Below are positions 1 through 64,000 of a stretch of 64,000 nt of DNA, piece after piece. The DNA comes from the human T2T-CHM13v2.0 reference genome, Homo sapiens. The notes beneath the pieces are model-generated. The model had not been told where the DNA came from. It saw nothing but the letters and a program-made list of their open reading frames with translations, and ran no database searches. The position numbers and the translations under genes are program-made. The DNA is taken from the NCBI RefSeq assembly GCF_009914755.1, contig NC_060938.1; one strand, given 5' to 3'. How positions within the stretch are numbered: the first letter of the stretch is position 1; each line of letters starts with the position of its first letter.

Positions 1-172
1 GTAATTAAAAGAGTGTAATTGGATTGTTTGAAACACAAAGGATAAGGGCTGGAGGTGATGCATACCCCATTTACCCTGATGTGATTATTACACATTGCAT
101 GCCTGTATCAACATATCTCATGTAAGCCGTAAATATACACACCCACTATGCACCCACAAAAATTAAAAATTA
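1..172 (+). mobile_element. L1 3' end (L1MA-like)
   Basis: Matches the L1MA 3'UTR terminus as I recall it (cccatttaccctgatgtgattattacacattgcatgcctgtatc...cccacaaaaattaaaaat). Confidence 0.75.
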
Positions 173-199
173 ATTTTTTTTTAAGAGTTAGGGACAGAT

Positions 200-453
<254 letters not shown>

Positions 454-937
454 GTTAGGGACAGACAAAAACTTTATTAACTGATAAAGGACATTGATGA
501 AGAAAATTACACTAACATACTGTATGATGAAAAACTAAATGCTTTTTTTCAAGTATCAGGAACAAAGCAAGGAGGTATATTTTCATCACTTCCACTCAAC
601 GTAGCACTGGAGTGAGATCAAAAAAATTACCAAGGTTGGAAGGAAAGAAGTTAAATTGTCTTTAATGGCAATAACATAAACTTTTATGTAAAAAAACCTA
701 TTGTATCTACAAAAAAACACCAAAACTAATGTGTTTACCAAGGTTGCAAGATATAAGAGCAATACACAAAAATCAATTGTATTTCTATATACTGTCAATG
801 AAAAAAATCAAGAAATTACAATTGGAAAATATCATTCACAACAGCATCAAACAGAATAAACTAATTACCAATAGATTTACTGAAAGAAGTGCAAGACTTA
901 TTCAATGGAAACTACAAAACATTATTGAAAGAAATGT

Positions 938-1230
938 AGCCAGGTGCAGTGGCTCACATCTGTAATCCCAGCACTTTGGGAGGCCGAGGCAGATGGATCA
1001 CCTGAGGTCAGGAGTTCGAAACCAGCCTGGTCAACATGGCAAAACCCCGTCTCTACTAAAAAATACAAAAATTAGCTGGGAATGGTGGCGGGCGCCTGTA
1101 ATCCCAGCTACTCGGGAGCCTGAGGCAGGGAGAATTGCTTGAACCCAGGAGGCAAAGGCAGGGAGCCAAGATCACTCCACTGCACTCCAGCCTGGGCAAC
1201 AAAGTGAGACTCTGTCTCAAAAAAAAGAGA
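938..1230 (+). mobile_element. Alu (AluS)
   Basis: Full dimer with A-tail; TSD aaagaaatgta. Confidence 0.95.
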
Positions 1231-1649
1231 AAGAAATGTAAAGACCTAAGTAAATGAAAAGATAGCCCATACTCATGGACTGGAATACTTAACATTGTTT
1301 AGATAGCAGTACTTTCCAACTTGATCTACAGACTGAATCCAATAGCTGTAAAACCTCAGCTGCCATTTTTAAAGAATTGGACAAGCTAATCCTAAAATTC
1401 ATATGGAAATGCAAGGAACCCAGAATAGTGAAAGCAATCTTGAAAAAAAGTAACTAAGTTGGAGTTACTTACACACTTCCCAATTTCAAAACTTACTAAA
1501 AGCTACAGTAATCAAGATAGTGTGGTATTGGCATAAAGGCAGATACATAGATCAATGGAATAGCACTGAGAATCTACAAGTAAATTCTTCCACTTATGGT
1601 CAATTGATTTTTGACAAGCATGCCAAAAAAATCAGTAGAAAAACAATAG

Positions 1650-1945
<296 letters not shown>

Positions 1946-2322
1946 AACAATAGTTTTTTCAATGTATGTTCCTGGGACAACATGATATCCACATGCGCAA
2001 GAATGACACCTACAAACATGAAATTGAATCTCACACCACTTACAAAAATTAACCAAAAACAGATAATCAATTTATAAGAGTTAAAACATAAATCTCTTAG
2101 AAAAAAATCTAGGGGGATATCTTTGTGACCTTGTGTTAGGCAATGATTTCTTAGAGAGGACACCATAAGCACAAGCTATAAAATAGGAAAGAGATAATTA
2201 AACTTCATCAAAAGTAAAAACTTTTGAGCTTTAAAAACTCCCCAAGAAAGTGAAAAGACAACCCACTTGAGTGGGAGAAAATATTTGCAAATTATATACC
2301 TGATAAATGTTTAGTATCCTTA

Positions 2323-2652
<330 letters not shown>

Positions 2653-2688
2653 CTACAACAAAAAGATGGCCCAATTAAGAAATGTGCA

Positions 2689-3022
<334 letters not shown>

Positions 3023-3042
3023 AAGAAATGGGCAAAGGATTT

Positions 3043-3138
3043 TTTTTTACAGCAAAGAAAGCAGCAAAAGTTTATTAAGCACAGTATTACACTCTCACAG
3101 GGGGAGAGCGGACTGATCTCAGCAAGATGAGATCAGCC
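3043..3138 (-). pseudogene. About 96-nt processed retrocopy of a polyadenylated transcript 3' end (possibly an LTR R region)
   Basis: T-run at 3041-3048; AATAAA on the minus strand (tttatt 3071-3076) 22 nt from the tail; 20-bp TSD aagaaat(g/t)ggcaaaggattt at 3023-3042 and 3139-3158. Confidence 0.75.
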
Positions 3139-3255
3139 AAGAAATTGGCAAAGGATTTAAATAGTCATGACTACAAACAACATATACAGTAAGCCCTTCA
3201 TATCCATGGGTTCTACATTTGCAGTTTCAATTAACAGCAGATTGAAAATATTTGG

Positions 3256-3610
<355 letters not shown>

Positions 3611-3701
3611 TTAAAAAATACAGTACAACACCTAGTTAGACCATATTTACATTATGTTAGGTATTGTAAGTAATCTAGAGATAATCTAAAGTATATGGGA
3701 T

Positions 3702-4110
3702 GGGCCTGGTGAGGTGGTTCACACCTGTAATCCCAGCACTTTGGGAGGCTGAGGCGGGTGGATCACCTGAGGTGAGGAGTTCAAGACCAGCCTGGCCAAC
3801 ATGGTAAAACCTGTCTCTACTAAAAATATAAAAATTAGCCAGGCATGGTGGCAGGTGCCTGTAATCCCAGCACTTTGGGAGGCTGAGGTGGGAGGATTAC
3901 TTGAGCCCAGGAGTTCAAGATCAGCCTGGGGAACAAAGTGAGACCCCCGTCTACCTCAAAAATCAAAACTGAGGCTTAGGCAGGAGAATTACTTGAACTT
4001 GGGAGGCAGAGGTTGCAGTGAGCCAAGATCATGACACTGCACTCCAGCCTCGGCAACAGAGTGAGACTCCATCTCAAAAAATAAATAAATAAATAAATAA
4101 ATAAAAATAA
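3702..4110 (+). mobile_element. Alu with an extra internal monomer (about 400 bp)
   Basis: Left arm, partial right arm, J-like left-monomer body, then rest of the right arm; TSD taaagt(a/g)tatggga. Confidence 0.88.
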
Positions 4111-4475
4111 AGTGTATGGGAGGATGTTCATAGGCTATATGCAAATACTATGCCATTCTGTATAAGTGAGACGAGCATCCTTGCATTTTGGTATCATCGT
4201 GTGTTTCTGAAACCAATCTTTTGCAGATACCAAGGGAAGACTATGTAAGTAGCCAATAAATACAAAAAAAGATGTTCAATATCAGTGGGCATTAGAAAAA
4301 CTCAACTGAAACTCCAATGAGATGCCACTTACGATAGTACCACAATGAGATATTAGAATGGCTATAATAAAAAAAGACCAACAATAAATATTGGATAGCA
4401 TGTGTAGAAATTAGAACCCTCATATATTGCTGATGGACATGTAAAATGGTGCTGCCCCTTCAAAAAAAAGTCTGG

Positions 4476-4792
4476 GGCCAGGCATGGTAGCTCACACTTG
4501 TAATTTCAACAGTTTAGGAGGTCGAGGTGGGAGGATCGTTTGAGGCCAGGAGTTCAAGACTAGCCTGAGCAACATAATGAGACCCCATCTCTACGAAAAA
4601 AGTTTTAAAAAACGAGCTGGTTGTTGTGGCACGCACCTGTGGTACCAGCTACTCGGGAGGCTGAGGCGAGAGGATTGCTTGAGCCCAAGTGGTCAAGGTT
4701 GCAGTGAGCCATGGTCATGTCACTGCACTCCAGCCTGGACAACAGAGGAAGATCCTGTGTCAAAAACAAACAAACAAAAAAAAACAAAAAAA
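4476..4792 (+). mobile_element. Alu (AluJ-like)
   Basis: Dimer with (CAAA)n tail. Confidence 0.92.
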
Positions 4793-4974
4793 GTCTAGCG
4801 TTTCTTCTTCAAATAGTTAATCACAGAGTTACCATATGCTCCAGCAATTCCACTCCTAGATACACATACTCAAGATGAATGATTAAAACGTATCTACACA
4901 AAAACTTATGCCCAAATTCTCATATTTTTATTTTTTATTTATTTTTACTTTATTAACATTATTTTTATTTATTA

Positions 4975-5262
4975 TTTTAAAGACAGCTCTTGCTCTGTTG
5001 CCCAGGCTGGGGTGTAGTGGTGGGAATACAGCTCACTGCAGCCTCAACCCTCCTGGGATGAAGCTATCCTACCTCCTCAGCCTGCCTCCCAAATAGCTGG
5101 GACTACAGACATGCACTGCCCCAGATAATTTTTTTTATTTTTGGGGTAGACGGGGGTCTCACTTTGTTCCCCAGGCTGATCTTGAACTCCTGGGCTCAAG
5201 TAATCCTCCCACCTCAGCCTCCCAAAGTGCTGGGATTACAGGCATGAGGCACTGTGCCCAGA
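4975..5262 (-). mobile_element. Alu (AluJ-like)
   Basis: Antisense dimer. Confidence 0.92.
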
Positions 5263-5722
5263 CAACAACATTATTTTAATAGCCCAAAGGTGTAAAAAAA
5301 GCAAATGCCTATCAACCAATTAATCTGGAATGTTATTTGAAATATAATAAGTGGCATATATTCTATACGGGATATTATTTGGCCATAAAAAGGAATGAAG
5401 TGCTGATACATAGAACAAGATGGGTGAAACTTGAAAACGTTATGCCAAGTGAAAGAAGCCAGTCACAAAGGACCATCCATATATTATATCATTCCATTTA
5501 TATGCAATGTCCAGATTAGGGAAATCTTTAGAGATGGAAAGTAGATTAGTAGTGGCCTAGGACAGGGAGTGGGGTAGTGGTGATGGGGTGAAGGCTAAAC
5601 AGTGTGAGGTTTTTTTTTTTTTTGAGGGTAACAAAATATTCTAAAATGGGTTGTATTAATGGATACATCATTGTGAATATATTAGTAGCTATTAAATTGT
5701 ATACTTCAAAAAAATTAAAAAT

Positions 5723-6013
5723 GGGCCAGACATGGTGGCTCATGCCTGTAATCCCAGCATTTTGAGAAGCAGATAGGAGAATCCCTTTTGTCCAGGAGTT
5801 TGAGGCTAGCCTGGGCAACATAGCAAGACCTTGTCTCTACAAATAATTTTTAAAAATTAACTGGGAGTGGTGGCGTGTACCTATGGTCCCAGCTACTCGT
5901 GAGGCTGAGGAGGGAGGATTGCATGAGCCCAGGTGTTCAAGGCTGCAGTGAACCATGATCATGCCACTGCACTCCAGCCTCAGCAATGGAGCAAGACTTC
6001 ATCTCAAAAAAAA
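5723..6013 (+). mobile_element. Alu (AluJ-like)
   Basis: Dimer with A-tail. Confidence 0.92.
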
Positions 6014-6177
6014 ATTTTAATTAATTAATTAAAATTAAAAGTTATTAGGACATTTGAATTTTTCGAATACTTATTAATAACAGTTTGACTTGTTTCGTGA
6101 TTGTTCATAATTATTATAATACTATTCTATTATTAAATGGGAGCCTATTTCTCACCACCAATCTTTCAATACAGTGA

Positions 6178-6486
<309 letters not shown>

Positions 6487-6894
6487 GATCTCTTTATTTT
6501 TGAATCTCTATTTTGGCGATGCTCTTGATTAGCTAGAATCTTTGAGTGTTTTTTCAGGAAGAGTTATGGGTGGTACGTATCTTCAGACCCCTTGCATATC
6601 TGAATTTTGTTTGTGTTGTCTTCACATATGAAGTGACACCTTGACTAAATATAGAAGTCCTGGGACTCTACCTCTTTCTATCAAAATACAAGGATTTTGT
6701 TTTTTTACTTTCCAGTATCTAATGTTGTAGAAGAAAAAGTCTGAACATGATTTGATTCTTTTTGTTGTTCTTGACATTTGCTCTTGATTTTTGTTTTAGC
6801 TTGTGTATTTGTCTGATTCTTCTATTTTTTTCTTGACACATTCATTTCTCATTGACTTCTGGAAATAGATAATATTAGAATATAATGTTCATTC

Positions 6895-7228
<334 letters not shown>

Positions 7229-7564
7229 TGAAGTCACTAAAATATCACATTATTTTAAAAACTAACTAGAAAACATATTTTTTTTAAATTTCAATATTCA
7301 AGAGACATTTTTATAGACACTGTGTTTAGATTTTTCAGTATTTTATTCTTGTATCCCACAAAAAATTATTATTTTGATTTGTAATAGTCTATTAGTGGCA
7401 AAGAGGTTTATTGATAAATGTTCAAAATAAACATGCTAGATTAAAAAATAATGCTACTAAATTATGATTTTCAAATTAATCATGCTCATTTTTGTCTGAG
7501 CTCTAAAGATAAATTTAGCTTGGTTGTCAACTAAGGCAATGAGAAGCAGAAATAAAAGGAGGCC

Positions 7565-7786
<222 letters not shown>

Positions 7787-8091
7787 TAGCCAGTATTTCT
7801 AATTCTGTAATTCCTCTAATCTCTGAGGTCTGAGAAATTCTCTTCTGAATTTGAAAATCATAATAATTCACCAGAGAAAAATTATTATTTTAGGTTCAGC
7901 TGAGGAGTGTAGAACACAGTTATGACAGAAGTGCATGATTTGGTGGATTCTCTACCTCTCTGTTTTACAGTGTTTATTGTCATAGAAGAAGAAATCGTCA
8001 GAAGAAAGCCATAATTTTTAATAAGCCAGAGTTTAACAATTTACTTAAAATATACCAAAGTAGGATAATTTTACTGGTAAATAATAATGCA

Positions 8092-8350
8092 GACCGGGTG
8101 CCATGGCTCACACCTGTAATCTCAACACTTTGGGAGGCAGAGGCGGGAGGTTAGCTTGAACCCAGGAGTTCAAGACCAGCCTGGGCAACATGGCGAGAAC
8201 CTGTCTCTACCAAAAAAAAAAAAAAAAAAAAAAAATTAGTCCGGTATGGTGGCACGTGCCTATAGTCCCAGCTCTCGGGAGGCCCTGGGAGGTCAAGGCT
8301 GCAGTGAGCTGAGATCACTCCACTGCACTCCAGCCTGGGTGACAGAGGCT
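8092..8350 (+). mobile_element. Alu (AluJ-like)
   Basis: Dimer with a deletion in the right arm. Confidence 0.9.
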
Positions 8351-8407
8351 TTTGATATAGACCCTGTATAAAAAAAGTAAAAATAAAAAATAATAATGCA
8401 TATATTG

Positions 8408-8574
8408 GCTGGGTGCAGTAGCTCACACCTGTAATCCTAGCACTTTGGGAAGCAGAAACAGAAAGATCCCTGGATCCCAGGATTTCAAGGCTGCAGTGCA
8501 CTATGATCATGCCACTGTGCTCCAGCCTGGGTGACAAAGCAAGGCCCTGTCCAAAAAAAAAGAAAAGAAAAGAA
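8408..8574 (+). mobile_element. Alu monomer (FRAM-like)
   Basis: Monomer-length Alu with A-tail. Confidence 0.85.
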
Positions 8575-9559
8575 ATGTTCTTTTTCTGAATCAAATTCTA
8601 TGTTACATACTGCTCTTTCATTAGTATTAAAATATTTATTAAATATCCACATACATGTTCTGCCATACCAAATATGAGAGGAGGTAGAATACAAATCTAT
8701 AGTGCTTATCTTCTTGTACTTTTCTTTCTCAAATAGATAATATATGTGACGACAGATTCTTAGCAGTGGATCAAAAAAAGAAAAAAACATACATATAAGT
8801 GAAGCCAGACATATAACAGACCAACTGGCACTTAACAAGCAGACCGCTGATTAACAAAAGAACTACCTATGTTTGTCTATGATAAACCCCCAGCTAAGTT
8901 CTAGCACCTCTTCTCTAATATACTGTTTATCCGTTCCTTGAATCATTGTCTATGGATCATTTGGAAGTAGCATGTGTCTAGATTCCCAATTCTGTTTCCA
9001 AATCTAATTCAATTAATAACTCCCTATTAATGGCATACAATGTGCTTTGTACCCTTCCTTATACTTTTAACCTAATATTTCTAAAACTTAATAATTTTTG
9101 CAATATCATGCTAACTGTGCGATTATTTAAAAAATAATTTTAAGTTGATTCATACTCCTTTCATTGTAATGCTTTTTTTAACCTAGTCCTAATCACTAAT
9201 ATCCATGGAAATGCAGATTTTTTTTTAATGTGTCTGTATTTCATCAACTAAAATAATCATGTGTCCCCCCTAGTGGTATGATAACCACACTTGAGTAACT
9301 ACTGTGTTGAGTCTGCTTTGCTATCACCTAGTAAGAATGATAAATGTACCAACATAGAATCCTGTCCTATGGAACAGAAGCTGCTCTATCTTCCATCTCA
9401 AAAGGCAGTCTCATTTTTTTGGTAATCTCCTTTGAGTAGGCACATTCCAAAATACATATAGCAAAGAATATTTAAGGAACTCTTCTGAGTTTCTTAATTT
9501 AATATGTTCATATATTTCACAGATTAAAATATCTCTTTCAGAAAATTCAATACAAATAT

Positions 9560-9735
9560 TAACCAGGTGTGGGGGCACATACCTGTAATCCTAGCTACTT
9601 GAGAGGTTGAGGCATAAAAATTGCTTGATTCCGGGAGGCAGAGGTTGCAGTGAGCTGAGATTGTACCCCTGCCCTCCAGCCTGGGTGACACAGTGAGACT
9701 CCATCTCAGAAAAAATTTAAAAAAAGAAAAGAAAA
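9560..9735 (+). mobile_element. Alu right monomer
   Basis: Right-arm consensus with A-tail. Confidence 0.88.
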
Positions 9736-9841
9736 TTCATCCTTGGGTTATTTTGTTTGTTTGTTTAAAGTTCTTCAGACTGATTTAGTAATGAATGAAA
9801 TTTACTCTGATAATAACAACACAACTATGTCAGTCTCTTAA

Positions 9842-10282
<441 letters not shown>

Positions 10283-10461
10283 ACATTTGTCCAATTTCTT
10301 AATTCTTATTGTGCAGAATAGTGTAAGTCAAATGTAGCATTTGTGGAGTTCAGATAACAAGTAAATAAAATAAAATAAATAAAGCTTCTTTTATTTATTC
10401 ATTAATTCAACAACTATCTATTGACGGCATATTATGTGCCTGCTGTTTTCCTAGGTGCTAA

Positions 10462-10877
<416 letters not shown>

Positions 10878-10908
10878 TTACGTATGTACATATCTTAATG
10901 TAGATATT

Positions 10909-10911
<3 letters not shown>

Positions 10912-10939
<28 letters not shown>
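10912..10939. repeat. (GT)n microsatellite
   Basis: About 14 GT units seen directly. Confidence 0.95.
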
Positions 10940-11046
10940 ATTTCCAGCCCTGAAAGTACATGTTAATCTTTGAGATATTCCCATTAGCATCAGTGTTTTC
11001 TAGTACCTCATTTCTTAAATATTATTCTTATTTTGAAAATATCCAA

Positions 11047-11343
<297 letters not shown>

Positions 11344-11396
11344 GGTGAAAATATCCAAATATTTCAATTAATATTTTAATTTGCATTTCTAGTTCC

Positions 11397-11668
11397 TTTT
11401 GACAGGGTCGCACTGTGTCACTCAGGCTGGAGTGCAGTGCAATGCAGCCTCGACTTCCTTGGCTCAGGTGATCCTCCCACCTCAGACTCTCAAGTAGCTG
11501 GAACTACAGGCATGTGCCACTATGCCTGGCTAATTTTTTGGTATTTTTTGTAGAGATGGGGTTTCACCATGTTCCCCATTCTGGTCTCGAACTCCTGGGC
11601 TCATGCAATCTGCCCATCTTGACTTCCCAAAGTGCTGGGATTATGGGCATTAGTCACCACACCCAGGC
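11397..11668 (-). mobile_element. Alu (AluJ-like)
   Basis: Antisense dimer. Confidence 0.92.
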
Positions 11669-11939
11669 TTGTTTTTAGAAGTTATGTATTCTCACCATTT
11701 ATGTATTATAAAATACTTCAAAAATATAGAAAAGTGCAGACAACAATATAAGACTGTTTCTTCATTTGTTCAGACTATAAACATTGGGGTCACTGACTCC
11801 TTTCACTTACCATTCTTCAGTTTTTGTAATATCATTATGCCAACTAAGCTATTATTTTGAAAAATAAAGGTTACTTATTTTCTTTTCATTCTAATACCTA
11901 TAGCACCTACTTGATTCCTTTCCTTCACTGACACCCTAA

Positions 11940-12220
11940 AGTTTTGTTGGTTGTGCCTTCAAAATATAGCCAGAGTTCTGTCATTTACCGTTCCCACTAC
12001 CACCACCTTGGTCCAAGACACCATCATCTCTTGCCTGAATTATTGCAATGGCCTCACAGTGGATCTGCCAACATCTGTCTTTGCCTCTCCTTTCTCCCCC
12101 GACAGTCTGTGCTCAACACAGCAGCCAAATTAATCCTGTAAGAATGTAAGTTAGATAATATTCTTCCTCTGCTACAAAACATTACAGCGAATTCTCATCT
12201 CACAGAGAACAAAAGCCAGG
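11940..12220 (+). mobile_element. L2 fragment
   Basis: L2-type motifs caccatcatctcttgcctgaattattgcaatggcctc and caacacagcagcc. Confidence 0.7.
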
Positions 12221-12489
12221 GTTGTTAATATTCTGTTTCTAAGTGGTGTCTGTGCTTTTGTATGTAGTTATAGTAGATTCATTTTCATTGTTAGATGATA
12301 TTCCATTGTAAGAAAATAACTCATTTTATCAATCCATTCTTTCATCTTTGGACACTGGGGAGCTTTTAATTTGTGTTACTATTATAAGTAATGCTGCCAC
12401 AACAAGAAATGCTAAGGGAAACTCTTAAGGATGCAGGAAATTATATAAGATGTAAATTCAGAAGTACAGGAAGGAATGAATAACTCTTA

Positions 12490-13430
<941 letters not shown>

Positions 13431-13432
13431 AG

Positions 13433-13705
13433 GGCTGGGCACAGTGGCTGACGCCTGTAATCCCAGCGCTTTGGGAGGCCAAGGCGGGTAGATCATCTGG
13501 GGTCAGGAGTTTGAGACCAGCCTGGTGAACATGGGGAAACCTGTCTCTACTAAAAATACAAAAATTAGCTGGGCATGGTGGCATGCTCCTGTAGTCCCAG
13601 CTACTCTGGGAGGTGGAGGTTGTAGTGAGCGAGATTATGCCATTGCACTCTGGCCTGGGTGTCAGAGCAAGACTTCATTTCAAAAAACAAAACAAAACAA
13701 AAAAA
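13433..13705 (+). mobile_element. Alu (AluS, right-arm deletion)
   Basis: Dimer with (CAAAA)n tail. Confidence 0.92.
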
Positions 13706-13871
13706 CTTTGATTGTGAAGCTGGTAGCACTCATTGAACTGTACATTTAAAATTTGTGCATTTTATTATAAGTAAATTATTCATTAATATTTTATTTAGAA
13801 AAATAATGTTGCTGGAAATATATATATGAGTCATTTTTATCCATGTACATTATTTATGTATTTACTGTTGT

Positions 13872-14150
13872 TTTTTTTTAACAGGGTCTTGCTGTGTCAC
13901 CGAGGCTGGAATGCAGTGGCGCAATCATAGCTCACTGCAGCCTCTAATTCCTTGGCTCCAGCAATCCTCCCAGCCTCCGTAGTAGCCAGACTATAGGCAC
14001 GCATAACTGAGCTTGGCTAATTTTAAAATTTTTTGTAGAGATGGGATCTCACTATGTTTCCCCAGCTTGCCTTGAACTCCTGGGCTCAAGTGATCCTCTC
14101 TCCTCAGCCTCCCAAAGTGCTGGGATTACAGGTGTGAGCCACCAGGTTTC
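13872..14150 (-). mobile_element. Alu (AluJ-like)
   Basis: Antisense dimer. Confidence 0.9.
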
Positions 14151-14379
14151 CTAGCCTACGTGTACATTTTGCAAATGCTCTAGCTATACATAGCATATGC
14201 CTAGGAGTAGAAATTCTCTGTCTTAAGGTTTGCAAATTTTCAAATTTTATAAGATAATGTGAAATTGATGTTTAAAATTGTTTTACCAACTTCCACTTCC
14301 ACTTATGGTTCCAGTAGAGGCATGTGAAAAGTTCCTAGTGATTCATATCCTCACCAATGCTTAGTATTTTCAAATTTCT

Positions 14380-14673
<294 letters not shown>

Positions 14674-14892
14674 TAAGATTTCTTAATTTTGCCAGTCTAA
14701 CGGGTAAAAACGTTACCTCACTATGGCCCTCATTTAAATTTTTCTGATTACTAATAAGATTGAGCATTACCACCCCCCACGCCCATTTACTGACCATTTG
14801 GAATTTTTTCTTCTCTAAAGTTGCAGTTCAGCTATTCTAGTCATTTGTTTATTTTTTTGTACTGATTTATAAAAGTTCTAGATATATTCTGA

Positions 14893-15055
14893 GGCCTTGT
14901 GCAGTGGCTTATGCCTGTAATCCCAGCTACTTGAGAGACTGAGGTGGGAGGACCCTTTGAGACTGGGAGGTCGAGGCTGCAGTGAGCCAAGATCACACAA
15001 TTGCACTCTGGCCTGGGCAACAGAGCAAGACCTTGTCTCAAGAAAAATAAATAAA
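14893..15055 (+). mobile_element. Alu monomer (FRAM-like)
   Basis: Monomer with A-rich tail. Confidence 0.85.
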
Positions 15056-15330
15056 GATAGATAGATAAATAAAGATTTTAAAAAATAGATATTTTCTGGA
15101 TTCTAGGTCTTTATTATGTGCGGAAAAGATCTTCTTTCTGTGATTTGTCTTATGTCTTAAGACATTATTCCACACCCTGAAGCTAAAAAGATAATTTTAT
15201 CTTCTGAAAGTGTTAACATTTTGGTTATCACGTTTAAATTTTTAATCCAATGTCTTAGTATGGGTTTAGCTTAAGCTTGCTGAAGAAAAGATAACCCCAA
15301 ATAGAGGGACTTAAAGAATATAGACTTTTG

Positions 15331-15625
15331 GGGCCGGGCACGGTGGCTCACGCCTATAATCCCAGCACTTTGGGAGGCCTAGGTGGGTGGATCACCCGAG
15401 TTCAGGAGTTCAAGACCAGCCTGGCCAACATGGTGAAACCTCCTCTCTACCAGAAATAGAAAAAATTAGCCGGGCGTGGTGTCACATGAATGTAATCCCA
15501 GCTACTTGGGAGGCTAAGGCAGGAGAATCACTTGAACCTGGGAGGTTGGAGGTTGCAGTGAGCTGAGACAGCGTCATTGCACTCCAGCCTGGGGGACAGA
15601 GCAAGACCCTGTCTCAAAAAAAAAA
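15331..15625 (+). mobile_element. Alu (AluS)
   Basis: Full dimer. Confidence 0.95.
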
Positions 15626-15728
15626 GTAGGCTTTTGTCTTTTTCAAGTAACTGCTCCAAAATAAGCATTTTAGCATGGGAACTGGTTTTGCTTTATAGGG
15701 TCATTCAGGGAACCCAGTTTTTTGTATT

Positions 15729-15875
15729 TCTTCCTTTCTTTCCTTTCCTTCCTTCCTTCCTTCCTTCCTTCCTTCCTTCCTTCCTTCCTTCCTTCCTTCC
15801 TCCCTCCCTCCCTCCTTCCTTCCTTTTCCCTCCCTCCCTTCCCTCCTCCTTCCTTCCTTCCTTTTTTTTTTTTTT
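15729..15875. repeat. (CCTT)n/(CCCT)n polypyrimidine tract at the tail of a partial antisense Alu (to about 15970)
   Basis: About 145 bp of pure pyrimidines seen directly. Confidence 0.93.
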
Positions 15876-16079
15876 GAAAGGGGTCTCACTATATTGCCAG
15901 GCTGGCCTTGAATTCCTGGGTTTAAGGGATCATCCCACCTCAGCCTCCCCAGTAGCAGGGATTACAGGCAGGAACTCCAATTTTAAATGTCTCTGCCAAA
16001 GGCATTCTGTTCATCGCCATTACATGAACAAGATATATCCCTTCACTTCTTTAGGTCTCCTTTAACTAATAACTGTAGA

Positions 16080-16411
<332 letters not shown>

Positions 16412-17094
16412 TCACCCCTAGGGCAGGGGAAACAAAATGAGAAGTAGCATTAATAGAATCTAGGGGCTTAGAGGGGGGGCCCCAAGTGGCTGTGCTCAGT
16501 CCTTGAGAGCAGATACTCCACAGCTGAAACCTCTGGGGGGCGCCATGGGACTGGTTCTCTGGTGCACCACAGATGTTGCTCAGTTGGGTGCATTCTGAGA
16601 TTGATGTTGGAACTTCTGGAAAGAAGGGGCCAAGTAGTTGAAGCTGTGAGCCCCTAAAAAAGCAAAAGGCTGGATGTATAGCTGTCCTCATGCTGCTTGG
16701 GGGACCTGACTGGAACTGGAAACAGGAAGCACATCTCTTCCCTTCTTCCGCCTTCCATTCTCTGCCTCCATTTGCAAACCCTAAGATAAATCATCTGTCA
16801 ATGAAACAAATGGTGCTGCAATGGACAACCTTGTGCATATGTTGTTTCTGTTTTTCTTTAGGTATCTCCTCAGGGCAAGTTCTTGTAAGGTTATATGTAG
16901 TTTTGCTAGATATTACCAAAATTTTCTCCATTTGGAGCTGAACCATTTTGCACTCTCAGCAACAACTTGAGAATGTTTTTCCACAGAGCCACATGAACAG
17001 AGTACATTGTCAAGCTTTTGAATCTTTGCCAAACTAATAGATAGTAAATGATATTTCTGTTTGGTTTTTATTCAGATTTCTCTTATGAAGTTGA

Positions 17095-18145
<1,051 letters not shown>

Positions 18146-18384
18146 TGATTATATTTGCCTTATCCAAGAACAAAGGATCCTTTTTGTTTGTTCAGGGTTA
18201 CCATTGTGTCTTTCAAGGGTGTTTTCAGGTTTTTCTCATATAAGTCTGCATACTTTCTGTTACGTTTACTCTTAGATATTTTACCTTTTTTGTTGCTTTT
18301 GTCAATGGGGTTTGCTTTTACTTTAAATCTTCTATCTTGTTGTTTGATATGTATGAAGGGTATTGTTTTTTGTATGTTAATTTA

Positions 18385-18693
18385 ATTTTTTTTTGAGATA
18401 GGGTCTCATTCTGTCACCCAGGCTGGAGTACAGGTGGAGTGCAGACGAGATCACAGCTCACTGCAACCTCTACCTCCCAGGCTCAAGTGATCCTCCCACC
18501 TTAGCCTTTGGAGTAGCTGGGGCTATAGGTGTGCCCCACCATACCAGGCTAATTTTTATGCCCGTGTGTGTGTGTGTGTTTTGTAGAGAGGGGGTTTTGC
18601 AATGTTGCCGAGGCTGGTCTCAAACTCCAAGCGATCCACCTGCCTAGGGCTCTCAAAGTGCTGGGATTACAGGTGTGATCCACTGTGCCCAGC
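18385..18693 (-). mobile_element. Alu (AluJ-like) with (TG)n in the linker
   Basis: Antisense dimer. Confidence 0.9.
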
Positions 18694-19209
18694 TTGTGTG
18701 TTAATTTTAAATCTAGCTACATCAATGAATTCCTTAATGTTTAAGATGAATTATCTTGGGTTTTCTAGGTATATTCTCATAATATCAGTAGATGTAATTA
18801 AACTTCTTTGCTATATTTTAAACCTTTATTTGAATTGTTTTGTCTTATTATGTTGGCTAATCTCCATTCAAATATTAAATTACAGTGGAGATAGTGAGCA
18901 TCCTTGCTTTTTTCCTGACTTTGGTAAGAATGCCTCTAATGACTAAGTGATTAAGGTGCTGAGATATATTTTATCATGTTAAGGAAGTACCCAACAATTC
19001 CTATTTTATTCAGAATTTTTAAAAAACAGAAATAGATACTGAATTGTATCAAAGGCCTTTTCAGCACCTGTGGAAATAATCTGATTTTCCTCTTTATTGA
19101 TTTATTCCACTATTGATATAGTGAATTATATTAATGGTTTTCTTAATAGGAACCATCTTTACAATCTTTGAATAGATTCACCTGGGTCATAAAGTATTTT
19201 TTAAAATGT

Positions 19210-19897
19210 CGACAATTTATGTTTTTAAGCAATTTTAGATTTACAGCAAAATTGAGTGGAAAGTACAGAGCATTCCCATATACTGCCCTCCTTCCACACA
19301 CACACTCATGCACACAGCTTTCCCCGCTATCAGCATCCGGCACCAGAGTTTACAATCCATGAAACTACATTGACACATTATCATGCAAAGTCTATAGTTT
19401 ACATTAGGGATTACTCTTCTTGTCATATACTCTTTGGATTTTGACAAATGTATGATGACATGTATTCACCATTGTAGAATTACACAGAATAGTTTCATTG
19501 CCCTAAAAATCCTCTGTGCTCCATCTATTGATCCCTCCATCCCCCCAATCCTGACAATCACTGATCTTTTCACTCTCTCCATAGTTTTGTCTTTTCTGGA
19601 GTATCATATACTTGGAGTCATACAGTACGTGGAGATTGACTTCTCCTATTTAGTAACATGCACTTAAGTTTCTTCCTTGTCTTTTCATGGTTTGGTAGCT
19701 CATTTCTTTTTAGCACTGAATAATATTCAATTGTCTGGGTTTAACACAATTTATTTATCCATTTACTTACTGAAGGACATCTTGGTTGCTACCAAGTTTT
19801 GGCAATGTGAATAAAGCTGCTATAAACATTCACTTACAGGTTTTTGTGTGAATGTAAGTATTTAACTCATTTGGGTAAATACCAAGGAGCAAGATTA
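19210..19897 (-). mobile_element. 5'-truncated L1 3' end (L1MC-like) with TSD
   Basis: L1MC-type 3'UTR (ttagatttacagcaaaattgagtggaaagtacagag; gacaaatgtatgatgacatgtat); flanked by cataaagtatttt(t)taaaatgt at about 19188 and 19898. Confidence 0.8.
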
Positions 19898-20111
19898 CAT
19901 AAAGTATTTTTAAAATGTGCTTTTGGATTCTGCTGTTAATACTTGACTTGGAATTTTTTTTTACATTCATATTCATAAATGAGAGTAGTTTATAGACTTT
20001 TTTGTACAGTCTTTGTCAGATTGTGGAATCAATATTATATTGATTGGCTTCATAAAATGTCACTGGCTTCATAAAACAATTGGGAAGTTTTTCTTATTTT
20101 AAAATGGTCCA

Positions 20112-20262
20112 AGCCGGGTGTGGTGGCTCATGCTTGTAATCTTAGCATTTTATGAGGCCAAGGCGAGAGAATCTCTTGAGGCTGGGAGTTCAGGACCACC
20201 CTGAGCAACATAGCAAGACCCTGTCTCTATTTTAAATAAAAAGAAAAAGAAATAAAAGGAAA
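20112..20262 (+). mobile_element. Alu monomer (FLAM-like)
   Basis: Left monomer with A-rich tail. Confidence 0.85.
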
Positions 20263-20475
20263 AAGCTGCAAAACAATTTATGTAGCAGCATCTAAGTATC
20301 AGATCTTTGGAAATTTAGAATAATTCCTCATGAAGCCATCTGGGCCTCATACTTTTTTGTGTGGATAGTTATTTTATATCTTTATTTTTTCTAGTAAAAT
20401 AGGTTTGTCTAGGCTATCTATCTCTACTGAAATTAATTTTGGCATATTGCAAGTTCCATTAAATCTAGGCTTTCA

Positions 20476-20780
<305 letters not shown>

Positions 20781-21075
20781 GTCAAATGTATTTTCATAAT
20801 ACTATGTAATTTTCTGTTTCAATGGCTATACTTCTCTTATTTTTTAAAATTTAGTGTTATACTTTCTTCTTCTTGTTTTGATTAATTAGTGGTCTGTCAT
20901 TAAATTGTTTCCTCAAATAATTGGCATGGTAATTTATACATTGGTTCTCTGTATTTGACATAATTGATTTCTGCTTTATCTTTATTTTACTTTCGCTTTT
21001 CTTTTTCTTTCTTTGTTTTTAATACCTTGAACTATTAAGGGGTAATCTGCTTTTCTTTGATTTACTTTGATTTAG

Positions 21076-21697
<622 letters not shown>

Positions 21698-21923
21698 TGG
21701 TTTAGGTGCATCAGTGAGAAATCAAATTCATTTTTGGCCGTTCTTTCATTTTTAGCAATAGAAATATTTAAAACTATAAATTTTTCTTTAGTCACCGATT
21801 TTTTTACAGACTTTGATATGTATTGTTTTCATTATTATTTTTTAGAAATTATTCAAGCTCAATTTTAATTCTGTTTTCCATTTCATCCAACAGTTGTTTA
21901 GTAGGGCACTTTATTTATTCAGG

Positions 21924-22245
21924 TTTTTTTTTCTGTTTTTTGTTTGTTTGTTTGTTTGTTTTGAGATGGAGTCTCCCTCTGTTGCCCAAGCTGGAGTGTA
22001 GCGGCACAATCTCAGCTCACTGCAACCTCTGCATCCTGGGTTCCAGGTGATTCTCCTGCCTCAGCCTCCTGAGTAGCTGGGACTACAGGCATGTGCCACC
22101 ATGCCTGGCTAATTTTTGTATTTTTAGTAGAGACGAGGTTTCACCATGTTGGCTAGGCTGGTCTCCAACTCCTGACCTCAACTTATCTGCCTGCCTCTGC
22201 CTCTCGAAGTGTTGGGATTATAGGTGTGAACCATGTACCTGGCCT
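21924..22245 (-). mobile_element. Alu (AluS)
   Basis: Antisense dimer; TSD tagggcacttta. Confidence 0.94.
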
Positions 22246-22329
22246 AATAGGGCACTTTAAAATTTCCAGGTGGAAAGAACTACTTGTCTTCTGTTTTTGT
22301 TACTGATTTCTAGTTTTATTATATTGTTT

Positions 22330-22469
22330 ATTTATTTAAAATTAAAAAAAAATAGAGACAAAGTCTTGCCGTGTTGCCCAGGTTGGTCTTGAATTCCCCG
22401 GCTCAAGCGATCCTCCTGTCTTGGCCTCTCAAAGTACTGGGATTACAGGCGTGAGCCACAGCACCCAGC
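22330..22469 (-). mobile_element. Alu monomer (FLAM-like)
   Basis: Antisense left monomer. Confidence 0.85.
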
Positions 22470-22511
22470 TTATTATATTATTTACTCACTAATTATTGTT
22501 TAACTAAAATG

Positions 22512-22830
22512 AGCCTGATGATGTGGCTCACGCCTATAGTACCAGTACTTTGAGAGGCCAAGGTAGGAGGATTGCTTGAGCCTAGCACTTCAAGGCCAAC
22601 CTGGGTAACATATAGAGACCCTGCTTTTACAAAATAATAATAATAATAATAAATTAGTTGGGTGTGGTGGCATGTGCCTGCTGTAGTCCCAGCTACTCAG
22701 GAGGCTGAGGTGGGAGGATCACTTGAGCCCAGGAGGTCGAGGCTGCAATAAGCCATGATCATACCATTGCACTCCAGCATGAGTGACAGCATGAGACCTT
22801 ATCTCAAATAAAATAAAAGGAAATAAAATA
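22512..22830 (+). mobile_element. Alu (AluJ-like)
   Basis: Dimer with (AAT)n linker. Confidence 0.9.
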
Positions 22831-22899
22831 AAATTTGCTTTATTTGCTTTATTCTACTATTGAAAATTTCCTTATGATATAGCCAATTTTCATTGCTGA

Positions 22900-23534
<635 letters not shown>

Positions 23535-23610
23535 CCTTTCTGTATTTTTGAAGTGTAAACTTTACCATATATCATATCCAGCAGGTCTATGTTATTATTT
23601 ATTTATTTTT

Positions 23611-23711
23611 AAAGGCTTATCAAGTGAAGCAGTGGGAGTGAAGAAGGAACAAAGAAATCTGTAGCTGGTTGTGATCAATTAGTTGTAAACACCACTGCAC
23701 TCAGACCAGCC
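23611..23711 (-). pseudogene. Y RNA (hY3) processed pseudogene
   Basis: Reverse complement reads ggctggtctgagtgcagtggtgtttacaactaattgatcacaaccagctacagatttctttgttccttcttcactcccactgcttcacttgataagccttt, near-identical to hY3; A-rich tail; TSD aggtctat(g/c)ttatt at 23583-23596 and 23713-23726. Confidence 0.95.
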
Positions 23712-25428
23712 AAGGTCTATCTTATTTATTATTAATATATTGTTTAAGGTTTTTATATCCTTGCTTAATTTGGCTGGTTAGACCTATCTTAGCCTGACAG
23801 AGAAATGTTAATGTCTCTTATTTTTATTGTTTTTATTGTGAGCTGAGCAATATGATTAATGCATCACTTTGCATTTGAGGGTAAAACAAACAAGACATAC
23901 AACAGGATTTCTTTAAATGATGCATTTATTTCTGTTAAAAACATGTCCAGGTTCTAATTCAGGGACGGACACTACCAGTTTTATTAGGCAAATACTTTAA
24001 GCCTTTAGTCTTCTCCTGTGTAAACTGACGTCGGTTATGGAATTTTTAAAATCTAATACTTTAATTGACCTATTCAATAAAGTGCTTTTGAAATGATACT
24101 CTTCCAAGCCCCGCAGTTACTGACTGAAATAATTGCAATAATGACAGCTATCATTTGTTTAGTGCTCACTGCCCACCAGGCTCCACGCTTGGCACTTCAC
24201 GTACACAGCTCCACTGAATCATGGCATCTTCCTTTTAATTTTTCCTCAATCTCTAGGATGTTGGACTATGGTTCAACTGGCAATACACAACTTGCATCTT
24301 GTTGGATGCAACTTTCTACTTTTATTAGGACAATGGTCAGAAAGAACCATTAGTCAAGGGAGCAATTAGCCAACATTTATTTCTGTTAGTTTCCAAGTTT
24401 GACAGGAAACAAGACCAGAATGAGATAAGGAGCTCTGGCCTTTACAGGGTGTGATCCAACTCTTGGAAAAACAGAGCTGTTTTCTTGGCTAGCTATTTTC
24501 ATCCAGGTTTATACAAGTGCTCCCAAAGTGGTAAAAAATATTGTAGCCAAAGATTGTTCCTTGAGTTAGACAGAGATAGCATAACAAGGAGTGTTTAGCA
24601 CTAAGTTAATCTCCTTTTTTTTTTTTTTTTTTTGCAGTAACATAGTAATGCAATAGGAATAAGTAATGAGATGGTCTCACCTTGCCTCAGATTAATGAAT
24701 ATTATACCTGCTTCTTCAGATGAAGAGACTTTGTGTTGTTTTTAAATTCACTTACCCATCTGGTGAATCACTTAACATTATTATCTCCTATTACCACCAG
24801 GGTTGATAAATACATGATAGCATTGTCACACTACCACCTTCTGTGCCCATGACAGAGAATCAGTCATTAATCAACTTGTATACTTCCTTGCCAAATCTAG
24901 ATGGAACCCCACAATTTTTTAAAACATGGCACCCAAGTATAAGACTGGAATTAGCTCCTAAGATAAAATCTGTTGCCATCCTTGTTTAGGCACTCAGGAT
25001 GCAAGTATAAACACATGAGGGTGGGATGCAGAAATATAAATAGCAACTCTTGTGCCATGAGATCGGGCGACAGGGAGGAGTTGCTGCCTAACTTAGAGTG
25101 GTGAATTTAGCATTTCTTTAATGGCATGAGGATGGCCAACTCTCTTGAGTTCCTTAGACCATGATTTTTGTTAGTGACTCTTGGTTCACCTGCTCAGTAC
25201 GCTGTGCAAGTATATGCGGAATGTCTACTTCTGTGGTTCTCACCCATGTGTCACAGTATGTTTGTGTACCAAGTCACAGATGTGCTTTCATTTTGATCAA
25301 CTTGCAAAACTTATGCTTATTGCAATTGGAGTTAGCAAAGTCTCTCAGGCAGGCTGTTGAGCCCAACGGATCATTTGTTATAAAATACAGAGGATTGATG
25401 GGGCATGGGGCATAATATGACAACATAC

Positions 25429-25736
<308 letters not shown>

Positions 25737-26429
25737 GACAACATACTATGTTATCACACTACATTTGTATTTCGGTACATGGAAGAGTGTACGCATGGCC
25801 AGGTTCATGGCAACCCTTACTGTTTCCTAGTCAGAGATGTAACCATATGAGCCATCCATTTATAGGCCCAGGGTTGTGTTTTAAAAGAACTAGGTATGTC
25901 TCAGTTTGGCTTAACATTAACATTTGATTATCACTTCAAAGTACAGAGGATCTGTTTCATTGCACTTGTCATTAGTTTAATCTGCTGATTTAAAAGTATG
26001 TATTAATTTAATATCCAAACTAGGATGGCTAAGAGACACCACAGGTAATTAGAAGGGTCTAATTAGAGACACCTAAAAATATTTTGAGACATTGTATTCT
26101 GGACTCTTTAAGGTGTACTAGACAACATGGAGCAACAGTTCTTTCACTTCAACAAGGGCTTGTAACATAGATGCCTGGAAGGAAACAATGACTAGGAAAT
26201 TGTAACATTTTCTCCAGAGACTGTTACCATTATGATTTTGCAGGATTTACTGTAAAGAAAGCAATAGACATAGAATGGAAATGAATAGAACCGAGAAGAG
26301 AAAAATAGCAGACAATGCTTTGTATACAGCTCCACAAATCCTAGAGCCCAACTTCTCCCTAAAATTGGCTCTCCAGCTTGCAACTCTCCAACCCATCAAG
26401 CAAAGTGGTTTTAGGAAAAGACAGCATAT

Positions 26430-26759
<330 letters not shown>

Positions 26760-27149
26760 TTATAGAGCTTTGTTGTGACTCAAGCCATTGTTAATAAATC
26801 ATGCAAAGCTAGGTAGTCTGAGAAGTGATACCATTGGAAGGATAATCTAGGAATACAAGGAACTCTGCATTTGTGAAGAGTTGAGCTACTGACCATTAAT
26901 AAAATGTGCATTTCAAATAATTTGCCTGAATCATCCTGGTAGTCACAGAGGTAAACGTTTTTGAAACAATTGTTCCAAATTGTGGGTACAACTTACAACT
27001 AATTTTTCCCATTAATATATGTTTGCTGAATGCATTATCAAACGTCTAATCTCTGCTCTTTGCCATCTAGTTTGAGTCACTTAAATAATTCAGGCAAGAT
27101 TCTGTAGCCACAGACATATATATGAACTTGGAGTTTTAAGAAAAGTTAA

Positions 27150-27480
27150 GGCCGGTTGCAGTGGCTCATGCCTGTAATCCTAGCACTTTGGGAGGCTGAG
27201 GTGGGAGGATCACTTGAGGCCAGGAGTTTGAGACTAGCTTGGGCAACACAGCCAAACCCCGACTCTAAAAAAATGCAAAAATTACCGGTGTGGTGTCGTG
27301 CGCCTGTGGTCCCAGCTACTAAGCGGGGGGGGGGGGGGGGGGGGAATGAAATGGATGAAATGGGGGGGGGGGGGTTGAGGCTGGAGGATATCTTGAGACC
27401 AGGAGGTAGAGGCTGCAGTGAGTTTAGATCGCGCCACTGTACTCCAGCCTGGGCGACAGAGTGAGACCCTGTCTAAAAAA
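27150..27480 (+). mobile_element. Alu (AluJ-like) with a G20/G13 insert in the right arm
   Basis: Dimer; TSD gaaaa(a)gttaa; G-runs at 27325-27344 and 27362-27374. Confidence 0.9.
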
Positions 27481-28099
27481 TGAAAAAGTTAAATTTGATT
27501 GTGATAGAAACTCAATAGAGAAATATTGAAAATCCGCTGCTTTTTAATGTAATAATAGTGAGGTGCGCCTTTTATTTGGAACTTCAAGTGCCTTAGTAAT
27601 ACGGTAATCACAGCGCTAGAGGTAAGTGGGTGTCAAGTGGCATCATCCTGGGTCCAAAGGGACTGATTATGGGCTGGAAAATCAAACTGGCACCTGCAAG
27701 ACGCAGTTCCAAGGATGCAGTTCGCAGTGAGTTTTCAGACCTGGATGATGTATGTCAGGTCGGACGACTGAGACAGCTCTCCACTTCCCCTCATCCAAGG
27801 GGAAGGAGGAACCCAGTTATCTGCATTAACAAACGCCTCCCCTTCTCTCCAGGTGACCCCAAGATCCGGACCACACTACGAAATACGGATCCAGATTTTA
27901 AAGGCCTTCGAATCCAAAGTCCTCGTTTTACAAAGAGCCCGCGGGGTGAAATGACTTGCTCATGGTCTGGTAGCTAATCGCAGATCTGCTCTCTAACTCC
28001 TACTTCCAAGACCCAGGAATCTACGGGTGTTGGAGAAGACCCCTCCTGAAATCCTCCAGAAGAGCTTTTTGAGGGAGCTTGTGGCTCCTGTTCACCCAG

Positions 28100-29480
28100 C
28101 CCCGGGTAAGAAAAGGGTCGCGAACCTGCATTGCGAGGTGGTCTCTCCCTCACACCACCTCTGATGTCCCAAAAGACGGGGAGAAAGTTGCCCGCCCCGG
28201 GCTGCGGCGGGGCCTGCTGCTCCGCCCCGGCGCTGGCGGGCGCGCTCTACACTGGCCGCCGAGGGGCGAGCGCGGGACCCGGAGGCGGGCGGCGGGCGGG
28301 GAAGGCGCGGGGCGTGGTTTGCCGCTTTCCGAGCGCCAAGGAGCGGAGCGCGCTCAGCTGCGCCCAGAGCCTTCGGCCGGACCTGAAAAAGCGAGAGGGA
28401 GAGCGAGCAAAAGGCGCGATCCAGAGAGCCAGGCAAGCGGGGCGCCGACCTCGGGCGGCCCCGGCCCGCGCCCTTGCCCCTCGGCCGGGCGGACGGTGGG
28501 TGAGCGCGGCCGCGGGGCCCCAGCACCCCGGTGCGCCCCGGAGAGAGTGGGAGGGAGGGGAAGGGGCGGGGGCGAGAGAGGGAAAGGTCTCTGAGCCGGG
28601 GGCGGGGGCGGCGGGAGACGGGAACCGACCCGATGCCGGGGTCCGAGCCGGGCCACAGGAAACTTTGCTCGGGTGGGGAGAGCGGGGTGCGCGGAGGGCG
28701 CCGTAAACTTGTCAGCGGGCGGGGCGCTCCGGGGATTGGAGCGAGCGCCAGCGGGTGGCGTTTGTCTCTCTGGGTTCTTTGTGTCACCTCCGGGCCCCAG
28801 CCCGCCGGTCCGCCCGGCTCGGGCAGGCGCTGCGCGGGAGGCTGTGCCCGGGTGCCCCGGCCGCCCCCTCCCGGGCCCAGGCCCCGGCCCTCGGGGGCCG
28901 CTGATTGTTTTCATTCCTCGCGTCACGCCTGGGCGGGAAAGATTTTGAACGCCGCGTGAGCTGGAAGGCGGACAGCCGCGGCGCAGAGATTGCAGGATCG
29001 TGAGCGGTGCGGTGCTCGCCCCGGGGACCCGGGAACCCGCGGGTCGGGGCGCACCGGGGCTGGAGAGGGCGCGGGGACGGGCGGCCCGGGCACTGGAGGG
29101 GCGGCGGCGGGTGCGGCAGCCTAGCGCCTCCGCGGGGGCGGGGGGGCGCTCCGACGGCCGGGATTATAATTCCATTTTGATTGCTTGGGGTCTTTGTTGT
29201 CTGAAATTGCCTTTAGGGTCTGACGGTGGCACCTTCTCCTCCTTAGGTTATTTTTCTTCTGTTGAAAAGGGCGGGGCGGGGGCTGTGTATGGAATCAGTG
29301 CTGCTGGGAACATTAGCGCCTTATTTGATTGAGGCTGAGAAGTCCTGTGTAGCATTCGCGTTTGTGGAAGCCTGCTGTTTCCGAAAGTTATTTCCCCCTC
29401 CCTCCGTGAAAGGGAGCGTCTGAGCTGGACGCCGCAGGCACGGTTGTGTACAAGCACCAGCAAGTCGGAGCCAACCCGTG
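28100..29480. promoter_or_regulatory. CpG island / housekeeping-type promoter
   Basis: Very high GC and CpG density compared with the depleted flanks; several Sp/KLF GC boxes (ggggcgtgg about 28309, ggggcgggg about 28563); free of repeats. Confidence 0.93.
28320..28499 (+). other. Probable non-coding first exon of a + strand gene (start approximate)
   Basis: Follows the GC boxes and contains no ATG; candidate donors CAG|GCAAGC (28433), ACG|GTGGGT (28496) and TGG|GTGAGC (28500); downstream sequence is T/G-skewed like a + strand intron. Confidence 0.55.
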
Positions 29481-30489
29481 AGGGTTCTTTCAAGCCGCTC
29501 CACACTTGGCATCACTTTTTTTTTTTTTTTTGAGTTTGTTTTATTTGAAGCAACTTTTGTGTGCTTTTCTAGAAGTCCGAAGGCTTCGTTGCAGATACTA
29601 TTTGGCTATGCTAGGATGGGTTCGATCATTTTTAGAGTTGGGGAATACAATTAAACCATGCCGGGCTACACCTGGCCTTCTCACCACTCCAGTACCTGCC
29701 ACTGAGACATCGTAAACATGTTCAGAGGAGAGTGTTCAGCTTTTATGGGATGAATATTTGGTGTGTTTTCATGCTTTAATGCATGACTCCTTCTCCAAGT
29801 TGTCTTTCTGGAAAGCTGTGGAGACTCTTAAGGGCTTTTCCTGAGATAATTACTGAACGGCTTTAGCCCGGCCAGCCCCCTGGGGCGGTGGGAACAGGTG
29901 TAATCCTCATTAAGTTTTTTCGTGGTGAAGAATGGAGATGTCAAAATAAGTAAAAAGTGGAAATGTTTAGGTCTTTGTCCACATGTTTGAATTAACAAAG
30001 CTTATCTGAATTTTTAAAAAATCAAACTCAAACCACTTTTGGTCAGCTAGCCTTAAAATTGTTTGAAAAATCATGTGAATAAATTTACCTAATTAGAAAT
30101 TTTTTAGCATTTCAGTGGATTCGTGTTAATTGTGTTGTAGGATATTACAGAATGTTTAGAGAACTGAGTCACAATGAGGTTATTCTGAGTAGTGCTCTCA
30201 CTAGCATAAGGTGAGAGTTAATGTAAAATTTAAAAACTGAATGAATCACATTTTAATAAGGGAACGGGTGAAAAGCAATTGGTTCATTTTTCATTATTAT
30301 ATTTTTCATTACTTATATGTTTTAAATATATATTTTCAATAATTTCACAAAGTTATTTATTCATTTACTCAAACTCCTACATATACCAGCCACTGTGCTG
30401 GCTTCTGGAGATCTGAATAATAATAGTTACTCCTTATAGAATGCTTATTTTATACCAGTAGATATTTTACATAGATTACCTTTTTACCT

Positions 30490-31570
30490 TTTTCATCTAT
30501 AAGTATTTATTGAGTACCTACAATGTATTGTGCTGGGTGTTGGGGCGATAGTGGTGCACAAGACAGTCGTGATTCCTGCCCTTATCTAGGTGGGGAATCT
30601 AGGCAGGAAATAAAATATATTGCTAAACTAATAGCAGCTTTTGAAAGGTAAATCATATCACATCATTCTTCTGTTCAAAACCCTCCATTGGCTTCCTATG
30701 TCTCTCTGAGTGAATGGCAAAGACCTGACAGTGGCTCCCAGAACAACCTCTTTTGGCTTCCCTGCCTCTCCATGCTGTGACTTTCCTATCTTATCTGTTG
30801 CTCTCCTCCCTACTCGAGTGTCTACAGCCAAACCAGCTTTCTTGCTGCATGAGGGCCTTTGGACTTGTTGTGCGCTGCCTGGAATGACCCCCTGTCCCTA
30901 GCTCCCATATCTCTAATGGCTCTTGTTGATCTGACCCCCTTCACTTCTTTACTTGATGTTATTTTGTCAGTGAGCCTTCACTAACCTCCAAATTTAAAAT
31001 CACAGCCATCCTCGCGACTCCCATTCCTCCTTTCATAAGTTGTTATTTTTCCTCCGTAGCACTTATGGCTATATCATATGTTGCTTGTTTATTGTCTGTC
31101 TTTTTCGGGAGATTTTATATCCTTCAGAACTGTATCACAGCTGTTTTATTCACTGTTACACCTTCAGAATCTGGAACGGTAACTGGCGTATAGCAGGTCC
31201 TCAATAACTTGAATGAGTGTTGAGTGGAAAGAAGGGTATAACAGAGTGCTGGGACATGGAATAACCAAGGCCTCCTAGAATACTGGTGAGAAGGCCTCTA
31301 GGTGGAAGTGACATTTAACTGAGACTTGAAGATGAGAAGGAGCTAGCCATGTTGTTGTGGCATAAGAGGTTGTAGAGAGGAGACAGGCATGGAAGAAGAT
31401 CCGGCCGAGAGATAGGATGCTCAAAGGCCTCCAGGCAGGAAAGAGCTAGGTGGTGTGTGGATTTATTGGAACTGAGAGGTCATTGTGGCTGAGCACTGTC
31501 AAGTTAAGGGAGGGTAGGACTAAATGACAGGGTGGAAATCAGGTGTCAGATCATGCAGGGCCTTTCTGGA
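30490..31570. mobile_element. L2 fragments: sense 3' end (about 30645-31220) nested within antisense L2 pieces
   Basis: Motifs ttcaaaaccctccattggcttcc, ctgcctggaatg, caggtcctcaataa...tgaatga; antisense tatttattgagtacctac and gtgacatttaactgagacttgaa. Confidence 0.7.
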
Positions 31571-31599
31571 GAAATTAACATGGAATCCTCATATGTAGC

Positions 31600-31740
31600 C
31601 TATTAGCCCTTTTTATGGTTTAAGAAACTGGGCATCAGGGAGATTGAATAACTTTCTGAGATTATGCAGTAGGTGAGTGGCAGCGCCTAGAATACAAAGC
31701 CAGGCTCGCAGACTCTAACGAACCTGTATCTGACCACTAT
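31600..31740 (-). mobile_element. MIR fragment
   Basis: aagaaactgggcatcagggagattgaataacttt resembles the MIR core. Confidence 0.6.
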
Positions 31741-32127
31741 GTCAAAATCAAAAGACAGTCCCTGTCCTGGTGAAGCTGTTAGTCTAGTGGGAAGACAAGC
31801 TATTGCAGTATACACATGTGCTCCTGGGGGCTGTGGGAGGAGGGAAGCCCCTAGTTCTGCCTGGGAGTGGGACAGGCCAAATTGGAAACATACAATCATT
31901 TTTCCTTTTTTATTATTGTGAAATATTTCAGATTGGCAACATCTTAATTAAGAAATAATATTAAATACAATAGCCTATTCTCTGAGTCTTCACTGTATGT
32001 TCCCCTCCTTTTTTTCTTTTTAAAGACAAAATGCTTGCTTTCACATGTACAAAGGATCTGTGTCATAATGCCCCCTTTCCTACTTTCATCAAATAAAAGA
32101 TTATGTCTGGAGTAGTGTAAATTCACT

Positions 32128-32418
32128 TATTTTATTTTTTTGAGACAAGGTCTCGTTCTATCACCCAGGCTGGAGTACAGTGGTGCGATCATGGCTCACT
32201 GTAGCCTCTACCTCCTGGGCCCAAGTGATTCTCCCACCCCGGCCTCCCAAGTAACTGACTACAGGTGCACACTACCATGCCTGGCCAACTGTGAATTTTT
32301 TTGTAGAGAAGAGGTCTCACCATGTTGCCTAGGCTGGTCTCCAACTCCTGGCCTCAAGTGATCCTCCCACCTCAGCCTCCCAAAGTGCTGGATTACAGGC
32401 ATGAGTCTGCCCTTGGCC
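32128..32418 (-). mobile_element. Alu (AluJ-like)
   Basis: Antisense dimer. Confidence 0.92.
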
Positions 32419-33250
32419 TCGTGTTTACATTTGAGAAGTTTTTGACTTATGTATAGACCTGTGGAACTGTCTCCCTGTAGCTCCTTGCTATACCCTGAAT
32501 CCCTCTTCCTCATCCAGCCAATGATAGCTTTCTGTCTCTGTGGATTAGTTTGCGTTTTTTAGAATGTTATGTAAATGGAATCATGTAGTAAGTTCTCTTC
32601 TTTGCCTGGCTTTTGCTTAGCATAATTATTTTGAGACTCATCCACATTGTATCAATAGCTGATTTCTTTTTATTGTTAAGTAATACTCCATTGTACTGAT
32701 AGACGCCAGTTCATGTATCTTTTCACCCATTGATAGACATTTAGGTTGTTTCTGGTTTTGGGCTATTAAAAATAAAGCTGCCATGAACATTATACACAGT
32801 CTTTGTATGCATATCTTTCATTTCCCCTGGGTAGATGTCTAGGAGTAGAATGACTAGATCCTATGGTAGGCATATGTTTAATTTTTCAAAGAACTACTAT
32901 ACTTTTCCAAAGTGGTTATATAATATAACCAAAATAGTCTATGAGGGTTCCAGTTGCCCCAGATCCTTGCCAACAGTTGGGGTGGTTAGGCTTTTATAGC
33001 CATTCTGTTGGGTGTGTAGTGACACCTCATTGTGGTTTTAATTTCCATTTCCCTGATGACTAATGATGTTGAGCATCATTTCATATGCTTATTTACCATC
33101 CATTTATCTTCTTTGTTGAAGTGTCTACTCAAATTTTTTGCCCGTTTTCTTGCATTGTTTTCCTTCTTATTGAGTTTTGAGAGTTCTTTGTGTATTCTGG
33201 ATGCAAGTCATTTGTCACGTGTAAGATTTGCAAATATTTCCATTCAGTCT

Positions 33251-34132
<882 letters not shown>

Positions 34133-34371
34133 AATTTATTACATTCTCTTAACAATATCTTTTGAAGATACTGTTCTTAATTTTGATGAAGTACAATTTG
34201 TCAATTTATTCTTTATGGATTGTACTTTTGGTATTATTATCTAAGAAATCTGCCTAATTCAAAGTCAAAAAGGCTTTCTCCTATGATTTTTTTCTAAAAT
34301 TTTTATAGGTTTTGGTTTAACATTTAGGTTCATGTACTTTAATTTTTGTTTATGGTGTGAATATGGGTGGA

Positions 34372-34583
34372 AGTTTACCCCACCTATGCCAGGAACATTT
34401 GGTAATTTTTGGAGACAGTGTCTGGAAACCATGTCTGGTGTAGGGACGAGGGGCATTTGTTCCCAGCCATCTACTGGGCAGAAGTCTAGGATGCTGCTAG
34501 ATACCCTACAGTGGATAGGTGAGATCCTCTCAATAGAGAATTATTCAGCCAAAGTGTTAGTAGTGCCAGGGTTGAGACACTCT
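34372..34583 (+). mobile_element. MER20 (hAT-Charlie)
   Basis: Motifs gaacatttggtaat, catctactgggcagaagtctaggatgctgcta, agagaattattcagcc, gtgccagggttgaga. Confidence 0.72.
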
Positions 34584-34888
34584 AGGCTTGAGGTTTATTA
34601 ATTTTATTGAACTCCATGAACCAGCTGTTGGTTTCATTGATATTGTTTAATATTTTTCTATTTTCCCTTTGATTGATTTTCACTCAGATCTTTATTTTTC
34701 CCTTCTACTTTTGGGTTTAATTTGTTCTTATTCCAGTTTCCTTAGGTCATTGATTTGTGACTTTTCTTCTTTTCTGATATAGGTGTTTAGTCTTTTAAAT
34801 TTATTCCTCAGTACTACTTTAGTGACATCTCACAAATTTTGATATGGTGTGATTTTATTTGTATTTAGTTAAAAATACTTTTAAAATT

Positions 34889-35217
<329 letters not shown>

Positions 35218-35235
35218 CTAAAGGAGTGGACTCCA

Positions 35236-35344
35236 CTCCTTTCCTCCCTCCTTTCTCTCTTTTCTTTCTCTCTCTCTTTCTCCCTTCTCCCCTTCCTTCC
35301 CTCCCTCCCTCCCTCCCTCCCTCCCTTCCTCCCTTCCTTCCTTC
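35236..35344. repeat. CT-rich polypyrimidine tract followed by a deleted antisense Alu (to about 35508)
   Basis: Seen directly. Confidence 0.88.
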
Positions 35345-36273
35345 GTTCCTACCATCTGTCTGTCTGTCTAGCTTTGTTGCCCAGCTGGCTGGAGTGCAGT
35401 GGCACCATCTTGGCTCACTGCAACCTCTGCCTCTCTGGCCCAAGTGATCTGCCTGCTTTGGCCTCCCAAAGTACTAGGATTATAGGTGTGAGCCTCTGTG
35501 CCTGGCCTAGAAACTAATTTTCTTAAACTAAATCCACTAAATTATCATAGAGCAGACCATTGCTGTTATAGAAACATATTTTAGAATACTGCAGAGTATT
35601 ACAATATTCAGAGCACCTGCACTTGGAGAACCCTCCCCTCCAGACAGGTTCTGCAGGGTGCACTGCCTCCTTTTCTTTCCTCTGGGCTGCATTAGGAGGA
35701 GGGAGGTGAATGGGGAGAAGGAATCAATCTTCCTGTGTTGACATTTTCCAGACCCTGAGAAACGTTGAGTTGAAAGATAAGTGTGAAAGCATCTCTTTCT
35801 TTTGATGGTGTGTGAGATGAAAAGCACTTGCTAATAGCCCCTCAGGTCAAAGTAACACATTTGACAAAAAGGAGCCTCAAGCTTTTGCTTGTCAGTGTCC
35901 ATATTTGATTGGAAATTTCAATCTGAGATTTGGTGCTTGGATTTTCCTAGAATTTGCCAATTACTTGTTGCTCTGGTTCCAGCTGACTTTTAGTCTTCCT
36001 TTGGGTACTACCACTGGGTGCAGTTTGTTATCAGTGAGTAGCTCTTCTCTATCGGGCTGTGTAAATGTACCCCTATTTAATTCATTCAACAAATTATTTT
36101 TTAAATACTTATTGAATCTGGGCTCTGACACACAGGTAAAAGTCAATGTCTCTTGCCACTTGTAAGCTGTCTAGAAGCAGAAAGGCCCATAAGCAGAGGA
36201 ACATGCAATCAGTGGGGTAATTGGTAGTCACTGCAGTGGAAACATGAGCAGGGCAAAGCATGGTCAGCTGGAG

Positions 36274-36410
36274 CAGTGGTTCTCAAAGTAGGGTCCAGGG
36301 ACCAGGAGCAGCCAACCTATTGAGTATAACCTTGACAGTGGGGCCCAGCAATCTGTGTTTAATAAGCCTTCTAAGTGATTCTGATGCATGCTCCAGACTG
36401 TGAACCATGG
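36274..36410 (+). mobile_element. MER5A-like hAT MITE
   Basis: cagtggttctcaaagt...ggggcccagcaatctgtgtttaataagcc...tgattctgatgcatgct. Confidence 0.8.
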
Positions 36411-36496
36411 GCATAGAGGATTAGACAATCTTTGAGATTTTTTCCAGCTCTTCAAGTCTATGCATATGGTTAAGAAATGTGATATTTACCACATTG

Positions 36497-36793
36497 TTTT
36501 TTTTTTTTTTTTTTGAGACGGAGTCTTACTCTGTTGCCCAGGCTGGAGTGCGGCGGCACAATCTCAGCTCACTGCAACCTTCGCCTCCTGGGTTCAAGCG
36601 ATTATCCTACCTCAGACTCCTGAGTAGCTGGGATTACAGGTGCGCACCACCACGCCCAGCTAATTTTTGTATTTTTAGTAGAGACGGGGTTTCACCATGT
36701 TGGTCATGCTGGTCTCGAACTCCTGACCTCGTGATCCGCCCACCTCAGCCTCCCAAAGTGCTGGGATTACAGGCATGAGCCACCGTGCCTGGC
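36497..36793 (-). mobile_element. Alu (AluSg-like)
   Basis: Antisense dimer. Confidence 0.95.
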
Positions 36794-36860
36794 CCTACCC
36801 CGTTGTATTTTAAGAGCATTAGTTGGCACTAATATCATATAAAACATTAATTGCAGTGTA

Positions 36861-37125
36861 GGCTGGGCACTGTAGCATATGCCTGTAATCCCAGCATTTT
36901 GGGAGGCTGAGGCGAGAGGATCACATGAGCCCAGGAGTTTGAGACCAGCCTGGGCAACATAGTGAGACCCCAATCTCAAAAAAAAAATTAGCTGGGCTAT
37001 GGTGGTGCATGTCTATAGTCCCAGGTACTAGGGAGGCTGAGGTGGGAGGATCGCCTGAGCCTGGGGGATTGAGGCTGCAGTGAGCCGTGAGAGACACAGT
37101 GAGACCCCGACTAAAAAGAAAAAAA
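36861..37125 (+). mobile_element. Alu (AluJ-like)
   Basis: Dimer with deletion. Confidence 0.92.
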
Positions 37126-37637
37126 GGAATGTAGGTAAAACAAATTCAATTTTACTATGTGTGTTGTTGAAGTGAGCACATAAAACAAATTCAAAATGAT
37201 ACAGTTATGTTTGACAGTGGAGCAATAGTAAATTGGACTTAAAAAACTTTATTATGAAAAATTTCAAATATATTCAAAAGCAGAGATAATAGTAAAATGT
37301 ACTATTGCATAACGATTACCCAGAATGAATATTATTAAATCCTGTCAATCTGGTTTTACCCAGGTCCTCACATATCCCACCCGTGCTGGATTATTTTGAA
37401 GCAAATTTTATACATCATATCATTTTATCCTTAAATAATTGGATTTTAAATTATTTGAGATATTAAAGTGCTAGAAATGAATTTGAAACCAAATCATGTG
37501 TAGCCATTTCCTGGTTTCCCTTACATTATAGATAAAACTTATCTAGAGCTAATTTACACAAAAGTTGGATAAAACAAAACAACAGTTGGACACATGTACA
37601 TATATTCGTATTTGCATAACATCTACTAAAAGTATAC

Positions 37638-37885
37638 TTTTTTTGTTGTTGAGGCGAAGTCTCGCTCTGTCACCCAGGTGGGAGTGCAGCGTGGTGTGAT
37701 TATGGCTTATTGCAGCCCTGACCTCCTTGGCTCAAGTGATCCTCCAGCCTCGTGTTTTGATATTTTGTAGAGACCGAGATCTCACTGTGTTGCCCAGGCT
37801 GGTCTCAAACTTCTGGGCTCAAGAAATCCTCCTGCTTTAGCCTCCTAAGGGGCTGGGATTAGAGGCGTGAACCACTGTGCCTGGC
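37638..37885 (-). mobile_element. Alu (AluJ-like)
   Basis: Antisense, internally deleted. Confidence 0.9.
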
Positions 37886-38089
37886 AAAAATAAGTATACT
37901 TGTCACTACCGTGAATACATTTTATTAAAACATTTTATTTACTGTCATTATGTTAGCAATATGTGCATTATACTTATAGATAATATTCTAGAATAGTAAG
38001 AAAGACTATACACGCATGCCCTGCCAAAATTGAATTGTTGCACTTGAAGGGGAAATTTTAATTTGAAAGGCAGGTTTTTAGGAAGGTAG

Positions 38090-38448
<359 letters not shown>

Positions 38449-39142
38449 TTGGGGCAGATTTTTAATATATGTAAATTAAGAATTCTCAGTACTCATTTCA
38501 GCAGTTATGTTGCCTCATTTGGAAAGAAAAGGTATTCAGCATGTGGGGATGCATAATACATTTTAAAAATCCGTTCGTCTTAGTCAATGTGCTCCATGGT
38601 GTCTTTTTTTCAAGGTTCGAGATGACACATTTAGTAGGAGATCAGGTTATGGGATAGTTCATGTTTGGAGAGGGGACAGAATTGATTTACAGACATACCA
38701 CCTGTTTTCTCCTACTTTGGCTTTGGAGGACAAGTTGTAGTATCCTGAGGAAAAGCTGATTGTATCACTTATGACTGAGATTTTCATCTTTAGCCGCTTC
38801 TGTGTGATACATGAATTAATGGGTCATAACATAGGAGTTAGCTAATTTTCATTTTAAAATATTACTCAGAAGATATTTTTATCTTAATTGTACATTTCAA
38901 CAACATAAATAAGCTGTTCAAGACTGTCTCCCATGCCTCCAAAACAAATAAAAACCCCCCACAACTCAAATGCATATAAGCTGTTACTATAGTATAATGG
39001 TGAGTTATAGCCAGTGTATGATGGGATTGTTGATAGAATAATGCATATTAGAGCTTTTAGTTCAAAAATTTGAGATAGTGATTCAGAAAGAAAAAAAGGA
39101 ATGATTATCATGAATTCTGTTTATTAGAATTCTGTTTATTAA

Positions 39143-39463
<321 letters not shown>

Positions 39464-39650
39464 AAGATGTGTTTTATTATTTGCACTTGTGTAATGGCAA
39501 AGAAAATAGGTTACTAAGCTTGCTCTTGTTAGAATATCCTTTGTAGTCACTCATTTGATGATGTTGAGTAAGAATCTTTCCTCTGTTAATACGTCTTTGT
39601 TTAAAAGAAAATAAGTTACCTTTGTAGTCTTTGTACATTTTTCTTTGCAG

Positions 39651-39820
39651 AAAGTTTCCCCTCTGCTGGATAATAATTAATTTTATAAAAGTGTTTAATC
39701 CAGTACTGATTATATTCCCTTGTGAGCTGGATGAAAAGAAACTTCTGAATGTTTGTAACCACAGATTGATGATTTGGTTACAAAGACTCTCTGTTGGTGA
39801 TGGTTTCTGAGAACTGGAAG
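39651..39820 (+). other. Candidate internal 5'-UTR exon (170 nt)
   Basis: Strong acceptor (ctttgtacatttttctttgcag|) and strong donor (AAG|GTAAGC) in non-repetitive sequence; contains stops and only short ATG-initiated ORFs. Confidence 0.65.
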
Positions 39821-40111
39821 GTAAGCTTGTTCCTTGGGTGAGTCATCATGTTGTCTTGCAGTCGGTCATGTGTTTTCTTAGCAACTGCTGTTGATTTCAG
39901 GTTTGAGCAGGGTGAGCATGTTTTGAAATGATCCAACAGATTCTTTTAGGTTATATATGGCTGCTAAATCTTATACACTTACTGTTACTATTATGTGTCT
40001 TACAAGGAGTGAAAGATTGAATTCTTTTTTTATCTCTACCTTCCAAATCATTTCTCTTCTAATTTGTTTTTCAGGGGTAGTGAGGACTGGGAGTGGGGGT
40101 AAAAAAGGAGA

Positions 40112-40842
40112 AAAATAAATGAATCTGGGATATCATGAGTCTGCCTGTTTATGCCCCTGGACTAGAGCAGAACCAAAAGGACCTCCATGTGCTGATAGGG
40201 TTAAATATGATTTCCTGGGGTGTTGATCTTGAGTAATACTCCGTGTGCATACATTCTATAGGAACAAGTGAATTTTAGAAATGTCTGTGGTATAGTGTAG
40301 TGGTTAAAAGCTTGGGTTCTGAAATCAGTCTGACCCCTGGTTCAAATTCTAGCTTTGCCATATACTAGAGGTGTTATTTTGGGCAAATTACTTAACCTCT
40401 CTGAGTAGAGTTTCCTCATCTGTAAAAGTGAAACTAAAATCCCACGTACTTATATTACTGAGATAATACAGGTAACAGAAAGCATAGTACCTATAGAACA
40501 CATGGTAACAAATGCTAGTTATTACATTCAGTTCAAGGGTGCAGTACACAAGGGGCTAGGTATCAGGTGTTTAGGGGACAGTCAGAAATGAATCATATAT
40601 GAGCCCTAATTCTTCAGGAACTGGGGGAGATGGCCTTGTAAACAAGTCACTGTAGTATTATCTAGAATGGAAGAAGTGCCAACTGAAGTACAAGCAAGGT
40701 GCTGTGGGTGCATAAAGCAAGTGATGCCAACTTTGGGGAAGTTAGGGCTAATTTTGTAAAGCATTTGCCATTTGAGCTGAGGGTGTATTGCCAGGCCTAG
40801 AATGATGAGTAGGGCTTTTATGGGTGGAGAGTGGAGGAGAGT
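40112..40842 (+). repeat. Inverted repeat, left arm (731 bp)
   Basis: Exact reverse complement of 45572-46302 except at 40259/46155; contains a MIR (about 40288-40520) and L2-like sequence. Confidence 0.97.
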
Positions 40843-40971
40843 GATTCTCCTGCCTTAGCCTCCCAAGTAGCTGGAGGCTACTCCCAAGTGGAGGAGAGTA
40901 GATTTTGTATTTTTAGTAGAGATGGGGTTTCACCATGTTGAGCAGGCTGGTCTTGAACTCCTGACCTCAGG
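40843..40971 (-). other. Rearrangement junction made of antisense Alu fragments and short templated inserts
   Basis: Every piece maps to nearby sequence; see findings. Confidence 0.85.
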
Positions 40972-41100
40972 AGAATCACGTGAACCCAGGAGGTGGAAGT
41001 TGCAGTGAGCCGAGATCACGCCACTGCACTCCAGCCTGGGCAACAAGAGCAAAACTCTGTACCCACCCCCCCCCCCAAAAAAAAAGAAAAGAAAAAAGAA
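40968..41100 (+). mobile_element. Alu right-arm fragment (broken Alu)
   Basis: caggagaatcacgtgaacccagg...gagcaaaactctgt followed by a C/A tail. Confidence 0.92.
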
Positions 41101-41732
41101 ATTTATCTGGCCTTTAAAAAAAAGAACACCAGGCTGGGCAACCAAGCAAGACCTTGTTTTTACAAATCAAAAACAAAAAACCTGTTTCCATCTACTTCTG
41201 AGATTCCTTTTTCTTTAGCATATCTTCTAGCTCATTAAAAAAGGATTTATGGATCTTCTTGGAAGATAACACTTCCAACAACAAAAATGTTCCTTCTGAC
41301 CCTTTATCTCCAATGACTTGGATTACAAAATTCTTCAATTTTCTTTTCATGGAATTTCAGACTATAGTTTTGAGATTTCTAAGAAATATTTTTTTCCTTA
41401 TCTCAAATCCTTCCCTGTAGAAATATCCCTGATATGTCCTCAGCCCCCAAAATACATATAATATGTTCTCAACCAACAAGAAACACCACTTAAGTTGTTT
41501 CCTCTCCGCTGGTGAACAATTAGAACACTGCTTTAAAAATGTCTTATGCATTCCACAACATTTTCCTGAGTAGAAACAAAACTCGAAACACCAAAGGAAC
41601 TTGAGATGTCAGACTACTAAAACAAAAGAAAATCTCTGTGGTATTCTTTGGGTGAACTCTTTCAATTTACTTAAAAAGCTGGCCAACTAAGAGAGGTACT
41701 AAGATTTGCATCTGTTTTAAAACACTTATTTT

Positions 41733-41850
41733 GGCCAGGCATAGTTGCTCACACCTGTAATCCCACCACTCTGGAAGGCAAAGGTGGGAAAATCGCTTGA
41801 GCCCAGGAGTTCAAGACCAGCCTCAGCAACACAGCTAGACCCCATCTCTA
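41733..41850 (+). mobile_element. Alu monomer (FLAM-like)
   Basis: Left monomer. Confidence 0.87.
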
Positions 41851-42045
41851 TTCTTTTTTTTAAAAAGCTTATCTCAGTATTTCTATATTCCTTTGGACAA
41901 CCTACAGTGCAAAAAAAGTGAAATATCAGTGACACCTACTTTGTTATAGCTTAAAAGTGAGAACAGGTAAATTCTCTAACATACATGATCAAAATTGTAA
42001 GTTCTGTATTTGAAAATAATGATAAAACAGCAATAAGAATCACTG

Positions 42046-42325
42046 GCTGGGCGTGGTAGCTCATGTTGAAATCCCAGCACTTGGAGGCCAAGGCAGGAGA
42101 ATCACTCGAGCCCAGGAATTCAAGACCAACCTAGGCAACATAGTGAGATCCCGTCTCTACAAAAAATTTAAAAATTAGCCAGGTGTGGTGGCACACAACT
42201 GTAGTTCCAGCTCCTCAGGAGACTGAGATGGGAGAATTGCTTGAGCCCAGAAGATGGAGATTGTGCCACTACACTTCAGCCTTGGCAATAGAGCGAGACC
42301 CTCTCTCCAACAAAAAAAGAAAAAA
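42046..42325 (+). mobile_element. Alu (AluJ-like)
   Basis: Dimer. Confidence 0.92.
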
Positions 42326-42329
42326 TTGT

Positions 42330-42540
42330 TAATATTTATTTAGTACTCAATTGGTGCCAGACACTTTACATGCACCATCTCTTTGATCCTATGTTATAAG
42401 CCTATAACACAGAAACCATCTACCTCATTTAAGGAAACAGAGAGGTTAAATAACTTGTCCAAACCATACAGCAAGTTACTGGCAAGACTGGCTTGAACAC
42501 AAGTCTGTTGGGCTCCAAAGCCCATGTCCTTAAACAGTAC
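42330..42540 (-). mobile_element. MIR
   Basis: cagagaggttaaataacttgtccaa and ctccaaagcccatgtccttaa. Confidence 0.75.
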
Positions 42541-42679
42541 CATGAGAGAACTCTTAATGGACAAGATATATCCAGTCTACTCATTTACCCCATGATTCTG
42601 TACAGAAACTTAGCACAGCACATTTATATGAGCATTCAACATATGAAGTAGTTAACAGATTAATATAGTTACCAAACTA

Positions 42680-43422
<743 letters not shown>

Positions 43423-43629
43423 AGCTTTTTGCCCACTGTTGCAGTTAACTGGCAAACTTGTGTAATAAATTAACTAACAGAACTGGTTTAGCAACAAATG
43501 AGATGCACAAGGTCTTTAAATTATAACCCTAGGTATGTTGGTGATTTGAAAGGTGACCTAACAGCATTTAAAGTAAGTTATATTTTATATTTATGGGGCT
43601 TTCAAAACCACAGTCAAAAATAAGAACCC

Positions 43630-43840
43630 AAGCCTGAGTAACATGGCAAAACCCCATCTGTACAGAAAACACAAAAATTAGCCAGGCGTGGTGGTGCACA
43701 CCTGTAGTCCCAGCTGCTAAGGAAGCTGATGTGAGAGGATTGTTTCAGCTCAGGAGGCAGAAGGTACAGTGAGCCGAGATCATGCCACTGCACTCGAGCC
43801 TGGACAGCAGAGTGAGACCCTGCCTTAAAAAAAAAAAAAA
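43630..43840 (+). mobile_element. 5'-truncated Alu
   Basis: TSD aagaaccca. Confidence 0.9.
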
Positions 43841-44695
43841 GGAAGAACCCATATTGATGAAATCTTAGTAATAAACCCTGATATCAAATACCTAGGTGAA
43901 AAGGAAAAAGGTCAAATTCTAGCTACTTTGCCTAATTATTCCCAAGGTCCCAGGTGTCAGAAACATTTAAATAAGATAAACATAAAATTGTCCATAGCAA
44001 TTATCTCTAGGAAGAGAGACTGCAAGAATGGAAAATGAAAGTAATATGGGGAAGGGCTTTTGCCTATGTGTGCATGTGTGCGTGTGTGTGTATGTGTGTG
44101 TGCTGGGGTTTTTGTAATAACAAAAATTCCTTAAAAGGCATTCAAAGTCTGATCAGACTTAATTTTTATCTGCATCCATGAGCTTGGCATAAGGATTACA
44201 CATTTCATTATCTAATAAAGGGGACACCATTAAGGAAAAGAGCAACATTCTCTCTGCCCCTTTGGCCTCTCCAATTGAACTAAAACAAGACTTATTAAGT
44301 TTTTACCCACTCCAAAACAAATGTTTCCATTTCATCAGAAGCAAGAGAGAAAAATCTTAAAGGACATTAACCTTCAAGCAGCTCCGAAGGGAAAGGAATA
44401 TTAGAACTTGAGAAATAAAATGGAGAATGAAACTCCCTTGACACTCTTCAGGTAACAAGGAGAACCACACAGTTAAAGAGCTATTCCCTCCTCATAGTGA
44501 AACCCTGAGGTGGAAACTGATGAAAAGTGTCCCAGAGAGCAGCCTGCTCGCTGCCTCTGGTACTCACTCATTTATCCATTCTTCTGAGCTTAAAGAGAAA
44601 AGATAAAAATGAGAAGTGCTTTAAAATTAAAGTTGATGTTTAAATATCACGTCTCTTCTGAGCCCCTACTTTTTCATCTTAAAAATACTATTTCC

Positions 44696-45011
44696 AGCCA
44701 GGCATGGTGGCTCATGTCTGTAATCCCAGCACTTTGGGAGGCCGAGGTGGATCTCCTGAAGTCAGGAGTTTGAGACCAGCCTGGTCAACATGGTGAAACC
44801 CCATCTCTACTAAAAATACAAAAATTAGCCGGGCGTGGTGGCGGGCACCTGTAATCCCAGCTACTCGGGAGGCTGAGGCAGGAGAATCGCTTGAAACGGA
44901 GGTGGTGGGGGAAGGGGGCAGAGGTTGCAGTGAGCTGAGATCGCGCCACTGCACTTGAGCCTGGGCAACAAGAGCGAAACTTTGTCTCAAAAAAAAAAAA
45001 AAAAAAAAAAA
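44696..45011 (+). mobile_element. Alu (AluS)
   Basis: Dimer with a small G-rich insert and A-tail. Confidence 0.95.
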
Positions 45012-45571
45012 CTGCTCCCAATAAATAATTTGCAAAGGTGCTTAGCATAAAACCTGAGACACAGTGGGTACACAATAAAATGTTAGCTTCCTTCTTTCAG
45101 AACTGAATTTCCAACTGCCGGATAGATCTCGCACTAATCTTTGAGTTCACAAGACCCATTAGCCCACCCCATTGCTGGAATATCCAATTTATCCCATACC
45201 TTCTCCTCCTGTATTTTCTCTCTCTCAAGTAATAGCATGAACATTGTCTTTGGCACCTAGTTTCGAATTGTCTGTCTTCTATCTCCTTTTAATCCCCTCT
45301 GACTCTGTTCTCCAAATGTCTTCATCACTCACCTGAATTTCTGAAACATCCTTGTAATTGGACTCCTGCCTCTCTAATACATCTTTCAAAACATTATTGC
45401 GAAACACAGCTCACACCAAACACCTGCTTTGGTTCCCCATTGGCCATGAGAATATAGTCTGAACACTTGTGTGTGAAAAACCCTCCAAAATATAACCACA
45501 AATCATCTATCCAGCCTTCTCTCCCACCACACCCTGCCATTAACCCTGTGCTTTTCTTCAGCCCACAATCT

Positions 45572-46302
45572 ACTCTCCTCCACTCTCCACCCATAAAAGC
45601 CCTACTCATCATTCTAGGCCTGGCAATACACCCTCAGCTCAAATGGCAAATGCTTTACAAAATTAGCCCTAACTTCCCCAAAGTTGGCATCACTTGCTTT
45701 ATGCACCCACAGCACCTTGCTTGTACTTCAGTTGGCACTTCTTCCATTCTAGATAATACTACAGTGACTTGTTTACAAGGCCATCTCCCCCAGTTCCTGA
45801 AGAATTAGGGCTCATATATGATTCATTTCTGACTGTCCCCTAAACACCTGATACCTAGCCCCTTGTGTACTGCACCCTTGAACTGAATGTAATAACTAGC
45901 ATTTGTTACCATGTGTTCTATAGGTACTATGCTTTCTGTTACCTGTATTATCTCAGTAATATAAGTACGTGGGATTTTAGTTTCACTTTTACAGATGAGG
46001 AAACTCTACTCAGAGAGGTTAAGTAATTTGCCCAAAATAACACCTCTAGTATATGGCAAAGCTAGAATTTGAACCAGGGGTCAGACTGATTTCAGAACCC
46101 AAGCTTTTAACCACTACACTATACCACAGACATTTCTAAAATTCACTTGTTCCTTTAGAATGTATGCACACGGAGTATTACTCAAGATCAACACCCCAGG
46201 AAATCATATTTAACCCTATCAGCACATGGAGGTCCTTTTGGTTCTGCTCTAGTCCAGGGGCATAAACAGGCAGACTCATGATATCCCAGATTCATTTATT
46301 TT
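45572..46302 (-). repeat. Inverted repeat, right arm (731 bp)
   Basis: Reverse complement of 40112-40842. Confidence 0.97.
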
Positions 46303-46541
46303 CCAGCTGTTTTTTTCTCATCTACTGTCATTTTACTTTTTTAAATTTAAATTTAAATTTTTAATTTTACTTTTTTGTCTTTAACCAGTTAGAATGCTAA
46401 GATTTGATGGTTAAATAAGACCAAGTATCAAATATTTAGTACGAACTCTCCATTTATCAATGCGGTTGCACAGAAATGGATGGTTCTTTGGAGGCAGAGT
46501 TAAAGAGTAATACAAACTCAAGAAGGACAGAAAGGAACTAA

Positions 46542-46904
<363 letters not shown>

Positions 46905-46956
46905 TAACATTCTAGTATGAAAACCATTATCTAAAGTGGTTTTAAAAGAGATGTCA

Positions 46957-47145
46957 TTTTTTTTTTTTTTAATCTTTCAGAGACAGGGTCTCACTGTGAG
47001 AACCCCAGCTAACTTTTATGTTTTTTGTAGAGATGGGGTTTCGCCATGTTGCCCAGGCTGGTCTCAAACTCCTGAGCTTAAGCTGCCTGCCTGCCTCAGC
47101 CTCCCAAAGTGTTAGGATTACAGGTGTGAGCCACTGCACCTGGCC
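46957..47145 (-). mobile_element. Alu, internally deleted
   Basis: Antisense consensus. Confidence 0.88.
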
Positions 47146-47499
47146 AACTTAAATTATATCTATATATAGATATTGTTTAAAAATTACATAATATTTAGGA
47201 CCTATGAAAAGGTATAAATGATTATACAGTAAGTATATACCTGCTTTAGCATCCTAGTTCAGAAATAAAATATTGCTAATTTGGTTGTGACCTCTTCCTC
47301 CTCCCCAGAGGAAGCTGCTGTACTGAATTTGGTATTTATCATGCTTATGTGTTGCTTAACAATTTTGTTGCATATGAATGTTAAGGTTGATTTTCAAAGT
47401 ATTTGACAGCTGGTAGTGTGTGGGCCCGGCCGTGTCAAGTTGTACCAGCCTAATATTAGTCCTATCATGGATCCCTGGGAGATACTTTAAGATTCTATC

Positions 47500-48160
<661 letters not shown>

Positions 48161-48728
48161 TTACTGTATGTTGCACATTCTTCTGCAAGTTGCTATCTTT
48201 CCTCTCAACTGTGAGATTCATCCGTCTTGGTATATATGTAACTCTGATTCATTGATTTTCATTGTTTAATATTCCATTGTATTAGTATGTCTCAGTTTAT
48301 CCATTCACTTATTGGTTGATATTTAGTTTTTTATGTCTCCTTCTAGGACCCACCTGTTCACGTCTTTTGCTTATTTTCCTGTTGGGTTGTTTGTCTTTTT
48401 CGTTTTGATTTGTAGGTGTATTGTTTTTGTAGTTTTCTGGAAACAGTTACTCATTAACATGCACATAAACCACATAATGACAGCTTTGCCTTTCCGATAT
48501 TATTGGAGCTACATATAGCTACTCATATTTGAAAATGGGTATACTCTAATCAGACTGATGTGAAGTACATAAGTAGAATTGTCTGAGTGTTAATATGCCA
48601 GTGACTGTAGATATAAACATATTTCTTTATTTAGAATGGATATGACTTACTTTTTTTTTTGATAAAGATTAATTTCCCCATATTTCCATAGTCATGCAGG
48701 TGAAGGTGTGGACTCTACAGTACTCTAA

Positions 48729-49042
<314 letters not shown>

Positions 49043-50398
49043 AAGTACTTACCTTTGTAAGAAATCATAAGATTCTCATTTTTTTCTCCATTAACTACAT
49101 AAAGCAGGACAATGGTTGGCACCATTGCTTCCTCACTGAACTGTGGATGGGTCTCAGCATGCAAAGGAAGTAGAAAGTGAATGGGAGGACGGCGGCTGTT
49201 GCTCAGAAGTTCCTTCCATAATTTGATTTATTAACACTATTTGGGTTGTTCATGGCTTGGTTTTCCCTCCCTTTTTCCTCCAGTGAACGGTGACTTGACA
49301 GAGGTACATAGGAGGCTACTTGTTCTCTTGTTGGCTGCTTGTATTTGCTTTCTGGAAGGTTATTGTTTTCAAGGATCTTAAGCACCTGGATTAGGACAGT
49401 TAAAAACCATTTGTTAGCTTGGAAAATGTCATCTTCCTCTTTATCCTGCTGTCCTGGCTGTGTGCTTCCTTCTCTCCCTTCCTGTATCTCTCTTCCTTAC
49501 AGATTGCTTGCATTACGTATCTATGAGATGTCCGTCTGTCAGAGTGTTTAACGTGTTGTTCATTGTAGTTCTTTAAAACCTTCTTATAGTTGCACAAAAA
49601 GACGTAAACATTTAAAAATACTTTTGGTACTGGAGGTTGCCTTTTCCTGGAGCATTGCATCTGATTTCCTTGTTATTTGTAGACTAAATCCTACTGAACG
49701 CTGTGGCTCTCCCTGCCTGCCCTCTGCTCCACTGTCTCTGCTTCTCACCTCCTGGCTCTGCAGGCCTCTTTTGTTGTTGGGAGCTAACAAAGTACCATAA
49801 TTTGCTAGATGTCGCAGGAAGATGACAGGCCAAGGGGTTCCAGGAAGGATATCTATGTAACCTGCCTGAGCTCTCTTATCTTTAAAATTGCCACTAACTA
49901 GCCTTGTCTCTCTTGGGAATAGCCAGAACTTTAGAGTTAAGAATGTTGTTCAAAAGAAAGATGTTTATTTTTAGAGGCAGAAAATATTTTGAGCCTATTT
50001 GCCATAACTGCTTTTTTTTAAGAAACAAAAACTAATGGACTTTACAAGTGGGTAACCTCAAAGGGAAAACAAAAATCTTGCAAGAAGATTTAGCAATGTT
50101 TAAAAGTTTGGAAAACAAGCTTCATTAAGTAACTTTTTATGTTTGCTTAGTCAAAATTAATATTACTATAATTATTCTGAAATTCTCTTTTTCCTTGCAT
50201 TTCTTGCCAAATAACCTGATTTAATGACATAGAAAATAAAAAATGTCAAAGGGGAAAAGTATTTAAAGACATTTTGTTGTTGGTACAAAGGGTGTGGTGT
50301 TATCACTAGGAGACAAGCAGAGTTCTCAGAGATGGTGTCATCTAAATTAATTTTATCTTCTTCATGATCACATGGATAAAAAAATTCAAACCTCTGAT

Positions 50399-50560
50399 TT
50401 TTTTTTTTTAAATGGGGTGTTGCTATGTTGTCCAGGCTGGAGTGCAGTGGCTACTCACAGGTGTGATCATGGTGCACTAAGCTTTAAACCATTGGGCTCA
50501 AGTGATCCTCCTGCCTCAGCCTCCCAAGTATCTGGGACTACAGGTGTGCATCACTTTGCC
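50399..50560 (-). mobile_element. Alu monomer (FAM/FRAM-like)
   Basis: Antisense monomer. Confidence 0.82.
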
Positions 50561-51484
50561 AAACTTTCAAGTCTTTGATTTTTAAGGAATCCTGATTTTA
50601 TTTTAGCAGGATAATTTTTACTTTATGAGGCCCAGTTTCATGTAATAATGCAGCATGTGATATAGATAAAAATCAAAGACCAGAGCTAACAGAATGGCCC
50701 TTCCTTCTCATAGCATCTTTATGAACAGTTGTGAGTAAAGGTGATTCCCAAAACCCTTTACAGATACTAAGTTCTATTTAAAGATTCACAATAACAATGA
50801 CAACATTTTAGGGCTCTCTTCCAACACCATCACTTCCTCCTTCTCCTGGGAAGTTAAGCTTGGGGTGGAGGAGGTGCAGTGGTATTCCTGGACTAGCACG
50901 CCCATGCTGTTGCCTGCGTTTGTGGAAACAGAGACCTTTATGGGACACTGAGCAAGGGGATTGGTGATGTAGAAATATGTTGTTGGAGACTAACAGAATA
51001 GAAAAAAAAAATGAAGTGAGTAACACTTGTCAACCTCAGCCAGTCATGGGGGGAAATACCTTCACATATTAAACAATAACAAATAAAATGTTTGAAATGC
51101 CGATATTTATAGTAAATTGCTTTTTCTGTCTTTTGGCACGAATCTTAAGAGGTACATTTGAGGGACAACAGTGTATGGGCCGAAGGGAGGCGTCACTGCC
51201 CAGGTGGAAGAGCCTGCTCTTGCCCTCTGCAGTTCTTCAAGGTTCCCAGACCGGTGACTTGATGCGAGAAACCCCAGGGCAGAAGGGAGACTGGCCAAAG
51301 TGCATGTTGCAAGGGGTGCATCTTAAAGACCCCTCTGATTGACTTGGCTGTACTCTAGGGAGGTCTGTGGACCAGGATCACCCCAGCGATTCCAGTTTAA
51401 ACTATGATGGACCTGTTTTATGAAGGTACAGGTATGAGTTTGGTGACTATGGATTGAGCTAGTTGTTTAAAACTTATTTAATCG

Positions 51485-52138
<654 letters not shown>

Positions 52139-53249
52139 CCCAAATATGTTTCTTTTAACTGCATTGCTAATCGTATCAAATAAACCGAGAGAATACAGTG
52201 AGTTGTTCAGAGCCTCCCAGTGAGTCAGGGAACAAATAAGACAGATCAGAAACCACTGTCCGTGGATACTCAGCCTGTTACTTAGTCCAACAGACCTGTT
52301 ATTGAGGATTAACATCCACTCAGAGCCAGAAATAGACCAATTGAGACTAAATCAGTTTTGATTGTTGGTCTCTAAGGATGAAAGGATGAGGGATACATTA
52401 ATTTGCTGGGCAATTGATTTTCCCTTGGGATAAGAGAGAAACAAGACCAAAATTGTCAGTCATCAAAAATGGCACAGCCACTTTCGTTAATAAATTATGT
52501 TTGGGTTTGGAAAACTTCCAGCCCTATAAATAGATTATGGGAAGCCTTCAGGGAGAGACAAAAAGGTGCACCATGACTGCTTTCATATAAAAAAAATAGC
52601 AGGCCCATTGAACTTGGAGAAAAAAATGAGAGGCCTATAACCTAGAACTTTGGTCAAAATAGGAACTATGATTCATAGCTAAAACTTTACTTTCTAAGTT
52701 TGTTACCACTCACTTCCAAGTTTAGGAGGAATAGGTCAAAAGTTTGGCAGGAGGATTTTTGGGAACAATTTGTACCAACAGGAGATTTCTGAGCAGTTCC
52801 ATTTTTCCTGCTGAGAGGTGGTTAATTTGGTTACTTACATTCTCATATTTTGCCGTAGTAGAGATTAAGAAAACCACTGGAGTGGAAATGAGAACCATCT
52901 CTACATTTTAATACTGTGATTGAAATAGAATTATGGAATGCTTCTGAAGATCTACACTGTTGTAAAGTGACACCATTCTGATTTTCTGGGCTTCTCATAG
53001 GAATGTTGAAAGTCAGCAAGTGGAGCTTGATATTTAACAGTGGAGTTGGGGATCAAAGCGGCGTTATCTTTCATGAGTAGATGTGTTCCCTATGTGTGTG
53101 TTCTTTGCTTTCTTAATCTCTGTGTCTGTGTCTTTTTTCCTGTGTTTCCCTGACAGTTCTACTTTATGACTGTCTATAAGGTGTGGCGTTCTGTATTTTA
53201 TAGCCAAGGTCATTTGCATTAGCTACACTTTTTTTTTTTTAAGTTAAAA

Positions 53250-53539
53250 CTTTTTTTTGAGACAGGGTCTCATTCTGTTGCCCAGGCTGGAGTGCAGTAG
53301 TATCATCATGGCTCATTGCAGCCTTGACCTCCTGGGCTCAAGTGATCCTCCCACCTTAGCCTCCCTTGAGTAGCTGGGACTACAGGTGTGTGCCACCACA
53401 CCTGGTTAATTTTTTTCTTGGTAGAGATGAGGTCTTACTGTGTTACCCAGGCTGGTCTTGAACTCCTGGCCTTAAGTGATCCACCTGCCTTGGCCTCCCA
53501 AAGTGCTAGGATTACAGGCTTGAGCCATCACACCCAGCC
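53250..53539 (-). mobile_element. Alu (AluJ-like)
   Basis: Antisense dimer. Confidence 0.93.
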
Positions 53540-53877
53540 TAACATGGTGTTCTTTGGATGGTGAGTGGGTGGGTGAATAAGAAATGGCACCTGTGGCAAC
53601 GTGATCGTGATCTCCACCCTGTGGGACTGGCATGTCTAGATCTCCCTGGCCTGTACTTGGTACACCCACACAACCCAATAAAGCCTGTAGCCCTGGTAAG
53701 AGGCTTTCCTGTGGAGGCAGTGAACACCTTTACAGGGAGCTGGGGAGGATTGGTTGATTGTCTAGAGAAGTCGGTTAATATCTCATATTTGGGGCCACAC
53801 AAGAATCAAGACAATCATTTGCTGACAGGCATTCTCCCTAGATTCTGGTCATTTTGTTTCTGCTGCTGAAGCCCCCT

Positions 53878-54197
53878 TTTATTTTTTTCTTTATTTTTAT
53901 TTTTATTTTTTGTTTGAGACAGAGTCTCACTCTTACCCAGGCTGGAGTGCAGTGGTGCGATCTCAACTCACTGCAGCTTTCACCTCCCAGGTTGAAGCAA
54001 TTCTCCTGCCTCAGCCTCCTGAGTAGCTGGGATTACAGGCATCTGCCATCAGGCCTGGCTAAATTTTGTATTTTTAGTAGAGATGAGGTTTCATCATGTT
54101 GGTTAGCCTGGTCTCGAACTCTCCTGATCTCAGGTGATCCACCCACCTTGGCCTCCCAAAGTGTTGGAATTACAGGTGTGAGCCACTGCGCTCGGCT
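53878..54197 (-). mobile_element. Alu (AluS)
   Basis: Antisense dimer; TSD tgaagccc. Confidence 0.94.
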
Positions 54198-54288
54198 TGA
54201 AGCCCGTTTTAAAAGTAGTGATCAAAAAAGAAAAAAATCTAGGCATAACTCTTAAATATCTGTCTGAAGCCATTAAATGATACAGTTT

Positions 54289-54430
54289 GGACAGGTGTGG
54301 TGGCTCATGCCTTGATCCCAGTGCTTTGCGAGGCTGAGGTGGGAGGCTTGCTTGAGGCCAAGACCAGACTGGGCAACATAGCAAGACCCTGTCTTTACCA
54401 AAAAAAGCTCAGTTGGGTGTGCTGGTATGT
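54289..54430 (+). mobile_element. Alu monomer (FLAM/J left arm)
   Basis: Left monomer. Confidence 0.82.
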
Positions 54431-55421
54431 GCTAAGGAGTTTACAGGAGCACAAACTGCCTCATAAGCCAAGAAGACTGTAATGGGAGAAACTGAAGAAC
54501 CATACCATGACCTACCCCAACCTTGAGTTGGGCTAATTTATCTCAATAACAAAAGGCATTGAAAAGTCTCCTTTTGTGCAAGTTTTATCAGAAGATTGAT
54601 TTAAAAATCTTTTTTTGTTTTTGTAGAGAATGACTCCTCTAGCAAGGCAGGAAAAGAAGACTTGACCCTCTGAAAATTAACCTCTGTGTATTCTTCAGTA
54701 GAATCAGCCCCAGTGAACTTGAACTGTGGGTAGACTAAGGACTCAGGCAGAGATCCAGGAGGCCATGAATCCTTGGGAGAAGCAGTCGGAGCCCACAAAG
54801 GGTCTCCATCCCTTGAATTCTGACCGTTACCATAAATAGTGTGTAGCTGTTCATTTCTTCCAGGAAAGGCCCAGGTGGCTGGTGTATCCTATGAAGGAAG
54901 CTGGGAGGGTGGGAAAGCCGATCTGGCTGACTGTTAATTGTGCACAGATAGGAAAGAGAGAGTGGTAATATGTAACTTTAGTAAGGAACAAAGGGGCTTC
55001 CAAAAGTTCACTTGCCCCAGCCTGAGACAAAGGAGGAAAAGTAAATCTATTCAGATAAATAAGCAACAGAGGACAAAAGTATTTTTGCGTTTTCCCTTTG
55101 GTATCCACAGATAGCATATTTTACAAATACCGCAAGATTAAATTCTTCAATTAGTCTGAAAAAGCACACAAGAGCATTCAACAAATGAGCCAAGGTTATA
55201 GTGGGGATACTTGGGTTTATAGCACCAACCAGCAAAGGATATCGCAGTTGCGTAGAAATTAAATCTCTAAAGTTAGGTTTAGTCTTTTCATTAACCACAA
55301 GTCACATTCTTAAGAAAACATTTTCTTCTCTGGTTATGTTTTATTTTATGAATGAGAACTTTATAAATTTTATTTTATTTATTTTCTTATTTCACTTGAT
55401 AGAAGGGTTGACATTAAGTGG

Positions 55422-55748
<327 letters not shown>

Positions 55749-55809
55749 TAGTTTTAAAAAAATATGTGTGGGTTACATATTTTTCATTTAGAAGATGAGG
55801 TAGCAATAA

Positions 55810-56631
<822 letters not shown>

Positions 56632-56732
56632 AAAGGAAACTTTTATGTTTTTGAATTACCTATGAAGCTATTACCAGGATGATTGTTTGTCTTCAGTTAC
56701 TTTGTGGAATATTGCTATAGAATAAAAATTTG

Positions 56733-56860
56733 GGCCAGGCACAGTGGCTTACGGCTGTAATCCCAGCACTTTGGGAGGATCGTTTGAAGACAGGAGTTTG
56801 AGACCAGCCTAGGCAGCATAGTGAGACCCTGTCTCTACAATAAATAAACAAAACAAAACA
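56733..56860 (+). mobile_element. Alu monomer (FLAM-like)
   Basis: Deleted left monomer. Confidence 0.82.
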
Positions 56861-57784
56861 ATCTGATCTTTTGAGTTAGAGTTATAATACAGATTAATTT
56901 GTGTGTCATATATTTTTATATATACTTATATATTTATGGAAAATTTTATGTTTATATAAATATATAATTATAATTATATATATATTTCTAAAGAATTAGA
57001 AAAAAAACCCAAATTAATTTCTCCCTTAGTTAATTAATCTGCCACATCAGGAATCTGTTGCTTCATTTCATGCGGATGTCAGTGGATAAGATGTTGCTTA
57101 TTCAACACCACTCGAAGAAACACAAGCTTTGCATAGCCTTAGTACTATGGCATTGCAGAAACCGTTAGAACAATGGCACTATTACTGATGTTTGTTATTG
57201 GAACCTGTAACATATTTCTGATTGACCAGCCAGATAGACTATTGAATTATGGAGACTGTTAGCCTTATGGGAATTTTATTACTCTTTAGAATAGTGTTTG
57301 AAAGGAAGAGTTTAAAATCCAAGCATTTCACTGAGGAGAGATAATAAGGCCTACAACCCTGCTGCAGTTTCCAGTTTATTGGTCATGCTTTGTGTGAATT
57401 ATTTGAGCCTTCTAGCAAGCTCTGTGATGCAGGTGGAGCCGTAGATCCTTGTGTAATAGCAGAGGAAGTGGAAAGTGGAAGCTCAGCCGCCTGCTTGTGG
57501 TCATGGTATGGGAACACGGAAAGGGGGATGAGAAGCAGTCAGCTCTTTCCATCCTGACAAATGTCAACTTGAATAATGTCATCATTAGGATGAATTGGTG
57601 AGCAGCTAAAATTCCATTTATGGTTTTAATTAGAGATGAGTATAGTAATTGATATTAATAATGGTGTTAAGTCGCCAAAGAAAACTTAAAACATATTCCA
57701 TATGTTGTATTTATCAGGTCAAGGAATTTCTATCACTCTTGATTAAAAACAAGTAGTAATGTTACTGAATGAGTAACATGTGGA

Positions 57785-58090
57785 GGCCGGGTGAGCGGTG
57801 GCTCACACCAGTAATCCCAGCACTTTGAGAGGCCAAGGTGAAAGGATCACTTCAGTCCAGGAGTTCGAGACCAGCATGGATAACATAGGGAGAACTCATC
57901 TCTACACAAAGTAAAAAAAAAAAAAAAATTAGCTGGGTGTGGTGTCACACGCCTGTGGTCCCAGCTACTTGGGAGGCTGAGGTGGGAGGATTGGTTGCGT
58001 CTGGGATATGATGGTGCCACTGCACTCCAGTGTGTGTGACAGAGTGGGCCCCTATCTCAGAAAAACAAACAAACAAACAAAAACAAAAAA
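57785..58090 (+). mobile_element. Alu (AluJ-like)
   Basis: Dimer with (CAAA)n tail. Confidence 0.9.
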
Positions 58091-58149
58091 ACAGTTACTT
58101 GTGGAAAGGTTACTTATCTTGATCATCCCATTTTGGTATTATATGAAAT

Positions 58150-58342
58150 AGAGGTTGAGACTTTGGACTCAGGATGGAGCTCAGAGACACAGTGGCTGAG
58201 CCACTTAGGATAAAGCACTTCACTTCCATGAGCCTTGGTTTCATCTATAAATTGTTGATATGGTTATTATCCATGTCAGAGAAGTTTTATGAGGATTAAA
58301 TGACATAATGTATATAAATGCTTAGTGCATAGTAAGCACTCT
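58150..58342 (+). mobile_element. MIR
   Basis: gagccttggtttcatctataaa...atgaggattaaatgacataatgtatataaatgctt...catagtaagcactc. Confidence 0.78.
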
Positions 58343-58367
58343 GTTTTTTTTTTTTTTAATGAATTAG

Positions 58368-59007
<640 letters not shown>

Positions 59008-60155
59008 CTTTATTGTACTGTTGATGTGAGGAAATGCCTGTAAATCAAGGCTAAAAATACAAGAAAAATTACATTGGATGATAAGTTCCCTCCTCTACAG
59101 GGCTATTTTGAATTTGAATTTGGGAAAAATTGTTCCAGACACAAGCTTGAAGTTTTCTGAACTAAAATATAAATGTAGCCTTGGTTATATTGCTTATAAT
59201 ACAGAAGCTGGTGAATTTTTTTTTTTTTTTTTTGCATGGGTGTGAGGGGAGTTGGGGAAGTGTGAACTCCTTTTGAAAGGAAAAAATATATTGTGCCCTC
59301 AGGAAGAAATTTTTTTTGTTCAGAGTCATTGGGTGGTGATGGGTGACCCAGGGAGAGCTGAGAAGCGGGCCCTTGGTGTGGCCCAGGAGATGAAGGAAAG
59401 CCGCTCAGGGCGAAGCTTAGAGAGGAGCCACAGCCTGGATGTCAGGGCCAGAGGGGCGCCCTAAGCTTCTTTTCCCTCCTGGAGTATCGAGGGTAAGTAA
59501 AATGGAGAAAGCAGGCCCTGTGGTAGACCACAGTGGAGAAGGTGGAATTTCTAGACTTAGCAGGCCAGCGCTGCTACAGAAGCCTTCCGGGGGCACTTGG
59601 AGCAGTTTCACTGGCATGACCTGAGTGCTGTAGGAAAGGCTTTTCTTCTGAAGACAGAAAAACTAAGAAAAGAGTAAAGGTAGGAGTTACTCGTTGAGAG
59701 TGCTTAATGATTCTATCCGTCCATCTGTCCAGTAACTCCTTGCACGTCTGCTTGGTACCTACTTTGCATCAGACTTGATGTTTGGAACTGGATACAAAGA
59801 AGAAAGCGGTACTGTAAGGAGCTTAGGTTGCAGTAAGGTGTCAGACATGGAGATGTGTCTGAGACAAGTGTGGTAGATACACTGAGATTGTGGCACGGGG
59901 TGTGTAGTGGGCACCAAGGCCAATCACCTCACTCTCCCTGGGTCAGTTGGAGTTGTCCACGTGGATGGAATAGGTGAGAGAGTGTGTGCAAAGACGGGAA
60001 GGTGAGAGAGAACCTGGGGCCTTAAGGAGAGCTTCGATTCTTTGGCCGTGTTTGTAGGCTTAGGGCCTATGTGAGAGTGTCAAAAGACAGTGATGAAGTA
60101 GGAAGGCCCCAGATGTTGAATTTTAAATGCAGTTGATAGGAAGCCTTTGAAACAT

Positions 60156-60291
60156 ATATATATATATATTTTTAGTAGAGATGGGGTTTCACCGGGTTAG
60201 CCAGGATGGTCTCGATCTCCTGACCTTGTGATCCGCCCGCCTCGGCCTCCCAAAGTGCTGGGATTACAGGCAGGAGCCACCGCACCCGGCC
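60156..60291 (-). mobile_element. AluY-like left monomer only, with TSD
   Basis: gttagccaggatggtctcgatctcc; TSD gcctttgaaa(c/t)at at 60143 and 60292. Confidence 0.88.
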
Positions 60292-60347
60292 GCCTTTGAA
60301 ATATTTTAAGCAGAGAAGTAGCCAGAGCAATAGTTTTCAGAGCTTAA

Positions 60348-60660
60348 TGTGGTGGATGCTGTGTTTACTGTCAAGATTCGCTTCAAAGAAAGACTCGGTG
60401 CCCAGCCTCTTGGGAGTGACCGCTTTAGCCATTGCCTCAGCTGCAGTGAACCACCTTACTCAAAGGATGGAGATGGAGGGTCCCACATCCAGGGACTAAT
60501 GAGGTGGGAATAGGAAGATTGAGCCATCTAGGCCCAACTTAGGACAACTCTGAGAGCCATGTTACCTCCAGAGCTCACCATGGGGTTAGTAGAGGCGATT
60601 ATTGAGCCTGCTTTGCAACTCAACTTTCTCCTCTGCTCACTCCTGCTTCCTTCTCTACTC
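60348..60660 (+). mobile_element. ERVL-type LTR (LTR16-like)
   Basis: tgtggtggatgctgtg...ggacaactctgagagccat...ctccagagctc...caactttctcctctgctcactcctgcttcc resembles LTR16 as I recall it. Confidence 0.6.
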
Positions 60661-60963
60661 TGCAATCTGGGCCTTTCTCACTGTCTCTCTGTGAAGTTGG
60701 CGAGGCTCTATTTGGTGTCCCTTGATGTGCTTAGGTCTGGAAATTGTTTCCAGGTGGGGAGCACAGGCAATCATGGGGCTCACGTTGTCCATTTCCCTTC
60801 TCTGAAGGATGGCACTCTTGCATTGCCTGTTGCAGCCTCAACATAATTGTTTCCTATGTTTTTTCCAATTTTCTATTGTTTACAGAAGAACATTAATTCT
60901 GGACCATTTAACTCCCAAATGGCCAGAGCTGAAGTTACTTGTTCTATTTTTAATTTCGATATA

Positions 60964-61080
60964 TTTTTTTTGAGACAGGGTTTTGCTCTGTCACCTAGGC
61001 TGGACTGCAGTGGCGTGATCATAGCTCACTGCAGCCTCAAACTCCTGGGCTCAAGCAATCCTGCCTCAGCATCCTGAGTA
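60964..61080 (-). mobile_element. Partial Alu right arm
   Basis: Antisense consensus. Confidence 0.85.
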
Positions 61081-62003
61081 AACCTGTTTTATTTTGAATA
61101 TGTTCAAGTGGGAGATGTTGAGGTAGTTATGCTGCTAGCTATATACGCATTCAACAATATTCAGCTTGCATTTATTGACTACTCGCTGTGTGCCAGGTTT
61201 TCGGTTAGGTACCAGGGTCATCGAGATGAAGGACAGTAGTCCTTTCCCATGGGGAGATAATAGTCTAATGAATTCTTAATTGAAGCTGAGGGAGACAGCT
61301 CGAGAATATGTGAGCTAAATAGATGCTGATTTTCTTAATTGGACCCGGCCTTCCTCCCTCCCTCTTTTGCCAGTATGGGATCTTGTTGTTTTATAGTAGA
61401 ATGATTGAGCCCTACCCCACCTGTGTTGTGCTAACACAGATAATGATACCATTTCACAGAATGAAAGTAGTTTTAACATCCTTACTGCTTGTTTTTCAAA
61501 CAGCATTCAAAATGCACTGTTGGGTGGACTCACTACCTACAAAAACATACATACAGGGAAACACACAAACTTATCACCTCTGATTACTATTCTTGGCCCA
61601 GGAGTGAGGACCCTAATGTACCAACAGGAAGATGTGTGCTTAGGTAATTGAGAGCTAATGGTCCTCTTTTGGCTTTATGATCTTCAGCTAGGTAATGACT
61701 TTTTATTAGAATAATTGATTATAATTTATATAAGACAGGGTGAAATGCATGCTTTGTTGTCCACTTGTTTATTATGTGGAATTTTCTTCCTTTTTTTAAA
61801 TAATAGACTTTGATTTTAAGAGGTAGGTAAAACAATGTAATTTTAAGATACATTGTGTGATTATTAAGTGCAGAGTCAATTATTAGGTGCAAAGTTTATT
61901 TACTGGATGTATATCAATTTTATATTTTGTAATTAGATGTCTCAACTGACAGAATTTATCTTGTACTTATTGGAGTAGTAGCCTTATTAATTTTGTGTTT
62001 TAA

Positions 62004-62661
<658 letters not shown>

Positions 62662-63101
62662 CTAAATGTATGGAAATAATAATCATTTGGAGAAAGAAAT
62701 GATGTTTTTCAATACTAAAGAGAATTTTCCCTCTAGTTTCCATACCGTCAGAGAACATCACTTAACTTTTCCGGTAGGAAGCCAGGTTTGAACTGATCCT
62801 ACACCCTCTGTGGGTCCCTGGGGAAGGTGTTCAGCCTGTGGCTGTGGAAGAGAGAGCCCAGCTGATTGTCCTTCAGGAGGATCCAGAGAGGCAACCCTCA
62901 CCCTGGCCTTACTGACATTGCCAGCCAGACTGAAGATTTAGCACAACCCAGAAGAGCTTAGTAACTGAACTGGAAGATATGTAACTTCTAGAGCAGCAAG
63001 GAACTGGTTTTTTTTCCCCCCCATTCCTAGTATTTGAAATATGCTTTAATATTGGTGAGATGATTGGACTTGGTGCTTTTGTGGACTACTGTGAGTCCTG
63101 C

Positions 63102-63404
63102 TTTTTTTTTTTTTTTTTTTTTGAGATGGAGTCTTGCTCTGTCATCTAGGCTGGAGTGCATTGGTGCCATCTTGGCTCACTACAGCTTCCGCCTCCTGGG
63201 TTCAAGTGATTCTCCTGCCTCAGCCTCCTGAGTAGCTGGGATTACAGGAATGTGCCACCATGCCCGGCTAACTTTTATATTTTTTGCAGAGATGGAATTT
63301 CACCATGTTGGCCAGGCTTGTCTTGGGTTCTTGACCTCAAGTGATCTGCCCGCCTTGGCCTCCCAAAGTACTGGGATTACAGGCATGAGCCACCGTACCT
63401 GGCC
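63102..63404 (-). mobile_element. Alu (AluS)
   Basis: Antisense dimer. Confidence 0.95.
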
Positions 63405-64000
63405 GAGTCTTGGTTTTTATAGTGTCATAAAATTACACTTATTTAGCTGGAAGGGCTTGTAGTGTCTAGCTCCACCCTTATGTTATGGATGAGAAAACTA
63501 GGGACCAAGTATGTTCAGTACGTTCTGTACAAGCTTGGGACAGAATGAGGGCCCAAACTCGGGCCTGCTAAGCCACCAGTCCAGGAGTGATTCTACGACA
63601 TGGTATTGCCCCCTCATAAGACTGTTCAGCTTCCCAGACTGCACTTGGTGTGGCTTTGGGTATCCCAGGCCTGGGTGGGGGGCACCGTCCTTCACTGGCT
63701 AGCCAGCCAGCAGCTGTGTGTGCTGGTCCCTGCTTCTCTCACCATGAGCTGGGATCTTGAGGCCAGGCTTGGTTATATTCTAGCCTGGATGAGCCTGGGT
63801 CCTTGTTACTGCTGCCTATTCACCATTCCTACCCTCCTGGAAATTAGCCTCATAGTATCACTTGCCTAATTATTTTATTTAATTTGCACAGCACAGAGCT
63901 AAAGCACAGTGGTGACAATGGCCGGGAATCAAGTAAGGTGAGGTACCCTATATCCCATCTTGCTGACTACCCAGTGTAGTGCCTGGAACATACAAACTGC

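What the first reader, a model, noticed from the sequence alone, without database searches (positions are those of the whole stretch)
40112..46302. 731-bp near-perfect inverted duplication flanking a 4.7-kb spacer inside a probable intron
Seen: 40112-40842 is the reverse complement of 45572-46302 with one mismatch (40259 T vs 46155 T) by base-by-base comparison. The arms are ordinary old DNA (unique sequence, MIR, L2-like), not two copies of a young transposon, so one arm was copied from the other. Inference: about 99.9% identity means either a very recent (possibly lineage-specific or still polymorphic) event or ongoing homogenisation by gene conversion.
Basis: partly seen in the sequence, partly recalled or inferred. 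Interest (0 to 1): 0.8.

Follow-up and report, generated by a model that had tools for sequence, protein, structure and literature searches.

The report
Young inverted duplication flanking flipped intron segment
A 731-base stretch of ordinary DNA in the first intron of the human SYNE2 gene is present twice in opposite orientation around a 4.7-kb segment that looks flipped, most likely the scar of one recent copying accident during DNA replication; it is real and neat, but belongs to a known kind of rearrangement.

Summary
40112-40842 is the reverse complement of 45572-46302: 731 nt, one mismatch at 40259/46155, 4,729 nt between the arms. The arm occurs only at these two places in the assembly. 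Only its middle is an old MIR-like repeat.

The inner edge of the left arm is a rearrangement scar. It abuts a 3'-truncated antisense Alu piece folded back onto the 3' half of an Alu, with a 12-nt inverted overlap. A 27-nt filler there is fully explained by three short copies of neighbouring sequence. One copy reads 5 nt across the inner junction of the right arm.

With Alus masked, the spacer has a G/C strand skew opposite to all 53 same-size control tiles from 264 kb of SYNE2.

Best reading: a microhomology-mediated template-switch event of the duplication-flanked inversion class. It is either young (about 1.4 Myr, 95% interval 0.035-7.6) or kept identical by gene conversion.

I had no ape or population sequences, so age, polarity and polymorphism remain inferred. 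The pair is absent from the inversion tables I could read.

The parts
40112..40842 (+). Left arm (D), 731 nt. G>C on the + strand (GC skew +0.20), like the rest of the gene. It holds an old MIR-like repeat at about 40294-40471.
   Evidence: identity; two copies only, old repeat at arm positions of about 183-360; skew. The name MIR is my recognition of the sequence, not a tool result.
45572..46302 (-). Right arm (D'), the reverse complement of the left arm with one mismatch at 46155. Its inner junction 45571|45572 looks ancestral.
   Evidence: the 18 nt at 45567-45584, which span this junction, are copied in inverted orientation into the scar at 40887-40904; the inner flank 45272-45571 is unique sequence.
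40843..40974 (-). Scar at the inner edge of the left arm: an antisense Alu piece (positions 66-203 of an in-window reference Alu). It is truncated on its 3' side, so retrotransposition alone cannot have put it here. Its middle is replaced by a 27-nt filler.
   Evidence: Alu hits start at 40840-40844; Alu map.
40875..40901 (.). The 27-nt filler, explained entirely by three overlapping short copies. 40873-40880 is an inverted copy of 40856-40863 (8 nt). 40881-40889 is a direct copy of 40860-40868 (9 nt). 40887-40899 is a direct copy of the arm end 40830-40842 (13 nt), or 18 nt (40887-40904) as an inverted copy of 45567-45584.
   Evidence: exact-match tables.
40968..41100 (+). Sense Alu 3' half (reference positions 191-283) with its A-rich tail. 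It is joined head to head to the antisense piece. The 12 nt at 40968-40979 are the exact reverse complement of 40841-40852.
41101..45571 (.). Rest of the spacer: mostly unique sequence plus six sense-oriented Alu elements. RefSeq enhancer fragments lie at 43337-43386 and 43507-43556 (hub annotation). Strand composition is opposite to that of the surrounding gene.
   Evidence: content; skew.
40111..40112 (.). Outer junction of the left arm. No microhomology, no filler, and no old repeat crosses it.
46302..46303 (.). Outer junction of the right arm, the second new junction under the preferred model. No Alu remnant follows, so the Alu 5' end was lost. No old repeat crosses it.

Best explanation
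This is a small inverted low-copy duplication, 731 nt of unique-plus-MIR DNA, made by one complex, microhomology-mediated template-switching accident of DNA replication or repair (FoSTeS/MMBIR-like, or polymerase-theta-like end joining). The product has the layout of a duplication-flanked inversion (dupINV/INVdup).

Inferred ancestral order: left flank - D - spacer in the opposite orientation - right flank.

Inferred path of the new strand:
1. It copied D.
2. It jumped about 4.7 kb ahead into an antisense Alu.
3. It made three short templated patches.
4. It folded back onto the other strand inside the same Alu.
5. It copied the whole spacer and D backwards.
6. It rejoined the right flank, losing the Alu 5' end.

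The same present structure would also arise from an inverted duplication followed by one seamless exchange between the arms.

The event is recent, probably on the human lineage. The pair now has a 583-nt perfectly identical tract, so it can flip the 4.7-kb segment again by non-allelic homologous recombination and can exchange sequence by gene conversion. Both arms lie in one SYNE2 intron, so they can also pair as a 730-bp RNA duplex in the pre-mRNA.

Shown: the duplication, its copy number, the scar and its templated patches, and the reversed strand composition. Inferred: the order of switches, the ancestral orientation, the age, and any recombination or RNA consequence.
For: (1) Identity and uniqueness: 731 nt with 1 mismatch, and two copies in the assembly.

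(2) The junction 40842|40843 is novel. An antisense Alu piece starts within 2 nt of the arm end and lacks its 3' end. It overlaps the adjoining sense Alu half by an exact 12-nt inverted repeat, 40841-40852 / 40968-40979.

(3) The 27-nt filler decomposes completely into three local copies of 8, 9 and 13-18 nt that overlap by 2-3 nt. The 18-nt copy spans the right arm's inner junction, so that junction existed first.

(4) Strand composition after masking Alus. The spacer has GC skew -0.167, against +0.059 +/- 0.065 in 53 independent same-size tiles over 264 kb of SYNE2. 0 of 53 independent tiles and 0 of 1,052 sliding tiles are as low. The flipped value +0.167 is reached by 2 of 53 and 76 of 1,052.

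(5) The three disjoint parts of the spacer each lean the same way. Sliding tiles as low versus as high as the flipped value: 89 vs 420, 139 vs 819, 12 vs 58.

(6) The most C-rich segment of the whole Alu-masked window is 40791-46386, against the predicted flipped block 40843-46302.

(7) The left arm's own skew (+0.20) agrees with the gene and the right arm's (-0.24) does not.

(8) Age from 1 mismatch: maximum likelihood 1.37 Myr, 95% interval 0.035-7.6 Myr.

(9) The class is established. Passages of Collins 2017 list dupINV and INVdup among CNV-flanked inversions, which made up 77.2% of complex variants and were attributed to MMBIR/FoSTeS or multi-break repair. Passages of Giner-Delgado 2019 report 18 non-homologous inversions with small indels attributed to a single FoSTeS/MMBIR event.
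Against: No outgroup or second human haplotype was available, so the ancestral state is inferred only from composition and the scar.

The skew signal is uneven. Most of the G/C deficit comes from 41000-41500 and 45000-45571, and the middle 3.5 kb is only mildly negative (GC -0.042; 5 of 72 independent tiles are as low).

The boundaries of the most C-rich segment are partly forced by the arms' own opposite skews.

The flipped GC skew (+0.167) would itself be in the upper tail (2 of 53), so part of the signal is local composition.

No old repeat crosses either outer junction, so neither can be shown to be ancestral. The outer junctions show no microhomology, which is less typical of MMBIR.

The junction between the two Alu pieces could be an older, separate event.

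Alu orientation carries no weight: six sense Alus lie in the spacer and antisense ones outside, but the window background is 36 + to 40 -.
Confidence: 0.6

Rival explanations
1. The duplication is old (older than the human-chimpanzee split) and its arms have been kept nearly identical by repeated gene conversion and NAHR between them, as in larger inverted repeats that flank recurrent inversions. The scar records how it arose, but the 99.9% identity says nothing about its age.
For: One mismatch is still compatible with about 6.5 Myr at the slow rate (P = 0.05-0.086). The arms are only 4.7 kb apart and share tracts of 583 and 147 identical nt. Passages of Giner-Delgado 2019 report NAHR inversions with inverted repeats from 654 bp, and 14 of 22 such inversions polymorphic in apes too.
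Against: P(1 mismatch or fewer) falls to 1e-4 at 16 Myr and 1e-8 at 29 Myr without conversion, so conversion would have to be frequent for a tract of only 731 nt. The reversed strand composition of the spacer has not re-equilibrated, although that takes tens of Myr and is a weak clock. No inversion call at this place appears in the T2T-based table of 373 sites.
Confidence: 0.3
2. Simple inverted insertion without inversion. The right-hand copy and the spacer are in their native orientation. An inverted copy of the right-hand 731 nt was synthesised into the 5' part of a sense Alu on the left, replacing it.
For: It needs the same number of template switches and explains the scar equally well. 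The right arm's inner junction is ancestral in this model too.
Against: The spacer and the right arm would then natively carry a G/C skew opposite to every one of 53 control tiles of the same gene. The left arm, supposedly the copy, is the one whose skew matches the gene.
Confidence: 0.12
3. The right arm is the inserted copy, and the left arm with its Alu junction is ancestral.
For: This cannot be excluded from one genome. The outer junctions are uninformative.
Against: The Alu piece next to the left arm lacks its 3' end, so that junction is a rearrangement. The filler repeats the arm end and continues with 5 nt identical to the flank of the right arm's inner junction. The arm itself is followed by 4 of these nt after a 1-nt gap. 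Under this model both would be coincidences.
Confidence: 0.04
4. Assembly artefact, or a mobile element with terminal inverted repeats.
For: None found.
Against: The arms are far shorter than the long reads used for such assemblies (general knowledge, not tested here). A collapse or mis-join would not create a filler built from three templated patches. There is no target-site duplication and no other copy in the genome, so it is not a transposon.
Confidence: 0.02

Closest known systems
Duplication-flanked inversions (dupINV / INVdup complex structural variants) attributed to FoSTeS/MMBIR template switching
   Same: An inverted duplicate at one end of a segment that appears inverted. A breakpoint with microhomology and short templated insertions. 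A small loss at the other breakpoint. Passages of Collins 2017 and Giner-Delgado 2019 describe the class and the proposed mechanism.
   Different: Those were called as variants against a reference in cohorts, mostly at kilobase-to-megabase scale. Here the structure is in the reference-quality assembly itself. Its ancestral allele has not been seen, and the inversion is inferred only from strand composition.
Inverted repeats that mediate recurrent polymorphic inversions by NAHR (InvFEST HsInv set)
   Same: Highly identical inverted repeats bracket a few kilobases. At 731 nt the pair is within the reported range of 654 bp to 24.2 kb, and the 5.5-kb mid-to-mid size is close to the smallest validated case of 5.1 kb.
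   Different: No evidence here that both orientations exist in people. The locus is not among the 22 candidates of Aguado 2014, whose two chr14 entries lie elsewhere. SYNE2 is not mentioned in the main text of Giner-Delgado 2019. The locus is not in the T2T table of 373 sites. The validated inverted repeats in Aguado 2014 are 1.6-32 kb.
Inverted duplications at inversion breakpoints explained by staggered breaks (described for Drosophila inversions; recalled, no paper read here)
   Same: An inverted segment flanked by inverted copies of sequence that was single-copy at one breakpoint.
   Different: The staggered-break model predicts clean junctions and, for the second break, a duplicate next to the other arm. 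Here the 12-nt inverted overlap lies within 140 nt on one side and the junction carries templated filler. That fits template switching better.
Long intramolecular double-stranded RNAs from inverted repeats in introns (ADAR substrates)
   Same: Both arms lie in one intron of a + strand gene (hub annotation). They would pair over 730 bp at -1434.8 kcal/mol. In dsRNAscan only 2,018 of 5,134,754 predicted dsRNAs are longer than 300 bp and more than 96% paired; 88% of those are intergenic and most come from LINE pairs (section read).
   Different: Formation and editing were not tested. SYNE2 is not mentioned in the main texts searched. The one supplement file held had no hit. The 4.7-kb loop and the intronic location make a cytoplasmic role unlikely.

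Membership tests
Segmental duplication (low-copy repeat) | At least 1 kb long and at least 90% identical (conventional threshold, recalled) | tested here: not met
   Identity is 99.9% but the length is 731 nt. This is below the threshold, which may be why standard duplication tracks would miss it.
Segmental duplication (low-copy repeat) | Not a high-copy transposable element | tested here: met
   Two full copies in the assembly. Only arm positions of about 183-360 hit an old repeat, at 72-88%.
dupINV / INVdup complex rearrangement | Duplicated segment present in inverted orientation at the far end of the rearranged block | tested here: met
dupINV / INVdup complex rearrangement | The block between the copies is inverted relative to the ancestral allele | tested here: inconclusive
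   No ancestral allele was available. Alu-masked GC skew of the spacer is -0.167, against 0 of 53 control tiles as low and 2 of 53 as high as the flipped value. This is indirect support only.
dupINV / INVdup complex rearrangement | Breakpoint signature of replicative or alternative end-joining repair (microhomology, templated insertions) | tested here: met
   A 27-nt filler made of three local copies overlapping by 2-3 nt, and a 12-nt inverted overlap at the Alu fold-back. The outer junctions show no microhomology.
NAHR-mediated recurrent polymorphic inversion | Inverted repeats more than 90% identical and long enough for homologous exchange | tested here: met
   731 nt with identical tracts of 583 and 147 nt. 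The reported range starts at 654 bp.
NAHR-mediated recurrent polymorphic inversion | Both orientations found among individuals | tested here: inconclusive
   No row with these coordinates in the T2T inversion table of 373 sites, nor in the stored, truncated part of the HGSVC3 supplement. Other catalogues could not be read. No population sequence was on hand.
Transposon with terminal inverted repeats | Target-site duplication at the outer edges and further copies in the genome | tested here: not met
   The 10 nt outside the two arms are unrelated. There is no other copy.
Cruciform- or hairpin-prone palindrome (fragile inverted repeat) | Short or absent spacer between the arms | tested here: not met
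   The spacer is 4,729 nt. That short spacers are required is recalled knowledge.
Long intronic dsRNA / hyper-edited region | Both arms on one transcript and able to pair | tested here: met
   Both arms lie in SYNE2 intron 1 by the hub's annotation. The duplex has 730 pairs at -1434.8 kcal/mol.
Long intronic dsRNA / hyper-edited region | A-to-I editing clusters or other evidence of the duplex in cells | not testable with these tools
   No RNA data were available. There is no mention of SYNE2 in the two dsRNA papers searched.

The most novel reading that the evidence does not exclude
The structure is a human-lineage-specific, possibly still polymorphic or toggling, 5.5-kb inversion switch in SYNE2 intron 1. 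It lies 292 nt downstream of an alternative exon and carries two annotated enhancer fragments. It also gives the SYNE2 pre-mRNA one of the very few long (730-bp), perfectly paired, non-transposon intragenic RNA duplexes in the genome, which would be an unusually strong ADAR substrate. The intact scar would then make it a textbook, fully resolved example of how an inverted repeat that later drives recurrent inversion is born in a single template-switching event.
Probability: 0.15. Interest if true: 0.55.

Novelty: new member of a known kind. Interest (0 to 1): 0.33.

Why it matters
Inverted repeats that drive recurrent inversions are usually studied long after their origin, when the founding junctions have decayed. 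Here the founding scar is intact and readable base by base, so the locus shows how such a repeat pair can arise in one step. At 731 nt it lies below the 1-kb cut-off of duplication catalogues and at the lower edge of repeats known to mediate inversions, so it is the kind of site that surveys miss. Any effect on SYNE2 regulation or RNA is speculative. For a specialist this is a tidy but unsurprising case.

Tried and rejected
(1) Old repeats crossing the outer junctions, to tell which is ancestral. None cross 40111|40112 or 46302|46303, so this was uninformative.

(2) Alu orientation as a polarity marker. Six sense Alus lie in the spacer, with 3 antisense Alus to the left and 2 to the right. The window has 36 + and 40 - elements with no visible clustering, so every pattern is equally likely. 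Rejected.

(3) A possible target-site-duplication or homeology link between the arm's outer end and the flank of the Alu tail. The match is 14 of 17, but 54 of 12,742 window tiles score as well. Rejected as chance.

(4) Global minimum-sum segment search over 264 kb. It picks segments of 60-75 kb elsewhere because of slow drift, so it is not useful. The raw-sum search within the window was used instead.

(5) A CTCF-like motif in the spacer (consensus recalled). Two matches in the window, neither within 38000-48500, and 20 of 100 shuffles do as well. Nothing there.

(6) Rfam. All 36 matches in 38000-48500 are below their gathering scores and are Alu-derived SRP or miRNA look-alikes. None lies in the arms.

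(7) Literature for this locus. Four full-text searches combining SYNE2 with inversion, inverted repeat, HsInv or human-specific structural variants gave 0 relevant papers.

(8) Supplements that could not be read: Porubsky 2022 and Kronenberg 2018 are not held under the ids I tried; PMC12485790 and PMC10028934 have no files; the ape-genome paper holds only an unreadable PDF. These tables could hold a call at this locus.

Full report
**Observation**

The claimed inverted duplication is real and placed exactly as described. 40112-40842 equals the reverse complement of 45572-46302 over 731 nt, with a single mismatch at 40259/46155. The repeat finder reports the same pair with 4,729 nt between the arms.

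Outside the arms the match collapses at once. The next 11 outer bases match at 7 of 11. Gapped alignments of 400-nt flanks score no better than shuffles.

In the 64-kb window it is the only inverted pair above 90% complementarity among 24 pairs of 150 nt or more. The rest are 79-90% Alu pairs.

**What the arms are**

A search of the whole assembly finds the arm at full length only at these two places. The other 38 of 40 scored matches are 72-88% hits to arm positions of about 183-360, on many chromosomes. That is an old interspersed repeat, which I recognise as MIR (my recognition, not a tool result). The remainder of the arm is unique.

The 10 nt outside the two arms are unrelated, so there is no target-site duplication. 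The pair is therefore not a transposon. One copy was made from the other.

By the hub's annotation the whole structure lies in intron 1 of SYNE2 (NM_182914.3), 292 nt downstream of an alternative exon (39628-39820). Two RefSeq enhancer fragments lie in the spacer.

**The scar**

The inner edge of the left arm is a rearrangement junction.
- Genome hits of an abundant repeat start at 40840-44, within 2 nt of the arm end.
- Mapping against an in-window Alu shows an antisense Alu piece at 40840-40970 (reference positions 66-203). A sense Alu 3' half follows directly at 40968-41060 (positions 191-283) with its A-rich tail.
- The antisense piece lacks its 3' end, which retrotransposition cannot produce.
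- The two pieces overlap by an exact 12-nt inverted repeat, 40841-40852 / 40968-40979. They look like two parts of one Alu folded back on itself.

Inside the antisense piece, 27 nt (40875-40901) replace the Alu middle. This filler is completely accounted for by three overlapping short copies of nearby sequence:
- an 8-nt inverted copy of 40856-40863;
- a 9-nt direct copy of 40860-40868;
- a 13-nt direct copy of the arm's last bases, 40830-40842.

The last copy continues for 5 more nt that are identical to the sequence next to the right arm's inner edge. That gives an 18-nt exact inverted match, 40887-40904 = 45567-45584. The left arm itself is also followed by 4 of those nt after a 1-nt gap.

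Two conclusions follow. The junction 45571|45572 existed before the event, so it is ancestral. The junction 40842|40843 is new. Serial short templated patches joined by 2-4 nt of microhomology are the recognised signature of replicative template switching or polymerase-theta-type end joining (established knowledge; the class is described in passages read).

**Polarity**

Two models fit the scar.
- Model (a): a duplication-flanked inversion. The left arm stays in place and the spacer plus a copy of the arm is laid down backwards.
- Model (b): an inverted copy of the right-hand segment is inserted on the left, with no inversion.

No old repeat crosses either outer junction, and Alu orientation carries no information (36 + to 40 - in the window).

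I therefore used strand composition. Transcribed human DNA tends to carry G>C and T>A on the coding strand (established knowledge). With Alus and A/T runs masked, 53 independent 4.7-kb tiles over 264 kb of SYNE2 (the window plus the next 200 kb) have GC skew +0.059 +/- 0.065 and TA skew +0.049 +/- 0.079.

| Measure | Spacer | Control tiles as low | Control tiles as high as the flipped value |
|---|---|---|---|
| GC skew | -0.167 | 0 of 53 independent; 0 of 1,052 sliding | 2 of 53; 76 of 1,052 |
| TA skew | -0.051 | 5 of 53 independent | 26 of 53 |

Further points:
- The three disjoint parts of the spacer each lean the same way (89 vs 420, 139 vs 819 and 12 vs 58 sliding tiles).
- The left arm's skew (+0.20) agrees with the gene and the right arm's (-0.24) does not.
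- The most C-rich segment of the whole masked window is 40791-46386, against the predicted flipped block 40843-46302.
- The non-Alu parts of the spacer are mostly unique sequence, not a large transposon that could explain the skew.

Caveats:
- Most of the deficit sits in 41000-41500 and 45000-45571.
- The segment boundaries are partly forced by the arms' own skews.
- Only Alus were masked.
- Tail counts are a crude likelihood.

I take this as fair but indirect support for model (a). It supports equally an inverted duplication followed by one seamless exchange between the arms, which gives the same sequence.

**Age**

One mismatch in 731 nt gives a maximum-likelihood age of 1.37 Myr (95% interval 0.035-7.6 Myr) at 0.5e-9 per site per year. 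Without conversion, P(1 mismatch or fewer) is 0.05 at 6.5 Myr, 0.01 at 9 Myr and 1e-4 at 16 Myr. With 1e-9 per site per year it is 8e-4 at 6.5 Myr. Each arm has only 2 CpG sites.

So the pair is either young, most likely on the human lineage, or homogenised. Gene conversion is plausible: the arms are 4.7 kb apart and have identical tracts of 583 and 147 nt. I cannot separate the two without ape sequences.

**Consequences (inferred)**

The pair is within the size range of inverted repeats reported to mediate recurrent human inversions: 654 bp to 24.2 kb (passage read). Validated cases in Aguado 2014 have repeats of 1.6-32 kb and inversions of 5.1-226 kb (Table 1 read). It could therefore flip the roughly 5.5-kb block.

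I found no record that it does.
- It is not among the 22 candidates of Aguado 2014, whose chr14 entries lie elsewhere.
- SYNE2 does not occur in the main text of Giner-Delgado 2019 or of the 2026 ultralong-read paper.
- No row with these coordinates is in the T2T-based table of 373 sites, nor in the stored, truncated part of the HGSVC3 supplement.
- Several other catalogues could not be read, so absence from print is not shown.

In the pre-mRNA the arms could pair over 730 bp at -1434.8 kcal/mol. Duplexes that long and that well paired are rare: 2,018 of 5,134,754 predictions, 88% of them intergenic and mostly from LINE pairs (section read). Formation and editing were not tested.

No CTCF-like motif and no Rfam family above threshold lies in the structure.

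**Verdict**

This is a genuine, cleanly resolved small inverted duplication with an intact founding scar. It is best read as a young duplication-flanked inversion made by template switching. It is a new member of a known kind of rearrangement, of moderate-to-low interest unless it proves human-specific, polymorphic or active at the RNA level.

Noticed in passing
window 37755-48126: All six Alu elements inside the spacer are sense (+). The three nearest Alus on the left and the two nearest on the right are antisense (-). Flipping the spacer back would give 11 consecutive antisense Alus. With a 36:40 background this has no statistical weight.
   Followed up: yes
window 31-5646: The strongest A>T (negative TA) strand skew in the Alu-masked window lies at its very start (raw sum -315; the tile 1-4729 has TA skew -0.208). 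The cause was not examined. It could be a sense-oriented A-rich element such as an L1 fragment.
   Followed up: no
window 43125-43427: An old, very abundant repeat of about 300 nt (10,412 first-look candidates, 73-76% identity; an SRP-like hit on the + strand) covers the RefSeq 'enhancer' fragment 43337-43386. That annotated element therefore lies in an old Alu-like repeat.
   Followed up: partly
window 38000-48500: Sub-threshold Rfam matches to mir-1268, mir-3135, mir-1285 and Metazoa_SRP all coincide with Alu elements and are below their gathering scores. They are ordinary Alu look-alikes, not genes.
   Followed up: yes
window 46340-46372: A short A/T-rich tandem run (repeated AAATTT-type units) lies 40 nt outside the right arm. 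It was not analysed further.
   Followed up: no
window 41125-41187: A 55-60-nt fragment resembling the 3' end of an Alu-type element (82-92% to many loci) lies just beyond the A-rich tail of the Alu half at the scar. It may be a remnant of an older insertion.
   Followed up: no

What the first reader, a model, noticed from the sequence alone, without database searches (positions are those of the whole stretch)
40841..40979. Left junction is a readable record of serial template switches (FoSTeS/MMBIR- or Pol theta-like)
Seen, in order after the arm end ...ggagagt: (1) antisense Alu gtgattctcctgccttagcctcccaagtagctgg (40841-40874); (2) ggaggcta (40873-40880), an inverted copy of tagcctcc (40856-40863); (3) ctcccaagt (40881-40889), a direct copy of 40860-40868; (4) agtggaggagagtagatt (40887-40904), the reverse complement of 45567-45584, which includes 5 bases beyond the point where the left arm stops; (5) antisense Alu linker and left arm to ...gacctcagg (40971); (6) a strand flip via shared CAGG (40968-40971) into a sense Alu right arm. 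Most joints share 2-4 bp of microhomology (gt, gg, agt, att, cagg). Established knowledge: short templated inserts joined by microhomology characterise replication-based template switching and Pol theta-mediated end joining.
Basis: partly seen in the sequence, partly recalled or inferred. Interest (0 to 1): 0.78.

Follow-up and report, generated by a model that had tools for sequence, protein, structure and literature searches.

The report
Multi-switch breakpoint of a recent inverted duplication
A breakpoint in a SYNE2 intron is stitched together from short copies of nearby sequence, the known scar of a polymerase hopping between templates; it is a clear but ordinary example of complex rearrangement.

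Summary
All six fragments are exact at the stated coordinates. The clean arm pair is 40112-40842 and 46302-45572: 731 nt with 1 mismatch, present only twice in the genome.

The 12-nt filler at 40875-40886 is fully covered by two local templates. Only 4-49 of 20,000 random fillers do as well. The 18-nt piece is a second copy of the arm end plus 5 further source bases.

The two antisense Alu pieces are collinear in one Alu, with about 35 nt replaced by a 28-nt patch. Serial microhomology-joined template switching is therefore well supported for the core.

- **The "private variants" are not private.** The 34-mer recurs at 15498-15531, and a 65-mer of fragment 5 recurs on chr1.
- **The CAGG flip may predate the event.** It exists once more, on chr19, in an old Alu with no duplicated arm.
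- **The event may be an inversion.** Strand composition and Alu orientation suggest the spacer and right arm are inverted relative to SYNE2. That would make it an inversion with a duplicated breakpoint rather than a simple insertion.

No outgroup allele could be reached. This is a known kind of event with no sign of function.

The parts
40112..40842 (+). Left arm of the inverted pair (731 nt). GC skew +0.194, the same sign as the rest of the gene.
   Evidence: 730 of 731 complementary to 46302-45572; only these two copies in the genome; skew.
45572..46302 (-). Right arm of the inverted pair. Its inner flank 45567-45571 is also copied into the junction patch.
   Evidence: GC skew -0.244; 1 of 97 arm-size controls is as low.
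40101..40111 (+). Fuzzy 7-of-11 similarity to the source flank 46313-46303. Possible homeology at the outer or second junction. Contains AGGAGA.
40841..40874 (-). Fragment 1: antisense Alu piece A (reference Alu 199->165). Shares GT (possibly AGT) with the arm end.
   Evidence: The exact 34-mer also occurs at 15498-15531.
40873..40880 (+). Fragment 2: 8-nt inverted copy of 40856-40863, snap-back type with a 9-nt loop. 6 nt are new and 2 nt (GG) are shared.
   Evidence: Filler simulation. Hairpin -7.5 kcal/mol, not exceptional (18 of 200 shuffles fold as well).
40881..40889 (+). Fragment 3: 9-nt direct copy of 40860-40868. No microhomology with fragment 2; shares AGT with fragment 4.
40887..40904 (+). 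Fragment 4: second copy of the arm end (13 nt) plus 5 further bases of the source. It is the reverse complement of 45567-45584.
40902..40971 (-). Fragment 5: antisense Alu piece B (reference Alu 129->62), collinear with piece A. About 35 nt of Alu between them are replaced by 40875-40902.
   Evidence: No other copy with at most 3 mismatches in the window.
40968..41060 (+). Fragment 6: sense Alu right arm (reference 187-279), entered through the shared CAGG. It overlaps piece A by 12 nt in inverted orientation.
41061..41101 (+). End of the sense Alu: a run of 11 C (41066-41076), then an A-rich tail (41077-41101).
   Evidence: read directly.
40843..45571 (.). Spacer between the arms (4,729 nt). 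It carries the patch, the Alu and five further sense Alus. Strand skews are opposite to the rest of the gene.

Best explanation
The left junction is the scar of one recent complex rearrangement. A growing DNA end changed template at least six times, and most landings used 2-4 nt of microhomology.

Shown:
- The junction is built from an arm end; 34 nt of antisense Alu; a 6-nt snap-back copy; a 9-nt re-copy; an 18-nt re-copy of the arm end that runs 5 nt further along the source; then 70 nt of the same antisense Alu, about 35 nt further on.
- After that comes a flip onto the opposite strand at CAGG.

Inferred:
- The early switches were short and abortive (6-34 nt). They shuttled between two sites about 4.7-4.9 kb apart, the arm end and one Alu, before a processive tract was established.
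- This is the behaviour expected of break-induced or fork-restart synthesis (MMBIR/FoSTeS). Pol-theta-like stuttering at the start is possible.
- The event is young: 1 difference in 731 nt gives a point estimate of 0.7-1.4 Myr and an upper bound of 3.8-7.6 Myr for the two rates tried, if the arms have not been homogenised.
- The Alu is old, about 10-13% from another copy. So existing Alu sequence was reused, and this was not a new retrotransposition.

- The CAGG flip is a true inversion breakpoint. From there the strand copied back about 5.4 kb through the spacer and the arm. The result is an inversion with a duplicated breakpoint, in which the left arm is native and pieces A and B are forward copies of an ancestral antisense Alu whose remainder was lost.
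- Otherwise, an inverted copy of the right arm was inserted about 4.7 kb upstream, together with a local partial inversion of a sense Alu.
For: - Exactness of all pieces and collinearity of A and B in one Alu.
- The filler is explained by two local templates, with 4-49 of 20,000 random fillers doing as well.
- Five of 6 joints have at least 2 nt of microhomology, P = 4.9e-4.
- The arm is two-copy in the genome, 730 of 731 identical.
- No extant Alu has both A and B exactly. One other locus carries both variant motifs and it differs. No window Alu matches B within 3 mismatches. The nearest spacer Alu differs from A at 3 of 34. The Alu template was therefore local and was consumed or is still in place.
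- The 12-nt overlap of A and fragment 6 is 12 of 12 identical. At the old chr19 look-alike the same 12 nt are 9 of 12, which favours a recent flip here.
- 5'-inverted Alu insertions are rare: 1 of 5,936 germline Alus in PMC12016303 (passages read).
- Spacer size and microhomology fit published inverted duplications: spacers 766-70,466 bp, median 3,428; microhomology 2-8 bp; insertions at 5 of 18 junctions (PMC3907307, passages read).

For the inversion reading:
- With Alus masked, spacer GC skew is -0.139 (0 of 33 control windows as low) and TA skew is -0.068 (2 of 33 as low).
- Five of 5 spacer Alus are sense, against 68 sense and 93 antisense outside. Five sense in a row occurs in 3 of 157 consecutive sets.
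- Right-arm GC skew is -0.244 (1 of 97 controls as low). Left-arm GC skew is +0.194 (11 of 97 as high).
Against: - No unrearranged allele was available. The order, number and timing of the switches are inferred from one haplotype.
- The joint between fragments 2 and 3 has no microhomology.
- The filler test criteria were set after seeing the data.
- The same CAGG antisense-to-sense Alu junction exists at chr19 without any arm. The flip could therefore be an older, Alu-intrinsic feature.
- The 12-of-12 overlap is a small sample.
- Arm identity could reflect gene conversion rather than youth.
- The skew evidence rests on a few kb that probably contain few independent repeat units. One of 33 control windows also has both skews negative. 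Near-identical arms could also have flipped the spacer after the event.
- Two coincidences are used by no joint in my path: AGCTGG+A at 40869-40875 and 46308-46302, and AGGAGAA at 40106 and 40969.
Confidence: 0.62

Rival explanations
1. The Alu was already 5'-inverted before the rearrangement. Antisense 222->58 was joined to sense 211->polyA by L1 twin priming or by snap-back of the cDNA at insertion. Only the arm joint, the 28-nt patch and the loss of about 35 nt of Alu belong to the recent event. The inverted Alu may even have been the fragile site that started it.
For: - The structure has the twin-priming form: a sense 3' part with an A-tail, an inverted upstream part and a 12-nt overlap. 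The median overlap in L1 is 12 bp (PMC12016303).
- The identical junction occurs at chr19:11444702 with arms 83% alike (90 of 109), so that one is old, and it has no non-Alu duplication.
- The arm could simply have landed at or inside the antisense part.
Against: - 5'-inverted germline Alus are very rare (1 of 5,936).
- Only 2 loci in the genome carry this junction cleanly, with 4 pattern matches in all.
- The 12-nt overlap is 12 of 12 identical, including a decayed CpG, in an Alu about 10-13% diverged from another copy. The chr19 case has 9 of 12.
- No target-site duplication can be shown. The left flank is replaced, and only AAAAAAG at 40101-40107 and 41092-41098 recurs, which is low complexity.
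Confidence: 0.15
2. This was non-replicative repair of two double-strand breaks. A two-break inversion or insertion was joined by polymerase-theta-mediated or synthesis-dependent microhomology end joining. The short pieces are Pol theta templated inserts made in cis (snap-back) and in trans, and the arm duplication came from fill-in of a long staggered break.
For: - Microhomologies are 2-4 nt.
- The short inserts (6, 9, 18 and 34 nt) are copied from both sides of the joint in both orientations.
- Pol theta is described as switching between templated extension in cis and in trans (PMC4912351, search listing only).
- Very short templated inverted duplications of about 5-34 bp arise by foldback at breaks (PMC11724301, search listing only).
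Against: - A simple staggered-break inversion predicts the rest of the Alu (pieces A and B) to the right of the right arm. The sequence there is not Alu.
- A 731-nt duplicated arm, or a 5.4-kb inverted tract, is far longer than typical Pol theta synthesis (recalled knowledge).
- Fragment 4 needs a template containing the arm end together with its native continuation.
Confidence: 0.15
3. There were two or more events separated in time. First the arm, running to 45567, was joined directly to Alu piece B at ATT. Later a 57-nt insertion (40843-40899) arrived, flanked by a 13-nt duplication (AGTGGAGGAGAGT).
For: The 13-nt direct repeat 40830-40842 / 40887-40899 frames a 44-nt insert, which looks like a target duplication.
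Against: - The insert begins with exactly the Alu segment that lies about 35 nt upstream of piece B in a normal Alu, in the same orientation. That would be a large coincidence for an independent event.
- It has no A/T tail, so it is not a retrotransposition.
- The arms show 1 difference in 731 nt, leaving little time for a second event.
Confidence: 0.05
4. Chance resemblance or an assembly artefact.
For: The single 8-nt and 9-nt repeats are individually weak. The hairpins are not exceptional (18, 9 and 5 of 200 shuffles fold as well).
Against: - The 18-mer and the 731-nt arm are exact.
- Joint filler P is 2e-4 to 2.5e-3.
- An inverted copy 4.7 kb away with a structured joint is not the form of a read chimera (inference).
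Confidence: 0.02

Closest known systems
Complex breakpoint junctions of replicative rearrangements (FoSTeS / MMBIR; iterative template switches as in DUP-TRP/INV-DUP and clustered CNVs)
   Same: Several joints in cis, 2-4 nt microhomology, short templated inserts from nearby sequence in both orientations, a copy-number gain in inverted orientation, and short tracts before a long one. Papers seen in search listings only: PMC11293582, PMC6258378 and PMC4352052.
   Different: This is a fixed or segregating germline variant in a reference genome, not a patient CNV. It is small (731-nt gain). No pre-existing inverted low-copy repeat is seen to mediate it.
Fold-back inverted duplications with a disomic spacer (Hermetz et al. 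2014, PMC3907307)
   Same: Inverted copy separated from its source by a few-kb spacer: 4,729 nt here, against a published range of 766-70,466 and median of 3,428. Inverted microhomology of 2-8 bp. Insertions at some junctions, attributed to slippage during synthesis (passages read).
   Different: Those are megabase terminal duplications with terminal deletions and a dicentric intermediate. This one is interstitial and 731 nt long.
Inversions with flanking duplication or deletion (dupINV / dupINVdel classes of complex structural variants)
   Same: Inverted arms flank a segment whose strand composition suggests it is inverted. There is likely loss of sequence (the rest of the Alu) at the other breakpoint.
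   Different: The class names are recalled and come from no call. Inversion of the spacer is inferred from composition only.
Polymerase theta templated insertions / synthesis-dependent MMEJ
   Same: Snap-back and trans-templated inserts of 6-34 nt joined by microhomology (PMC4912351 and PMC5728401, search listings only).
   Different: The junction also contains a 731-nt or longer tract, which needs a processive polymerase.
Short-range template switches in great-ape genomes (Walker et al. 2021, PMC7954356)
   Same: Fragment 2 is a nearby inverted copy that creates a hairpin, as in that model (abstract read).
   Different: That model has one excursion of two switches. Here there are at least six switches and kb-scale jumps.
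L1 twin priming (5'-inverted insertions)
   Same: Sense 3' part with an A-tail, an inverted upstream part and a 12-nt overlap.
   Different: The rate for Alu is 0.02%. No target-site duplication can be shown. The overlap shows no divergence although the Alu is old.

Membership tests
FoSTeS/MMBIR-type complex rearrangement junction | Two or more breakpoint joints in cis with microhomology | tested here: met
   Six joints in 40841-40971. Five have 2-4 nt of microhomology and one has none. P = 4.9e-4 under a random-joint model.
FoSTeS/MMBIR-type complex rearrangement junction | Inserted pieces are templated from nearby sequence, in direct and inverted orientation | tested here: met
   The 8-nt inverted, 9-nt direct and 18-nt inverted pieces (the last from 4.7 kb away) are all exact. 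Filler simulation gave 4-49 of 20,000.
FoSTeS/MMBIR-type complex rearrangement junction | Copy-number gain of a templated segment | tested here: met
   731-nt arm present twice in the genome, 730 of 731 identical.
FoSTeS/MMBIR-type complex rearrangement junction | All joints arose in one event, shown by comparison with the unrearranged allele | not testable with these tools
   No primate or other human assembly is held. The genome search covers only this assembly.
FoSTeS/MMBIR-type complex rearrangement junction | Excess point mutations near the joints from error-prone synthesis | tested here: inconclusive
   One mismatch in the 731-nt arm, about 580 nt from the inner joint. The 4 mismatches in 40101-40111 may be flank rather than arm.
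Polymerase theta-mediated end joining | Short templated inserts from the flanks, snap-back and in trans, joined by microhomology | tested here: met
   Pieces of 6, 9, 18 and 34 nt.
Polymerase theta-mediated end joining | The whole novel sequence lies within the short synthesis range of Pol theta | tested here: not met
   The arm is 731 nt. The range of Pol theta synthesis is recalled knowledge.
L1 twin priming (5'-inverted Alu) | Sense 3' part with an A-tail, plus an inverted upstream part with a small overlap or gap | tested here: met
   Sense reference 187-279 with an A-rich tail at 41077-41101. Antisense reference 199->62. 12-nt overlap.
L1 twin priming (5'-inverted Alu) | Target-site duplication flanking the whole insertion, and an endonuclease site | tested here: inconclusive
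   The left flank of the Alu is now the arm. Only AAAAAAG recurs, at 40101-40107 and 41092-41098, and it is low complexity.
L1 twin priming (5'-inverted Alu) | Inversion as old as the insertion, so the two copies of the overlap have diverged like the rest of the element | tested here: not met
   12 of 12 identical in an Alu 87-90% identical to another copy. The chr19 comparator has 9 of 12. Small sample.
Inversion with duplicated breakpoint (dupINV-like) | The segment between the inverted arms is inverted relative to the ancestral order | tested here: inconclusive
   Skews and Alu orientation are reversed in the spacer and right arm: 0 of 33 and 2 of 33 controls as low; 5 of 5 Alus sense; 1 of 97 arm-size controls as low. 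No outgroup.

The most novel reading that the evidence does not exclude
The structure is a human-lineage, possibly still polymorphic, inversion of about 5.4 kb with a duplicated 731-nt breakpoint inside SYNE2. Its near-identical inverted arms could now flip the 4.7-kb spacer back and forth by homologous recombination. That spacer carries the RefSeq enhancer marks at 43337-43386 and 43507-43556. The junction preserves the full path of the polymerase, including abortive shuttling between two sites about 4.7-4.9 kb apart.
Probability: 0.3. Interest if true: 0.4.

Novelty: new member of a known kind. Interest (0 to 1): 0.3.

Why it matters
It is an unusually legible germline example of iterative template switching. 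The tract lengths (34, 6, 9, 18 and 70 nt, then at least 731 nt) and the microhomologies can be read directly from a finished genome. If dated and polarised with ape and human pangenome haplotypes, it would be a clean teaching case and a data point for how such synthesis starts.

It has no evident functional consequence. It lies in an intron, about 300 nt downstream of an alternative SYNE2 exon (39628-39820). The mechanism class is well described in the literature.

The practical lesson for the scan is that "private" Alu variants cannot identify a source element within one genome.

Tried and rejected
- **Source Alu in the window:** fragment 5 has no match with at most 3 mismatches. Fragment 1 has 18 matches, including an exact one at 15498-15531, but that Alu diverges right after the 34-mer and so is not the template.
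- **Source Alu in the genome:** the exact chr1:204809673 match to a 65-mer of fragment 5 sits in a different context, does not carry fragment 1 beside it, and matches fragment 6 at only 80%. The only other locus with both variant motifs (chr17:9642627) is not identical. An external donor Alu is rejected.
- **Other loci with the flip:** the chr16 locus is a small tandem duplication in a normal sense Alu, and the chr17:18849721 locus is a sense-sense internal deletion. Neither is an inversion.
- **Old repeats spanning the arm or flank boundaries,** to polarise the event: none found. Only the two arms match. The right flank holds only a short multi-copy stretch, which looks to me like an Alu tail.
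- **Is the left flank Alu?** No.
- **Hairpin stability as a driver:** z-scores of -1.4 to -2.3, not exceptional.
- **Simple staggered-break inversion:** rejected, because pieces A and B are on the wrong side (and reasoning).
- **Insertion into a 5'-truncated Alu with a 7-nt AGGAGAA target duplication:** considered, because AGGAGAA flanks the 863-nt block. Set aside, because it needs an external Alu donor that does not exist.
- **Literature:** a search for SYNE2 plus "inverted duplication" returned 1 paper, on neuroblastoma optical mapping (listing only). I found no description of this locus in that one search.
- **Larger control set for the skew test:** 100 kb was fetched instead.
Full report
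**What is there.** The window holds an inverted pair of arms. The repeat finder reports 40101-40842 against 45572-46313 (742 nt). Base by base, the clean homology is 40112-40842 against 46302-45572: 731 nt with one mismatch (40259 T, 46155 A). The outermost 11 nt agree at only 7 of 11. In the whole assembly the arm occurs only at these two places. The other 38 listed matches cover an approximately 100-nt interspersed-repeat segment inside the arm at 72-88% identity. The arms are separated by 4,729 nt.

**The finding itself.** All six fragments are exact at the stated coordinates. After the arm end ...GGAGAGT (40842) come, in order:
- 34 nt of antisense Alu (40841-40874);
- GGAGGCTA (40873-40880), the reverse complement of 40856-40863;
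- CTCCCAAGT (40881-40889), a direct copy of 40860-40868;
- AGTGGAGGAGAGTAGATT (40887-40904), the reverse complement of 45567-45584. It repeats the last 13 nt of the arm and adds the next 5 nt of the other arm's inner flank;
- 70 nt of antisense Alu, up to 40971;
- sense Alu from the shared CAGG (40968-40971) through an A-rich tail (41077-41101).

I mapped these pieces on a full-length Alu of the window (46856->46560). The two antisense pieces are reference 199->165 and 129->62, and the sense piece is 187-279. So the antisense pieces are collinear in one Alu, with about 35 nt replaced by the 28-nt patch. Piece A overlaps the sense piece by 12 nt in inverted orientation, 12 of 12 complementary.

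**Is it more than chance?**
- The 18-mer and the arm are beyond chance.
- For the 12-nt filler (40875-40886), I asked how often a random 12-mer in the same context is fully tiled by at most two exact local matches of at least 8 nt, counting shared flanking bases. With +-60-nt templates this happened in 4-9 of 20,000 trials. With +-100 nt it happened in 12-17, and with +-150 nt in 24-49. The criteria were chosen after seeing the data.
- Five of the six joints share at least 2 nt. Under a random-joint model, where P(at least 2 nt) = 0.156, that has P = 4.9e-4.
- The joint between fragments 2 and 3 has no shared base. A 6-nt inverted match (AGTAGC / GCTACT) could bridge it, but that is too short to count.

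**Age.** One difference in 731 nt gives 0.7-1.4 Myr for per-site rates of 1e-9 and 0.5e-9 per year. The Poisson intervals reach up to 3.8-7.6 Myr for the two rates. Gene conversion between the arms would make this an underestimate. The Alu pieces are 87-90% identical to another copy, so old Alu sequence was reused.

- The 34-mer of fragment 1 recurs exactly at 15498-15531, in an Alu that then diverges, and on chr1.
- A 65-mer of fragment 5 recurs exactly once on chr1. About 60 listed copies have 1 mismatch, and there are 6,222 matches with at most 3 mismatches.
- No other Alu in the genome carries both pieces exactly. One other locus (chr17:9642627) has both variant motifs, and it differs elsewhere.
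- No Alu of the window matches fragment 5 within 3 mismatches.
- The nearest spacer Alu differs from fragment 1 at 3 of 34 positions.

For an event this young, the template must therefore have been an Alu at this very site. Either it is still in place or it was consumed by the event.

**The CAGG flip.** Its form (a sense 3' part with an A-tail, an inverted upstream part, a 12-nt overlap) is that of L1 twin priming. In L1 the median overlap is 12 bp, but for germline Alus only 1 of 5,936 insertions is 5'-inverted (PMC12016303, passages read).

A genome-wide pattern search found 4 matches. Two are clean, this locus and chr19:11444702. The two with 2 mismatches are a tandem duplication and a sense-sense deletion, not inversions.

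At chr19 an antisense Alu running from its T-tail to the same position flips at the same CAGG into the same sense position. Its two arms are 90 of 109 identical, the 12 overlap bases agree at 9 of 12, and there is no duplicated non-Alu arm. The flip can therefore arise on its own and can be old.

Here the overlap shows no divergence, although it includes a decayed CpG. Together with the rarity of inverted Alus, this makes me put about 15% on a pre-existing inverted Alu.

**Overall architecture.** No old repeat spans any boundary, so repeats cannot say which arm is original. Strand composition gives a hint. SYNE2 is on the + strand, and the rest of the gene shows T>A and G>C on that strand. With Alus masked, 33 control windows of 4,472 nt taken from 158 kb give:
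- TA skew +0.062 (sd 0.083);
- GC skew +0.060 (sd 0.088).

The spacer has TA skew -0.068 (2 of 33 controls as low) and GC skew -0.139 (0 of 33 as low). None of the 33 is as low on both, and 1 of 33 has both negative.

Three further observations point the same way:
- All 5 spacer Alus of at least 100 nt are sense, against 68 sense and 93 antisense outside. Five sense in a row occurs in 3 of 157 consecutive sets.
- The right arm has GC skew -0.244 (1 of 97 arm-size controls as low).
- The left arm has GC skew +0.194 (11 of 97 as high).

This reads as if the spacer and right arm are inverted and the left arm is native. It is not proof. A few repeats may dominate the signal, and near-identical arms could have flipped the spacer later.

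**Most likely path under the inversion reading (inferred).**
1. A rightward-growing strand copies the native arm to ...GGAGAGT.
2. It jumps about 4.9 kb ahead to an antisense Alu (shared GT or AGT) and copies 34 nt.
3. It snaps back for 6 nt.
4. It re-copies 9 nt.
5. It returns to the arm end (shared AGT) and copies 18 nt, this time 5 nt further.
6. It jumps again to the same Alu, about 35 nt further on (shared ATT), and copies 70 nt.
7. It flips at CAGG onto the opposite strand and runs back through the Alu tail, the spacer and the arm, about 5.4 kb.
8. It leaves at 46302 for the downstream flank. There, 7 of 11 bases resemble what it would have copied next.

The rest of the Alu and any sequence up to 46303 is lost.

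Under the insertion reading the same pieces are read as inverted copies. The ancestral Alu is then sense, and its positions 1-57 are lost.

Both readings need serial template switching. A simple staggered two-break inversion fails, because pieces A and B would then lie to the right of the right arm, where the sequence is not Alu.

**Mechanism class.** Short abortive tracts followed by a long tract, microhomology at the joints, and a gain in inverted orientation together fit replication-based switching (MMBIR/FoSTeS). The few-kb spacer and the junction insertions match published fold-back inverted duplications. There, spacers run 766-70,466 bp with a median of 3,428, microhomology is 2-8 bp, and insertions are attributed to slippage (PMC3907307, passages read). 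The 6-34-nt pieces alone also fit Pol theta or synthesis-dependent end joining (PMC4912351, PMC5728401 and PMC11724301, search listings only). Fragment 2 fits short-range template switching (PMC7954356, abstract read). The sequence cannot separate these enzymes.

**Unexplained.**
- Piece A ends AGCTGG+A (40869-40875). The source flank just outside the arm is also AGCTGG+A, on the minus strand (46308-46302).
- AGGAGAA occurs at 40106-40112 and at 40969-40975, so it flanks the whole 863-nt block. The chance that a 7-mer lies in the local template set is 2.5%.
- No joint of the final product uses either match. They may mark further abortive landings.

**Verdict.** It is a clear new example of a known kind of rearrangement scar, with no sign of function. 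One search for SYNE2 plus "inverted duplication" returned a single paper on neuroblastoma optical mapping (listing only). The decisive step is comparison with ape and other human haplotypes, which these tools could not do.

Noticed in passing
L014 1330-1670 (chr19:11444477-11444817 of the same assembly): An Alu palindrome. An antisense Alu runs from its T-tail down to the same position, then flips at the same CAGG into sense Alu and a polyA tail. The two arms are 90 of 109 identical, so it is old. It is the only other clean instance of this junction among the 4 pattern matches in the genome.
   Followed up: partly
window 41100-45571 and 45572-46302: With Alus masked, strand skews are opposite to the rest of SYNE2: GC -0.139 (0 of 33 controls as low) and TA -0.068 (2 of 33 as low). 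All 5 spacer Alus are sense. Right-arm GC skew is -0.244. This suggests the segment is inverted relative to the gene.
   Followed up: partly
window 40869-40875 and 46302-46308: AGCTGG+A ends Alu piece A, and on the minus strand it also sits exactly outside the arm boundary of the source. It is a 7-nt match at two breakpoints that no final joint uses.
   Followed up: partly
window 40106-40112 and 40969-40975: AGGAGAA directly precedes or enters the left arm and recurs at the re-entry into the sense Alu, so the 863-nt rearranged block is flanked by a 7-nt direct repeat. The chance of a 7-mer being in the local template set is 2.5%.
   Followed up: partly
window 41066-41076: A run of 11 C lies between the end of the Alu body and its A-rich tail. 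This is unusual for an Alu 3' end.
   Followed up: no
window 40336-40440 (arm positions about 236-340) and its mirror in the right arm: A multi-copy interspersed-repeat segment, which looks MIR-like to me, lies inside the arm. It matches many loci at 72-88% identity.
   Followed up: no
L026 1440-1600 (chr17:18849660-18849820): An Alu with an internal sense-sense deletion joins the left-monomer GGTCAGGAG to the right-monomer CAGGAGAAT. This shows that the CAGGAG motif recurs as a joint within Alus.
   Followed up: no
window 39628-39820: An annotated alternative SYNE2 exon and a RefSeq enhancer mark (39723-39782) lie about 300 nt upstream of the left arm. Two more enhancer marks (43337-43386 and 43507-43556) lie inside the spacer.
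   Followed up: no
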